Virus record (IMG/VR): IMGVR_UViG_2565956620_000001 | Location: 1 to 31,985 of that record | Origin: a virus | Taxonomy: Duplodnaviria > Heunggongvirae > Uroviricota > Caudoviricetes | Reading direction: 5' to 3' (one strand) | DNA length: 31,985 nt | Shown here: positions 1 to 31,985 of the stretch, piece after piece | Position numbering within the stretch: position 1 is the stretch's first letter | How the letters are laid out: every line of letters begins with the position of its first letter | Notes under the pieces: generated by a model | Told to the model about the DNA's origin: nothing | The model's input: the letters and a program-made list of their open reading frames with translations, nothing else | Database searches by the model: none | Program-made: the position numbers and the translations under genes

Positions 1-981
1 TTATAACGTCACTCCGCCTTTTAGTGGATTCAGAGCGACGGCGTTCTGCAGGTAGTCAGGCGCAAGGTGCGCATAGGTCATTGTCTGCTGAATGCTCGCA
101 TGCCCCAGAATCTGTTGCAGTGCAATTATGTTGCCCCCATTCATCATGAAATGGCTTGCGAATGTATGCCGCAGAATGTGGGTTGCCTGATTGGGAGGTA
201 TATCAGGTTTCACTCTGCGTAAAATCCCGCAAAACTTCTCATAATCTACCTTGAACAATTTGGCGCTGGCCTCCTCTTTAACTTTTTTCTCCAGTTCCTC
301 AGAAATCGGCACTGTTCGCTTTTTACCGTTTTTGGTTTTCAGGAAGGTAACCCTGCAACTTGTAATCTGTGCTGGTTTTAGCGTGGCAACTTCCGTCCAT
401 CTTCCTCCAGTGCTCAGACATAAAAGCGCGACAAGTAAGTCATCACCAGTCAAAACATTTAGCAGTTTTTCGATTTCTGCTTTTTCCAGGAACGTCATTT
501 CAGGGTTAGCCTCCGTCAGTGGCGGCAGTCCGTGAATTGGGTGTTGCCCGGAAAATTCATCCAATTGAATTAATTTTGTGAACATGCCGGATAATCGGTA
601 CATGTCGCGGTTTATCGTTGCAGCACTGATGCCATCACGTAGTCGCATGGAGCGATAATCCATCAAAGCCCTTTTGTTCATCCGACTCACTGGTATATCA
701 CCTATGCCGCTGATGGTTTTGAGCAGATGATTAAACTCTTTTGTCCCATGCTCGTGGTTTTGCCCGTGGTATTTCCACCAGATGTCGAGCAATTCTGTCA
801 AAGTTCGGCGGTCTGCTCGCTGGCCTCCCCATTCTTTCTGACTGGCATTGACGATTGTGTATCGCTCAAATGCTACCGCTTCAGCTTTTCTTTCAAATTT
901 CCTGCGGATGCGTTTTCCATCGCGACCGCGAGGCCTGATATCCACTTCATAACGTCCATCATCGAGCTTTCTGATACTCAT
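1..981 (-). CDS. int: Tyrosine integrase, P2 Int family (326 aa)
   Basis: ATG at 981..979 preceded by a G-rich RBS; stop codon at 1..3; the ORF-track N-terminal extension to 1191 has no RBS and overlaps the int-C spacer. Confidence 0.85.
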   Translation of the reverse strand: MSIRKLDDGRYEVDIRPRGRDGKRIRRKFERKAEAVAFERYTIVNASQKEWGGQRADRRTLTELLDIWWKYHGQNHEHGTKEFNHLLKTISGIGDIPVSRMNKRALMDYRSMRLRDGISAATINRDMYRLSGMFTKLIQLDEFSGQHPIHGLPPLTEANPEMTFLEKAEIEKLLNVLTGDDLLVALLCLSTGGRWTEVATLKPAQITSCRVTFLKTKNGKKRTVPISEELEKKVKEEASAKLFKVDYEKFCGILRRVKPDIPPNQATHILRHTFASHFMMNGGNIIALQQILGHASIQQTMTYAHLAPDYLQNAVALNPLKGGVTL

Positions 982-1093
982 AAAGCCCCCCGATGAACAC
1001 GAGTTTTCTTGTTGTTTAGCCCTTTGTGGTTGTGTGATGAATATTTTTTTACCAGTAACATGCATTTTATGTGCATGTAATGTCGGTAAATAG

Positions 1094-1387
1094 TTAGCCA
1101 GTTTTGCGGCCTGAGTGTGACGATGTTGTTTCTTCTGGCCCAGAGTGTGCGACGACCGGGGAAATCTGCCCGGATTCTGGCGCAATCTCATCTGTCATAA
1201 TCCATAATGTATATTTTTTAAACAGCGGTGTGTTGACTACTTGCTTTACGATTTGTAGTCCTGGCTCTTTATGTCCACCTTCATAATTTTTCAACGAACT
1301 AAGTGCTAATCCACTAAGCTCGCAAAATTTTTTTTGTGTTAATCCCTCGGCCTTGCGAATAGCGCGAAGTTTCTCCGATATTTTCAT
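1094..1387 (-). CDS. C: Immunity repressor C (97 aa, HTH)
   Basis: Position between int and cox; C-terminus ...APESGQISPVVAHSGPEETTSSHSGRKTG resembles P2 C as I recall it. Confidence 0.8.
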   Translation of the reverse strand: MKISEKLRAIRKAEGLTQKKFCELSGLALSSLKNYEGGHKEPGLQIVKQVVNTPLFKKYTLWIMTDEIAPESGQISPVVAHSGPEETTSSHSGRKTG

Positions 1388-1417
1388 TTGACATGGTTCC
1401 CCTATGGAGACTATATT
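1388..1417 (+). promoter_or_regulatory. Early promoter Pe candidate: TTGACA (1388..1393), 17-18 bp spacer, CTATAT/TATATT (1411..1417)
   Basis: Consensus -35 hexamer directly abutting the C start codon, with a good -10 at correct spacing, facing cox. Confidence 0.6.
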
Positions 1418-1422
1418 CCCCT
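1397..1422. promoter_or_regulatory. Direct repeats TTCCCCT (1397..1403 and 1416..1422) flanking the Pe -10; candidate C-repressor operator half-sites
   Basis: Two identical 7-mers 19 bp apart bracketing the -10; P2 C is known to bind direct repeats over Pe. Confidence 0.4.
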
Positions 1423-1534
1423 CAAAAGGTACTTGTTCGGAAACCTTTTGGGGCGTGAGTCCAGCCAGTCAGGAACGATCCTGAGCGGTTTTAAGAGGGC
1501 TGGACGGATAAGATTAGCACGAGAGGTGTGTTTT

Positions 1535-1807
1535 ATGGACGCAAACAACTATGTGGTTAAGTATCCGATTGATGCGGTACACCCTGACAAGTTTGCAGAA
1601 TTGCTCGGAAAACCGCGTACTGCGGTCGTTGAAATGATCAAAGCTAACAAGTTGCCGGTAGTTGAATTTCGCGATCCAACTAAGCCGAATGCTCGTGCAG
1701 GAGACAAACTGGTTTTCATTCCTGAGTTCAATCGTGGTGTGCGTGAGGCATTCTACAACCGACCGATAGAACAGCGGGACGCGTGGCTGCTGTGGATGGG
1801 GCTTTAA
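1535..1807 (+). CDS. cox: Cox-like excisionase / repressor of Pc (90 aa)
   Basis: ATG at 1535 with GAGAGG RBS; size and position match P2 Cox; the 1388..1534 part of the ORF-track ORF overlaps the promoter region. Confidence 0.75.
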   Translation: MDANNYVVKYPIDAVHPDKFAELLGKPRTAVVEMIKANKLPVVEFRDPTKPNARAGDKLVFIPEFNRGVREAFYNRPIEQRDAWLLWMGL

Positions 1808-1861
1808 ATCATTGCTAAATCAGGCTGTCAGCAACAGGGCGGACGGCATAAGGGGAACATC

Positions 1862-2050
1862 ATGGCGAACAAAAATAGTACGAACCAGTGCGGCACAGAT
1901 AAGGCACTGACGCAGAGAGAAATTTTAGAACTGGCGGTAAAAATCGGGGATTTCATCAAAGAAGAGGCCGGACGCTTAGATAAACAGGTGTCCGGCAAAG
2001 ATATCAGCGTTATCGCTGGCGTACTGGACTTTATTCACCAGTGCGAGTAA
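1862..2050 (+). CDS. Hypothetical early protein (62 aa)
   Basis: AAGGGGAA RBS 6 nt upstream of ATG; in the early operon. Confidence 0.5.
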   Translation: MANKNSTNQCGTDKALTQREILELAVKIGDFIKEEAGRLDKQVSGKDISVIAGVLDFIHQCE

Positions 2051-2053
2051 TGC

Positions 2054-2230
2054 CTATTTTTTCGCGAGTTTTTCTTCGAGTTTTTTCTCAAGAACTGGAT
2101 AGATAGCATCAAATAAGCGTGAAGCTCGGGTTTCTACAGGAACAGGCATTACTGATTGTTCAGTAAGTGCTCCGCCAATGACTGAACAGGTCTGCTCAAA
2201 AAGAAACTTGGTTTTTTCTAAATCATTCAT
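2054..2230 (-). CDS. Hypothetical small protein (58 aa), antisense to the early operon
   Basis: ATG at 2230 with AAGGAA RBS 7 nt upstream; convergent with the previous ORF, 3 bp gap. Confidence 0.3.
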   Translation of the reverse strand: MNDLEKTKFLFEQTCSVIGGALTEQSVMPVPVETRASRLFDAIYPVLEKKLEEKLAKK

Positions 2231-2347
2231 GTCGTTATTCCTTGTGTTACGAACTACTTGCTTACATTTGGAGTGAAAGCAATTGGATAGTACCACAAGA
2301 CCATGCGCCGGACATGGCTAAAAACCGGCTCTGTTTCAGGAGGAGTT

Positions 2348-2518
2348 ATGCAGGAACCTCGTTGTATTGCTCAGTTATTGCGTAACGAAAGCCCCAGGGC
2401 GATTGACTTCACCATCACCCACGGGAAGGGACGCAAGGGAATCATTATCCGCACCAAAAAACAGAGTCCGTTAAAGAAGGCTCTGACCTTTCTGAAAAGC
2501 CGGAGGGTCTGGAAATGA
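2348..2518 (+). CDS. Hypothetical basic small protein (56 aa)
   Basis: AGGAGG RBS before ATG at 2348; stop overlaps the B start. Confidence 0.5.
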   Translation: MQEPRCIAQLLRNESPRAIDFTITHGKGRKGIIIRTKKQSPLKKALTFLKSRRVWK

Positions 2519-3015
2519 CAGTGATGACGCTCAATCTCGTTGAAAAACAGCCAGCAGCTATGCGCCGGATAATTGGCAAGCATCTTGCCGTCCCTCGCTG
2601 GCAGGATACATGTGATTATTATAATCAGATGATGGAGCGCGAACGGCTAACGGTTTGCTTTCATGCACAGTTAAAACAGCGTCACGCAACGATGCGTTTT
2701 GAAGAAATGAACGACGTCGAACGTGAACGACTGGTATGTGCAATTGATGAATTGCGTGGCGCATTCTCAAAACGCCGTCAGGTTGGCGCAAGTGAGCATG
2801 CATATATTAGTTTTTTAACAGTCAGTCAGCGTCGTACTTTATTTATGCACGCCGGATTGACAGAAAAAGAATTTAATCAGCCATACTGGCGAATTAATGA
2901 AGAGTCATGTTACTGGCGTGATGCTTTATTCCGTGCATTACGTGAATTATTCAGCCTGTTTGAGTATGCACCGACAATTCTGACGTCGGTAAAACCAGAG
3001 CAATATCTGCATTAA
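2515..3015 (+). CDS. B: Replication protein B-like (166 aa)
   Basis: Position upstream of A and length equal to P2 gpB as I recall; start overlaps the upstream stop. Confidence 0.6.
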   Translation: MTVMTLNLVEKQPAAMRRIIGKHLAVPRWQDTCDYYNQMMERERLTVCFHAQLKQRHATMRFEEMNDVERERLVCAIDELRGAFSKRRQVGASEHAYISFLTVSQRRTLFMHAGLTEKEFNQPYWRINEESCYWRDALFRALRELFSLFEYAPTILTSVKPEQYLH

Positions 3016-3078
3016 GTAATTAACCAGAGTTTTTAACGCACTTAATTGTGCGGGGCTTCTTTTTGCCTGGAGAAAGTC

Positions 3079-3303
3079 ATGCATACAGTTTCTGAAAATC
3101 AGTGCGGTATATACGCATTACTGCTGCAACAGGCCAGAACCGAAGCACAGGCCGACGCTGCGACGCGCTTTTCTTCTCATCTTGATGCCATGATTCGCCA
3201 CATCACAAAGGCGGAGTTATCCCGCGTGGAGATAGTCGAGCTGCTCAGTCAGGAGTCGGAAAAATTTCACAATATCGGATTGTCTCGCGGGGAGGTGCTT
3301 TGA
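3079..3303 (+). CDS. Hypothetical protein (74 aa)
   Basis: GGAGAAAG RBS before ATG at 3079. Confidence 0.45.
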
Positions 3304-3602
3304 TGTCCTGTTCTCATTCAGTTGTATTACTGAATAACGCCTTAAAAATCGCCGTTATGAAAAATGGCGATTTGTCTCTTATTCAACTTTGTCTTGATAA
3401 AGAAAAACGCGACATCACTGAATCTGTTATCGCGATTTATCAGAATGAATTAAACCTCCTGTCTGATGTGGTCAATTTACTTGTTAAACGCGCTGTATTC
3501 CACAAGCAAATTTCCTCAGTGGATGAACTGACAAAATTAACGACAGAACTTGCCAGTTATTGCGCTGATGTATCCAGGAAACTTAACGATAAAAGGAGCT
3601 GA
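3303..3602 (+). CDS. Hypothetical protein (99 aa), AT-rich
   Basis: GGAGG RBS; ATG overlaps the upstream TGA (TGATG). Confidence 0.5.
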   Translation: MSCSHSVVLLNNALKIAVMKNGDLSLIQLCLDKEKRDITESVIAIYQNELNLLSDVVNLLVKRAVFHKQISSVDELTKLTTELASYCADVSRKLNDKRS

Positions 3603-3604
3603 TA

Positions 3605-3829
3605 ATGCCGGACAACGTAGATTTTATTCAGGAACAACAGGCTGAATTACTGGAGCGCCAGATTAACGCGGCAAGGGTAAAACATTGCGGTGCTTCTGCG
3701 CTGGTTTGCGAAGAGTGTGACGCGCCAATACCTGCTGCCCGTCGTGCGGCTTATCCGTCAGCCACGCGTTGTGTTTCCTGCCAGTCAGTCTTTGAAGCAA
3801 AAAACAAGCATTACCGGAGAATGGCATGA
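3605..3829 (+). CDS. TraR/DksA-family C4 zinc-finger protein (74 aa)
   Basis: CEEC-x17-CVSC spacing typical of TraR/DksA zinc fingers; AAGGAG RBS. Confidence 0.7.
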   Translation: MPDNVDFIQEQQAELLERQINAARVKHCGASALVCEECDAPIPAARRAAYPSATRCVSCQSVFEAKNKHYRRMA

Positions 3830-4101
3830 GTATTCGTATTGAAATTGGCGAACGTTATGTCGTTACCAGTGACAGCTTTCAGTTTATTCTCCACGAGAAA
3901 AAGAGAGCGGAAAGCGGTAAAAACGCCGGTCAGGAATGGCTGGCGGTGGTTGGTTATTATCCGAAATTAAGCCAGCTCGTTTCCGGCCTGATGCATCACG
4001 ATATTCTGACCGGAAGCGCAAAGTCTTTTGCTGATTTAAACGCGCAGGTTGAGCAACTCAGCAGGCGTTGTTCAGAGGCTTTTGGCTCATATGGCCGTTA
4101 A
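3826..4101 (+). CDS. Hypothetical protein (91 aa)
   Basis: ATGA overlap with the upstream gene; GGAG RBS. Confidence 0.5.
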   Translation: MSIRIEIGERYVVTSDSFQFILHEKKRAESGKNAGQEWLAVVGYYPKLSQLVSGLMHHDILTGSAKSFADLNAQVEQLSRRCSEAFGSYGR

Positions 4102-6385
4102 AGCCTCCGGGCGTTTTGTCCCTCCTTCAGCATTTGCTGCAGGCACCGGTAAGGCGTTTACCGGTGCTTATGCATGGAACGCGCCACGCGAGGCCGTCGG
4201 GCGCGAAAGACCCCTTACACGTGACGAGATGCGTCAGGTGCAAGGTGTTTTATCCACGATTAACCGCCTGCCTTACTTTTTGCGTTCGCTGTTTACTTCA
4301 CGCTATGACTACATCCGGCGCAATAAAAGCCCGGTGCACGGGTTTTATTTCCTCACATCCACTTTTCAGCGTCGTTTATGGCCGCGCATTGAGCGCGTGA
4401 ATCAGCGCCATGAAATGAACACCGACGCGTCGTTGCTGTTTCTGGCAGAGCGTGACCATTATGCGCGTCTGCCGGGGATGAATGATAAGGAGCTGAAAAA
4501 GTTTGCCGCCCGTATTTCATCGCAGCTTTTCATGATGTATGAGGAACTCTGCGATGCCTGGGTGGATGCGCATGGCGAAAAAGAATCGCTGTTTACGGAT
4601 GAGGCGCAGGCTCACCTCTATGGTCATGTTGCTGGCGCTGCACGTGCTTTCAATATTTCCCCTCTCTACTGGAAAAAATACCGTAAAGGACAGATGACCA
4701 CGAGGCAGGCATATTCTGCCATTGCCCGTCTGTTTAACGATGAGTGGTGGATTAGTCAGCTTAAAGGCCAGCGTATGCGCTGGCATGAAGCGTTACTGAT
4801 AGCTGTCGGGGAGGTCAATAAAGACCGTTCTCCTTATGCCAGTAAACACGCCATTCGTGATGTGCGTGCGCGCCGCCAGGCAAATCTGGAATTTCTTAAA
4901 TCGTGTGACCTTGAAAACAGGGAAACCGGCGAACGCATCGACCTTATCAGTAAGGTGATGGGCAGTATTTCTAATCCTGAAATTCGCCGGATGGAGCTGA
5001 TGAACACCATTGCCGGTATTGAGCGTTACGCCGCCGCAGAGGGTGATGTGGGGATGTTTATCACGCTGACCGCGCCGTCAAAGTATCACCCGACACGTCA
5101 GGTCGGAAAAGGCGAAAGAAAAACCGTCCAGCTTAATCACGGCTGGAATGATGAGGCATTTAATCCAAAGGATGCGCAGCGTTATCTCTGCCGTATCTGG
5201 AGCCTGATGCGCACGGCATTCAAGGATAATGATTTACAGGTCTACGGTTTGCGTGTCGTCGAGCCACACCACGACGGAACGCCGCACTGGCATATGATGC
5301 TTTTTTGTAATCCACGCCAGCGTAACCAGATTATCGAAATCATGCGTCGCTATGCGCTCAAAGAGGATGGTGACGAAAGAGGAGCCGCGCGAAACCGTTT
5401 TCAGGCAAAACACCTTAACCGGGGCGGTGCTGCGGGATATATCGCGAAATACATCTCAAAAAACATCGATGGCTATGCACTGGATGGTCAGCTCGATAAC
5501 GATACCGGCAGGCCGCTGAAAGACACAGCGGCGGCTGTTACCGCATGGGCGTCAACGTGGCGCATACCACAATTTAAAACGGTTGGCCTGCCGACAATGG
5601 GGGCTTACCGTGAACTACGCAAATTGCCTCGCGGCGTCAGCATTGCTGATGAGTTTGACGAGCGCGTCGAGGCTGCACGCGCCGCCGCAGACAGTGGTGA
5701 TTTTGCGTTGTATATCCGCGCGCAGGGTGGGGCAAATGTCCCGCGCGATTGTCAGACTGTCAGGGTCGCCCGTAGCCCGTCGGATGACGTTAACGAGTAC
5801 GAGGAAGAGGTCGAGAGAGTGGTCGGCATTTACGCACCGCATCTCGGCGCGCGTCATATTCATATCACCAGAACGACGGAGTGGCGCATTGTGCCGAAAG
5901 TTCCGGTCGTTGAGCCTTTGACTTTAAAAAGCGGCATCGCCGCGCCTCGGAGTCCTGTCAATAACTGTGGAAAGCTCACCGGTGGTGATACTTCGTTACC
6001 GGCTCCCACACCTTCTGAGCACGCCGCAGCAGTGCTTAATCTGGTTGATGACGGTGTTATTGAATGGAATGAACCGGAGGTCGTGAGGGCGCTCAGGGGC
6101 GCACTAAAATACGACCTGAGAACGCCAAACCGTCAGCAAAGAAACGGAAGCCCGTTAAAACCACATGAAATTGCACCATCGGCCAGACTGACCCGGTCGG
6201 AAAGAATGCAAATCACCCGTATCCGCGTTGACCTTGCTCAGAACGGTATCAGGCCGCAGCGATGGGAGCTTGAGGCGCTGGCGCGTGGGGCAACCGTAAA
6301 TTATGACGGGAAACATTTCACTTATCAGGTCGCTGATGAGTGGCTTGGATTTCCTTCTGTTGATTTTTTTGATTGTGGTGCTTGA
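4091..6385 (+). CDS. A: Rolling-circle replication initiator gpA (HUH endonuclease, 764 aa)
   Basis: HUH motif PHWHMMLF (codons about 5282..5305); YIAKYISK with tyrosines at codons 450 and 454 counted from ATG 4091, matching the P2 A active-site numbering as I recall it. Confidence 0.9.
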   Translation: MAVKASGRFVPPSAFAAGTGKAFTGAYAWNAPREAVGRERPLTRDEMRQVQGVLSTINRLPYFLRSLFTSRYDYIRRNKSPVHGFYFLTSTFQRRLWPRIERVNQRHEMNTDASLLFLAERDHYARLPGMNDKELKKFAARISSQLFMMYEELCDAWVDAHGEKESLFTDEAQAHLYGHVAGAARAFNISPLYWKKYRKGQMTTRQAYSAIARLFNDEWWISQLKGQRMRWHEALLIAVGEVNKDRSPYASKHAIRDVRARRQANLEFLKSCDLENRETGERIDLISKVMGSISNPEIRRMELMNTIAGIERYAAAEGDVGMFITLTAPSKYHPTRQVGKGERKTVQLNHGWNDEAFNPKDAQRYLCRIWSLMRTAFKDNDLQVYGLRVVEPHHDGTPHWHMMLFCNPRQRNQIIEIMRRYALKEDGDERGAARNRFQAKHLNRGGAAGYIAKYISKNIDGYALDGQLDNDTGRPLKDTAAAVTAWASTWRIPQFKTVGLPTMGAYRELRKLPRGVSIADEFDERVEAARAAADSGDFALYIRAQGGANVPRDCQTVRVARSPSDDVNEYEEEVERVVGIYAPHLGARHIHITRTTEWRIVPKVPVVEPLTLKSGIAAPRSPVNNCGKLTGGDTSLPAPTPSEHAAAVLNLVDDGVIEWNEPEVVRALRGALKYDLRTPNRQQRNGSPLKPHEIAPSARLTRSERMQITRIRVDLAQNGIRPQRWELEALARGATVNYDGKHFTYQVADEWLGFPSVDFFDCGA

Positions 6386-6461
6386 GTTTACAATCAGTTA
6401 ATAAACGGTAGGATTGTATGCAGTTAAAACAGAATAGTATAAGACCGCTGTAGGCTTTGGC

Positions 6462-6491
6462 TTGTCTAGCATCGACAGCAAAAGCTATCAT
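6462..6491 (+). promoter_or_regulatory. Possible sigma70 promoter for the cargo operon: TTGTCT (6462..6467), 18 bp, TATCAT (6486..6491)
   Basis: Hexamer match only, in the 196-bp A-to-cargo spacer. Confidence 0.25.
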
Positions 6492-6581
6492 GGAAAAACT
6501 AGCTGTTGTATGTTAGGTGTGCAGAAACGAGAGTAGGGTTGAGCACTGTTGCATTCCAGAATTTAGGGGAGGGGTAAACAT

Positions 6582-7757
6582 ATGAAAAAAAACTCGGTAG
6601 GTGTGGAGGATAAATTAAAACATAAAGCAGTTCAATATATTAATATTGAAGATCTGGAGCTTGATGTTGAAAACCCCCGCTTTGGTGAAGACTCTTCTTC
6701 ATCTGATACACAAGTTGATGTGCTGAATAATATTGTTAAAAATTATGGCGTTACTGATGTAATAAGTTCTATTGCAGTGAATGGTTATTTTTCTGCTGAG
6801 CCAATGGTGGTGAGGAAAAATAATAATAAGAAATTCACTGTAATGGAAGGTAATAGAAGGCTGGCTGCCTGTCTTATACTTAAAAATGATGACAGAGCAA
6901 GAGATCAAGTTAATCTGCATCAACAGTATATTGATAAATACAATTCTCATGGGTGCCCTAAAATAGACCCAGTTCCAGCAATAGTTTTTGAAGACGATGA
7001 TGGTGTAGATAAAAAATCACTTATATCATATTTAGGTGTGAGGCATATCGTATCTACAAAGGATTGGGATTCATACGCTAAGGCTGCATGGATATCTCGA
7101 ACCATCAAGGAAGGAGATATGAGCGTATCTGATATTTCCACTATGATTGGTGACCGTAATAGCACTATAAAAAGACTTTTGTCTGGATATAATTTCATTA
7201 AACAAATGGAGTCTGCTGGGAAGTATAATAAAGATGATAGTGTGAAGAAAGGGAGAGGGAGCAATACTAGTTATCCATTCTCGTGGGTTTATACATTGCT
7301 GAGTTATAAGAGTATTCAGGATTTTGTGGGCTTATCAGATAATCCTACAGACCCTAATCCAATAGATGAAAAGAAATTGGATAATGCGAAGCTTCTAATG
7401 ACAGCTATGTTTGGTAATAAAAATAAAGGACAAAACTCACAAGTTAAAGACTCTCGTAATCTTGGTGTCTTGGCTGAGATAGTTGCTTCTCCAGAAAAAG
7501 TTATACTGCTCAAGCAAGGCAAGGATGTTGAAGACATTAATGACCTAACTCAGCCAATCGGCGATAGGTTGACTAGTTTAATGTTAGAAATTAGAAGTAA
7601 ATTGGACGAATGTCTTACGAGGGTAGGGCGTGAAGATTTACCAATGCAGGATGCTATTCAACTTAATATATATCTTGAGCAAATAAGTAAACAATTTAGA
7701 TCTTTTAGAGTATCAATTAATGAGGCTATTACTGGAAGTGATAGTGAGGGTTTTTAA
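6582..7757 (+). CDS. ParB/sulfiredoxin-like N-terminal domain protein (391 aa), hotspot cargo
   Basis: GGGGAGGGG RBS; N-terminal signature IEDLELDVENPR ... SIAVNGYFSAEPMVV ... FTVMEGNRRLAA (GNRR at 6849..6860) typical of the ParB N-terminal fold; AT-rich. Confidence 0.7.
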   Translation: MKKNSVGVEDKLKHKAVQYINIEDLELDVENPRFGEDSSSSDTQVDVLNNIVKNYGVTDVISSIAVNGYFSAEPMVVRKNNNKKFTVMEGNRRLAACLILKNDDRARDQVNLHQQYIDKYNSHGCPKIDPVPAIVFEDDDGVDKKSLISYLGVRHIVSTKDWDSYAKAAWISRTIKEGDMSVSDISTMIGDRNSTIKRLLSGYNFIKQMESAGKYNKDDSVKKGRGSNTSYPFSWVYTLLSYKSIQDFVGLSDNPTDPNPIDEKKLDNAKLLMTAMFGNKNKGQNSQVKDSRNLGVLAEIVASPEKVILLKQGKDVEDINDLTQPIGDRLTSLMLEIRSKLDECLTRVGREDLPMQDAIQLNIYLEQISKQFRSFRVSINEAITGSDSEGF

Positions 7758-7759
7758 TT

Positions 7760-8716
7760 GTGAATTATGGTTTACGCTCTAAAATGCAGGGATTCGCAAC
7801 AGATGCGGATCAAGCAGAATTTAATGCATTACTTGATGTTAGCGCGACAATAGACTCAGGAATTGAGGATGATAAAATTGCTGGAACTATCTATGATGAG
7901 TTAGAAAATTTAGATGGTCATTTGGAAGAAGAATGGATGATGGAAGATCAGGGAAAGGAGCTTTTAGTTGGTCAGATTGCCGAGCATATACAATGGAGAG
8001 CAAAGGTTTTGGATGATATGTATCCATTTGAATATAAAGAAAATCATCTAACATTAAAGGAGTCTCCTTCCCTTGTTTATCTGTTTTGCTTATGTGTCTC
8101 TGTAATTAATAATTTAACAAAAGGAGATAATGTTAAGTTGCCTAGATTTTTTGAAGTTATGGCTGGGCGATTATTCACAAAATTTTTTAGTTCACACGCA
8201 AAACACATGCATACTGGTTGGCCTCGTTCAAATGGAAATCCTAGTAGTTATAAGGAACTAGCTTATAAACTGAACTCTTCGATCTCACCAAATACAAGAG
8301 AATGGTCTTGGCGCGTAGAGAATGGCTTAAGAGATGAGGATGCATTGAGAATTAAAGATTGTGGTGTGGATTTTGTTACATGGGTTGATTTTTTGGATGG
8401 TAGAGATGGACGTTTATTTGCTTTAGGGCAATGCGCTTGTGGTAATGATTGGCCAACAAAGTTTCAGGATATTAAAATTGAAAGGTTAACACCATGGTTT
8501 CATCCATTAACTTACATTAAGTGTGTTAAAGTTTTCTCAACACCTTATGTGTTAGTTGATGAAATGATAAGAGAAGCAAGCGCAGAAGCTGGAATTATAT
8601 TTGATCGAGTCCGTTTAACTATTGCATATGAGCGTTTTAAGGATGAATTTGGTGATATGCAGGATGAGTTAGATGCGTTAATTACCTTTTGTAAAGAATT
8701 AAAAAAGGCCCAGTGA
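7760..8716 (+). CDS. Hypothetical protein (318 aa), coupled partner of the ParB-like gene
   Basis: GTG start 3 nt after the upstream stop with GTGAGGG upstream; same AT-rich composition; no motif I can recognise. Confidence 0.55.
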   Translation: MNYGLRSKMQGFATDADQAEFNALLDVSATIDSGIEDDKIAGTIYDELENLDGHLEEEWMMEDQGKELLVGQIAEHIQWRAKVLDDMYPFEYKENHLTLKESPSLVYLFCLCVSVINNLTKGDNVKLPRFFEVMAGRLFTKFFSSHAKHMHTGWPRSNGNPSSYKELAYKLNSSISPNTREWSWRVENGLRDEDALRIKDCGVDFVTWVDFLDGRDGRLFALGQCACGNDWPTKFQDIKIERLTPWFHPLTYIKCVKVFSTPYVLVDEMIREASAEAGIIFDRVRLTIAYERFKDEFGDMQDELDALITFCKELKKAQ

Positions 8717-8722
8717 TGGGCC
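8701..8722 (-). terminator. Hairpin GGCCCA-gtga-TGGGCC followed by a T6 run on the minus strand; terminator between convergent genes
   Basis: Stem 8707..8712 / 8717..8722 spans both stop codons; A6 at 8701..8706 is a T-run for the minus-strand transcript. Confidence 0.5.
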
Positions 8723-8723
8723 A

Positions 8724-9707
8724 TTACCATATATCAGGGATGTTTCTCACAACCGCTTCAAACAAAGGTGGTGGAACTGCATTACCTACGACCTTATATC
8801 TCTCTTTTAACATCCGTGCGGCCCCAAAACTATCCATGTCAGGAAAAGTTAGATAACCACCATGATTGGTATATTCTTTACTAAACCCTTGCAGAATCGC
8901 CGCTTCTTTATAAGAGAAGCGTCTGGCTGGCGAGTTTGTTATAAACTCCCACTTGTCTATACCCACTTTTTTTAATTCGGGGCTGATGGGATGCAAGGGA
9001 ATATGACGAAGATTACTTACGATAGTTTTACTAACTTCGTCCCAGTTGCGGCGTCTATTCCTAGATAAATAGTACCAGTGAAATGGGTCATCACAAAACT
9101 CACCGATTGGCCATTCAGGTAATCCCTTTAGTGCTTCACCGATTGTTACATAAGGTAATGATTTTTCCTCACCATGTGTGGCTTCAGGGAATTTATATTC
9201 TAGGTCGAAGTCGTTACGAATACCTACAATTATTAATCTCTTACGCTCTTGCGGTACACCGTAGTGGTGAGCTTTGAGTATATTCCAAACAACTTTATAG
9301 CCTATATTACCAGCATTGGAGAAGCGTTTTATTTGATCATCGAGTAGATGCTTAAATGTACTATTTCTCATACCTGAAACATTTTCGACAATAAATGCTT
9401 TAGGTTGAATATTGGTTAATGCACGTGCAAACTCTTTATATAAAAAATTTATACTCCTGTCCGCAAGACGTGCGCCACCTTGGCTAAATCCTTGGCATGG
9501 ATAGCATCCAACAAGAAGGTCTGCACTCGGAAATTTTTCAACTTCTCGGATATCTTGGATTAGGTAATCTGTTTCTGGTAGGTTTGCGAGATAAACCTCT
9601 CTCGCATATGGCAAAATATCGTTTGCCATAACGATGTCGAAACCAGCTTTGCTTAATCCAGCATCGGAACCACCACAACCCGAGAACAATGATACAGCTT
9701 TTGGCAT
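8724..9707 (-). CDS. C5-cytosine DNA methyltransferase (327 aa)
   Basis: Motif I FSGCGG, motif IV PCQ (Cys codon 9497..9495), motif VI ENV, motif VIII QERKR, C-terminal GNAV; ATG at 9707 with GGGGGAG RBS preferred over the TTG at 9731. Confidence 0.85.
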   Translation of the reverse strand: MPKAVSLFSGCGGSDAGLSKAGFDIVMANDILPYAREVYLANLPETDYLIQDIREVEKFPSADLLVGCYPCQGFSQGGARLADRSINFLYKEFARALTNIQPKAFIVENVSGMRNSTFKHLLDDQIKRFSNAGNIGYKVVWNILKAHHYGVPQERKRLIIVGIRNDFDLEYKFPEATHGEEKSLPYVTIGEALKGLPEWPIGEFCDDPFHWYYLSRNRRRNWDEVSKTIVSNLRHIPLHPISPELKKVGIDKWEFITNSPARRFSYKEAAILQGFSKEYTNHGGYLTFPDMDSFGAARMLKERYKVVGNAVPPPLFEAVVRNIPDIW

Positions 9708-9914
9708 TTTCTCCCCCTGATAAACCGGCAAGAGTATAGCTTTTTATATGGCTACTGCATACATCATCCTTATAAATGGCAGTTTCTGGTGTATGCATGG
9801 ACGTGAATTTTTTTGCATGCATTAGCTTTACTTATTTGAAGTATTGTCCGTGACGTCTGGCGCGCTTCCAACGTATTCATGAAACTGCATTAAAAGCGCC
9901 CCATGAAGCGGGCG

Positions 9915-9933
9915 GGCGAGGCGGGGAAAGCAC
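9915..9933. other. cos cohesive-end site GGCGAGGCGGGGAAAGCAC
   Basis: 19-mer identical to the P2 cohesive end as I recall it; located just upstream of Q as in P2. Confidence 0.6.
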
Positions 9934-10074
9934 TGCGCGCTGGCGGTGGTGCTGATTTTATTTTTTCAGCGTCTGAGCGCGTCGTGATGGCGTTTAGATT
10001 GTGCGCCGGGGCGTTGGTTTGTCTGCGGGCTGTTTTGCGCGGTGGTGAGCGTGTGAGGGCGTGATGACGGGTTG

Positions 10075-10097
10075 TAAAAAAGCCGCCCGCAGGCGGC
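10075..10097 (-). terminator. Rho-independent terminator of the leftward P-Q operon
   Basis: Minus-strand GCCGCC-TGCG-GGCGGC stem followed by a T7 run, 6 nt after the Q stop. Confidence 0.65.
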
Positions 10098-10102
10098 GAT
10101 GT

Positions 10103-11137
10103 TCAGCCGTTGTCAGTGTCCAGTGAGTAGTTTTTAAAGCGGATGACCTCCTGACCGAGCCAGCCGTTTATCTCGCGGATCCTGTCCTGTAACGGGATAA
10201 GCTCATTGCGGACAAAGACCTTTGCCACTTTCTCAATATCACCCAGAGACCCGACGTTTTCCGGCTTGCCGCCCATCAACTGAAAGGGGATGCGGTGCGC
10301 ATCCAGCAGGTCAACGGCGCTGGCTTTTTTGATATTAAAAAAATCGTCCTTCGTCGCCACTTCACTGAGCGGGATAATTTTAATGCCGTCGGCTTTCCCC
10401 TGTGGGGCATAGAGAAACAGGTTTTTAAAGTTATTGCGGCCTTTCGACTTCACCATGTTTTCGCGAAGCATTTCGATATCGTTGCGGTCCTGCACGGCAT
10501 CGGTGACGTACATGATGTATCCGGCATGCGCGCCGTTTTCGTAATACTTGCGGCGGAACAGCGTGGCCGACTCATTCAGCCAGGCAGAGTTAAGGGCGCT
10601 GAGATATTCCGGCAGGCCGTACAGCTCCTGATTAATATCCGGCTCCAGCAGGTGAAACACGGAACCGGGCGCGAAAGGTGTCGGCTCGTTGAAGGACGGC
10701 ACCCACCAGTAAACATCCTCCTCCACGCCACGGCGGGTATATTTTGCCGGTGAGGTTTCCAGTCTGATGATCTTACCGGTGGTGCTGTAACGCTTTTCCA
10801 GAAACGCATTACCGAACACCAGAAAATCCAGCACAAAGCGGCTGAAATCCTGTTGCGAAAGCCACGGATGCGGGATAAATGTCGAGGCCAGAATATTGCG
10901 TTTAACGTAAATCGGTGAGCTGTGATGCACGGCAGCACGCAGGCTTTTCGCCAGACCGGTAAAGCTGACCGGCGGCTCATACCATCTGCCGTTACTGATG
11001 CACTCGACGTAATCCAGAATGTCACGGCGGTCGAGTACCGGCACCGGCTCACCAAAGGTGAATGCCTCCATTTTCGGGGCGCTGGCGGTCATTTTTTTTG
11101 CCGCAGGTTGCGGTGTTTTCCCTTTTTTCTTGCTCAT
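10103..11137 (-). CDS. Q: Portal protein (344 aa)
   Basis: Synteny, P2-like length, ATGA overlap with the P stop. Confidence 0.85.
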   Translation of the reverse strand: MSKKKGKTPQPAAKKMTASAPKMEAFTFGEPVPVLDRRDILDYVECISNGRWYEPPVSFTGLAKSLRAAVHHSSPIYVKRNILASTFIPHPWLSQQDFSRFVLDFLVFGNAFLEKRYSTTGKIIRLETSPAKYTRRGVEEDVYWWVPSFNEPTPFAPGSVFHLLEPDINQELYGLPEYLSALNSAWLNESATLFRRKYYENGAHAGYIMYVTDAVQDRNDIEMLRENMVKSKGRNNFKNLFLYAPQGKADGIKIIPLSEVATKDDFFNIKKASAVDLLDAHRIPFQLMGGKPENVGSLGDIEKVAKVFVRNELIPLQDRIREINGWLGQEVIRFKNYSLDTDNG

Positions 11138-12909
11138 CAGTAAAACTCCAGAATGGTGGATGTCAGCGGGGTGCTGATACCGGCGGTGAGTGGCTCATTT
11201 AACAGGGCGTGCATGGTCGCCCAGGCGAGGTCGGCGTGGCTGGCTTCCTCGCTGCGGCTGGCCTCATAAGTGGCGCTGCGTCCGCTGCTGGTCATGGTCT
11301 TGCGGATAGCCATAAACGAGCTGGTGATGTCGGTGGCGCTGACGTCATATTCCAGACAGCCACGGCGGATGACGTCTTTTGCCTTGAGCACCATTGCGGT
11401 TTTCATTTCCGGCGTGTAGCGGATATCGCGCGCGGCGGGATAGAACGAGCGCACGAGCTGGAACACGCCGACACCGAGGCCGGTGGCATCAATACCGATG
11501 TATTCGACGTTGTATTTTTCGGTGAGTTTGCGGATGGATTCCGCCTGAGTGGCAAAGTCCATGCCTTTCCACTGGTGACGCTCAAGTATTCTGAATTTGC
11601 CACCGGCCACCACCGGCGGTGCCAGTACCACGCATCCGGCGCTGTCGCCACGGTGTGACGGGTCGTAACCAATCCAGACCGGGCGGGAGCCGAACGGATT
11701 GGCGGCAAACGGCGCATAGTCTTCCCATTCTTCCAGCGTGTCGACCATGCAGCGTTGCAGCTCCTCGAACGGGAACACCGACGCCTTGTCGTCAACAAAT
11801 TCACACATGAACAGGTTTTTAAAATCGTCGGCGCTGTTTTCACGTTTGAGCTGCTCAATGTCGAACAGTGTGCAGCCACCTTTCAGGGCATCTTCAATGG
11901 TGACAATCTGCCGCCACTGGCCGTCCGCACAGAGAAGACCTCCGGCAAGGGCGTTATGACTGACGTCGATTTCCACGCGTTCGGCGGCGCTGGCGCGTCC
12001 CCGGTTGAACAGTTCACCTGACCAGAACGGGTAGGCGTCGTGCGCCAGCGTGGACGGGGTGGAGAAATAGGTCGAGCGCAGGTGACTCTGTGAGGCCATA
12101 CCTGATGCCACCTTACGCAGTACCTGAAAATTCGGTATCCAGAAAATCTCGTCGACGTACAGGTCGCCGTTATGGCTCTGTGCGGTGTTGGAGTTGGTGC
12201 CGAGAAAAATCAGTTTTGCGCCGTTATTGCCCAGGACAATCGGGTCACCGGTCAGGTCAACGTCAACCAGACGGGCAAAGGCGATGATGTATTCACGGAA
12301 TACATACGCCTGCGTTTTACTGGCCGACAGAAAAATCTGGTTATGGCCTGTTTTCAGGGCGCGCAGCAGCGCCTCGCGGGAAAAATAAAACGTCGCGCCA
12401 ATCTGGCGGGATTTCAGGATATCGCGGATGCGGTGCTCAAGCCCGGCGCGATACCAGTGCAACTGATATTCGAAAGACTGCTCAAAGAAAATCTGCTCCA
12501 GCTTTTCGATGGCCTCGTCACTGAAAAAATTCTTTTTCGGTTTGCGACGCCCGCCTTTGTTGCGGTTAGCGACGTTCGGATTAAGGTCTGCCTCGTTGCC
12601 GGTCTGACTGTAACGGTTGACCCGTGCCAGTCGTTCAATCTGGCGTCCGAGCAGGTCAATTTCCTTGAAGTCACCGCCGGTTTTCTGCGGTTTGATGATG
12701 AGCTGGGTCAGCCGCGCTTCCAGACTCATTTCGACACGGCTGATGGGGGCAACGCTGTCCCAGCCGTCGCGCTGCTTCCAGCTCTGCACCGTCGGGCGTT
12801 TCATCTGCAACATGGCGGCAATCTGCGGCACGGAAAATCCCTGCCAGTACAGCAGCGCCGCCTGACGACGCGGGTCGTGTAAAAGAGTGGTGTCTGTGGT
12901 GATGGTCAT
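11137..12909 (-). CDS. P: Terminase large subunit (590 aa)
   Basis: ATG at 12909 gives the P2 gpP length; synteny with Q. Confidence 0.85.
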   Translation of the reverse strand: MTITTDTTLLHDPRRQAALLYWQGFSVPQIAAMLQMKRPTVQSWKQRDGWDSVAPISRVEMSLEARLTQLIIKPQKTGGDFKEIDLLGRQIERLARVNRYSQTGNEADLNPNVANRNKGGRRKPKKNFFSDEAIEKLEQIFFEQSFEYQLHWYRAGLEHRIRDILKSRQIGATFYFSREALLRALKTGHNQIFLSASKTQAYVFREYIIAFARLVDVDLTGDPIVLGNNGAKLIFLGTNSNTAQSHNGDLYVDEIFWIPNFQVLRKVASGMASQSHLRSTYFSTPSTLAHDAYPFWSGELFNRGRASAAERVEIDVSHNALAGGLLCADGQWRQIVTIEDALKGGCTLFDIEQLKRENSADDFKNLFMCEFVDDKASVFPFEELQRCMVDTLEEWEDYAPFAANPFGSRPVWIGYDPSHRGDSAGCVVLAPPVVAGGKFRILERHQWKGMDFATQAESIRKLTEKYNVEYIGIDATGLGVGVFQLVRSFYPAARDIRYTPEMKTAMVLKAKDVIRRGCLEYDVSATDITSSFMAIRKTMTSSGRSATYEASRSEEASHADLAWATMHALLNEPLTAGISTPLTSTILEFY

Positions 12910-12977
12910 GAATACCTCGCCGTGATGAATACACGGCAAGGCTACTGAGTCGCGCCCCGCGATTCGCTAAGGTGCTG

Positions 12978-13005
12978 TTGTGTCAGTGATAAGCCATCCG
13001 GGACT
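12978..13005. promoter_or_regulatory. Late-promoter activator element between divergent P and O: TTGTG-N..-AGCCA-TCC-GGGAC (degenerate TGT-N12-ACA)
   Basis: 24 of 33 positions identical to the element upstream of FI (24153..24180). Confidence 0.45.
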
Positions 13006-13082
13006 GATGGCGGAGGATGCGCATCGTCGGGAAACTGATGCCGACATGTGACTCCTCTAATCACTATTCAGGACTCCTGACA

Positions 13083-13937
13083 ATGGCAAAAAAAGCATCA
13101 AAATTCTTTCGTATCGGCGTTGAGGGTGACACCTGTGACGGGCGTGTCATCAGTGCGCAGGATATTCAGGAAATGGCCGAAACCTTTGACCCGCGAGTCT
13201 ATGGTTGCCGCATTAACCTGGAACATCTGCGCGGCATCCTGCCTGACGGTATTTTTAAGCGTTATGGTGATGTGGTCGAACTGAAGGCCGAAAAGATTGA
13301 CGATGATTCGGCGCTGAAAGGCAAATGGGCGCTGTTTGCGAAAATCACCCCGACCGATGACCTTATCGCGATGAACAAGGCCGCGCAGAAGGTCTATACC
13401 TCAATGGAAATTCAGCCGAACTTTGCCAATACAGGCAAATGTTATCTGGTGGGTCTGGCCGTCACCGATGACCCGGCAAGCCTCGGCACGGAATACCTGG
13501 AATTCTGCCGCACGGCAAAACACAACCCTCTGAACCGCTTCAAATTAAGCCCTGAAAACCTGATTTCAGTGGCAACGCCTGTTGAGCTGGAATTTGAAGA
13601 CCTGCCTGAAACCGTGTTCACAGCCCTGACCGAAAAGGTGAAATCCATTTTTGGCCGCAAACAGGCCAGCGATGACGCCCGTCTGAATGACGTGCATGAA
13701 GCGGTGACCGCTGTCGCTGAGCATGTGCAGGAAAAACTGAGCGCCACTGAGCAGCGCCTTGCTGAGATGGAAACCGCCTTTTCCGCACTTAAGCAGGATG
13801 TGACTGACAGGGCGGATGAAACCAGTCAGGCATTCACCCGCCTGAAAAACAGCCTCGACCATACCGAAAGTCTGACCCAGCAGCGCCGCAGCAAAGCCAC
13901 CGGCGGTGGCGGTGACGCCCTGATGACGAACTGCTGA
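13083..13937 (+). CDS. O: Capsid scaffolding protein (284 aa)
   Basis: ATG at 13083 (MAKKASKFF...) gives the P2 gpO length; synteny. Confidence 0.85.
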   Translation: MAKKASKFFRIGVEGDTCDGRVISAQDIQEMAETFDPRVYGCRINLEHLRGILPDGIFKRYGDVVELKAEKIDDDSALKGKWALFAKITPTDDLIAMNKAAQKVYTSMEIQPNFANTGKCYLVGLAVTDDPASLGTEYLEFCRTAKHNPLNRFKLSPENLISVATPVELEFEDLPETVFTALTEKVKSIFGRKQASDDARLNDVHEAVTAVAEHVQEKLSATEQRLAEMETAFSALKQDVTDRADETSQAFTRLKNSLDHTESLTQQRRSKATGGGGDALMTNC

Positions 13938-13995
13938 CCGGCGTCAGTCAGTCCGGGAAAACCTTCACGATTAACCCTTAATTTCAGGAAAAACT

Positions 13996-15069
13996 ATGCG
14001 CCAGGAAACCCGCTTTAAATTTAATGCTTACCTGTCCCGTGTTGCCGAACTGAACGGCATCGACGCCGGTGATGTGTCGAAAAAATTCACCGTTGAACCG
14101 TCGGTCACCCAGATCCTGATGAACACCATGCAGGAGTCCTCTGATTTTCTGACCCGCATCAACATTGTGCCGGTCAGCGAAATGAAAGGGGAAAAAATTG
14201 GTATTGGTGTCACCGGCTCCATCGCCAGCACCACCGACACCGCCGGTGGCACCGAGCGTCAGCCGAAGGACTTCTCGAAGCTGGCGTCAAACAAGTACGA
14301 ATGCGACCAGATTAACTTCGATTTTTATATCCGCTACAAAACGCTGGACCTGTGGGCGCGTTATCAGGATTTCCAGCTCCGTATCCGTAACGCCATTATC
14401 AAACGCCAGTCCCTTGATTTCATCATGGCCGGTTTTAACGGCGTGAAGCGTGCCGAAACCTCTGACCGCAGCAGCAATCCGATGCTGCAGGATGTGGCGG
14501 TCGGCTGGCTGCAGAAATACCGCAATGAAGCCCCGGCGCGCGTGATGAGCAAGGTTACTGACGAGGAAGGTCACACCACCTCTGAGGTCATCCGCGTGGG
14601 TAAGGGTGGTGATTATGCCAGCCTCGATGCACTGGTGATGGATGCGACCAACAACCTGATTGAGCCGTGGTATCAGGAAGACCCTGACCTTGTGGTGATT
14701 GTGGGGCGTCAGCTACTGGCGGACAAGTATTTCCCCATCGTTAACAAGGAGCAGGACAACAGCGAGATGCTGGCCGCTGACGTCATCATCAGCCAGAAAC
14801 GCATCGGCAACCTGCCGGCGGTACGCGTCCCGTACTTCCCGGCGGATGCGATGCTCATCACGAAGCTGGAAAACCTGTCCATCTACTACATGGATGACAG
14901 CCATCGCCGCGTGATTGTGGAAAACCCGAAACTCGACCGCGTGGAGAACTACGAGTCAATGAACATTGATTACGTGGTGGAAGACTACGCCGCCGGTTGT
15001 CTGGTGGAAAAAATTAAGGTCGGTGATTTCTCCACACCGGCTAAAGCGACCGCAGAGCCGGGAGCGTAA
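13996..15069 (+). CDS. N: Major capsid protein (357 aa)
   Basis: Synteny and P2-like length. Confidence 0.9.
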   Translation: MRQETRFKFNAYLSRVAELNGIDAGDVSKKFTVEPSVTQILMNTMQESSDFLTRINIVPVSEMKGEKIGIGVTGSIASTTDTAGGTERQPKDFSKLASNKYECDQINFDFYIRYKTLDLWARYQDFQLRIRNAIIKRQSLDFIMAGFNGVKRAETSDRSSNPMLQDVAVGWLQKYRNEAPARVMSKVTDEEGHTTSEVIRVGKGGDYASLDALVMDATNNLIEPWYQEDPDLVVIVGRQLLADKYFPIVNKEQDNSEMLAADVIISQKRIGNLPAVRVPYFPADAMLITKLENLSIYYMDDSHRRVIVENPKLDRVENYESMNIDYVVEDYAAGCLVEKIKVGDFSTPAKATAEPGA

Positions 15070-15072
15070 CCG

Positions 15073-15816
15073 ATGACGAGTCCCGCACAGCGCCACATGA
15101 TGCGGGTCTCGGCAGCGATGACCGCGCAGCGGGAAGCCGCCCCGCTGCGACATGCAACTGTCTATGAGCAGATGCTGGTCAAGCTGGCCGCAGACCAGCG
15201 CACACTGAAAGCGATTTATTCAAAAGAGCTGAAGGCCGCGAAAAAACGCGAACTGCTGCCGTTCTGGTTGCCGTGGGTGAACGGCGTGCTGGAGCAGGGC
15301 AAAGGTGCACAGGATGACATTCTGATGACGGTCATGCTGTGGCGTCTGGATACCGGCGATATTGCCGGTGCGCTGGAGATTGCCCGTTATGCCCTGAAGT
15401 ATGGTCTGACCATGCCGGGGAAACACCGCCGCACCCCGCCGTACATGTTCACCGAGGAGGTGGCGCTTGCGGCCATGCGCGCTCACGCTGCCGGTGAGTC
15501 TGTGGATCCCCGCCTGCTGACGGACACCCTTGAACTGACCGCCACGGCTGACATGCCTGATGAAGTGCGCGCAAAGCTGCACAAAATCACCGGTCTGTTT
15601 CTGCGTGACGCTGGTGATGCCGCCGGTGCGCTGGCGCACCTGCAACGTGCGACACAGCTCGACTGTCAGGCAGGCGTCAAAAAAGAGATTGAACGACTGG
15701 AGCGGGAGCTGAAACCGAAGCCGGAGCCGCAGCCCAAAGCGGCCACCCGCGCCCCGCGTAAGACCCGGAGCGTGACACCGGCAAAACGTGGACGCCCGAA
15801 AAAGAAAGCCAGTTAA
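15073..15816 (+). CDS. M: Terminase small subunit (247 aa)
   Basis: Synteny and length; basic proline/lysine-rich C-terminus. Confidence 0.85.
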   Translation: MTSPAQRHMMRVSAAMTAQREAAPLRHATVYEQMLVKLAADQRTLKAIYSKELKAAKKRELLPFWLPWVNGVLEQGKGAQDDILMTVMLWRLDTGDIAGALEIARYALKYGLTMPGKHRRTPPYMFTEEVALAAMRAHAAGESVDPRLLTDTLELTATADMPDEVRAKLHKITGLFLRDAGDAAGALAHLQRATQLDCQAGVKKEIERLERELKPKPEPQPKAATRAPRKTRSVTPAKRGRPKKKAS

Positions 15817-15915
15817 CAACCGAATGCGCCCCGCGCCAGGGCGGCACGCCGGTCAGTGAGGGTGAATCACCTGACACTGCACCGGCGTCCACCGCCCGAC
15901 TTTTCAGAGGTAGTC

Positions 15916-16425
15916 ATGATGACGCTGATTATTCCGCGAAAGGAGGCTCCCGTGTCCGGTGAGGGTACGGTGGTCATCCCGCAACCGGCAGGCGACGAGC
16001 CGGTGATTAAAAACACGTTCTTTTTTCCCGATATCGACCCGAAGCGCGTCCGGGAACGTATGCGCCTTGAGCAGACCGTCGCCCCCGCCCGTCTGCGTGA
16101 GGCCATCAAGTCAGGCATGGCGGAGACGAATGCGGAGCTGTACGAGTACCGCGAACAGAAAATTGCCGCCGGTTTTACGTGTCTGGCGGAAGTCCCGGCG
16201 GACGACATCGACGGTGAAAGCATCAAAGTTTTTTACTACGAGCGCGCCGTGTGTGCGATGGCGACCGCGTCGCTTTATGAGCGTTATCGCGGCGTGGATG
16301 CCAGTGCCAAAGGCGACAAGAAGGCCGACAGCATTGACAGCACCATTGATGAGCTGTGGCGGGATATGCGCTGGGCAGTGGCGCGAATCCAGGACAAGCC
16401 GCGCTGCATTGTGAGTCAAATCTGA
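15916..16425 (+). CDS. L: Head completion protein (169 aa)
   Basis: ATG at 15916 with GAGG RBS gives the P2 gpL length. Confidence 0.8.
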   Translation: MMTLIIPRKEAPVSGEGTVVIPQPAGDEPVIKNTFFFPDIDPKRVRERMRLEQTVAPARLREAIKSGMAETNAELYEYREQKIAAGFTCLAEVPADDIDGESIKVFYYERAVCAMATASLYERYRGVDASAKGDKKADSIDSTIDELWRDMRWAVARIQDKPRCIVSQI

Positions 16426-16628
16426 TGAAGACCTTTGCGCTACAGGGCGACACGCTCGACGCCATCTGTGTCCGGTATTACGGGCGCACTGAGGGCGTGG
16501 TCGAGGCCGTGCTCGCCGCAAATCCGGGACTGGCTGAACTGGGTGCGGTGCTGCCGCACGGCACCGCCGTCGAACTGCCCGACGTTCAGACCGCGCCCGT
16601 GGCTGAAACTGTCAATTTGTGGGAGTAA
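16425..16628 (+). CDS. X: Tail protein X (67 aa)
   Basis: ATG overlaps the L stop (TGATG); P2 gpX length. Confidence 0.75.
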   Translation: MKTFALQGDTLDAICVRYYGRTEGVVEAVLAANPGLAELGAVLPHGTAVELPDVQTAPVAETVNLWE

Positions 16629-16631
16629 CGC

Positions 16632-16913
16632 ATGACAGCAGAAGAAAAAAGCGTCCTGTCGCTTTTCATGATTGGGGTGCTGATTGTTGTCGGCAAGGTG
16701 CTTGCCGGTGGTGAACCCATCACCCCGCGTCTGTTTATCGGGCGCATGTTACTCGGTGGTTTTGTCTCGATGGTTGCCGGTGTTGTTCTGGTGCAGTTTC
16801 CTGACCTGTCACTGCCTGCGGTGTGCGGCATCGGCTCCATGCTGGGTATCGCCGGTTATCAGGTGATTGAGATTGCCATTCAGCGCCGCTTTAAGGGCAG
16901 GGGGAAACCGTAA
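16632..16913 (+). CDS. Y: Holin (93 aa)
   Basis: Hydrophobic membrane segments; GGGAG RBS; precedes the endolysin. Confidence 0.8.
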   Translation: MTAEEKSVLSLFMIGVLIVVGKVLAGGEPITPRLFIGRMLLGGFVSMVAGVVLVQFPDLSLPAVCGIGSMLGIAGYQVIEIAIQRRFKGRGKP

Positions 16914-17410
16914 TGCCGGTAATTAACACGCATCAGAATATCGCCGCCTTTCTCGACATGCTGGCCGTGTCCGAAGGGACGGCGAATCATCCGCTGACGA
17001 AAAACCGGGGCTATGACGTGATAGTCACCGGACTGGACGGAAAGCCGGAAATTTTCACCGACTACAGTGACCACCCGTTCGCACATGGCCGACCGGCGAA
17101 GGTGTTTAACCGTCGCGGTGAAAAATCAACGGCCTCCGGTCGCTATCAGCAGCTTTACCTGTTCTGGCCGCATTACCGCAAACAGCTTGCCCTGCCGGAT
17201 TTCAGTCCGTTGTCACAGGACAGACTCGCCATTCAGTTGATCCGCGAACGCGGTGCACTGGATGACATCCGGGCGGGACGCATTGAACGCGCCATTTCAC
17301 GCTGTCGCAATATCTGGGCGTCCCTGCCGGGTGCCGGTTACGGTCAGCGTGAGCATTCACTGGAAAAACTGGTCACCGTCTGGCGTACCGCTGGCGGCGT
17401 ACCGGCTTAA
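16913..17410 (+). CDS. K: Endolysin / lysozyme (165 aa)
   Basis: TAATG overlap with the holin gene; P2 gpK length and position. Confidence 0.85.
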   Translation: MPVINTHQNIAAFLDMLAVSEGTANHPLTKNRGYDVIVTGLDGKPEIFTDYSDHPFAHGRPAKVFNRRGEKSTASGRYQQLYLFWPHYRKQLALPDFSPLSQDRLAIQLIRERGALDDIRAGRIERAISRCRNIWASLPGAGYGQREHSLEKLVTVWRTAGGVPA

Positions 17411-17424
17411 ACGGAGTAAACACC

Positions 17425-17850
17425 ATGAAGAAATTATCCCTTTCACTGATGCTGAACGTGTCGCTGGCGCTGATGCTGGCACTGTCCCTGATTTACCCGC
17501 AGAGCGTGGCCGTCAGTTTTGTCGCCACCTGGGCGATTCTGGCGACGGTTATCTGTGTGGTTGCCGGTGGTGTCGGCATGTATGCCACTGAGTATGTACT
17601 GGAACGCTACGGACGGGAGCTGCCGCCGGAATCGCTGGCCGTGAAGATTGTCACGTCGCTGTTTTTGCAGCCGGTGCCGTGGCGCAGACGGGCAGTGGCT
17701 CTGGTAGTGGTGGTGGCGACGTTTATCTCGCTGGTCGCTGCCGGGTGGATTTTTACCGCGCTGATTTATCTTGTGGCATCGGTGTTCTTCCGGTTGATAC
17801 GTACGGCCTGCTGTCAGCGTTTTGAGGGGTGGGAACCATGTCAAGGCTGA
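17425..17850 (+). CDS. lysA: LysA, hydrophobic lysis-timing protein (141 aa)
   Basis: Multiple hydrophobic segments; GGAG RBS; position. Confidence 0.75.
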   Translation: MKKLSLSLMLNVSLALMLALSLIYPQSVAVSFVATWAILATVICVVAGGVGMYATEYVLERYGRELPPESLAVKIVTSLFLQPVPWRRRAVALVVVVATFISLVAAGWIFTALIYLVASVFFRLIRTACCQRFEGWEPCQG

Positions 17851-18263
17851 TGACTGTGCTGGTTGTGTTGTTATCACTGGCGGTGGCCGGTCTGTTTCTG
17901 GTGAAACACAAAAATGCCAGCCTGCGCGCCTCGCTGGACAGGGCGAACAACGTCGCCAACGGGCAGCAGACGACCATCACCATGCTGAAAAATCAGCTTC
18001 ATGTTGCGCTCACCAGGGCAGACAAAAACGAGCTGGCGCAGGTGGCACTGCGTCAGGAACTGGAGAACGCGGCGAAGCGTGAAGCACAGCGCGAGAAAAC
18101 CATCACGAGGTTACTGAATGAAAACGAAGATTTTCGCCGCTGGTACGGCGCTGGCCTGCCTGATGCTGTGCGCCGGTTGCACCAGCGCCCGGCCTGCACC
18201 GACGCCAGTGATTGTCGCCAACGCCTGCCCGAAAGTGAGTCTTTGCCCGATGCCGGGCAGTGA
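17838..18263 (+). CDS. lysB: LysB, Rz-like inner-membrane spanin (141 aa)
   Basis: N-terminal transmembrane segment then a charged helical region; ATG at 17838 with GAGGGG RBS. Confidence 0.75.
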   Translation: MSRLMTVLVVLLSLAVAGLFLVKHKNASLRASLDRANNVANGQQTTITMLKNQLHVALTRADKNELAQVALRQELENAAKREAQREKTITRLLNENEDFRRWYGAGLPDAVRRLHQRPACTDASDCRQRLPESESLPDAGQ

Positions 18264-18408
18264 CCCGGAGACGAACGGCGATTTAAGTGCCGATATCCGG
18301 CAGCTTGAGAACGCGCTGGCACGCTGTGCCAGCCAGGTAAAAATGATTAAACACTGTCAGGACGAAAACGATGCTCAAACCCGACAGCCTGCGCAGGGCG
18401 CTGACTGA
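18118..18408 (+). CDS. lysC: LysC, Rz1-like outer-membrane lipoprotein spanin (96 aa), overlapping lysB in another frame
   Basis: Signal peptide with LCAGC lipobox; starts inside lysB and runs past its stop. Confidence 0.75.
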   Translation: MKTKIFAAGTALACLMLCAGCTSARPAPTPVIVANACPKVSLCPMPGSDPETNGDLSADIRQLENALARCASQVKMIKHCQDENDAQTRQPAQGAD

Positions 18409-18838
18409 TGCCGTCACGGTGCTGAAAACCAGTCCCGAGATGCTGCGGATATTCGTGGATAACGGGAGTATTGCCTCCACACTGGCGACGTCGTTGTCAT
18501 TCGAAAAGCGTTACACGCTCAATGTCATTGTGACCGACTTTACCGGTGATTTTGACCTGCTCATCGTGCCGGTGCTGGCGTGGCTGCGGGAAAATCAGCC
18601 CGACATCATGACCACCGACGAAGGCCAGAAAAAGGGCTTCACGTTTTATGCAGACATCAACAATGACAGCAGCTTTGATATCAGCATCAGCCTGATGCTG
18701 ACCGAGCGCACGCTGGTCAGTGAGGTGGACGGCGCACTGCATGTGAAGAATATCCCGGAACCCCCGCCGCCGGAGCCGGTCACCCGCCCGATGGAGCTTT
18801 ATATCAATGGCGAACTGGTGAGCAAGTGGGATGAATGA
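18371..18838 (+). CDS. R: Tail completion protein R (155 aa)
   Basis: Synteny and P2-like length. Confidence 0.8.
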   Translation: MLKPDSLRRALTDAVTVLKTSPEMLRIFVDNGSIASTLATSLSFEKRYTLNVIVTDFTGDFDLLIVPVLAWLRENQPDIMTTDEGQKKGFTFYADINNDSSFDISISLMLTERTLVSEVDGALHVKNIPEPPPPEPVTRPMELYINGELVSKWDE

Positions 18839-19283
18839 GTTTAAGCGTTTTGAAGACCGGCTGGCCGGACTGATTGAATCGCTGTCACCGTCAGGGCGTC
18901 GGCGACTGAGTGCCGAACTGGCGAAACGTCTGCGGCAGAGTCAGCAGCGTCGGGTGATGGCACAGAAAGCCCCGGACGGCACACCCTATGCGCCACGCCA
19001 GCAGCAGAGCGCCAGAAAAAAGACCGGTCGTGTTAAGCGAAAAATGTTTGCGAAACTTATCACCAGTCGTTTTTTGCATATCCGCGCCAGCCCTGAACAG
19101 GCATCAATGGAGTTTTACGGCGGAAAGTCACCGAAAATCGCCAGCGTGCATCAGTTCGGTCTGTCGGAAGAAACCCGGAAAGACGGTAAGAAAATTGATT
19201 ATCCGGCGCGTCCCCTGCTCGGCTTTACCGGTGAGGATGTGCAGATGATTGAAGAGATTATTCTGGCGCACCTCGACCGTTAG
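18831..19283 (+). CDS. S: Tail completion protein S (150 aa)
   Basis: Synteny and P2-like length. Confidence 0.8.
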   Translation: MNEFKRFEDRLAGLIESLSPSGRRRLSAELAKRLRQSQQRRVMAQKAPDGTPYAPRQQQSARKKTGRVKRKMFAKLITSRFLHIRASPEQASMEFYGGKSPKIASVHQFGLSEETRKDGKKIDYPARPLLGFTGEDVQMIEEIILAHLDR

Positions 19284-19301
19284 TTGTGCCATTCCCGACA
19301 C
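19283..19301 (+). promoter_or_regulatory. Possible late-promoter element upstream of V: TTGTGCCATTC...ACC
   Basis: Shares TTGTGCCAT with the FI upstream element; spacing to the V ATG is short, so weak. Confidence 0.25.
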
Positions 19302-19349
19302 CTCATCGTCACATTGCCGCCGGTATGACCCGGCGGCATCCTTCCCGTT

Positions 19350-19985
19350 ATGAACACTCTCGCAAATATTCAGGAACTCGCGCGCGCACTGCGCAACATG
19401 ATCCGCACCGGCATTATCGTCGAAACCGACCTTAACGCCGGTCGCTGCCGTGTGCAGACCGGCGGCATGTGCACCGACTGGCTTCAGTGGCTGACCCATC
19501 GCGCCGGACGTTCGCGCACATGGTGGGCACCTTCCGTGGGGGAACAGGTGCTGATTCTGGCCGTGGGCGGTGAACTCGACACGGCGTTCGTTCTGCCGGG
19601 GATTTATTCCGGCGATAACCGCGCGCCGTCTGCGTCGGCGGATGCCCTGCATATCCGTTTCCCTGACGGGGCGGTGATTGAGTATGAACCCGAAACCAGT
19701 GCACTCACGGTAAGCGGAATTAAAACGGCCAGCGTGACGGCTTCTGATTCTGTTACTGCCACGGTACCGGTGGTCACGGTGAAAGCGTCAACCCGTGTCA
19801 CCCTGGACACACCGGAAGTGGTCTGCACTAACAAACTGACTACCGGCACGCTGGAAGTGCAGAAGGGCGGGACGATGCGCGGCAACATTGAACACACCGG
19901 CGGTGAACTCTCATCAAACGGTAAGGTACTGCATACCCATAAACACCCCGGCGACAGCGGCGGCACAACCGGGAGTCCTTTATGA
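19350..19985 (+). CDS. V: Baseplate spike protein V (211 aa)
   Basis: Synteny and P2-like length. Confidence 0.85.
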   Translation: MNTLANIQELARALRNMIRTGIIVETDLNAGRCRVQTGGMCTDWLQWLTHRAGRSRTWWAPSVGEQVLILAVGGELDTAFVLPGIYSGDNRAPSASADALHIRFPDGAVIEYEPETSALTVSGIKTASVTASDSVTATVPVVTVKASTRVTLDTPEVVCTNKLTTGTLEVQKGGTMRGNIEHTGGELSSNGKVLHTHKHPGDSGGTTGSPL

Positions 19986-20329
19986 CAGCGCGTTATCTCG
20001 GAATGAATCGCAGTGATGGCCTGACTGTCACTGACCTTGAGCATATCAGCCAGAGTATCGGCGATATCCTGCGTACCCCCGTCGGCTCACGGGTGATGCG
20101 TCGTGATTACGGCTCGTTGCTGGCGTCAATGATTGACCAGCCGCAGACCCCGGCGCTTGAGTTGCAGATTAAGGTCGCCTGTTACATGGCGGTGCTGAAA
20201 TGGGAACCCCGCGTAACCCTGTCATCCGTCACCACTGAGCGCAGTTTTGACGGGCGAATGACTGTCACTTTGACCGGCCAGCACAACGACACCGGCCAGC
20301 CACTTTCGTTAACCATCCCTGTGAGTTGA
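19982..20329 (+). CDS. W: Baseplate wedge protein W (115 aa)
   Basis: Synteny and length; overlapping start. Confidence 0.85.
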   Translation: MTARYLGMNRSDGLTVTDLEHISQSIGDILRTPVGSRVMRRDYGSLLASMIDQPQTPALELQIKVACYMAVLKWEPRVTLSSVTTERSFDGRMTVTLTGQHNDTGQPLSLTIPVS

Positions 20330-20333
20330 AACC

Positions 20334-21242
20334 ATGCCGATTATCGACCTGAACCAGCTACCCGCACCGGATGTGGTCGAGGAGCTGGACTTTGAAACCA
20401 TTCTCGCCGAACGCAAGGCGACACTGATTTCCCTTTACCCGGAAGACCAGCAGGAGGCGGTCGCCCGTACCCTGACGCTGGAATCCGAGCCTCTCGTCAA
20501 ACTGCTGGAGGAAAATGCTTATCGTGAGCTTATCTGGCGTCAGCGTGTGAATGAGGCTGCACGGGCGGTAATGCTGGCCTGTGCCGCCGGTAATGACCTT
20601 GATGTGATTGGTGCCAATTACAACACCACGCGCCTGACTATCACCCCGGCAGATGATTCGACCCTCCCGCCGACACCGGCCGTGATGGAATCTGACACCG
20701 ATTACCGTCTGCGTATTCAGCAGGCGTTTGAAGGTTTAAGCGTCGCCGGGTCGGTGGGAGCCTATCAGTATCATGGTCGCAGTGCCGACGGGCGTGTCGC
20801 GGATATTTCTGTAACCAGTCCGTCTCCGGCCTGCGTCACCATCTCTGTGCTGTCACGTGAAAATAACGGTGTTGCATCCGAAGACCTGCTGGCCGTGGTG
20901 CGTAACGCCCTTAATGGTGAGGACGTCAGGCCGGTGGCCGACCGCGTGACCGTGCAGTCTGCCGCCATCGTTGAATACCAGATAAACGCCACGCTTTACC
21001 TTTACCCTGGTCCCGAAAGCGAACCCATCCGCGCGGCCGCAGTAAAAAAACTGGAAGCGTATATCACGGCACAGCACCGGCTGGGGCGCGACATCCGTCT
21101 GTCTGCCATTTATGCCGCTTTGCATGTGGAAGGCGTGCAGCGTGTCGAACTGACTGCACCGCTGGCCGACATCGTGCTCAACAGTACGCAGGCGTCTTTC
21201 TGTACCGAATACCGCGTCGTGACCGGAGGCTCTGATGAGTGA
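20334..21242 (+). CDS. J: Baseplate protein J (302 aa)
   Basis: Synteny and P2-like length. Confidence 0.85.
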   Translation: MPIIDLNQLPAPDVVEELDFETILAERKATLISLYPEDQQEAVARTLTLESEPLVKLLEENAYRELIWRQRVNEAARAVMLACAAGNDLDVIGANYNTTRLTITPADDSTLPPTPAVMESDTDYRLRIQQAFEGLSVAGSVGAYQYHGRSADGRVADISVTSPSPACVTISVLSRENNGVASEDLLAVVRNALNGEDVRPVADRVTVQSAAIVEYQINATLYLYPGPESEPIRAAAVKKLEAYITAQHRLGRDIRLSAIYAALHVEGVQRVELTAPLADIVLNSTQASFCTEYRVVTGGSDE

Positions 21243-21846
21243 TTCGCGCCTGCTGCCGACCGGCTCATCACCGCTTGAAGTTGCCGCCGCAAAAGCCTGT
21301 GCGGAAATTGAAAAAACGCCGGTCAGTATTCGTGAGCTGTGGAACCCGGACACCTGTCCGGCAAATCTGCTGCCGTGGCTGGCGTGGGCGTTTTCGGTTG
21401 ACAGGTGGGATGAAAAGTGGCCGGAAGCAACAAAACGCGCTGTTATCCGCGATGCGTATTTCATTCACTGCCATAAGGGCACTATTGGTGCGATTCGCCG
21501 TGTGGTGGAGCCGCTCGGCTATCTGATTGAGGTGAGGGAGTGGTGGCAGCTCAACGAGGAGCCGGGGACGTTCCGCATCGTTGTTGGCGTGCTTGAGCAG
21601 GGTATTACCGAGGAAATGTATCAGGAGCTGGAGCGTCTCGTTGCTGATGCAAAACCTGCAAGCCGCCATCTGACGGGACTGGCTATCAGTTTAAGTACAA
21701 CCGGCAACATTTTTGCCGGTGCGGGATGCTATCACGGCGACGCCCTGACGGTTTATCCCTACACCCCGGAGGCCATTATTGTCGGAGGGGATTATTTCCC
21801 GGCCTCGGCCATTCATTTAATTGATAACCTGAGAGTAAACGCATGA
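21235..21846 (+). CDS. I: Baseplate protein I (203 aa)
   Basis: GGAGG RBS; overlapping starts on both sides; synteny. Confidence 0.8.
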   Translation: MSDSRLLPTGSSPLEVAAAKACAEIEKTPVSIRELWNPDTCPANLLPWLAWAFSVDRWDEKWPEATKRAVIRDAYFIHCHKGTIGAIRRVVEPLGYLIEVREWWQLNEEPGTFRIVVGVLEQGITEEMYQELERLVADAKPASRHLTGLAISLSTTGNIFAGAGCYHGDALTVYPYTPEAIIVGGDYFPASAIHLIDNLRVNA

Positions 21847-23366
21847 CAGTGAAATACTACGCCATTCTGACTAATCAGGGCGCAGCACGGCTGGCTAACG
21901 CGACGATGCTCGGCAGTAAGCTGAATCTGACGCAAATGGCCGTTGGTGATGCGAATGGTGTCTTACCGACACCAGACCCGGCACAGACAAAACTGATTAA
22001 CCAGAAACGCATCGCGCCGCTGAATCTTCTGAGTGTTGACCCTAACAATCAGAGCCAGATTATTGCGGAGCAAATCATCCCTGAAAACGAGGGCGGATTC
22101 TGGATCCGTGAGATTGGACTTTATGATGATGAAGGCGTACTCATTGCGGTGGCGAACTGCCCGGAAACGTACAAACCGCAGTTGCAGGAAGGCAGTGGTC
22201 GTACCCAGACTATCCGCATGATTCTGGTTGTCACGAACACCGAAGCCATCACGCTGAAAATCGACCCGGCTGTGGTACTGGCAACACGTAAATATGTGGA
22301 TGACAAAATTTCTGAGCACGAACAGTCACGACGCCACCCGGACGCCTCGCTGACCGCAAAAGGTTTTACTCAGTTAAGCAGTGCAACTAACAGTACATCT
22401 GAAACACTGGCCGCAACACCGAAAGCGGTAAAGGCTGCATATGACCTGGCTAACGGGAAATATACCGCTCAGGATGCGACTACGGCACGAAAAGGCCTTG
22501 TTCAACTCAGTAGCGCCACAAACAGCACGTCTGAAACACTGGCTGCAACGCCAAAAGCGGTCAAGGCGGCGTATGACCTGGCTAACGGGAAATATACCGC
22601 CCAGAACGCCACCACGACGCAAAAAGGGCTTGTTCAGCTCAGTAGTGCAACCAACAGCACATCTGAAACACTGGCTGCAACGCCAAAAGCGGTAAAGGCT
22701 GCATACGACCTGGCTAATGGAAGACAACCGGCAAACGCCATACTCACTGCTCTGGCAGGGCTTGCTACAGCGGCAGATAAACTCCCTTATTTTACAGGGG
22801 TAGATCGTGCCGCGTTAACTGCACTGACAAGTGTTGGTCGTGCAATTCTTAGTAAGCCCAGCACACAGGGAGTTCTTGATTATCTTGGTTTGGGAGAAGG
22901 CTCTGCATTGCCTGTTGGTGTACCTGTTCCGTGGCCCTCCGCAACCCCGCCAACGGGCTGGCTGAAATGCAACGGCGCTGCCTTTGATAAGGTGAAATAT
23001 CCCCATCTTGCTACAGCATATCCATCAGGGAAACTACCTGATCTCCGTGGTGAGTTTATTCGTGGATGGGATGACGGGCGTGGTATTGATGCAGGACGTG
23101 CTTTATTGAGCATTCAGACTGGGATGCTGGAAAAACACCGCCATATTGTTGTTGCCAACGATGGGTATGATTCAAAAGAGGAATGGGAACTGGCGACAAT
23201 CTTCAGAAGAGCATATACGCAAGGCCGGGGGCTTGATGCTGCCGATGCCGGAGGAACTCTGATTCCATCACCAACGCTACATACACGAGGGAGTATTGGT
23301 AACACAGGTGGGAGCGAAACCCGTCCACGAAATATTGCATTTAACTATATCGTGAGAGCTGCATAA
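21843..23366 (+). CDS. H: Tail fibre protein H (507 aa) with internal tandem repeats and a collar-type C-terminal domain
   Basis: P2 H-like N-terminus; C-terminal PDLRGEFIRGWDDGRG motif; synteny. Confidence 0.85.
   Translation: MTVKYYAILTNQGAARLANATMLGSKLNLTQMAVGDANGVLPTPDPAQTKLINQKRIAPLNLLSVDPNNQSQIIAEQIIPENEGGFWIREIGLYDDEGVLIAVANCPETYKPQLQEGSGRTQTIRMILVVTNTEAITLKIDPAVVLATRKYVDDKISEHEQSRRHPDASLTAKGFTQLSSATNSTSETLAATPKAVKAAYDLANGKYTAQDATTARKGLVQLSSATNSTSETLAATPKAVKAAYDLANGKYTAQNATTTQKGLVQLSSATNSTSETLAATPKAVKAAYDLANGRQPANAILTALAGLATAADKLPYFTGVDRAALTALTSVGRAILSKPSTQGVLDYLGLGEGSALPVGVPVPWPSATPPTGWLKCNGAAFDKVKYPHLATAYPSGKLPDLRGEFIRGWDDGRGIDAGRALLSIQTGMLEKHRHIVVANDGYDSKEEWELATIFRRAYTQGRGLDAADAGGTLIPSPTLHTRGSIGNTGGSETRPRNIAFNYIVRAA
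22359..22721 (+). repeat. Three tandem copies of a 132-bp (44-aa) unit inside H, third copy truncated
   Basis: Unit KG(F/L)(T/V)QLSSATNSTSETLAATPKAVKAAYDLANGKYTAQ(D/N)ATT.. beginning at 22359, 22491 and 22623. Confidence 0.9.
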
Positions 23367-23968
23367 TGGATAAAGCCGTATTAAATAGCGAACTTATTGC
23401 CACGAAGGCGGGGAATATTACCGTCTATAACTATGATGGTGAAACACGGGAATATATTTCCACTTCAAATGAATATCTTGCCGTTGGTGTCGGTATCCCG
23501 GCATATTCCTGTTTAGATGCTCCTGGCACATATAAGGCGGGTTATGCTATCTGCCGTTCTATGGATTTAAAATCATGGGAATATGTGTCAGACCATCGTG
23601 GTGAAATTGTCTATAGCACCGAAACAGGTGAATCAAAAGAAATCAAAACTCCGGGTGATTACCCTGAAAATGCAACCACTATCGCCCCGTCAACGCCATA
23701 CGATAAATGGGATGGTGAGAAATGGGTGACGGATACCGAGGCACAGCATAGCGCCGCAGTAGATGCAGCAGAAGCACAGCGCCAGTCACTGATTGATGCA
23801 GCAATGGCTTCCATTAGTCTGATTCAGCTGAAATTACAGGCCGGGCGGAAACTGACGCAGGCAGAAACAACCCGGCTTAACGCTGTGCTGGATTACATTG
23901 ACGCTGTGACGGCAACAGATACCAGCACCGCGCCTGATGTTATCTGGCCTGAACTGCCGGAGGCGTAG
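23366..23968 (+). CDS. G: Tail fibre assembly chaperone (200 aa)
   Basis: TAATG overlap with H; position downstream of the fibre gene. Confidence 0.75.
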   Translation: MDKAVLNSELIATKAGNITVYNYDGETREYISTSNEYLAVGVGIPAYSCLDAPGTYKAGYAICRSMDLKSWEYVSDHRGEIVYSTETGESKEIKTPGDYPENATTIAPSTPYDKWDGEKWVTDTEAQHSAAVDAAEAQRQSLIDAAMASISLIQLKLQAGRKLTQAETTRLNAVLDYIDAVTATDTSTAPDVIWPELPEA

Positions 23969-23977
23969 GCCATTCAA

Positions 23978-24022
23978 TATCTGGAGCACTGGAAATTTCG
24001 ACAAGTTCCAGTGCTCCAGATA
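23978..24022. repeat. Perfect 15-bp inverted repeat TATCTGGAGCACTGG / CCAGTGCTCCAGATA with a 15-nt loop
   Basis: Arms at 23978..23992 and 24008..24022, 10 bp after the G stop; no T-run follows. Confidence 0.8.
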
Positions 24023-24152
24023 ATCGACTGTGTGGGAACAGGCAGGACGATTGCTGGCTGCGAGGGAATCACGTCAACGTGTGGCGCTGATTTTTGATAT
24101 TGACCTGTCCACGCTCTATAAAAAATTCGCCTCATCAGCGACAAAGAATAAA

Positions 24153-24180
24153 TTGTGCCATCCATCAGCCAACCGGGACA
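24153..24180 (+). promoter_or_regulatory. Late-promoter activator element upstream of FI: TTGTGCCATCCATCAGCCAACCGGGACA
   Basis: Close match to the P/O element; lies 65 bp upstream of the FI ATG. Confidence 0.45.
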
Positions 24181-24244
24181 AATAGCCTGACATCTCCGGC
24201 ACACATGAAAATACCACTCACCCATTAACCACGGAGTTAAACGG

Positions 24245-25435
24245 ATGAGCGACTATCATCATGGCGTGCAGGTGCTGGAGATTAACGACGGCACCCGCGT
24301 CATTTCCACTGTATCCACCGCCATTGTCGGCATGGTCTGCACGGCCAGCGATGCGGATGCGGAAACCTTCCCCCTCAATAAACCGGTGCTGATTACCAAT
24401 GTGCAGAGCGCAATTGCAAAGGCCGGTAAAAAAGGCACGCTGGCGGCGTCGTTACAGGCCATCGCTGACCAGTCAAAACCGGTCACCGTTGTTGTGCGCG
24501 TGGAAGACGGCACCGGCGACGACGAAGAAACGAAACTTGCGCAGACCGTTTCCAATATCATCGGCACCACCGACGAAAACGGTCAGTACACCGGACTGAA
24601 AGCCCTGCTGGCGGCGGAGTCGGTAACCGGTGTTAAACCGCGTATTCTCGGCGTGCCGGGACTGGATACCAAAGAGGTGGCTGTTGCACTGGCATCAGTC
24701 TGTCAGAAGCTGCGCGCTTTCGGGTATATCAGCGCATGGGGCTGTAAAACCATTTCTGAGGTGAAAGCCTACCGCCAGAATTTCAGCCAGCGTGAGCTGA
24801 TGGTCATCTGGCCGGATTTCCTCGCATGGGATACGGTCACCAGTACCACCGCCACCGCGTATGCCACTGCCCGTGCGCTGGGGCTGCGCGCTAAAATCGA
24901 CCAGGAGCAGGGCTGGCATAAAACGCTGTCCAACGTTGGGGTGAACGGTGTTACCGGCATCAGTGCATCTGTATTCTGGGATTTGCAGGAGTCCGGCACC
25001 GATGCTGACCTGCTTAACGAGTCAGGCGTCACTACGCTGATTCGCCGCGACGGTTTCCGCTTCTGGGGTAACCGTACCTGCTCTGATGACCCGCTGTTCC
25101 TCTTTGAAAACTACACCCGCACCGCGCAGGTGCTGGCCGACACGATGGCTGAGGCGCACATGTGGGCGGTGGACAAGCCCATCACCGCAACGCTGATTCG
25201 CGACATCGTTGACGGTATCAATGCCAAATTCCGTGAGCTGAAAACAAACGGCTATATCGTGGATGCGACCTGCTGGTTCAGCGAAGAATCCAACGATGCG
25301 GAAACCCTCAAGGCCGGAAAACTGTATATCGACTACGACTATACACCGGTGCCTCCTCTCGAAAACCTGACCCTGCGCCAGCGTATTACCGATAAATACC
25401 TGGCAAATCTGGTCACCTCGGTTAACAGCAATTAA
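24245..25435 (+). CDS. FI: Contractile tail sheath protein (396 aa)
   Basis: Synteny and P2-like length; GGAG RBS. Confidence 0.9.
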   Translation: MSDYHHGVQVLEINDGTRVISTVSTAIVGMVCTASDADAETFPLNKPVLITNVQSAIAKAGKKGTLAASLQAIADQSKPVTVVVRVEDGTGDDEETKLAQTVSNIIGTTDENGQYTGLKALLAAESVTGVKPRILGVPGLDTKEVAVALASVCQKLRAFGYISAWGCKTISEVKAYRQNFSQRELMVIWPDFLAWDTVTSTTATAYATARALGLRAKIDQEQGWHKTLSNVGVNGVTGISASVFWDLQESGTDADLLNESGVTTLIRRDGFRFWGNRTCSDDPLFLFENYTRTAQVLADTMAEAHMWAVDKPITATLIRDIVDGINAKFRELKTNGYIVDATCWFSEESNDAETLKAGKLYIDYDYTPVPPLENLTLRQRITDKYLANLVTSVNSN

Positions 25436-25447
25436 GGAGCCTGACCG

Positions 25448-25966
25448 ATGGCAATGCCGCGCAAACTCAAATTAATGAACGTCTTTCTGAACGGCTACAG
25501 CTATCAGGGCGTTGCAAAGTCCGTCACGCTGCCAAAACTGACCCGTAAGCTCGAAAACTATCGCGGTGCGGGAATGAACGGCAGCGCACCGGTAGACCTC
25601 GGCCTTGATGACGATGCGCTGTCAATGGAGTGGTCGCTGGGTGGCTTCCCGGATTCGGTTATCTGGGAGCTTTACGCCGCAACCGGTGTGGATGCTGTGC
25701 CGATTCGTTTTGCAGGCTCTTACCAGCGTGACGATACCGGCGAAACGGTGGCCGTCGAGGTGGTCATGCGTGGCCGTCAGAAAGAAATCGACACCGGCGA
25801 GGGTAAACAGGGAGAAGACACCGAGTCGAAAATCTCCGTGGTCTGCACCTATTTCCGGCTGACGATGGACGGTAAGGAGCTGGTCGAAATCGACACCATC
25901 AACATGATTGAGAAGGTGAACGGCGTCGACCGGCTGGAGCAACACCGCCGCAATATCGGCCTGTGA
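25448..25966 (+). CDS. FII: Tail tube protein (172 aa)
   Basis: Synteny and P2-like length; AAGGAG RBS. Confidence 0.9.
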   Translation: MAMPRKLKLMNVFLNGYSYQGVAKSVTLPKLTRKLENYRGAGMNGSAPVDLGLDDDALSMEWSLGGFPDSVIWELYAATGVDAVPIRFAGSYQRDDTGETVAVEVVMRGRQKEIDTGEGKQGEDTESKISVVCTYFRLTMDGKELVEIDTINMIEKVNGVDRLEQHRRNIGL

Positions 25967-26022
25967 TTTTCATCCGGTCAGCCTGGCTGACCGGTTAACC
26001 CCGATTCAGAAGTGAGAAAACC

Positions 26023-26298
26023 ATGAACAAAGAAAACGTCATTACCCTGGATAATCCGGTTAAACGTGGTGAACAGGTTATCGAACAGGTCACGCTGATG
26101 AAACCCAATGCCGGGACGCTGCGCGGTGTCAGTCTGGCTGCGGTCGCAAACTCCGAAGTCGATGCACTGATTAAAGTGCTGCCGCGCATGACGGCACCGA
26201 TGCTGACCGAGCAGGAGGTCGCCGCGCTGGAACTGCCTGACCTTGTGGCGCTGGCCGGTAAGGTGGTCGGTTTTTTGTCGCCGAACTCGGTGCAGTGA
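26023..26298 (+). CDS. E: Tail assembly chaperone E (91 aa)
   Basis: Synteny and length; contains a slippery heptamer near its 3' end. Confidence 0.8.
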   Translation: MNKENVITLDNPVKRGEQVIEQVTLMKPNAGTLRGVSLAAVANSEVDALIKVLPRMTAPMLTEQEVAALELPDLVALAGKVVGFLSPNSVQ

Positions 26299-26450
26299 CG
26301 TTTCCGAAAAATCTCTCGGTCGATGACCTGATGGCGGATGTGGCAGTGATATTTCACTGGCCGCCATCAGAACTGTATCCCATGAGCCTGACCGAACTCA
26401 TCACATGGCGCGAAAAGGCGCTCCGGCGAAGCGGAAACACGAATGAGTAA
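26023..26450 (+). CDS. E+E' fusion made by programmed -1 frameshift at T_TTT_TTG (26271..26277)
   Basis: Slippery heptamer in the E frame; the -1 frame is open from 26277 to the TAA at 26448..26450, which overlaps the T start. Confidence 0.7.
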
Positions 26451-28890
26451 CAATGTAAAATTACAGGTATTGCTCAGGGCTGTTGACCAGGCATCCCGCC
26501 CGTTTAAATCCATCCGCACAGCGAGTAAGTCGCTGTCGGGGGATATCCGGGAAACACAAAAATCACTGCGCGAGCTGAACGGTCAGGCATCCCGTATTGA
26601 GGGGTTCCGCAAGACCAGTGCACAGCTCGCCGTGACTGGTCAGGAACTGAAAAAAGCCAGACAGGAAGCCGCAGCACTGGCTGTCCAGTTTAAAAATACT
26701 GAACGACCAACAAATGCACAGGCAAAGGCAATGGAAGCCGCGCGTAAAAATGTGTCGGAGTTACAGGCGAAATATAACAGCCTGAGATTGTCGGTACAGC
26801 GCCAGCGTCAGGAACTGAGTCAGGCGGGTATTAATACCCGTAATCTGGCGCATGATGAACGAGGGCTGAAAAACCGTATCAGTGAAACCACCGTACAGCT
26901 TAACCGGCAGCGTGACGCGCTGGCGCGTGTCAGTGCGCAACAGGCAAAACTTAACGCAGTAAAACAGCGTTATCAGGCCGGAAAGGAACTGGCCGGAAAT
27001 ATGGCCTCAGTGGGCGCTGCCGGTGTGGGGATTGCTGCTGCGGGAACGATGGCCGGTGTTAAGCTGCTGATGCCCGGTTATGAGTTTGCGCAGAAAAACT
27101 CAGAATTGCAGGCTGTGCTCGGTGTCGCAAAAGACTCCGCCGAAATGGCCGCGCTACGCAAACAGGCGCGCCAGCTCGGCGACAATACCGCAGCCTCGGC
27201 AGATGATGCAGCCGGTGCACAGATTATCATTGCGAAAGCGGGTGGAGATGCTGCGGCTATTCAGGCGGCAACGCCGGTCACGCTGAATATGGCACTGGCG
27301 AATCAGCGGTCGATGGAAGAAAACGCGCAACTGTTGCTGGGGACTAAAGCATCTTTTCAACTGTCAAATGATGATGTCAGCCATGTGGGCGATGTGTTGT
27401 CGGCAACGATGAATAAGTCGGCGGCTGATTTTCAGGGACTCAGTGATGCACTGACTTATCTTGGCCCGGTCGCAAGAACGGCAGGTGTAAGTCTTGAGCA
27501 GGCAGCAGCCATGACCGGTGTGCTGCATGACAATAACATCAGGGGGTCAATGGCGGGTACTGGTAGTAGTGCCGTTGTCACCCGATTACAGGCTCCGACA
27601 GGGAAAGCATGGGAAGCACTCAAAGAGCTTGGCGTTAAAACCTCGGACAAAAAGGGAAATATGCGTCCGTTGTTCACCATTCTGAAAGAGATTCAGGCCA
27701 GCTTTGATAAACACAAGCTGGGAACGTCTCAGAAGGGGGAATACCTTAAAACCATTTTTGGTGAGGAAGCCCTGAAATCAGCGAACGTTTTACTGGCAGC
27801 GGCTGCAAGCGGAAAGCTGGATAAGCTGACCGCCACGCTGAAAGCCTCGGACGGTAAAACGGAAGAGCTGGTTAAAATCATGCAGGATAACCTCGGCGGT
27901 GACTTTAAGGAGTTTCAGTCCGCTTATGAGGCGGTGGGGACAGACCTGTTTGACCAGCAGGAAGGCGCACTGCGTAAGCTCACTCAGACGGCCACAAAGT
28001 ATGTGTTAAAACTCGACGGCTGGATCCAGAAAAACAAATCACTGGCGTCAACCATCGGCCTCATTGTCGGTGGCGCGCTGGCGCTTATTGGCATCATCGG
28101 TGCCATTGGTCTTGTAGCCTGGCCGGTTATCACCGGCATCAATGCCATCATCGCGGCAGCAGGCGCAATGGGGGCAATCTTCACGACGGTTGGCAGTGCT
28201 GTTATGACCGCCATCGGGGCGATTAGCTGGCCGGTTGTGGCCGTGGTGGCTGCCATTGTCGCCGGGACGTTGCTTATCCGTAAATACTGGGAGCCTGTCA
28301 GCGCATTCTTTGGCGGTGTGGTTGAAGGGCTGAAAGCGGCATTTGCGCCGGTGGGGGAACTGTTCACGCCACTTAAGCCGGTGTTTGACTGGCTGGGCGA
28401 AAAGTTACAGGCCGCGTGGCAGTGGTTTAAAAACCTGATTGCCCCGGTCAAAGCCACACAGGACACCCTGAACCGTTGCCGTGACACGGGCGTCATGTTC
28501 GGGCAGGCACTGGCTGACGCGTTGATGCTACCGCTTAATGCGTTCAACAAACTGCGCAGCGGTATTGACTGGGTACTGGAAAAACTCGGTGTTATCAACA
28601 AAGAGTCAGACACACTTGACCAGACCGCAGCCAGAACTCATGCCGCCACGTATGGCACCGGTGGTTATATTCCGGCGACCAGCTCTTATGCAGGCTATCA
28701 GGCTTATCAGCCGGTTACGGCACCGGCTGGCCGCTCTTATGTGGACCAGAGTAAAAACGAATATCACATCAACCTGACGGGTGGTACTGCGCCGGGGACA
28801 CAGCTTGACCGCCAGTTACAGGATGCGCTCGAAAAATACGAGCGGGATAAACGTGCGCGCGCCCGTGCCAGCATGATGCATGACGGTTAA
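26443..28890 (+). CDS. T: Tail tape-measure protein (815 aa)
   Basis: Length; coiled-coil N-terminus and glycine/alanine-rich hydrophobic segment; synteny. Confidence 0.9.
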   Translation: MSNNVKLQVLLRAVDQASRPFKSIRTASKSLSGDIRETQKSLRELNGQASRIEGFRKTSAQLAVTGQELKKARQEAAALAVQFKNTERPTNAQAKAMEAARKNVSELQAKYNSLRLSVQRQRQELSQAGINTRNLAHDERGLKNRISETTVQLNRQRDALARVSAQQAKLNAVKQRYQAGKELAGNMASVGAAGVGIAAAGTMAGVKLLMPGYEFAQKNSELQAVLGVAKDSAEMAALRKQARQLGDNTAASADDAAGAQIIIAKAGGDAAAIQAATPVTLNMALANQRSMEENAQLLLGTKASFQLSNDDVSHVGDVLSATMNKSAADFQGLSDALTYLGPVARTAGVSLEQAAAMTGVLHDNNIRGSMAGTGSSAVVTRLQAPTGKAWEALKELGVKTSDKKGNMRPLFTILKEIQASFDKHKLGTSQKGEYLKTIFGEEALKSANVLLAAAASGKLDKLTATLKASDGKTEELVKIMQDNLGGDFKEFQSAYEAVGTDLFDQQEGALRKLTQTATKYVLKLDGWIQKNKSLASTIGLIVGGALALIGIIGAIGLVAWPVITGINAIIAAAGAMGAIFTTVGSAVMTAIGAISWPVVAVVAAIVAGTLLIRKYWEPVSAFFGGVVEGLKAAFAPVGELFTPLKPVFDWLGEKLQAAWQWFKNLIAPVKATQDTLNRCRDTGVMFGQALADALMLPLNAFNKLRSGIDWVLEKLGVINKESDTLDQTAARTHAATYGTGGYIPATSSYAGYQAYQPVTAPAGRSYVDQSKNEYHINLTGGTAPGTQLDRQLQDALEKYERDKRARARASMMHDG

Positions 28891-28904
28891 GGAGGTGATG
28901 AAAA

Positions 28905-29384
28905 ATGATGCTCGCGTTAGGTATGTTTGTTTTTATGCGCCAGACGCTGCCACACCAGACCATGCAGCGTGAATCAGATTATCGCTGGCCGTCAAATTCC
29001 CGTATCGGTAAACGGGATGCCTACCAGTTTCTCGGCGTTGGCGAGGAAAACATCACGCTTGCCGGTGTGCTTTATCCCGAACTGACCGGCGGCAAGCTGA
29101 CGATGACCACGCTCAGGCTGATGGCAGAGGAGGGGCGAGCGTGGCCGTTGCTGGATGGCACCGGCATGATTTACGGCATGTATGTCATCAACAAGGTGAG
29201 TGAAACAGGGAGTATTTTCTTTGCAGACGGCACACCCCGGAAAATTGATTTTACGCTGTCGCTCACCCGCGTTGATGAATCACTGGCCGCGCTTTATGGC
29301 GATATCGGTAAACAGGCGGAGTCGCTCATCGGTAAGACTGGCAGTATGGCGACCAGATTCACGGGTATGACGGGGGCAGGATAA
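28905..29384 (+). CDS. U: Tail protein U (159 aa)
   Basis: AAGGAGG RBS; synteny and length. Confidence 0.85.
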   Translation: MMLALGMFVFMRQTLPHQTMQRESDYRWPSNSRIGKRDAYQFLGVGEENITLAGVLYPELTGGKLTMTTLRLMAEEGRAWPLLDGTGMIYGMYVINKVSETGSIFFADGTPRKIDFTLSLTRVDESLAALYGDIGKQAESLIGKTGSMATRFTGMTGAG

Positions 29385-30547
29385 TGCTGGATGCGCTGAC
29401 ATTTGATGCAGGCAGTACGCTGACGCCGGATTACATGCTGATGCTCGACAGCAGGGATATTACCGGCAATATCAGCGACCGTCTGATGAGCATGACTCTG
29501 ACGGATAACCGGGGCTTTGAGGCTGACCAGCTTGATATTGAACTGAACGATGCCGACGGGCAGGTCGAACTGCCGGTTCGTGGCGCTGTCCTGACGGTGT
29601 ATATCGGCTGGAAAGGTTTTGCCCTGGTATGCAAAGGGAAATTCACCGTTGATGAGGTTGAACACCGGGGCGCGCCGGATGTGGTCACCATCCGCGCCCG
29701 GAGTGCAGATTTCCGCGGGACGCTCAATTCCCGCCGTGAAGGCTCCTGGCATGACACCACGCTCGGTGCGATTGTTGAGGCGATAGCCTCCCGTAACAGG
29801 CTGGAAGCCAGTGTCGCTCCGTCACTGGCCGGAATTAAAATTCCGCACATCGACCAGTCGCAGGAGTCTGATGCGAAATTCCTGACCCGCCTTGCAGAAC
29901 GCAACGGCGGTGAGGTGTCGGTAAAAATGGGAAAACTGCTGTTTCTCAAAGCGGGGCAGGGGGTGACGGCCAGCGGTAAAAAAATCCCGCAGATTACCAT
30001 CACTCGCAGCGACGGCGACCGCCATCATTTTGCGATTGCTGACCGTGGAGCCTACACCGGTGTAACGGCAAAATGGCTACACACCAAAGACCCGAAGCCT
30101 CAAAAGCAGAAGGTAAAACTGAAACGCAAAAAGAAAGAGAAACACCTGCGCGCACTGGAGCACCCGAAAGCGAAACCGGTCAGGCAGAAGAAAGCGCCTA
30201 AAGTACCGGAAGCGCGTGAAGGTGAATACATGGCCGGTGAGGCTGACAACGTTTTTGCCCTGACCACGGTATATGCCACGAAAGCGCAGGCCATGCGCGC
30301 CGCTCAGGCGAAGTGGGATAAGCTGCAACGGGGCGTTGCGGAGTTCTCCATCAGTCTGGCTACCGGTCGTGCTGATATTTACACGGAAACACCGGTTAAA
30401 GTGTCAGGCTTTAAGCGCGTCATAGACGAGCAGGACTGGACAATCACTAAGGTGACACATTTTCTGAATAATAGCGGCTTCACGACGTCCTTGGAGCTTG
30501 AGGTCAGGCTTTCTGATGTGGAGTACGAAACAGAAGATGATGAGTGA
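29384..30547 (+). CDS. D: Tail protein D (387 aa)
   Basis: TAATG overlap with U; synteny and length. Confidence 0.85.
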   Translation: MLDALTFDAGSTLTPDYMLMLDSRDITGNISDRLMSMTLTDNRGFEADQLDIELNDADGQVELPVRGAVLTVYIGWKGFALVCKGKFTVDEVEHRGAPDVVTIRARSADFRGTLNSRREGSWHDTTLGAIVEAIASRNRLEASVAPSLAGIKIPHIDQSQESDAKFLTRLAERNGGEVSVKMGKLLFLKAGQGVTASGKKIPQITITRSDGDRHHFAIADRGAYTGVTAKWLHTKDPKPQKQKVKLKRKKKEKHLRALEHPKAKPVRQKKAPKVPEAREGEYMAGEADNVFALTTVYATKAQAMRAAQAKWDKLQRGVAEFSISLATGRADIYTETPVKVSGFKRVIDEQDWTITKVTHFLNNSGFTTSLELEVRLSDVEYETEDDE

Positions 30548-30565
30548 TGTTTTTATTTTATCTGT

Positions 30566-30594
30566 TTGTTTTATAAGGATAAATTAGCTAAAAT
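30566..30594 (+). promoter_or_regulatory. Candidate ogr promoter: TTGTTT (30566..30571), 17 bp, TAAAAT (30589..30594)
   Basis: Hexamers at correct spacing about 35 bp upstream of the ogr ATG. Confidence 0.4.
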
Positions 30595-30628
30595 GGCACC
30601 ATCAACAAAACCGGAAGAGGTGCTCGCG

Positions 30629-30847
30629 ATGTTTCATTGTCCTTTATGCCAGCATGCCGCACATGCGCGTACAAGCCGCTATATCACTGACACGACAAAA
30701 GAGCGTTATCACCAGTGTCAGAACGTGAATTGCAGCGCCACGTTCATCACTTATGAGTCGGTACAGCGATACATCGTGAAGCCGGGAGAAGTCCACGCCG
30801 TAAGGCCGCACCCGTTACCATCAGGACAGCAAATTATGTGGATGTGA
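30629..30847 (+). CDS. ogr: Late-gene transcription activator Ogr (72 aa, zinc finger)
   Basis: Begins MFHCPLCQHAAHARTSRYITDTTKERYHQCQNVNCSATF with four Cys ligands; GGAAGAGG RBS; the track's N-terminal extension is not needed. Confidence 0.9.
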   Translation: MFHCPLCQHAAHARTSRYITDTTKERYHQCQNVNCSATFITYESVQRYIVKPGEVHAVRPHPLPSGQQIMWM

Positions 30848-30857
30848 TCACAAAAAT

Positions 30858-30884
30858 AGCCCCTCAGTTGAGGGGCTTATTTAT
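30858..30884 (+). terminator. Rho-independent terminator of ogr
   Basis: AGCCCCTC-agtt-GAGGGGCT stem followed by TATTTAT. Confidence 0.7.
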
Positions 30885-30890
30885 GGTCGA

Positions 30891-30909
30891 TGTGGACGCT
30901 ATGTGGACA
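30891..30909 (+). promoter_or_regulatory. Direct repeats TGTGGAC (30891..30897) and TGTGGACA (30902..30909); candidate integrase arm-type sites of attR
   Basis: Two copies 11 bp apart next to ogr, where the P2 right arm lies; the consensus is recalled from memory and uncertain. Confidence 0.35.
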
Positions 30910-30915
30910 GTGCTT

Positions 30916-30935
30916 GATATAAATCCATTTATATC
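30916..30935. repeat. Palindrome GATATAAAT-CC-ATTTATATC; candidate att core or host-factor site
   Basis: 9-bp perfect inverted arms; an IHF-like TATCATCAGGTTA follows at 30932..30944. Confidence 0.3.
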
Positions 30936-30974
30936 ATCAGGTTAGGTGCTTTTTTGTGACACCATCCCTGTCTT

Positions 30975-31001
30975 CCCCCACATGATGTGGGGGTTTTTTT
31001 T
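30975..31001 (+). terminator. Strong rho-independent terminator, probably of the upstream host gene and displaced by the prophage
   Basis: CCCCCACA-tga-TGTGGGGG stem followed by a T8 run; no plus-strand gene between the ogr terminator and this one. Confidence 0.65.
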
Positions 31002-31082
31002 ATCCTCAATTTGCTTGCTGCTTAATGCATTGCAGATGATTTGCTTCCGTTATACTACCGTCAGTTGATAGCGGGAGTATTT

Positions 31083-31985
31083 ATGAATCAATCTTATGGA
31101 CGGCTGGTCAGTCGGGCGGCGATTGCTGCGACGGCGATGGCTTCGCTGCTATTGCTGATTAAAATTTTTGCATGGTGGTATACCGGGTCGGTGAGTATTC
31201 TCGCCGCGCTGGTGGATTCGCTGGTGGATATCGGCGCGTCGTTGACGAATTTACTGGTGGTGCGATATTCCCTGCAACCTGCCGACGATAATCACTCGTT
31301 TGGTCACGGTAAAGCTGAGTCCCTCGCGGCGCTGGCGCAAAGTATGTTTATCTCCGGTTCGGCACTATTCCTGTTTTTGACGGGTATTCAACATCTGGTA
31401 TCTCCAACACCGATGACAGATCCAGGCGTCGGGGTTATCGTGACAATTGTGGCGCTAATTTGTACGATTATCCTTGTCTCGTTTCAGCGGTGGGTGGTGC
31501 GCCGGACGCAAAGCCAGGCGGTGCGGGCTGATATGCTACATTACCAGTCTGATGTTATGATGAACGGCGCAATTCTGCTGGCGCTGGGGTTGTCCTGGTA
31601 CGGCTGGCATCGCGCCGATGCTCTGTTTGCATTGGGAATCGGCATCTATATTTTATATAGCGCGTTACGCATGGGATATGAGGCGGTACAGTCATTACTG
31701 GATCGCGCATTGCCTGATGAAGAACGGCAAGAAATTATTGATATCGTGACTTCCTGGCCGGGTGTTAGCGGCGCTCACGATCTTCGCACGCGGCAGTCAG
31801 GGCCGACCCGCTTTATTCAGATTCATTTGGAAATGGAAGACTCTCTGCCTTTGGTTCAGGCACATATGGTGGCGGATCAGGTAGAGCAGGCTATTTTACG
31901 GCGTTTTCCGGGATCGGATGTGATTATCCATCAGGACCCCTGTTCCGTCGTACCCAGGGAGGGTAAACGGTCTATGCTTTCATAA
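31083..31985 (+). CDS. fieF: Cation-efflux pump FieF (CDF family, 300 aa), host gene
   Basis: Start [40 protein letters not shown] and full length match E. coli FieF as I recall it; GGGAG RBS before ATG 31083. Confidence 0.85.

Follow-up and report, generated by a model that had tools for sequence, protein, structure and literature searches.

The first part of the window (the whole stretch of DNA analysed, 31,985 nt) carries three genes arranged around a 147-nt intergenic spacer. An integrase gene (1..981, minus strand) was recognised from the Pfam Int_N and Phage_integrase families and from the RefSeq annotation of identical prophages. It lies downstream of the immunity repressor gene C (1094..1387, minus strand, start codon 1387..1385), on the same strand, as part of the lysogenic operon. 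C encodes a 97-residue protein that matches Pfam HTH_3 and phrog_147 (E=7.6e-39), and that aligns over residues 3-97 with the P2 C protein in the PDB (2XCJ/2L49; phmmer E=3.7e-27). It is 63% identical to WΦ C and 49% identical to P2 C. A homologue of P2 C of about 100 residues with an N-terminal helix-turn-helix (HTH), it is a repressor of the C type and not of the 186 CI type. The divergent first early gene, cox (1535..1807, plus strand), encodes a 90-residue member of the Cox family (Pfam Phage_Cox, E=1e-22; phrog_272, E=2.5e-44), whose product is both the repressor of the lysogenic promoter Pc and the excision directionality factor. An initial annotation had described this region as the immunity switch of a P2-type phage, and both the gene families and the homology to WΦ agree with that description. 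The interval 1385-1534 is thus probably the C/Cox transcriptional switch of a P2-family (Peduovirus-like) prophage of E. coli with a repressor specificity of its own. The region is textbook P2-family biology, a known kind of switch.

Relatives of the switch were reached only by protein-level and 'distant' searches, and a megablast of the region against phage records returned no match. Scanning the genome collection with C yielded one distant enterobacterial relative along with unrelated HTH proteins, and the C sequence as called had no exact match in the protein collection. The comparative set comprised about 90 related switches, with 32 HTH-distinct representatives and about 15 distinct operator arms, taken as independent classes.

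The rightward early promoter, Pe, consists of a -35 TTGACA (1388..1393) and a -10 TATATT (1412..1417), both on the plus strand and separated by 18 nt. The two hexamers match the consensus at 11 of 12 positions, and Pe is the only match of the promoter scan between 1000 and 2400. Its -35 occupies the position of the annotated WΦ promoter, while its -10 is kept in nearly all relatives. CAT, the reverse of the C start codon, lies at 1385-1387 and directly adjoins the -35, so that the -35 of the rightward promoter is indeed contiguous with the start of the divergent repressor gene, as first proposed. The positions originally given for CAT, TTGACA and two copies of the heptamer TTCCCCT are correct to the base, as read directly from the sequence. 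This abutment is not special to this phage: essentially all of 56 distinct related spacers have it, as does the WΦ annotation. P2 has a -35 that overlaps the C start. By analogy with WΦ constructs, the Pe transcript would start at around 1421-1424 (PMC1904263).

The opposing promoter, Pc, had not been located in the initial annotation. Homology places it at the putative extended -10 TGCTAATCT (1519..1511, minus strand), which aligns with the annotated WΦ Pc. Of 30 distinct spacer tails, 27 contain the motif TGnTAnnnT, compared with 4.4% of shuffles, and it stands between 4 and 31 nt from the cox ATG, depending on the spacer. Because a search for a -35 in the spacers of relatives found no conserved hexamer, Pc is read as an extended -10 promoter. 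Its transcript would begin at about 1505 ± 3 and overlap that of Pe by roughly 80-85 nt; the convergent transcripts of WΦ overlap by 82 nt (PMC1904263).

The comparative set exposes two conserved structured elements in this overlap. Stem 1 is an inverted repeat (CCTCAAAAGGT / ACCTTTTGGGG, 1420..1453) that can fold in both RNAs. In an alignment of 31 sequences, 88.5% of its cells pair, 6 of the 11 pairs have changed on both sides, and none of 500 shuffles was as good. Wobble pairs (G-U versus A-C) gave no strand preference (14 versus 12). Stem 2 (GTCCAGCC / GGCTGGAC, 1459..1505) begins at the predicted Pc start and encloses TCAGGA (1469-1474)-ACGA-TCCTGA (1479-1484). Its arms covary across 30 distinct spacers, nearly all of which have 6 nt between the 3' arm and the Pc -10 (5 nt in the window). 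The switch papers covered here contain no mention of either stem. The stem 2 region is also a candidate Cox operator, given its homology to the Cox-binding region of WΦ. In that phage, the Cox site is a 12-nt direct repeat in the equivalent interval (PMC5009727), and the repeat, CCTAGAA(A/G)GGAC, can be seen in the WΦ alignment. Three phased boxes picked out by eye at positions homologous to the 12-nt Cox repeats of WΦ (GAACGAT 1473-1479, GAGCGGT 1483-1489 and GAGGGCT 1495-1501) were not retained as Cox sites, being too weak, with 6/12 matches between the outer two.

The closest characterised counterpart is the switch of coliphage WΦ (P2-family immunity class III; GenBank AJ245959). The transcriptional switch of WΦ was reportedly described by Liu and Haggård-Ljungquist in 1999. 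The architecture of the two switches is likely to be the same, judging from gene order (int, C and a divergent cox, with the Pe -35 adjoining the C start) and from spacers of 147 nt in the window and 152 nt in WΦ that can be aligned end to end. The shared scaffold runs CAT-TTGACA ... TATATTCCC ... AAAAGGT-N12-ACCTTTT ... CTGGA ... TAnCAC. Operators, in the window proposed ones, occupy the same pair of positions on either side of the -10 in both switches (33 bp apart in the window, 34 bp in WΦ, about three helical turns), and a Pc, likewise predicted in the window, lies beside the cox start with a transcript overlap of about 80 nt (PMC1904263, PMC1904268). These features place the window switch in a WΦ-type subfamily. 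The differences concern mainly specificity: the recognition helix is LSSLKNYEGG in the window and LGTVKNYESG in WΦ, and the half-sites of the window, ATGGAGAC and TCGGAAAC, are imperfect copies of each other, whereas WΦ carries TTGGTGAC twice. In addition, the Pe spacer is 18 nt in the window but 17 nt in WΦ, the window lacks 7 nt in the stretch from the Pc -10 to the cox ATG, and the sequence of the Cox-site region differs. Membership of one immunity class has been taken to mean C proteins at least 95% identical and the same operator sequence (PMC3448106). With C 63% identical and ATGGAGAC in place of TTGGTGAC, the window does not belong to class III, and the phage is presumably heteroimmune to WΦ. 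On sequence grounds, its immunity class differs from those of P2 (I) and WΦ (III).

The C operator most likely consists of two 16-bp sites of the form GT-N12-AC, O1 and O2, which lie at the WΦ positions and would be bound by C dimers. The proposed O1 (GTTCCCCTATGGAGAC, 1396..1411, plus strand) is homologous to WΦ O1 (TATTGGTGAC; PMC1904263) and has a weak left arm, GTTCCCCT (1396-1403), and a strong right arm, ATGGAGAC (1404-1411). The proposed O2 (GTACTTGTTCGGAAAC, 1429..1444, plus strand), homologous to WΦ O2, is made up of the arms GTACTTGT and TCGGAAAC, the latter (1437-1444) being the better one, and its specific part is contained in the 12-nt loop of stem 1. In WΦ, the location of O1 and O2 on either side of the -10 is experimentally established (PMC1904268, PMC1904263), and its two copies of TATTGGTGAC, 34 bp apart, fall exactly on positions 1402-1411 and 1435-1444 of the window. 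Start to start, the two sites are 33 bp apart here, and the whole set of 32 representatives keeps within 32-34 bp. O2 is always embedded in the loop of the covarying stem.

Variation among the relatives points to the same sites. TGGAGAC, the last seven bases of ATGGAGAC, is the same in every relative whose recognition helix is ALSSLKNYEGGHK, while the two bases 5' of it are AT in the window, GT in relative C236 and TT in relative L030. The identity of residue 30 of C goes with that of base -4 in the O1 right arm in all but two of 32 cases: S accompanies A in 17, and G accompanies T in 13. At the WΦ register of O1 and O2, likeness among the 32 representatives was 4.81 within phages versus 3.19 of 10 between phages (0/20000 permutations), and for the best O2 arm against the O1 arm it was 6.41 versus 4.83 of 8 (0/20,000 permutations), although these tests count related sequences as independent. 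Repeating them on 15 classes, which is a partial cure only, gave 5.67 versus 3.98 for the O1 right arm against the O2 left arm, 5.13 versus 3.93 against the O2 right arm and 6.47 versus 4.60 for the best O2 arm (all p<=1e-4; none of 50,000 permutations reached the observed value for the best arm). The symmetry between the left and right arms of O1 is also class-specific, if weakly so (4.47 versus 3.69 of 8; p=0.02 with 15 classes). One further candidate C site, at 1534-1542 (TATGGACGC over the cox ATG, 7/9), was dismissed as chance, with about 0.5 such matches expected in the scanned region by our own estimate.

The window's own O2 is a poor copy of O1. Its arms match the O1 arm at 3/8 and 5/8 positions (6/9 when TATGGAGAC is set against TTCGGAAAC), and at the fixed WΦ register the two sites agree at 6/12 over a 12-nt window, a match at about chance level (1-3% per pre-specified position). 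The assignment of O2 therefore rests mainly on homology and on family-wide co-variation. In the relative L031, which has the recognition helix of the window, the resemblance is clearer, with an O2 arm of 7/8 and 10/12 matches between CCCAATGGAAAC at O2 and CCCTATGGAGAC at O1. The orientation of the good O2 arm varies as well: the WΦ, L050 and L080 classes have it in direct orientation, while it is inverted in P37/D53 and L046 (matches of up to 8/8) and in L033 (7/8). A tentative reading, which we put forward as a possibility, is that the 'direct-repeat' operators of the WΦ type are in fact pairs of 16-bp GT-N12-AC pseudo-palindromes, of which a symmetric C dimer reads one good arm each, and that a conserved 5' stem-loop is present on both transcripts. 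If true, the former would reconcile the symmetric crystal dimer of P2 C with non-palindromic operators. Likewise, conserved 5'-terminal stem-loops on both convergent transcripts may set RNA stability or the outcome of transcriptional interference.

Other placements of the operator have been considered, beginning with the heptamer TTCCCCT, which the initial annotation had taken as a pair of candidate operators flanking the -10. The two copies (1397..1403 and 1416..1422, plus strand) are exact and 19 bp apart start to start, as described, and form the only exact repeat of at least 7 nt in the spacer. They bracket just the first four -10 bases. Copy 1 is confined to the stretch between -35 and -10, where it belongs to the weak left arm of O1, and copy 2 starts on the final two -10 bases and continues downstream through a C-rich stretch before the predicted transcript start. 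The premise that P2-type repressors use direct repeats is sound, with pairs around Pe documented (PMC1904268, PMC2995052). The P2 half-sites, which are 22 bp apart, also occupy places resembling those of the heptamers: O1 of P2 follows directly on TTGACATGGT, with its start 4 nt past the -35, and O2 begins three bases beyond the -10. Moreover, copy 1 forms part of a site whose co-variation with the strong O1 arm is weak, and in P2 the C footprint extends over the DNA between the half-sites (PMC1904263). The O1 arm consensus of this class, GTyTCCmT, also happens to resemble copy 2 (ATTCCCCT; 4/8 to GTCTCCAT and 7/8 to the left arm), so C may contact copy 2. Against this, an arrangement of the P2 type would call for identical direct repeats about two helical turns (22 bp) apart that phages of one immunity keep, whereas the TTCCCCT pair is broken in phages with an identical C (copy 2 TTTCCCT or TTTTCCT), in phages with the same C HTH and recognition-helix region (copy 1 TTCCCTT) and in relatives with the same recognition helix (copy 2 TTTGCCT). 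Class-specific co-variation is absent: the positions of copies 1 and 2 agree at 3.16 of 7 within a phage versus 3.11 across phages (32 HTH-distinct switches; permutation p=0.40), the 15 independent classes give p=0.81, and copy 2 shows none with the O1 arm (1.88 versus 1.87 of 8; p=0.53). A spacing of 19 bp would set the copies on nearly opposite faces of the helix and matches no characterised class (22, 26 and 34 bp; PMC1904268), and the spacer is homologous to that of WΦ, not to that of P2. The repeat is also statistically unremarkable, because exact direct 7-mer repeats arise in 35% of dinucleotide-preserving shuffles of the spacer when counted anywhere, in 18% at spacings of up to 40 nt and in 5% within the first 60 nt. 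Copy 2 (column consensus TTC(C/A)CC(C/T) in 32 classes) belongs to a family-wide block after the -10, TATATTC(C/A)CC, that also occurs in heteroimmune phages; WΦ is one of them, and its known operators are at other positions. At copy 1, the family-wide TTCC (T 28/32, T 21, C 22 and C 25) reads GGAA on the other strand, a Shine-Dalgarno-like element ahead of the C start; in the window, the minus strand reads AGGGGAA, which could act as a ribosome-binding element some 10-11 nt upstream of the C AUG. Copy 1 probably lies under the repressor as a weak inverted arm of the 16-bp O1, and not as a direct-repeat partner of copy 2. A P2-like pair of C half-sites at the heptamers is hence improbable, and the pair is better explained, in our judgement, as a perfect match that arose by accident between two scaffold elements rich in pyrimidines.

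A single operator would also account for part of these observations, with C repressing Pe through one symmetric dimer on O1 alone (GTTCCCCTATGGAGAC) and O2 being a decayed remnant. O1 by itself overlaps the whole -35/-10 spacer, the O2 arms of the window are the poor copies described above, WΦ C is able to bind one half-site in vitro (PMC1904263), and P2 C is a symmetric dimer resembling palindrome binders (PMC2995052). In vivo, however, repression requires both half-sites in WΦ, P2 and P2 Hy dis (PMC1904268, PMC1904263). In addition, O2 arms co-vary strongly with O1 across classes, GGA-AC at O2 is kept in all same-helix relatives except L030 (GGGCAC), and a C->T variant at 1438 brings O2 nearer to O1, all of which makes the loss of O2 function unlikely. 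As for stem 1 (CCTCAAAAGGT/ACCTTTTGGGG, 1420-1453), it is the strongest symmetric element beside the promoter and is conserved, and might be taken for the operator by comparison with classical dimeric HTH repressors. Its sequence is nevertheless common to heteroimmune classes (WΦ, P37, SW3 and others) and is therefore unable to confer immunity specificity, and its variation consists of compensatory changes, a signature of structure and not of a protein recognition sequence. The centres of its arms, about 23 bp apart, are too distant for one small dimer, and 6- and 10-nt deletions in WΦ (GTTGTG and AAAAGGTTGT), which remove part or nearly all of the 5' arm, leave repression unaffected (PMC1904263). 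Given the sharing among heteroimmune phages and the compensatory variation, stem 1 was discarded as an operator, a role we regard as very improbable.

With C acting at O1 and O2, the switch could work as follows. Pe (TTGACA-18-TATATT, near-consensus) would fire rightward into cox, and the weak Pc, with its extended -10, leftward into C and int, producing convergent transcripts. In the lysogen, dimers of the 97-residue C would bind O1, which fills the -35/-10 spacer, and O2, just downstream of the Pe transcript start and three helical turns away. Bound at both, C would occlude Pe and in this way free Pc from transcriptional interference. Once the phage has infected a cell or been derepressed, Cox expressed from Pe may bind the region between Pc and O2 (~1459-1505) and shut Pc.

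Two other characterised switches can be compared with that of the window. P2 (class I; NC_001895) shares the C, Cox and Int families and TTGACATGG at the C start, as well as two features predicted for the window, namely convergent Pe and Pc promoters and a repressor with two short repeats flanking the -10 (PMC2995052). Its C is only 49% identical, however, and its 114-nt spacer is without the WΦ-type scaffold or the two conserved stems. The P2 half-sites (GTTTAGAT twice) are 22 bp apart, its transcripts overlap by only about 35 nt, and its Cox boxes, TTAAA(G/C)NC(A/C) (PMC3936717), are not evident in the window. P2 Hy dis (class II) has a small C acting on two direct repeats, one of which is naturally imperfect (PMC1904268), like the O2 proposed here. 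By contrast, its half-sites flank the -35 and not the -10, are 26 bp apart, and are read by a C that is nearer to P2 C than to the window C.

The main value of these results is a correct annotation of the region, giving the places of Pe, Pc and the likely C and Cox sites in a prophage that represents an immunity specificity distinct from those of P2 and WΦ. The comparative set (~90 switches, 32 HTH regions and ~15 arms) also constitutes a natural specificity table, in which recognition helices are set against operator arms and which bears on how this repressor family reads non-palindromic DNA. The switch itself is present in 46 of 5426 complete E. coli genomes. Near-identical copies of the prophage are found in 43 hosts, and strain BEN2908 is an example of a lysogen. 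UTI89 is absent from these 46, and the prophage is thus not the class IX prophage of that strain. Carriers make up about 1% of complete E. coli genomes, and many of them are poultry and clinical isolates.

The window is a P2-family prophage, since P2-type early genes extend rightward from the switch, beyond cox, including a 778-aa ORF at the P2 gpA position that is assumed from its size and position to be that replication gene. The left edge of the window falls within an integrase gene (1-981, minus). The switch itself comprises a gene for a 97-aa helix-turn-helix (HTH) protein (1094-1387, minus), the C immunity repressor, a 147-nt spacer between 1387 and 1535, and a 90-aa Cox-family gene (1535-1807, plus). 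Searches with the HTH protein hit the P2 C repressor structure (2XCJ/2L49, E=3.7e-27) and phrog_147; the protein is 63% identical to the C protein of coliphage WΦ and 49% to that of P2. The 1.1-kb switch region was found in 46 of 5426 complete E. coli genomes, chromosomal and single-copy in every case, with identity of at least 99% in 43 genomes and about 91% in three; a DNA-level search of deposited phage genomes with this region gave no match.

Direct reading of the sequence bears out all coordinates of the initial annotation. CAT, the reverse of the C start ATG, lies at 1385-1387 and is followed by TTGACA (1388-1393), the -35 of the rightward early promoter Pe, an 18-nt spacer and the -10 TATATT (1412-1417). 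Pe matches the consensus at 11 of 12 positions and was the sole match of a promoter scan within 1000-2400. The proposed adjacency of TTGACA and the C start codon is also confirmed, and is a family trait: it is present in essentially all of 56 distinct related spacers and is annotated in WΦ, whereas in P2 the Pe -35 overlaps the first C codons. In Yersinia phage P37 (L014, MT239398), the C gene as deposited begins 45 nt ahead of the conserved ATG (556 versus 601 in the locus), which is probably a mis-call because Pe -35, the first proposed operator and the -10 would then be coding.

The initial annotation also proposed two TTCCCCT heptamers, at 1397-1403 (copy 1) and 1416-1422 (copy 2), as C operators flanking the -10. 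Their positions are correct, but copy 2 overlaps the final two -10 bases, and their role as an operator pair is not borne out, given their variation among prophages with the same C and their lack of co-variation within phages. For example, where C is identical, copy 2 reads TTTCCCT (strain 463 group) or TTTTCCT (OkiPb01697), and it is TTTGCCT in IMG/VR relatives with a C of 84-91% identity and the recognition helix of the window, ALSSLKNYEGGHK. Copy 1 is TTCCCTT in the 91% relatives, where C is 96% identical and the HTH region unchanged. Across phages, the two positions resembled each other as much between phages as within one (own 3.16 versus cross 3.11 of 7; p=0.40 with 32 representatives, p=0.81 with 15 classes). 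Such a repeat is also not rare: when the spacer was shuffled by dinucleotides, 35% of the shuffles contained an exact direct repeat of 7 nt, 18% did so with a spacing of at most 40 nt, and 5% did so within the first 60 nt.

The likeness of the copies in any one phage is explained by pyrimidine consensus sequences shared across the family: TTCC for copy 1 and TTC(C/A)CC for copy 2. The complement of copy 1, GGAA/GGGGAA, lies about 10-11 nt ahead of the C AUG and would be the only possible place for the C ribosome-binding site, because the Pe -35 fills the six bases beside the start codon. The pair is thus best explained as a coincidence of two scaffold elements. Copy 1 forms bases 2-8 of the left arm of a different proposed site, and probably does lie under the repressor for a reason other than its repetition in copy 2.

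WΦ carries the characterised homologue of this switch. The GenBank annotation of WΦ (AJ245959) places Pe beside the C start and Pc, the leftward promoter into C, beside the cox start. WΦ C is known to act on a pair of 10-bp direct repeats that lie on either side of the -10 with a spacing of 34 bp; the repeats used by P2 C and P2 Hy dis C are each 8 bp long, spaced by 22 bp in P2 and, in P2 Hy dis, by 26 bp with the -35 between them (PMC1904268, PMC1904263, PMC2995052). In the WΦ spacer, the repeat TATTGGTGAC occurs twice. The window spacer can be aligned with that of WΦ along its full length through the shared blocks CAT-TTGACA, TATATTCCC, CAAAAGGT, ACCTTTTG, CTGGA and TA(A/G)CACGA. What separates these blocks is not shared and coincides exactly with the WΦ operators, whose counterparts in the window are CTATGGAGAC (1402-1411) and GTTCGGAAAC (1435-1444). 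The region represents another immunity specificity of a switch that is already well studied, and may equal one of classes IV-X, which are published but uncharacterised (PMC3448106).

Both variable blocks are bounded by GT and AC in every class, giving two 16-bp sites of the form GT-N12-AC: O1 at 1396-1411, between -35 and -10, and O2 at 1429-1444, from the end of AAAAGGT to the start of ACCTTTT. Their starts are 32-34 bp apart. In O1, TGGAGAC just upstream of the -10 is invariant among same-C, 91% and same-recognition-helix relatives, preceded by AT in most, by GT in C236 and by TT in L030. At O2, GGA-AC is retained (CGGAAAC, TGGAAAC, CGGATAC, ATGGAAAC, GGGAAAC) in all but L030, where the block reads CGGGCAC. 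In locus L031, the two blocks, CCCTATGGAGAC and CCCAATGGAAAC, match at 10 of 12 positions.

Co-variation was assessed in 80 IMG/VR loci fetched by C-protein alignment, plus E. coli and phage loci, cut to 32 representatives with distinct HTH regions and 15 with distinct O1 arms, by comparing the similarity of two positions within a phage (own) and between phages (cross). In the WΦ O1/O2 register, own similarity was 4.81 versus 3.19 of 10, a difference reached in 0 of 20000 permutations. Arms were then scored out of 8 against the reverse complement of the O1 right arm (GTCTCCAT in the window). Own and cross scores were 5.62 and 4.29 for the O2 left arm, 5.09 and 3.95 for the O2 right arm and 6.41 and 4.83 for the better O2 arm, and this co-variation persists with 15 classes (p<=1e-4). 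The O1 left arm scored 4.47 and 3.69, marginal with 15 classes (p=0.02), and the 8 bases over copy 2 scored 1.88 and 1.87 (p=0.53).

The good O2 arm is direct (8/8) in the WΦ (L074), L050/L057 and L080 classes; it is inverted in the P37/D53 class (L042/L043) and L046 (both 8/8), in L033 (7/8) and also in L047, so P2-family C operators may not follow the 'direct repeat' rule in every case. This pattern fits a proposal from the P2 C crystal structure, in which a symmetric dimer recognises one repeat specifically and the DNA beside it loosely (PMC2995052). A candidate amino-acid/base contact joins C residue 30 (about 1298-1300, minus) to base 1408, the fourth from the end (base -4) of the O1 right arm: 30 of the 32 representatives combine either Ser with A or Gly with T. 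In the window, the O1 left arm matches the reference at 5/8 and the O2 arms at 3/8 and 5/8, so O2 is weak in this phage. Mainly because of this degeneracy, the predicted assignment of the operators to O1 and O2 is considered likely rather than secure. A further sequence over the cox start codon, TATGGACGC (1534-1542), matches the strong O1 arm at 7/9 and is probably meaningless, as an estimated ~0.5 chance matches are expected across the region scanned.

On the C-sense strand, TGCTAATCT at 1519..1511 corresponds in the alignment to the -10 portion of Pc as annotated in WΦ. The motif TGnTAnnnT occurs in 27 of 30 distinct spacer tails, versus 4.4% of shuffled tails. Its distance is fixed to the CTGGA block and varies from 4 to 31 nt to the cox ATG; Pc is therefore read, from sequence, as a promoter of the extended -10 type, with no fixed -35; in the window the -35 position would be TCCATA (1539..1534), over the cox start. 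By homology, Pc would start at about 1505. Given a Pe start near 1421-1424, the predicted transcripts would overlap by 80-85 nt; the WΦ overlap is 82 nt (PMC1904263).

Confidence in the switch architecture is high. The analysis shows the gene families, a near-consensus Pe abutting C, homology to the WΦ switch, class-specific co-variation at two sites and a conserved Pc extended -10. In the proposed mechanism, C dimers would occupy O1 and O2 from the same face, at a distance of three helical turns, and would thereby occlude Pe. Silencing of Pe would free the weak Pc from convergent interference and maintain C and Int, while Cox made from Pe would repress Pc.

Two conserved inverted repeats each lie at the predicted 5' end of one convergent transcript and fold in either RNA. 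Stem 1 (1420-1430/1443-1453; CCTCAAAAGGT/ACCTTTTGGGG) lies directly past the Pe -10, with O2 in its 12-nt loop. Across 31 sequences, 88.5% of cells pair and both sides have changed in 6 of 11 pairs, which 0 of 500 shuffles reach; wobble counts showed no strand preference and do not discriminate between the RNA of either strand and the DNA itself as the molecule that forms the stem. Stem 2 (1459-1466/1498-1505; GTCCAGCC/GGCTGGAC) contains a perfect TCAGGA-ACGA-TCCTGA, and its outer arms covary among classes (CCAGCC/GGCTGG, CCAGTCCC/GGGACTGG, CCAACC/GGTTGG). Between its 3' arm and the Pc -10 there are 5 nt in the window, against 6 nt in nearly all of 30 distinct spacers, and stem 2 would be the very 5' end of the predicted C mRNA. 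WΦ Cox recognises a 12-nt direct repeat in the corresponding region (PMC5009727), making this a candidate Cox operator; no Cox boxes could be convincingly defined there in the window. Only the two covarying stems and the model of 16-bp sites, of which no description was found in the switch papers examined, are of some wider interest.

The spacer halves, one with C and its operators and one with Pc and the Cox region, seem to reassort (L022-L101). For instance, L099 joins a WΦ-like O1 to a right half that belongs to a different class, and the right half GAGTCCAGC...TCAGGA...TCCTGA recurs in several C classes together with a PDKFAELLGKPRTAV-type Cox. Past cox, the window carries two small ORFs of unknown function, phrog_12968 on the early strand (1862-2050, plus) and phrog_14615 on the opposite strand (2054-2233, minus). 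The 91% relatives have another gene there, for a 56-aa hypothetical protein, which suggests a variable cargo slot after cox.

Follow-up and report, generated by a model that had tools for sequence, protein, structure and literature searches.

A ParB-type protein, a predicted PD-(D/E)xK nuclease and a C5 methyltransferase as a candidate restriction-modification-like cassette of a P2-like prophage

The window, the whole stretch of 31,985 nucleotides that was analysed (IMG/VR record IMGVR_UViG_2565956620_000001), comprises a complete P2-like prophage located between cpxP and fieF of Escherichia coli. The genes of the replication endonuclease gpA and the portal protein Q form the boundaries of P2 hotspot #1, and the interval from gpA to Q is a defence hotspot of P2 (PMC9519451, PMC9122126). 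Three cargo genes, here called A, B and M, occupy the interval, with A in the first position (Table 1). The cargo has a GC content of 36%, compared to ~55% in the flanks, and its acquisition as one horizontally transferred cassette is the best explanation. Of 5,426 complete E. coli genomes, 37 contain the identical cassette, in every case as part of the chromosome.

The 391-residue reading frame of A is a real gene, present in RefSeq at the same coordinates (WP_000742296.1), and its ATG start codon is preceded by a GGAGG-type ribosome-binding site. One RefSeq record labels the protein 'ParB/RepB/Spo0J family partition protein'. The leader of the cassette contains sigma-70-like sites, which are candidates only, since such matches are no commoner there than in shuffled sequence. 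Translation of B begins at a GTG codon 3 nt after the stop codon of A, and the GAGGG ribosome-binding site of B is embedded in the end of A. The gene M is convergent with A and B. An upstream TTG at position 9731 is also open as a start codon of M. The candidate terminator of M is positioned directly after the M stop codon, inside the 3' end of B.

Table 1 Features of the A-B-M cassette and its flanks, in window coordinates.
Feature	Position	Strand	Remarks
P2 gpA replication endonuclease, left flank	4091..6385	+	Pfam Phage_GPA E 2e-123; RefSeq
Cassette leader	6386..6581	+	Intergenic, downstream of gpA
Candidate sigma-70-like sites	6387-6414, 6462-6491	+	Within the leader of the cassette
Ribosome-binding site of A	~7 nt before ATG	+	GGGGAGGGG
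Gene A	6582-7757	+	391 aa; WP_000742296.1
ParB/Srx (ParB-CTPase-type) N-terminal domain of A	6630..7061	+	Residues ~17-160
Box I-like motif, D28-x-x-N31-P32-R33	6663..6680	+	LDVENPRF; aligns with NPYQPR of Spo0J
Box II / P-motif, E89-G90-N91-R92-R93	6846..6860	+	Includes GNRR
Box III-equivalent, S149-Y-L-G-V-R-H155	7026..7046	+	
Helix-turn-helix of A	7119..7214	+	Residues ~180-211; predicted secondary structure, Foldseek, hhalign
Family-specific all-alpha domain of A	7227..7754	+	Residues ~216-391
Gene B, predicted PD-(D/E)xK nuclease	7760..8716	+	318 aa; WP_001469928.1, annotated 'hypothetical'
Putative active site of B	8153..8461	+	E132 8153-8155, D204 8369-8371, Q224 8429-8431, K234 8459-8461
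Candidate terminator of M	8707..8722	-	GC-rich hairpin followed by TTTTTT
Gene M, C5 cytosine DNA methyltransferase	8724..9707	-	WP_001123601.1; convergent with A-B
P2 portal protein Q, right flank	10103..11137	-	

Protein A is composed of a ParB/Srx-type N-terminal domain, a helix-turn-helix, and an all-α-helical C-terminal domain. The AlphaFold2 model of A, built on 52 homologues, has a pLDDT of 86.5 and a pTM of 0.75. A preliminary description of the gene had proposed domain assignment by Foldseek as a check of the fold, and each of the best 27 PDB hits of the model is a two-domain fragment of CTP-binding ParB, Noc, KorB or Spo0J, with the N-terminal domain as well as the helix-turn-helix. 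Aligned lengths range from 170 to 300 columns and are mostly 250-300. The helix-turn-helix in the model is formed by helices of residues 182-189 and 195-211, connected by a turn with the invariant G190. For comparison by hhalign we used a manually entered B. subtilis Spo0J sequence. LDVENPRF of A pairs with NPYQPR of box I, EGNRRLAA with GERRFRAA, VPAIV with an identical VPAIV, and residues 180-211 with the helix-turn-helix of ParB. The matches of A to general ParB profiles are below threshold, both for Pfam ParB_N (E 0.034, 14.6 bits against a cut-off of 26.3) and for TIGR00180 (28.4 bits against a cut-off of 58.45), and profile searches of A and of B against PDB sequences returned nothing meaningful. 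The PADLOC models PD-Lambda-5_A match residues 17-173 of A with an E of 3e-19, which is not a full-length match of the profile, as it covers only positions 4-161 of 466.

The sequence EGNRRL is encoded at 6846-6863, as checked by translation, and its E89-G90-N91-R92-R93 part does not vary among 52 close and 57 distant relatives. Residues that stay constant down to 22-28% identity are D28, N31, R33, E89-G90-N91-R92-R93, H155, W162, K167 and G190. As judged from the alignments, the residues invariant in the superfamily are those of the putative nucleotide-pocket motifs and of the helix-turn-helix turn. The ParB/sulfiredoxin-type N-terminal domain with an arginine pair, as claimed in the preliminary description, is corroborated by the model, by Foldseek and by the invariance of EGNRR, and the GNRR motif is encoded at precisely the 6849..6860 given there. 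The same description had set the domain beside both partition ParB and the DndB and GmrSD proteins. The fold is closer to that of ParB, Noc and KorB than to that of DndB or GmrSD; A carries EGNRR in place of DGQQR and has no DUF262 or DndB match in Pfam at E<=0.1.

The E-N hydrolysis dyad of ParB box III is replaced in A by the invariant S149-Y150, according to the alignment with the manually entered Spo0J. The replacement suggests that any hydrolysis by A would differ from that of ParB. Protein A may bind an NTP without hydrolysing it, or may use another nucleotide. The NTP specificity of the ParB-CTPase fold is not predictable from sequence, as stated in a 2025 PNAS survey (PMC12704722).

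Residues ~216-391 of A form eight confidently modelled helices, which end in a long hairpin of helices 326-350 and 355-384. Searches with this domain gave no convincing fold or profile match and no HEPN signature, and the all-helical C-terminal half of A has no match to HNH/DUF1524 or other nucleases. The earlier statement that the C-terminal ~290 residues carry no assignable motif holds for residues ~216-391, and gives way to the helix-turn-helix at residues ~180-211. In the predicted structure, ~210 residues of A are similar to canonical ParB, and ~175 residues constitute the family-specific helical domain.

Structure prediction assigns B to the restriction-endonuclease PD-(D/E)xK fold. The fold is visible only by structure prediction, since scans of B, of its homologue gp96 from coliphage Wphi, and of remote B' proteins against Pfam, NCBIfam and PADLOC found no match. 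In structure comparison, the catalytic domain of B is most like the non-specific cleavage modules of FokI, MspJI and BspD6I. Cleavage domains of this type need a partner for DNA recognition. The resemblance of B to MspJI and AspBHI is limited to the catalytic domain, and no SRA-like reader domain was found in B. The putative active-site residues E132, D204, Q224, which sits in a QCACG motif, and K234 are invariant or nearly so across the B superfamily. In a distant homologue of B, from a locus that we call L165, the canonical position reads Q-C-K and K234 is missing. The change of the lysine reads as a compensatory relocation, and supports the assignment of the PD-(D/E)xK site in B.

The compact protein M matches Pfam DNA_methylase with an E of 5e-59, and aligns over its full length with M.HaeIII (E 7e-35). 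Its catalytic motifs I, IV, VI, VIII and X are all present, as FSGCGG, PCQ, ENV, QERKR and GNAVPP, respectively. The locus displays two features of a Type II restriction-modification system, namely a methyltransferase with intact motifs and an adjacent restriction-fold nuclease with a conserved active site.

Full-length members of the A family have ~370-400 residues. A word-indexed search yielded 1330 hits, and the family has 477, 1658 and 3853 representatives at E<=1e-30, 1e-10 and 1e-3, respectively. Counted as clusters at 50% identity, it includes at least 477 at E<=1e-30, from five or more phyla. The family is also spread over many P2-like phages. The mean column identity is 41% for A and 34% for B. 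The PADLOC candidate PDC-M38A (715 aa) was considered as a possible fusion of A and B, as A-like proteins match its first ~350 positions; B does not match it.

The neighborhood of A and B was examined in three independent samplings, across which their pairing is near-obligate. The first comprised 80 species-representative genomes found through A, from Pseudomonadota, Acidobacteriota, Bacteroidota, Planctomycetota and Verrucomicrobiota. The gene B is directly downstream of A in 72 of the 76 loci with room for it, and in at least 58 of 67 genomes the pair has a closely related C5 methyltransferase as its neighbour, in a downstream-convergent, downstream-codirectional or upstream arrangement. Several further genome loci have a more distant C5 methyltransferase nearby. 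The second sampling comprised 75 metagenome loci found through B, with adjacency scored on 60; A is directly upstream of the nuclease gene in 55 of them. The coupling in metagenome loci holds even in a remote subfamily, A'-B', at 22-26% identity, which has no adjacent methyltransferase. In the third sampling, of IMG/VR viral contigs found through A, B follows A in all 73 contigs, and 69 of the 73 loci contain a methyltransferase (45 of C5 class and 24 of Dam/D12 class). A C5 or Dam-class methyltransferase is thus present beside A-B in ~87-95% of loci.

The same trio of genes exists outside any P2 phage, in Sphingomonas, Alcanivorax and an acidobacterium. One of these loci adjoins an integrase, and another adjoins a Type I restriction-modification system. 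In a set of 110 genes flanking 28 loci, the families that recur most are ResIII, Vsr, HsdM, other DNA methylases, and Gabija GajA, with Vsr accompanying the cassette in three of the 28 loci. The helix-turn-helix of A, the nuclease B, and the target-recognition region of M are all well conserved across the main clade, which predicts a single shared target sequence. The comparison of the three does not discriminate which subunit reads the site.

We propose, with a probability of roughly 0.6, that A, B and M work together against phages, as a restriction-modification-like system of three components borne in the hotspot of the P2 prophage. That the cassette is a restriction-modification-like defence module of some kind we hold with considerable confidence; that A and B share the work in the particular way outlined here is an even bet. 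According to our proposal, M would methylate cytosines at C5 within one short target sequence of host and prophage DNA, and the methylation would serve as the mark of self. Protein A would bind DNA through its helix-turn-helix, and its putative nucleotide pocket, formed by DxxNPR and EGNRR, would work as an NTP-dependent switch, by analogy with clamp closure in ParB and KorB or with activation in SspE and GmrSD. Protein B, probably produced in a fixed ratio with A from the adjoining gene, would be recruited or licensed by A and would cut unmethylated incoming DNA. The folds, motifs, gene coupling, methyltransferase linkage and homology to protein A of PD-lambda-5 are results of the computation; the contact between A and B, the site-reading subunit, the identity of the nucleotide, and the cleavage are inferred.

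Linkage to methyltransferases of two unrelated classes, one of which also occurs as a fusion with an A-like module, is expected if methylation is the antidote to the nuclease. The size of B counts against our proposal, because 318 residues are enough for a self-sufficient Type IIP enzyme; the near-obligate coupling of A and B (72/76, 55/60 and 73/73) argues against B being sufficient alone. The remote A'-B' loci without a methyltransferase indicate that the A-B pair can exist outside classic restriction-modification logic. A more detailed picture, which we offer as a tentative speculation, is that A is a nucleotide-gated clamp of the ParB type. It would load at unmethylated sites, close, and slide or spread along DNA upon binding NTP, possibly CTP, carrying or licensing B.

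The strongest competing explanation, which we nevertheless consider unlikely, is that B and M constitute an orthodox Type II pair, and that A is a transcriptional controller similar to KorB or to a C protein, which times the production of the nuclease after entry into a new cell. However, A exceeds a C protein about fourfold in size, is more conserved than the nuclease that it would control, and has nucleotide-pocket motifs as its invariant residues. In PD-lambda-5, the module homologous to A belongs to the only protein that is not a methyltransferase, which places the module in the effector arm. Furthermore, the A'-B' pairs persist without a methyltransferase, and the closest structural matches of B are the non-specific cleavage domains that need a partner.

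Less probable still is an A-B nuclease activated by a trigger or dependent on DNA modification, of the abortive-infection or Type IV kind, accompanied by an M that acts independently, for example by protecting the phage genome from host restriction; site methylation would then not hold the nuclease in check. The remote clade of A'-B' pairs lacking a methyltransferase fits such a nuclease. However, methyltransferases from two unrelated classes are adjacent in 87-95% of the loci, and one is fused to an A-like module in L165. The likeness of B to the modification-dependent enzymes MspJI and AspBHI stops at the catalytic domain, with no SRA-like domain detected, and the presence of Vsr in 3/28 loci is consistent with genome-wide self-methylation.

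That A is a centromere-binding ParB for the maintenance or segregation of the prophage or the host chromosome is barely credible. In its favour, the order of the N-terminal domain and helix-turn-helix is that of canonical ParB, and one RefSeq record names A a partition protein. Against it, no ParA gene occurs anywhere in the window of 32 kb or beside the homologues that we inspected, the segment 6300-10150 has no parS-like repeat and only short two-copy repeats at chance level, the N-terminus MKKNSVGVEDKLKHK... lacks the ParA-activating motif LG[KR]G[LFI], and the E-N dyad of box III in the manually entered Spo0J is S149-Y150 in A. The scores fail to reach the cut-offs of TIGR00180 and Pfam, P2 has no need of partition as a phage that integrates into the chromosome, and the constant partner of A is a nuclease and not an ATPase. 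The preliminary description had doubted a partition role, pointing to the missing ParA and parS array and to a defence hotspot, and on each of these points our analysis agrees with it. It viewed A alone; the meaning of A comes from its partners B and M, with which it forms a conserved restriction-modification-like module.

The ParB-CTPase fold is best known as a switch of bacterial DNA segregation. Many orphan ParB-like proteins with unknown roles are encoded by prophages, as documented in the 2025 survey (PMC12704722). We found no description of the A-B-M triad in the literature, including that survey. The association with a nuclease and a DNA methyltransferase provides a concrete genetic context for a large orphan ParB-like family, and a testable case for a restriction system built on a ParB-type nucleotide switch. 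It also links the family to PD-lambda-5, a validated but mechanistically unexplained system, and offers an explanation for the unannotated genes orf98, orf96 and mth of phage Wphi. The annotation of A as a 'partition protein' in some records, and of B as 'hypothetical', would be corrected. The PADLOC library that we searched has no model of B, and its models therefore cannot recognise the triad as a system. If A is a sliding clamp as speculated above, the cassette would represent a new mechanistic class of restriction enzymes, which use a ParB switch instead of a helicase or AAA+ motor for long-range surveillance.

Several known systems share parts of the organization of the cassette. R.BspD6I is a heterodimer of a large DNA-recognising subunit and a small catalytic subunit, without a ParB-like or NTP-binding component. 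Restriction-modification systems of the CglI and NgoAVII type are NTP-dependent Type II systems made of three proteins, M, R and N, with a C5 methyltransferase and a separate NTPase needed for cleavage. Their R protein is a PLD-family nuclease with a B3 DNA-binding domain, and their N protein is a helicase-like ATPase of superfamily 2. They are a precedent for a Type II-like enzyme of three components, and have only the three-component logic with a C5 methyltransferase in common with A-B-M, whose nuclease is of the PD-(D/E)xK type and whose putative NTPase has the ParB fold. In the DUF262 branch, which includes GmrSD, SspE, DndB and Menshen NsnA, an NTPase of the ParB fold senses DNA and controls a nuclease (PMC12065111, PMC13251355). 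Proteins of this branch contain DGQQR or DGQHR motifs, a different DNA-binding domain, and usually a fused HNH/DUF1524 nuclease, whereas A has EGNRR, a ParB-type helix-turn-helix, and a PD-(D/E)xK nuclease supplied in trans. Protein A shares with ParB/Spo0J, Noc and KorB the N-terminal nucleotide-binding domain followed by a helix-turn-helix, and retains boxes I and II. It differs from canonical ParB in having no ParA, parS or ParA-activating peptide, in the S-Y of box III, in its C-terminal domain, and in its obligate partner, which is a nuclease.

The closest characterized relative is PD-lambda-5, a prophage-borne system of two genes, which encode a ParB/HEPN protein and a methyltransferase (Vassallo et al. 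2022, PMC9519451). It was isolated by functional selection, provides broad protection against phages, and required an mrr-deleted host for cloning (PMC9519451). Residues 20-277 of A align with residues 13-264 of the 485 residues of PD-lambda-5 A (superfamily profile, hhalign 98.5%, E 2.5e-15), so that the N-terminal domain, the helix-turn-helix and the linker helices are common to both proteins, corresponding to the first ~260 residues of A. Both systems are prophage cargo, and both pair the ParB-type protein with a DNA methyltransferase, which is a C5-cytosine enzyme in the A cassette and a Dam-class D12 enzyme (MethyltransfD12) in PD-lambda-5. PD-lambda-5 A is longer, with ~470-500 residues, and its C-terminal ~220 residues, which carry a weak HEPN/DUF4145 signal, are absent from A. 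The cassette instead combines a helical tail of smaller size with a PD-(D/E)xK nuclease encoded separately, by the conserved third gene B, while PD-lambda-5 has two genes and no separate nuclease.

The two systems are joined physically in L165. This locus contains a genuine PD-Lambda-5_A gene (E 2e-165) and a Dam methyltransferase (PD-Lambda-5_B, E 4e-100) fused to an A-like module in a polypeptide of 663 residues. A B-like gene (hhalign 98%) comes after the fusion gene, so that PD-lambda-5 and the A-B system have a single methyltransferase in common. A RADAR system is located next door.

The genes orf98, orf96 and mth of coliphage Wphi are a diverged copy of A-B-M, in the same gene order and in the same P2 hotspot. 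Wphi gp98 is homologous to A over the full length (hhalign 99.9%), with the C-terminal domain kept up to residue ~369. Wphi gp96 is a homologue of B (hhalign 97.3%) with the motifs GDGGxD...QCxC...K retained, and mth encodes a cytosine methylase. The records of gp98 and gp96 carry no annotated function, and we found none in the literature. The identity of the Wphi triad to the A cassette is only ~27%, which puts it in a different subfamily. The same triad is present, again in this hotspot, in the Yersinia phages L-413C and HQ103, in vB_EcoM-12474, and in the P2-like Pseudomonas phage D14A. The best reading of A-B-M is that of a PD-lambda-5 relative, a widespread ParB-based three-gene cassette of restriction-modification-like character. 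If A is indeed a nucleotide-gated clamp, PD-lambda-5 and the Wphi genes orf98, orf96 and mth would be variants of the same class.

The predicted PD-(D/E)xK nuclease B, encoded next to the ParB-like protein A, contains a QCACG motif. Residues Q224 and C225 of the motif are invariant throughout the B superfamily. C227 is invariant within the main clade and common, without being universal, beyond it. The cysteines of the motif are positioned on the same strand as the putative catalytic glutamine and may serve in metal binding, in redox chemistry or in structure. The part of the cassette encoding A and B (window 6500–8500) has a low GC content of 36% and an unusually high positive GC skew of 0.25–0.30, versus about 0.05 in the remaining prophage. 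The C5 cytosine methyltransferase gene M converges on the A-B pair. Since the hairpin and T-run at the M stop codon are located inside the 3′ end of B, the converging transcripts would either run into each other or end only a few bases apart.

Coordinates of features of the cassette, the surrounding prophage and homologous loci
Feature	Position	Strand	Details
gpA replication gene start	window 4091		
QCACG motif of B	window 8429–8443		B residues 224–228
GC-rich hairpin and T-run	window 8707–8722	-	directly 3′ of the M stop codon, inside the final codons of the convergent gene B
Insertion in M, EYTNHGGYLTFPDMDSFGAARML	window 8809–8877		residues ~277–299, ~23 aa, separating motif IX from motif X
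Two adjoining pseudogene fragments	window 24066–24311		RefSeq annotation; after the tail-fibre assembly gene
A′-B′ loci	L151:2617–4792; L155:2075–4256; L156:2620–4792; also L147–L150		remote subfamily of the A-B pair
L165, single metagenomic locus	L165:1012–9457		PD-lambda-5 A, then Dam methyltransferase/A-like fusion, then B-like nuclease, then RADAR

The insertion in M is present in the enterobacterial methyltransferase and missing from nearly all 60 homologues of other taxa. Genes of the very-short-patch repair endonuclease Vsr adjoin the cassette in three of the 28 homologous loci (flanks of L006–L047, alignment A3), which is consistent with active genome-wide formation of 5-methylcytosine by M.

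Of the 20 complete E. coli chromosome records listed, at least 14 have the cassette at record positions 2310–5810; their deposited sequence therefore starts precisely with the first nucleotide of the gpA gene of the prophage. It looks as if genome-rotation software mistook P2 gpA for a replication-start gene. Elsewhere in the prophage, the two pseudogene fragments correspond to a C-terminal piece of a tail-fibre assembly gene, on the minus strand, and a piece encoding an HTH domain. Together they resemble what is left of a tail-fibre segment that could invert, or of the invertase of such a segment.

The remote A′-B′ subfamily scores 110–145 bits against the A profile, and its B proteins share 22–26% identity with B. 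The overlapping gene pair is retained, and an adjacent methyltransferase is absent from the loci of this subfamily (L147–L151, L155 and L156). Among their neighbors are genes for NA37/NdpA-like nucleoid proteins, at two loci, and for an Mrr_cat restriction enzyme, together with one AbiC-like gene, one HD-domain gene and an integrase. The A′-B′ pair may represent a methylation-independent or Type IV-like version of the A-B pair.

The first ~340–355 positions of PDC-M38A (PADLOC model PDLC04607), a 715-aa candidate defense protein, are matched by A-like proteins. Because its length is close to the 709 aa of A and B combined, PDC-M38A may be a natural A-nuclease fusion. At L165, protein P0277 (663 aa) combines a Dam methyltransferase and an A-like module in one polypeptide, and the RADAR system is composed of an RdrA-like gene and a gene for an adenosine deaminase. 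At this locus, one methyltransferase appears to serve two restriction arms that are both ParB-based.

Follow-up and report, generated by a model that had tools for sequence, protein, structure and literature searches.

Tail-fibre inversion cassettes of the Gin/Cin/Pin type are represented by the G segment of phage Mu with its invertase Gin, the C segment of phage P1 with Cin, and the P segment of the e14 element with PinE, which are the named relatives of the cassette type considered here. In Mu a fibre gene and an assembly gene are followed by a reversed assembly gene, a reversed fibre end, and an invertase on the same strand, and this is also the order of the present cassette type; the P segment of e14 with PinE has the same layout as the cassette of the P2-like phage KC618326.1 (referred to below as L001). 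The invertases of the intact relatives have the domains typical of inversion systems, Resolvase plus HTH_7, and L001, e14, and a P1-like plasmid (L091) share one family of crossover sites resembling TTCTC..AAACC NN GGTTT..GAGAA. According to a 2024 preprint (10.1101/2024.10.15.618418), the Z/fun hotspot of P2-like phages often contains invertases and tail-fibre genes that are swapped or inverted, and active inversion has been shown in P2-like prophages of EPEC (PMC4272514). This kind of element is already known, and the instance analyzed here is already annotated as pseudogenes in public genomes.

The window, by which we mean the whole stretch of 31,985 nucleotides that was analyzed, is a complete P2-like E. 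coli prophage as judged by its gene content and Pfam matches. It begins at the left end with an integrase, continues with replication protein A and the portal and capsid genes, and carries the tail genes V, W, J, I, H, and G, followed by FI, FII, E, T, U, and D. The features in and around the interval between G and FI are as follows.

22873..22898, no strand assigned: orphan cix/pix/gix-like crossover site in H (TTCTTGATTATC TT GGTTTGGGAGAA), from a consensus scan and position
23366..23968, plus strand: gene G, tail-fibre assembly protein, intact (200-aa ORF; Pfam Caudo_TAP, 116 bits)
23940..24025, minus strand: 3' remnant of G', the reversed second tail-fibre assembly gene, about 25 codons (translation and alignment with L001)
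23978..24022, no strand assigned: inverted repeat with perfect 17-bp arms (23978-23994 and 24006-24022) and an 11-nt loop
24023..24025, no strand assigned: junction of a 1263-bp deletion (BLAST against L001, of which 2738-4000 is missing)
24030..24185, plus strand: 3' remnant of a serine DNA invertase, C-terminal HTH only, 51 codons (Pfam HTH_7; identity to the invertase of L004)
24148..24176, plus strand: predicted binding site of the activator Ogr at the late promoter P_F (alignment to P2, NC_001895, 17555-17583)
24219..24221, plus strand: predicted transcription start of the F operon (FI, FII, E, T, U, and D), mapped from P2 17626-17628
24245..25435, plus strand: gene FI, tail sheath (396-aa ORF; Pfam Phage_sheath_1 and Phage_sheath_1C)

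An identical gene G is annotated by RefSeq in a 100%-identical prophage (L002). With the G stop at 23968 and the FI start at 24245, the interval comprises 23969-24244, the 276 bp given by a first-pass annotation made from the letters of the window; its position between G and FI, upstream of P_F, is that of the Z/fun hotspot of P2, as that annotation had also proposed. We conclude with high confidence that the interval is the stump of a deleted Gin/Cin/Pin-type tail-fibre inversion cassette, that is, of a host-range switch. The structure of the stump, its homologies, and its deletion junction can be read directly from the sequence; the mutational mechanism is what we infer from them.

Gene fragments and the late promoter between G and FI

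Pfam searches and the RefSeq annotation revealed no intact ORF with a family match in the interval, only two pseudogene fragments. The earlier statement that it held no credible gene was correct insofar as no intact or functional gene is present, and overlooked these two recognisable fragments. When the whole 276 bp was used to search 5426 complete E. coli genomes, it was found in 29; in such carriers RefSeq/PGAP annotates two partial pseudogenes, at window coordinates 23940-24014 on the minus strand ('tail fiber assembly protein, missing N-terminus') and 24033-24185 on the plus strand ('helix-turn-helix domain-containing protein, missing N-terminus').

The minus-strand fragment is the 3' end of G'. 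It is frameshifted by a 1-nt deletion, and its translation ends ...ALELVEISSAPDIEWPTPPAVQAR, matching the C-terminus ...ALELVDTSGAPDIEWPTPPAVQAR of the intact G' of L001. The 3' ends of G and of the G' remnant overlap by 29 bp (23940-23968), the same overlap as in the intact relatives. Over these positions the opposite strands of one DNA carry the last codons of both convergent assembly genes.

The plus-strand fragment matched HTH_7 with 27.8 bits (cut-off 23.8) over residues 2-35 of its 51 aa, and 46 of 50 residues (92%) were identical to residues 132-181 of the invertase of strain FDN-24 (L004), an intact protein of 181 aa with both Resolvase (152 bits) and HTH_7 domains. The recombinase of an inversion system has both domains; the window keeps only HTH_7, the catalytic domain having been deleted, and the lost part includes the region of the gene that in P1 cin contains the annotated Fis-dependent recombinational enhancer. 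One of the four replacements in these 50 residues is a G>D change in the DIGLSTLY motif, which fits relaxed constraint or decay. The 3' end of the invertase (24026-24150) was found in 581 of the 5426 genomes, the deleted form in 29, and the matches sampled outside the window type were all annotated as recombinase family protein.

We consider it extremely unlikely that the 51-codon HTH ORF (24030-24185, GTG start), or an 83-aa ORF on the minus strand (23974-24225), is a real small gene encoding, for example, a stand-alone DNA-binding regulator. The HTH_7 match does exceed the Pfam cut-off, the reading frame runs uninterrupted to the native stop, and 29 genomes retain the arrangement; however, the GTG start is a mechanical one, 5 nt from the deletion junction and with no Shine-Dalgarno sequence upstream, the G>D replacement by our own reading of the motif affects the turn glycine of HTH_7 and is accompanied by three others in 50 residues, and PGAP calls the ORF a partial pseudogene. 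The 83-aa ORF had no Pfam match and lies antisense to the G' and invertase remnants.

The right end of the interval carries P_F. Homology to phage P2 proper starts at 24153, and the two sequences are nearly identical from there to the FI start codon; from TTGTG onward the activator site is identical to that of P2 at 20 of 24 nt by our own count. Both a P2-homologous activator site and a start are present, and P_F activity is predicted from them. The activator site overlaps the last codons of the invertase remnant, whose stop codon (24183-24185) lies downstream of the start of the promoter region. We mapped the Ogr site by alignment because P_F is imperfect in P2 itself (TGT-N12-CCA); a search of the window for exact TGT-N12-ACA gave one match, fewer than expected by chance and elsewhere than P_F. 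A sigma-70 scan of 23500-24700 gave no promoters. Two weak terminator-like hits in the same region, one of them in the ALIFDI codons of the invertase remnant, were rejected since they equal the chance expectation. The Ogr-activated P_F thus appears, from its alignment, to have been kept unchanged in the stump.

Together, the G' stump, the invertase stump, and P_F account for all of the 276 bp. The description of the interval as an empty hotspot therefore could not be sustained, as it is filled from edge to edge by the 3' end of G', the HTH end of the invertase, and P_F, and it contains no accessory gene for lysogenic conversion or defence of the kind found in Z/fun-type hotspots.

The other hotspot of P2, which lies between the portal gene and replication gene A (window 6582-9731), is occupied. 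It contains a 391-aa protein that matches PD-Lambda-5_A defence models in its N-terminal part (67 bits), a 318-aa protein of no assigned family, and, on the minus strand, a Dcm-type C5 cytosine methyltransferase (Pfam DNA_methylase, 201 bits).

The intact cassette, its crossover sites, and the 1263-bp deletion

In the phage collection, the sequences that best matched the right-hand part of the interval had a DNA invertase directly upstream of FI. The intact relative L001 (KC618326.1), a P2-like phage of E. coli O157:H43, has the order H, G, G' (minus), Hv' (minus), crossover site, invertase, and FI, with the following coordinates in L001.

578-2077: H
2077-2679: G
2651-3094, opposite strand: G', the second assembly gene
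3115-3429, opposite strand: Hv', the alternative fibre end
3572-4066: invertase
4221: start of FI

BLAST aligned window 23307-24025 with L001 2018-2737 at 91% identity and window 24025-24400 with L001 4001-4376, and the window is colinear with L001 except for L001 2738-4000. Lost with these 1263 bp were Hv' in full, the greater part of G', the right crossover site, and 429 bp from the 5' end of the invertase gene. An inversion system has an alternative fibre C-terminus and an assembly gene in reverse; here about 25 frameshifted G' codons are left and Hv' is absent. The reverse proposal, that the 276-bp arrangement is ancestral and G', Hv', and the invertase were inserted later in the relatives, was contradicted by the truncated reading frames.

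The junction is common to 29 E. coli genomes, including a diverged one (NZ_CM128561.1, L003), and in the alignment shows microhomology of at most 1 nt. From this we propose that the deletion arose by illegitimate recombination, although so little microhomology leaves the mechanism of deletion not evident. Invertase-mediated deletion between pseudo-sites was considered and rejected, the sequences at the junction being unlike the crossover site. For the window prophage, no direct parent still carrying an intact cassette was recovered. Identity to the intact comparators is only 91-95%, which makes the exact sequence before the deletion and the order of events a reconstruction.

Two of the comparators have defects of their own. 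In L001 the invertase (3572-4066) is frameshifted near its 3' end, giving 165 aa with a C-terminus not readable as HTH, and judged by its sequence the 'intact' cassette of this phage may also be non-functional. In L003 (3275-4496) a further large deletion fuses a truncated FI to a truncated D, and the prophage, which is next to fieF/pfkA, is strongly decayed.

The two L001 crossover sites, one inside H (1610-1640) and one before the invertase (3474-3504), form a perfect inverted pair of 31 bp containing TTCTCGCATACCTTGGTTTGGGAGAA and its partner. Searches of the window with the left L001 site, exact or allowing three mismatches, gave no match; the diverged site at 22873 was detected by a consensus-scoring scan. 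Its full sequence (22873-22898) is TTCTTGATTATCTTGGTTTGGGAGAA; it agrees with the consensus TTCTCNNAAACCNNGGTTTNNGAGAA at 16 of 20 positions, and by our own arithmetic about 0.01 such matches are expected per 32 kb. The site lies at the junction of the constant and variable parts of H and is position-homologous to the left L001 site at 1614, and homology to the variable part of L001 resumes exactly there. The presence of a crossover site at this break in homology suggests a past exchange of the variable fibre end at that point. The site shares an identical inner half, GGTTTGGGAGAA, with intact cassettes and differs from them in the outer half. A 14/20 match at 9543 was discarded as a crossover site because it was at chance level, about one being expected.

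Two crossover sites each were found in L001, in e14 (L006 and L008), and in the P1-like plasmid L091; among the deletion carriers examined, the window, L003, and L010 have one site only. The window accordingly lacks the two inverted 26-bp sites that flank the segment of an inversion system. On sequence grounds these 26-bp cix/pix-like sequences are the true recombination sites of the cassette, one of them orphaned and the other deleted. Left with a single site and with neither a catalytic domain nor alternative genes, the switch is dead, and the tail fibre is fixed in one orientation.

We propose the following history. The ancestor would have carried the constant part of H, a crossover site, the variable part of H, and G, then a reversed G' and alternative H variable part, and, beyond the reversed modules, a second crossover site, a serine invertase, and P_F of FI. 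A single illegitimate deletion of about 1.26 kb would then have stripped the invertase of its catalytic domain and eliminated the right crossover site, the alternative H end, and most of G'. After G' had died, deletion of one bulged base (1 nt) and the paired changes A>T and C>A would have converted an imperfect palindrome in its remnant into a perfect one.

The inverted repeat: geometry, origin, and possible role

The repeat at 23978..24022 is real and is located where the first-pass annotation had placed it; its perfect arms are 17 bp rather than the 15 bp reported there. Arms of 20 nt, separated by a 5-nt spacer, still show 95% complementarity. It is the biggest local inverted repeat of the 32-kb window, and by our own arithmetic about 1e-4 perfect 17-bp repeats of this kind are expected by chance per 32 kb. 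Folded as RNA it gave -34.3 kcal/mol (z = -5.3), and a tighter 62-nt stretch gave -29.3 kcal/mol (z = -7.0); in neither case did any shuffled sequence fold as well. The stem starts 10 nt past the G stop. Sequence inspection and a terminator scan agreed with the earlier observation of no trailing T-run, none being found 3' of the stem on either strand, where the plus strand reads ATCGACTGTG and the minus strand TTGAATGGCC. Of the two hallmarks of an intrinsic terminator, the hairpin therefore has the stable GC-rich stem-loop (-29 to -34 kcal/mol, z -5.3 to -7.0) and lacks the U/T-tract directly 3' of the stem, and the terminator scan made no call there. A scan of the whole window against Rfam gave no families.

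The hairpin lies wholly within the G' stump. Read on the minus strand, its right arm codes for YLD(A)LE and its left arm for SSAPDI, both in the conserved C-terminal motif of tail-fibre assembly proteins; the two coding stretches come close to being reverse complements of one another, and the region is 87-94% identical to the tfaE/tfaP junction of e14. A search with 23960-24028 found the hairpin sequence at 3235 places in 2214 of 5426 E. coli genomes; nearly all of the places sampled lay under two convergent assembly genes, the hosts being e14 (tfaE/tfaP), CPS-53 (yfdK), P2-like prophages, and P1-like plasmids.

These results bear on the proposal of the first-pass annotation that the interval represents an unfilled cargo slot of the Z/fun type, with the repeat as a recombination site or scar of the gain and loss of accessory, for example defence, genes, which we regard as very unlikely and already largely refuted. 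In its favor, the G-FI locus is a recognized hotspot (10.1101/2024.10.15.618418), P2 homology begins only at 24153 with everything to the left variable, and the deletion endpoint abuts the repeat. However, in the relatives compared the repeat is within gene G', not at a cargo boundary, and it also occurs in e14, CPS-53, and P1-like plasmids, all without a Z/fun-type slot; the cassette has its recombination sites in the 26-bp cix-like sequences, and gene remnants and the promoter explain the whole interval. In addition, P2, with Z/fun at this locus, lacks the repeat, an absence of the kind that the first-pass annotation had itself named as counting against its proposal: the spacer between G and fun(Z) in P2 showed no similarity to the hairpin or to the intact cassette and no coding remnant. 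The earlier alternatives of a scar or a recombination site thus come apart, since a scar there is, that of the 1263-bp deletion, whose endpoint adjoins the repeat, whereas the repeat itself is G' coding sequence and not a place where cargo was gained or lost.

Quasi-palindrome correction mutations, which arise by template switching, and palindrome-associated deletions occur in E. coli. In the intact copies examined, the element is 48 nt long, with one additional base in the right arm that forms a 1-nt bulge and is the wobble base of a D/E codon. Among 21 hairpin variants from 90 loci, 20 were of this bulged 48-nt form, and the window type alone was 47 nt and perfect. L003, which shares the deletion junction and is about 10% diverged from the window, keeps the bulged hairpin. 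Relative to L003, three changes distinguish the hairpin of the window lineage (about 26 genomes at 99% identity or more, L002 and L010 included), and each improves pairing: the bulged base is missing, 23997 has changed from A to T, and 24003 has changed from C to A. The last two positions face each other in the stem, and both changes are unique to the window lineage. We conclude that the inverted repeat is a G' coding quasi-palindrome corrected to perfection, and its perfection would be the signature of quasi-palindrome correction by template switching. Because the loss of 1 nt shifts the frame, the perfected hairpin would have been tolerated only in an already fragmentary gene, and in the reconstructed order its perfection followed the 1263-bp deletion.

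The deletion has its left endpoint 1-3 bp from the hairpin base and may therefore have been promoted by the hairpin. A P1-like plasmid (NZ_CP034959.1, L009, 3000-3100), compared with the intact L091 (3001-4136), has an independent deletion extending from the base of the same hairpin into cin, in which U', Sv', cix, and the C-terminal part of cin are gone. Its left endpoint is the last base of the hairpin (after CCAGATAA), followed by about 30 bp of unaligned filler. As aligned, the two cases, L009 and the window, are suggestive of hairpin-associated deletion.

The origin of the hairpin as a fossil of G' is compatible with a present function, and we consider it possible, though on the unlikely side, that it is a working RNA element, either a terminator or a stem-loop stabilizing the 3' end of the late V-W-J-I-H-G transcript, which in intact cassettes would act as a barrier against transcription antisense into the silent G'/Hv'. 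Its very stable stem follows the G stop by only 10 nt, in an interval without another convincing terminator, and a stable hairpin (-18.5 to -30 kcal/mol) has been kept in all relatives; the P2 record annotates a putative V-operon terminator between G and the next gene, and in phage Mu a GC-rich stem with an A-run and T-rich flanks lies exactly between U and U'. Against termination stands the missing U-tract: intrinsic terminators need one for efficient termination, so this is not expected here, and no harm would come of read-through into the late F operon, which has the same orientation. Nor did the 21 variants from 90 loci show compensatory covariation, the commonest alleles having A.C and C.A mismatches. 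In stability the natural sequences exceeded 96.8-99.7% of recodings that used synonymous codons for the same peptide, a result that amounts in effect to one observation because all copies share ancestry; the recodings themselves averaged -12 kcal/mol, indicating that the peptide motif predisposes to a hairpin and that the natural codons strengthen it. Given this stability relative to recodings, the hairpin may not be a pure coding accident. A 3' stem-loop role in the late H-G mRNA is plausible from the position of the stem and from the P2 and Mu parallels. Selection for a stronger stem is a possible cause of the hairpin's perfection.

A broader proposal would make the quasi-palindrome a conserved functional hairpin of e14-, CPS-53-, P1-like, and P2-like cassettes, serving both as a barrier to transcription or RNA decay between the expressed and silent fibre modules, comparable to the intergenic hairpin of Mu between U and U', and as a recurrent breakpoint at which the cassette is deleted and the fibre locked. 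We consider this proposal unlikely; the points in its favor are the stability relative to recodings, the 3235 places at which the sequence occurs, and the two independent deletions with endpoints no more than 3 bp from the hairpin base.

Relation to known systems

What appeared to be an empty hotspot with a mystery repeat is, in the reading we prefer, a decayed host-range switch, and the misreading carries a caution for hotspot surveys in that P2-like phages put their G-FI locus to mixed use, about one tenth of complete E. coli genomes carrying an invertase cassette there. For the specialist, the points of interest are a prophage tail fibre now locked in a single orientation, and a hairpin that looks like a natural quasi-palindrome made perfect once the coding constraint was lost, with possible hairpin-associated deletion endpoints.

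The interval has the same position as the P2 Z/fun hotspot and the same right boundary, just upstream of the P_F activator site. In contrast to P2, it has neither fun(Z) nor defence cargo, and the P2 interval with its putative V-operon terminator shares no sequence with it. The hairpin resembles an intrinsic terminator, as it is a strong GC-containing stem-loop and follows directly on the last gene of an operon; it differs in having no U-tract on either strand and, at 17 bp, a stem longer than is typical.

In Mu, U and U' are set apart by a short intergenic GC hairpin, whereas in the window there is overlap between the assembly genes, and the hairpin forms part of coding sequence. The Mu spacer between the convergent U and U' is 28 bp long (33503-33530; 2004-2031 in L092) and contains the stem AGGCCCG ATAG CGGGCCT. 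With its A-run and T-rich flanks, it looks like a bidirectional terminator at the center of the G segment.

The window resembles known quasi-palindrome corrections in the removal of a bulged base and in a paired change at facing stem positions, and it resembles palindrome-associated deletions in having endpoints at the hairpin base, seen in two independent elements; the correction is read here from a comparison of natural sequences rather than from a measured mutation spectrum. Compared with the Gin/Cin/Pin systems themselves, the system in the window is dead, with one crossover site left and its alternative genes and catalytic domain deleted, and its cassette is situated in a P2-like prophage, between G and FI.

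Follow-up and report, generated by a model that had tools for sequence, protein, structure and literature searches.

How does a P2-like prophage end on the side of its host, and what is a strong terminator doing there with no phage gene in front of it? The window, that is, the whole stretch of 31,985 nucleotides that was analyzed, poses both questions at its right-hand end. It opens with the stop codon of int at position 1 on the reverse strand and closes with the stop codon of fieF at position 31985. The integrase gene int (1-981, reverse strand, 326 amino acids) marks the left prophage end. On the right, the ORF of the late-gene activator ogr (30629-30847), annotated as ogr or ogrK in matching records, is the last phage gene before the junction, and fieF (31083-31985, ATG at 31083) is a host gene, assigned by its ORF and its genome matches, for a CDF-family cation efflux transporter. 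All features described below lie on the plus strand unless stated otherwise. A preliminary description of 30848-31082 had named 30886-31082 as the part to align with the host, had listed two direct repeats and a palindrome in this segment with its candidate attR sites, and had proposed that a terminator of the host had been displaced to a place just upstream of fieF. Comparison with lysogens, prophage-free genomes, and free phages leads us, with high confidence, to identify the segment as the attR (P arm, core, and B') of a Wphi-type P2-like (Peduovirus) prophage, at a known site within the 3' part of the small RNA gene cpxQ.

Junction queries delimit a common core of 47 bp

Junction queries were run against 5,426 complete E. 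coli genomes. The right part of the region was matched in every one of them, the whole ogr-to-fieF junction in 790 (~15%), and the integrase end of the window in 789. Prophage-free genomes (UTI89, IAI1, and others) matched from window position 30958 onward only, and no homology to 30848-30957 was found in prophage-free E. coli genomes. Free P2-like phages (Wphi, fiAA91-ss, P24B2, L-413C, and others) gave the converse result, matching from ogr up to 31004 only. The alignment to prophage-free genomes that the preliminary description had set as a check was thus discontinuous, with homology beginning abruptly at 30958; host DNA starts not at about 30886 but between 30958 and 31005.

The preliminary description had held that the core could be fixed only with attL; comparison with attL, attB, and attP now fixes it. 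A four-way alignment of attR (the window), attP (Wphi), attL (strain C10), and attB (UTI89) contained exactly 47 consecutive invariant columns, at window positions 30958-31004, with the sequence GACACCATCCCTGTCTTCCCCCACATGATGTGGGGGTTTTTTTTATC. This is the common core (O), and it is made up of CpxQ nucleotides 15 to 58 followed by ATC. Everything to its left is phage DNA (the P arm). To its right the DNA is that of the host, upstream of fieF, and forms the B' arm (31005-31082), which was matched in all 5,426 E. coli genomes and is absent from free phage genomes. Two host polymorphisms fall within the B' arm, where the window has T for C at 31015 relative to both UTI89 and K-12, and C for G at 31056 relative to K-12.

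Since the int stop codon is position 1 of the window, attL is expected just beyond its left edge. No difference from the window was found in strain EC17CM2 over the two stretches that were compared (581 nt at the int end, 251 nt at attR). In its attL, the cpxP stop codon is followed by 24 nt, then by the core of 47 bp, then by a P' arm of 115 nt with GTGTGGACACTATGTGGACACT, and last by the int stop codon. A core matching that of the window was found in attL of lysogens, this strain included, and in lysogens attL lies directly downstream of cpxP, which places the prophage between cpxP and fieF as had been suggested. The attB site of one further strain, GN02461 (L010), has been altered by what appears to be an IS200C element inserted in or just after the cpxQ terminator T-run: T7 is followed by unrelated sequence, tnpA lies ~150 nt downstream, and the right end of the Wphi core is truncated.

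Putative integrase and IHF sites occupy the P arm

The phage side of the junction begins with the intrinsic terminator of ogr and the F operon (30858-30885), found by a terminator scan and by alignment with P2. It consists of a hairpin at 30858-30877 and a T-rich tail, TTATTTAT, which is interrupted; the folding energy is -16.9 kcal/mol (z = -4.75), and the element aligns with the P2 feature "terminator for ogr transcript and F operon." The annotation of P2 (AF063097), which is experimentally footprinted, gives the feature order ogr terminator, Int P-arm, IHF, Int core, Cox sites, and Int P'-arm. The alignment of the window with P2 takes in the terminator, the arm repeats, and the IHF segment up to ~30937-30948, and diverges just before the core.

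The TGTGGAC(A) direct repeats noted earlier, 11 bp apart after the ogr terminator, are present. They form the P arm feature at 30887-30914, in which two putative arm-type Int repeats, ATGTGGAC, occupy 30890-30897 and 30901-30908 with a start-to-start distance of 11 bp; the assignment is based on the direct repeats themselves, the P2 alignment, and a consensus match. As a single word, TGTGGAC is not enriched in the window (3 copies, versus 4.4 expected). The TGTGGAC-N4-TGTGGAC doublet has one exact occurrence there, where 0.20 would be expected even with 2 mismatches, and it recurs in the P' arm of attL and attP and in every related phage att region fetched. The repeats fit the P2-type consensus tgTGGaCa, which is found on both sides of the core (PMC3448106), and align with the P2 feature "protein_bind Int, P arm." Here too, doublets of the tgTGGaCa type flank the core on both sides, in the P arm of the window (30891-30908) and in the P' arm of lysogen attL and of Wphi and P2 attP; the second doublet, TGTGGACA, comes from the P' arm that was read at attL of lysogens whose int end is identical to that of the window. 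In P2, the two further Int arm repeats in attL and attP overlap the end of int.

An AT-rich palindrome (30915-30936) overlaps an IHF-like site (30932-30944), and together (30915-30948) they constitute the presumed IHF bending site of the P arm. Both elements had been recognized before; the palindrome arms, given earlier as 9 bp, are in fact perfect and 10 bp each, TGATATAAAT (30915-30924) and ATTTATATCA (30927-30936), with a 2-nt spacer, cc. The IHF-like site, TATCATCAGGTTA, has one mismatch to the consensus WATCAANNNNTTR. Matches to this consensus are uninformative alone, with 27 found in the window and 25 expected, and the support for the site comes instead from homology: the segment 30915-30948 aligns with the "protein_bind IHF" feature of P2, an annotated footprint. 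Across five phage attP sequences, one of them from a divergent Salmonella phage, the arm doublet and the whole core were invariant, and the palindrome/IHF segment was largely so. By these comparisons, the repeats and the palindrome are probably protein-binding sites of the phage P arm and not crossover sites.

The window integrase is identical to Wphi Int at 316 of 326 positions (97%) and is called phage integrase in lysogens. Judged by this identity, it belongs to the Wphi specificity group and is the cognate tyrosine integrase, with its gene beside attL.

Some prophages at the same site have an extra ORF between ogr and the Int arm repeats, encoding a 213-aa hypothetical protein (WP_000416606.1). 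Inserts of this type were seen in sequences L005 (2347-2988), L012, and L014, from strains Z1323PEC0011, Sanji, and 4/2-1; in the strains with this ORF, homology to the window picks up again at 30888, just ahead of the first TGTGGAC.

The terminator upstream of fieF corresponds to the 3' end of cpxQ

The strong terminator that had been described ahead of fieF consists of a hairpin (30975-30993), CCCCCACAT-G-ATGTGGGGG, and a T8 run behind it, with the fieF ATG at 31083. The hairpin has 9-bp arms by sequence and folds as an 8-bp stem with a 3-nt loop; the 58-nt attR segment that includes it (30944-31001) folds at -19.7 kcal/mol. Terminator-like sites numbered 4 in the terminator scan, versus 0.7 expected. 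With its GC-rich hairpin and U-run, 30975-31001 is predicted to be an intrinsic terminator, and we annotate it from the scan, the inverted repeat, and the fold as the Rho-independent terminator of cpxP and CpxQ.

The gene cpxQ (b4716), annotated by RefSeq in MG1655, is 58 nt long and lies 10 nt downstream of the cpxP stop codon. CpxQ is the 3' untranslated region of the CpxR-dependent cpxP transcript, from which RNase E cuts it (PMC9438474); the seed for nhaB and cfa is the 5' end of CpxQ (PMC6755755). For the ends of CpxQ we followed the MG1655 annotation, with the C11G mutant (PMC6755755) as a check. The core starts at CpxQ nucleotide 15 and continues through the terminator T-run and ATC, so that by position and sequence the "orphan" terminator belongs to the sRNA gene cpxQ, as its 3' end. 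At attL, the full cpxQ is rebuilt from host nucleotides 1 to 14 and the core, and cpxP keeps a terminator because the phage attP core carries a copy. At attR, nucleotides 1 to 14, which hold the 5' seed, are replaced by phage AGGTGCTTTTTTGT; the remnant holds nucleotides 15 to 58 only and is identical to K-12 at 43 of 44 positions, the exception being a SNP in the loop. A complete CpxQ gene is absent from attR, where the upstream gene is ogr and not cpxP, and a promoter scan gave no plus-strand promoter-like site upstream of the remnant.

Rfam searches of attB, attL, attP, and attR gave no plus-strand family and no CpxQ family. The sole hit was Hrs1 (RF02628), on the minus strand, and its scores, 44.5 bits at attB and attL and 31.8 bits at attR and attP, fall below the gathering score of 56.4. 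These hits to Hrs1 ("Hfq-regulated sRNA 1") cover L001 1472-1544, L003 1310-1382, and window 30935-31001 (minus strand). The model hits the cpxQ locus on the opposite strand only, and it opens with AAAAAAA and then a hairpin; on this evidence, it looks like a CpxQ homologue entered as the reverse complement. Among the papers searched, none joins CpxQ with an integrase or an att site.

A natural SNP confines the crossover to the left part of the core

The SNP, A/C at 30985 (core position 28, in the hairpin loop), is A in the window and C in K-12-type hosts, and it allowed the parental origin of this position to be followed through integration. The A allele was present in 5/5 phage attP sequences read, and none of the 42 phage attP records covering most of the query (0/42) matched the C-allele query perfectly. 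Allele counts for the bacterial genomes rest on BLAST summary bands instead of a per-genome table, and place the C allele at core position 28 in ~17% of complete E. coli genomes, K-12 included. By the same bands, the C-allele attR query matched 1,716 genomes, comprising 790 lysogens and ~926 C-type non-lysogens. Perfect matches numbered 1,048, which leaves ~122 lysogens with a C-type attR, a count of genomes and not of independent lysogenization events.

Decisive here is that the same query found 1,717 places in 1,716 records, so at most one lysogen can have a C-type core at attL as well. A C-allele attL query gave no perfect full-length match, a result that is leaky alone, since P' arm variants exist. 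In strain 4/2-1, where both junctions were read directly, attL has A and attR has C. In lysogens of C-type hosts, then, cpxQ at attL now bears the phage allele, A, in place of C. Because attL joins host DNA on the left to phage DNA on the right, and attR phage DNA on the left to host DNA on the right, this segregation puts position 28 to the right of the crossover. The crossover lies within the left 27 bp of the core, and the segregation at 30985 defines the strand-exchange interval as 30958-30984.

Retention of the host allele C at attR also means that the host's own terminator has physically moved there. The displacement proposed in the preliminary description is upheld to that extent; the terminator is not exclusively host DNA, however, since it lies within a core that the phage carries as well. 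Lysogens make up similar shares of C-type hosts (~12%) and A-type hosts (~15%), from which it follows that the SNP does not block integration, and this fits a position outside the overlap region. An attempt to narrow the crossover further by phage polymorphisms failed, as no phage attP sequence examined varied within the core. In its left part, the core contains an inverted repeat, GACA (30958-30961) and TGTC (30969-30972), separated by the 7-bp spacer CCATCCC (30962-30968); the same repeat is the first hairpin of the CpxQ fold. From its arrangement, GACA-CCATCCC-TGTC is a plausible candidate for the Int core site.

Comparison with known integration systems

The integration site of Wphi in E. 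coli was already known (Nilsson et al.), and the E. coli W genome paper lists "cpxP-fieF: Wphi1 (P2)" (PMC3032704, Table 2). The attachment site and the system are therefore not new, and the overlap with CpxQ and the crossover interval from the SNP are modest additions. The same paper reports three P2-like insertion sites, the rybB ncRNA, the cyaR RNA, and cpxP-fieF (PMC3032704); since the cpxP-fieF site is the 3' end of an sRNA gene, all three are. Wphi itself has the same 47-bp core and the same host location, with Int at 97% and a single substitution in the P arm over 30880-30957. Nothing essential differs between the two, although immunity and cargo genes of its own set the window prophage apart, and in the P' arm it has the variant found in strains C10 and EC17CM2 instead of the Wphi one. 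In P2, by contrast, the core is different and shorter (27 bp, AAAAAATAAGCCCGTGTAAGGGAGATT), and the host site differs too, the P2-type site being the "cyaR RNA" of the E. coli W paper (PMC3032704).

A cargo block of three ORFs (6582-9731) in the window prophage is flanked by the replication gene A (4049-6385) and, on the minus strand, the portal gene (10103-11137). The accessory genes old and tin of P2 lie in the same place, between the early replication genes and the late genes. The first cargo ORF encodes 391 aa, with an N terminus that resembles PADLOC PD-Lambda-5_A (3e-19) and no Pfam hit; the second, of 318 aa, had no hit; and the third, on the reverse strand, encodes a C-5 cytosine DNA methylase (PF00145, 5e-59; PADLOC DruM2/MTase_II, 7.5e-106). 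By these similarities, the block is probably a defence or restriction-modification-like module.

In phage λ, attR is bound by a heterobivalent tyrosine integrase through arm-type and core-type sites, with an IHF bend between them, and the present attR would be organized likewise. The length and sequence of the λ core are unrelated to those of the Wphi-type core. A further difference concerns excision: λ Xis binds the P arm, which goes to attR. Cox of P2 and Wphi binds the P' arm, which goes to attL (PMC3936717). The site can also be compared with those of phages that integrate at the 3' ends of tRNA and tmRNA genes. Phage 186 in tRNA-Ile, and Fels-2 and SopE-phi in ssrA, have a long identity block that restores the 3' end of the small RNA gene (PMC3448106), and the phage studied here restores a gene end in the same manner, the restored gene being cpxQ. 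Unlike those sites, the target is an Hfq-dependent sRNA derived from an mRNA 3' untranslated region, together with its terminator, and P2-type arm sites take the place of 186-type ones.

Alternative readings of the junction

The element at 30975-31001 could be a terminator that serves the phage, for example as a back-up stop for late or ogr read-through that shields attP and int, with its identity to the cpxP terminator secondary. None of the free phage attP sequences examined departs from the block, which lies ~100 nt downstream of the ogr terminator with its interrupted T-tail. However, the 47-bp identity takes in 17 nt ahead of the hairpin, which play no part in a terminator, and stops 3 nt past the T-run, an extent that the rebuilding of cpxQ at attL explains exactly, and P2 is without a second terminator at the corresponding position. 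A phage terminator is accordingly an unlikely explanation of the block, and we note that the two roles are not mutually exclusive.

It is similarly improbable that the junction is a fossil, left by a defective prophage whose attR is no longer used. The element is carried by ~15% of genomes, and some of these copies could be fixed remnants; against this, the P2-like genome in the window is of full length, from int to ogr, Int is intact, and the att elements are identical, or nearly so, to those of plaque-forming phages.

In a third reading, the attR copy gives rise to a chimeric CpxQ-like sRNA, with a phage 5' end joined to CpxQ nucleotides 15 to 58, that acts on host targets or titrates Hfq. 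In its favor, 47 of 58 positions are identical to CpxQ, the same terminator, presumably the Hfq-binding part, still folds, and the subthreshold Rfam hit persists at attR and attP (31.8 bits). We consider it very unlikely, given that the plus strand has no promoter-like site upstream, that the ogr terminator intervenes, and that nucleotides 1 to 14, the pairing region for nhaB and cfa, are missing (PMC6755755). Equally far-fetched, in our estimation, is a wider version in which read-through from ogr or the late operon yields a chimeric CpxQ-like RNA during lytic growth, by which phages of the Wphi family would tap or titrate the Cpx/Hfq envelope-stress circuit.

A junction directly after the ogr terminator, with ~30886-31082 all host DNA and the repeats as host sites, was the range to be aligned in the preliminary description and has in its favor that the repeats start right after the phage terminator, but it is refuted, beyond reasonable doubt, by the limits of the matches in prophage-free genomes (none to 30848-30957) and in free phages, in which the segment occurs and aligns with the P-arm and IHF features of P2.

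Proposed mechanism and implications

We return to the reading of this segment as the attR of a Wphi-type prophage. By analogy with the biochemistry of P2 and Wphi, the N-terminal domain of Int would bind both TGTGGAC arm repeats, bending of the AT-rich palindromic segment by IHF would bring those same Int molecules to the core, and the core domains of Int would act on the left part of the core. In excision, the attR complex would pair with attL, where Int would be joined by Cox on the P' arm, to give attP and attB. The needed partner, attL, is the site that carries the Cox sites (PMC3936717).

The identity block extends far to the right of the crossover because attL, from the crossover rightward, is all phage DNA; to keep the gene intact, the phage must therefore supply the rest of cpxQ and the cpxP terminator. 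On this view, an identity of 47 bp would be longer than recombination needs and would reach from the crossover as far as cpxQ extends, in the manner of att sites in tRNA genes (PMC3448106). The host's original hairpin and T-run come to rest at attR, behind ogr, with neither CpxQ nucleotides 1 to 14 nor the cpxP promoter upstream.

For annotation, these results fix the right boundary of the prophage, with the core at 30958-31004 and prophage-specific DNA up to 30957, and SNP segregation at population scale limits the Wphi crossover to 27 bp at the left of the 47-bp block. For the host, fieF and its upstream region are left untouched by the insertion, and cpxP and CpxQ are rebuilt at attL with a 3' end supplied by the phage. 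With cpxQ as the target, and not some anonymous spot between genes, every genome of these phages, and every lysogen (~15% of complete E. coli genomes), bears a promoter-less second copy of CpxQ nucleotides 15 to 58, terminator end included, behind ogr.
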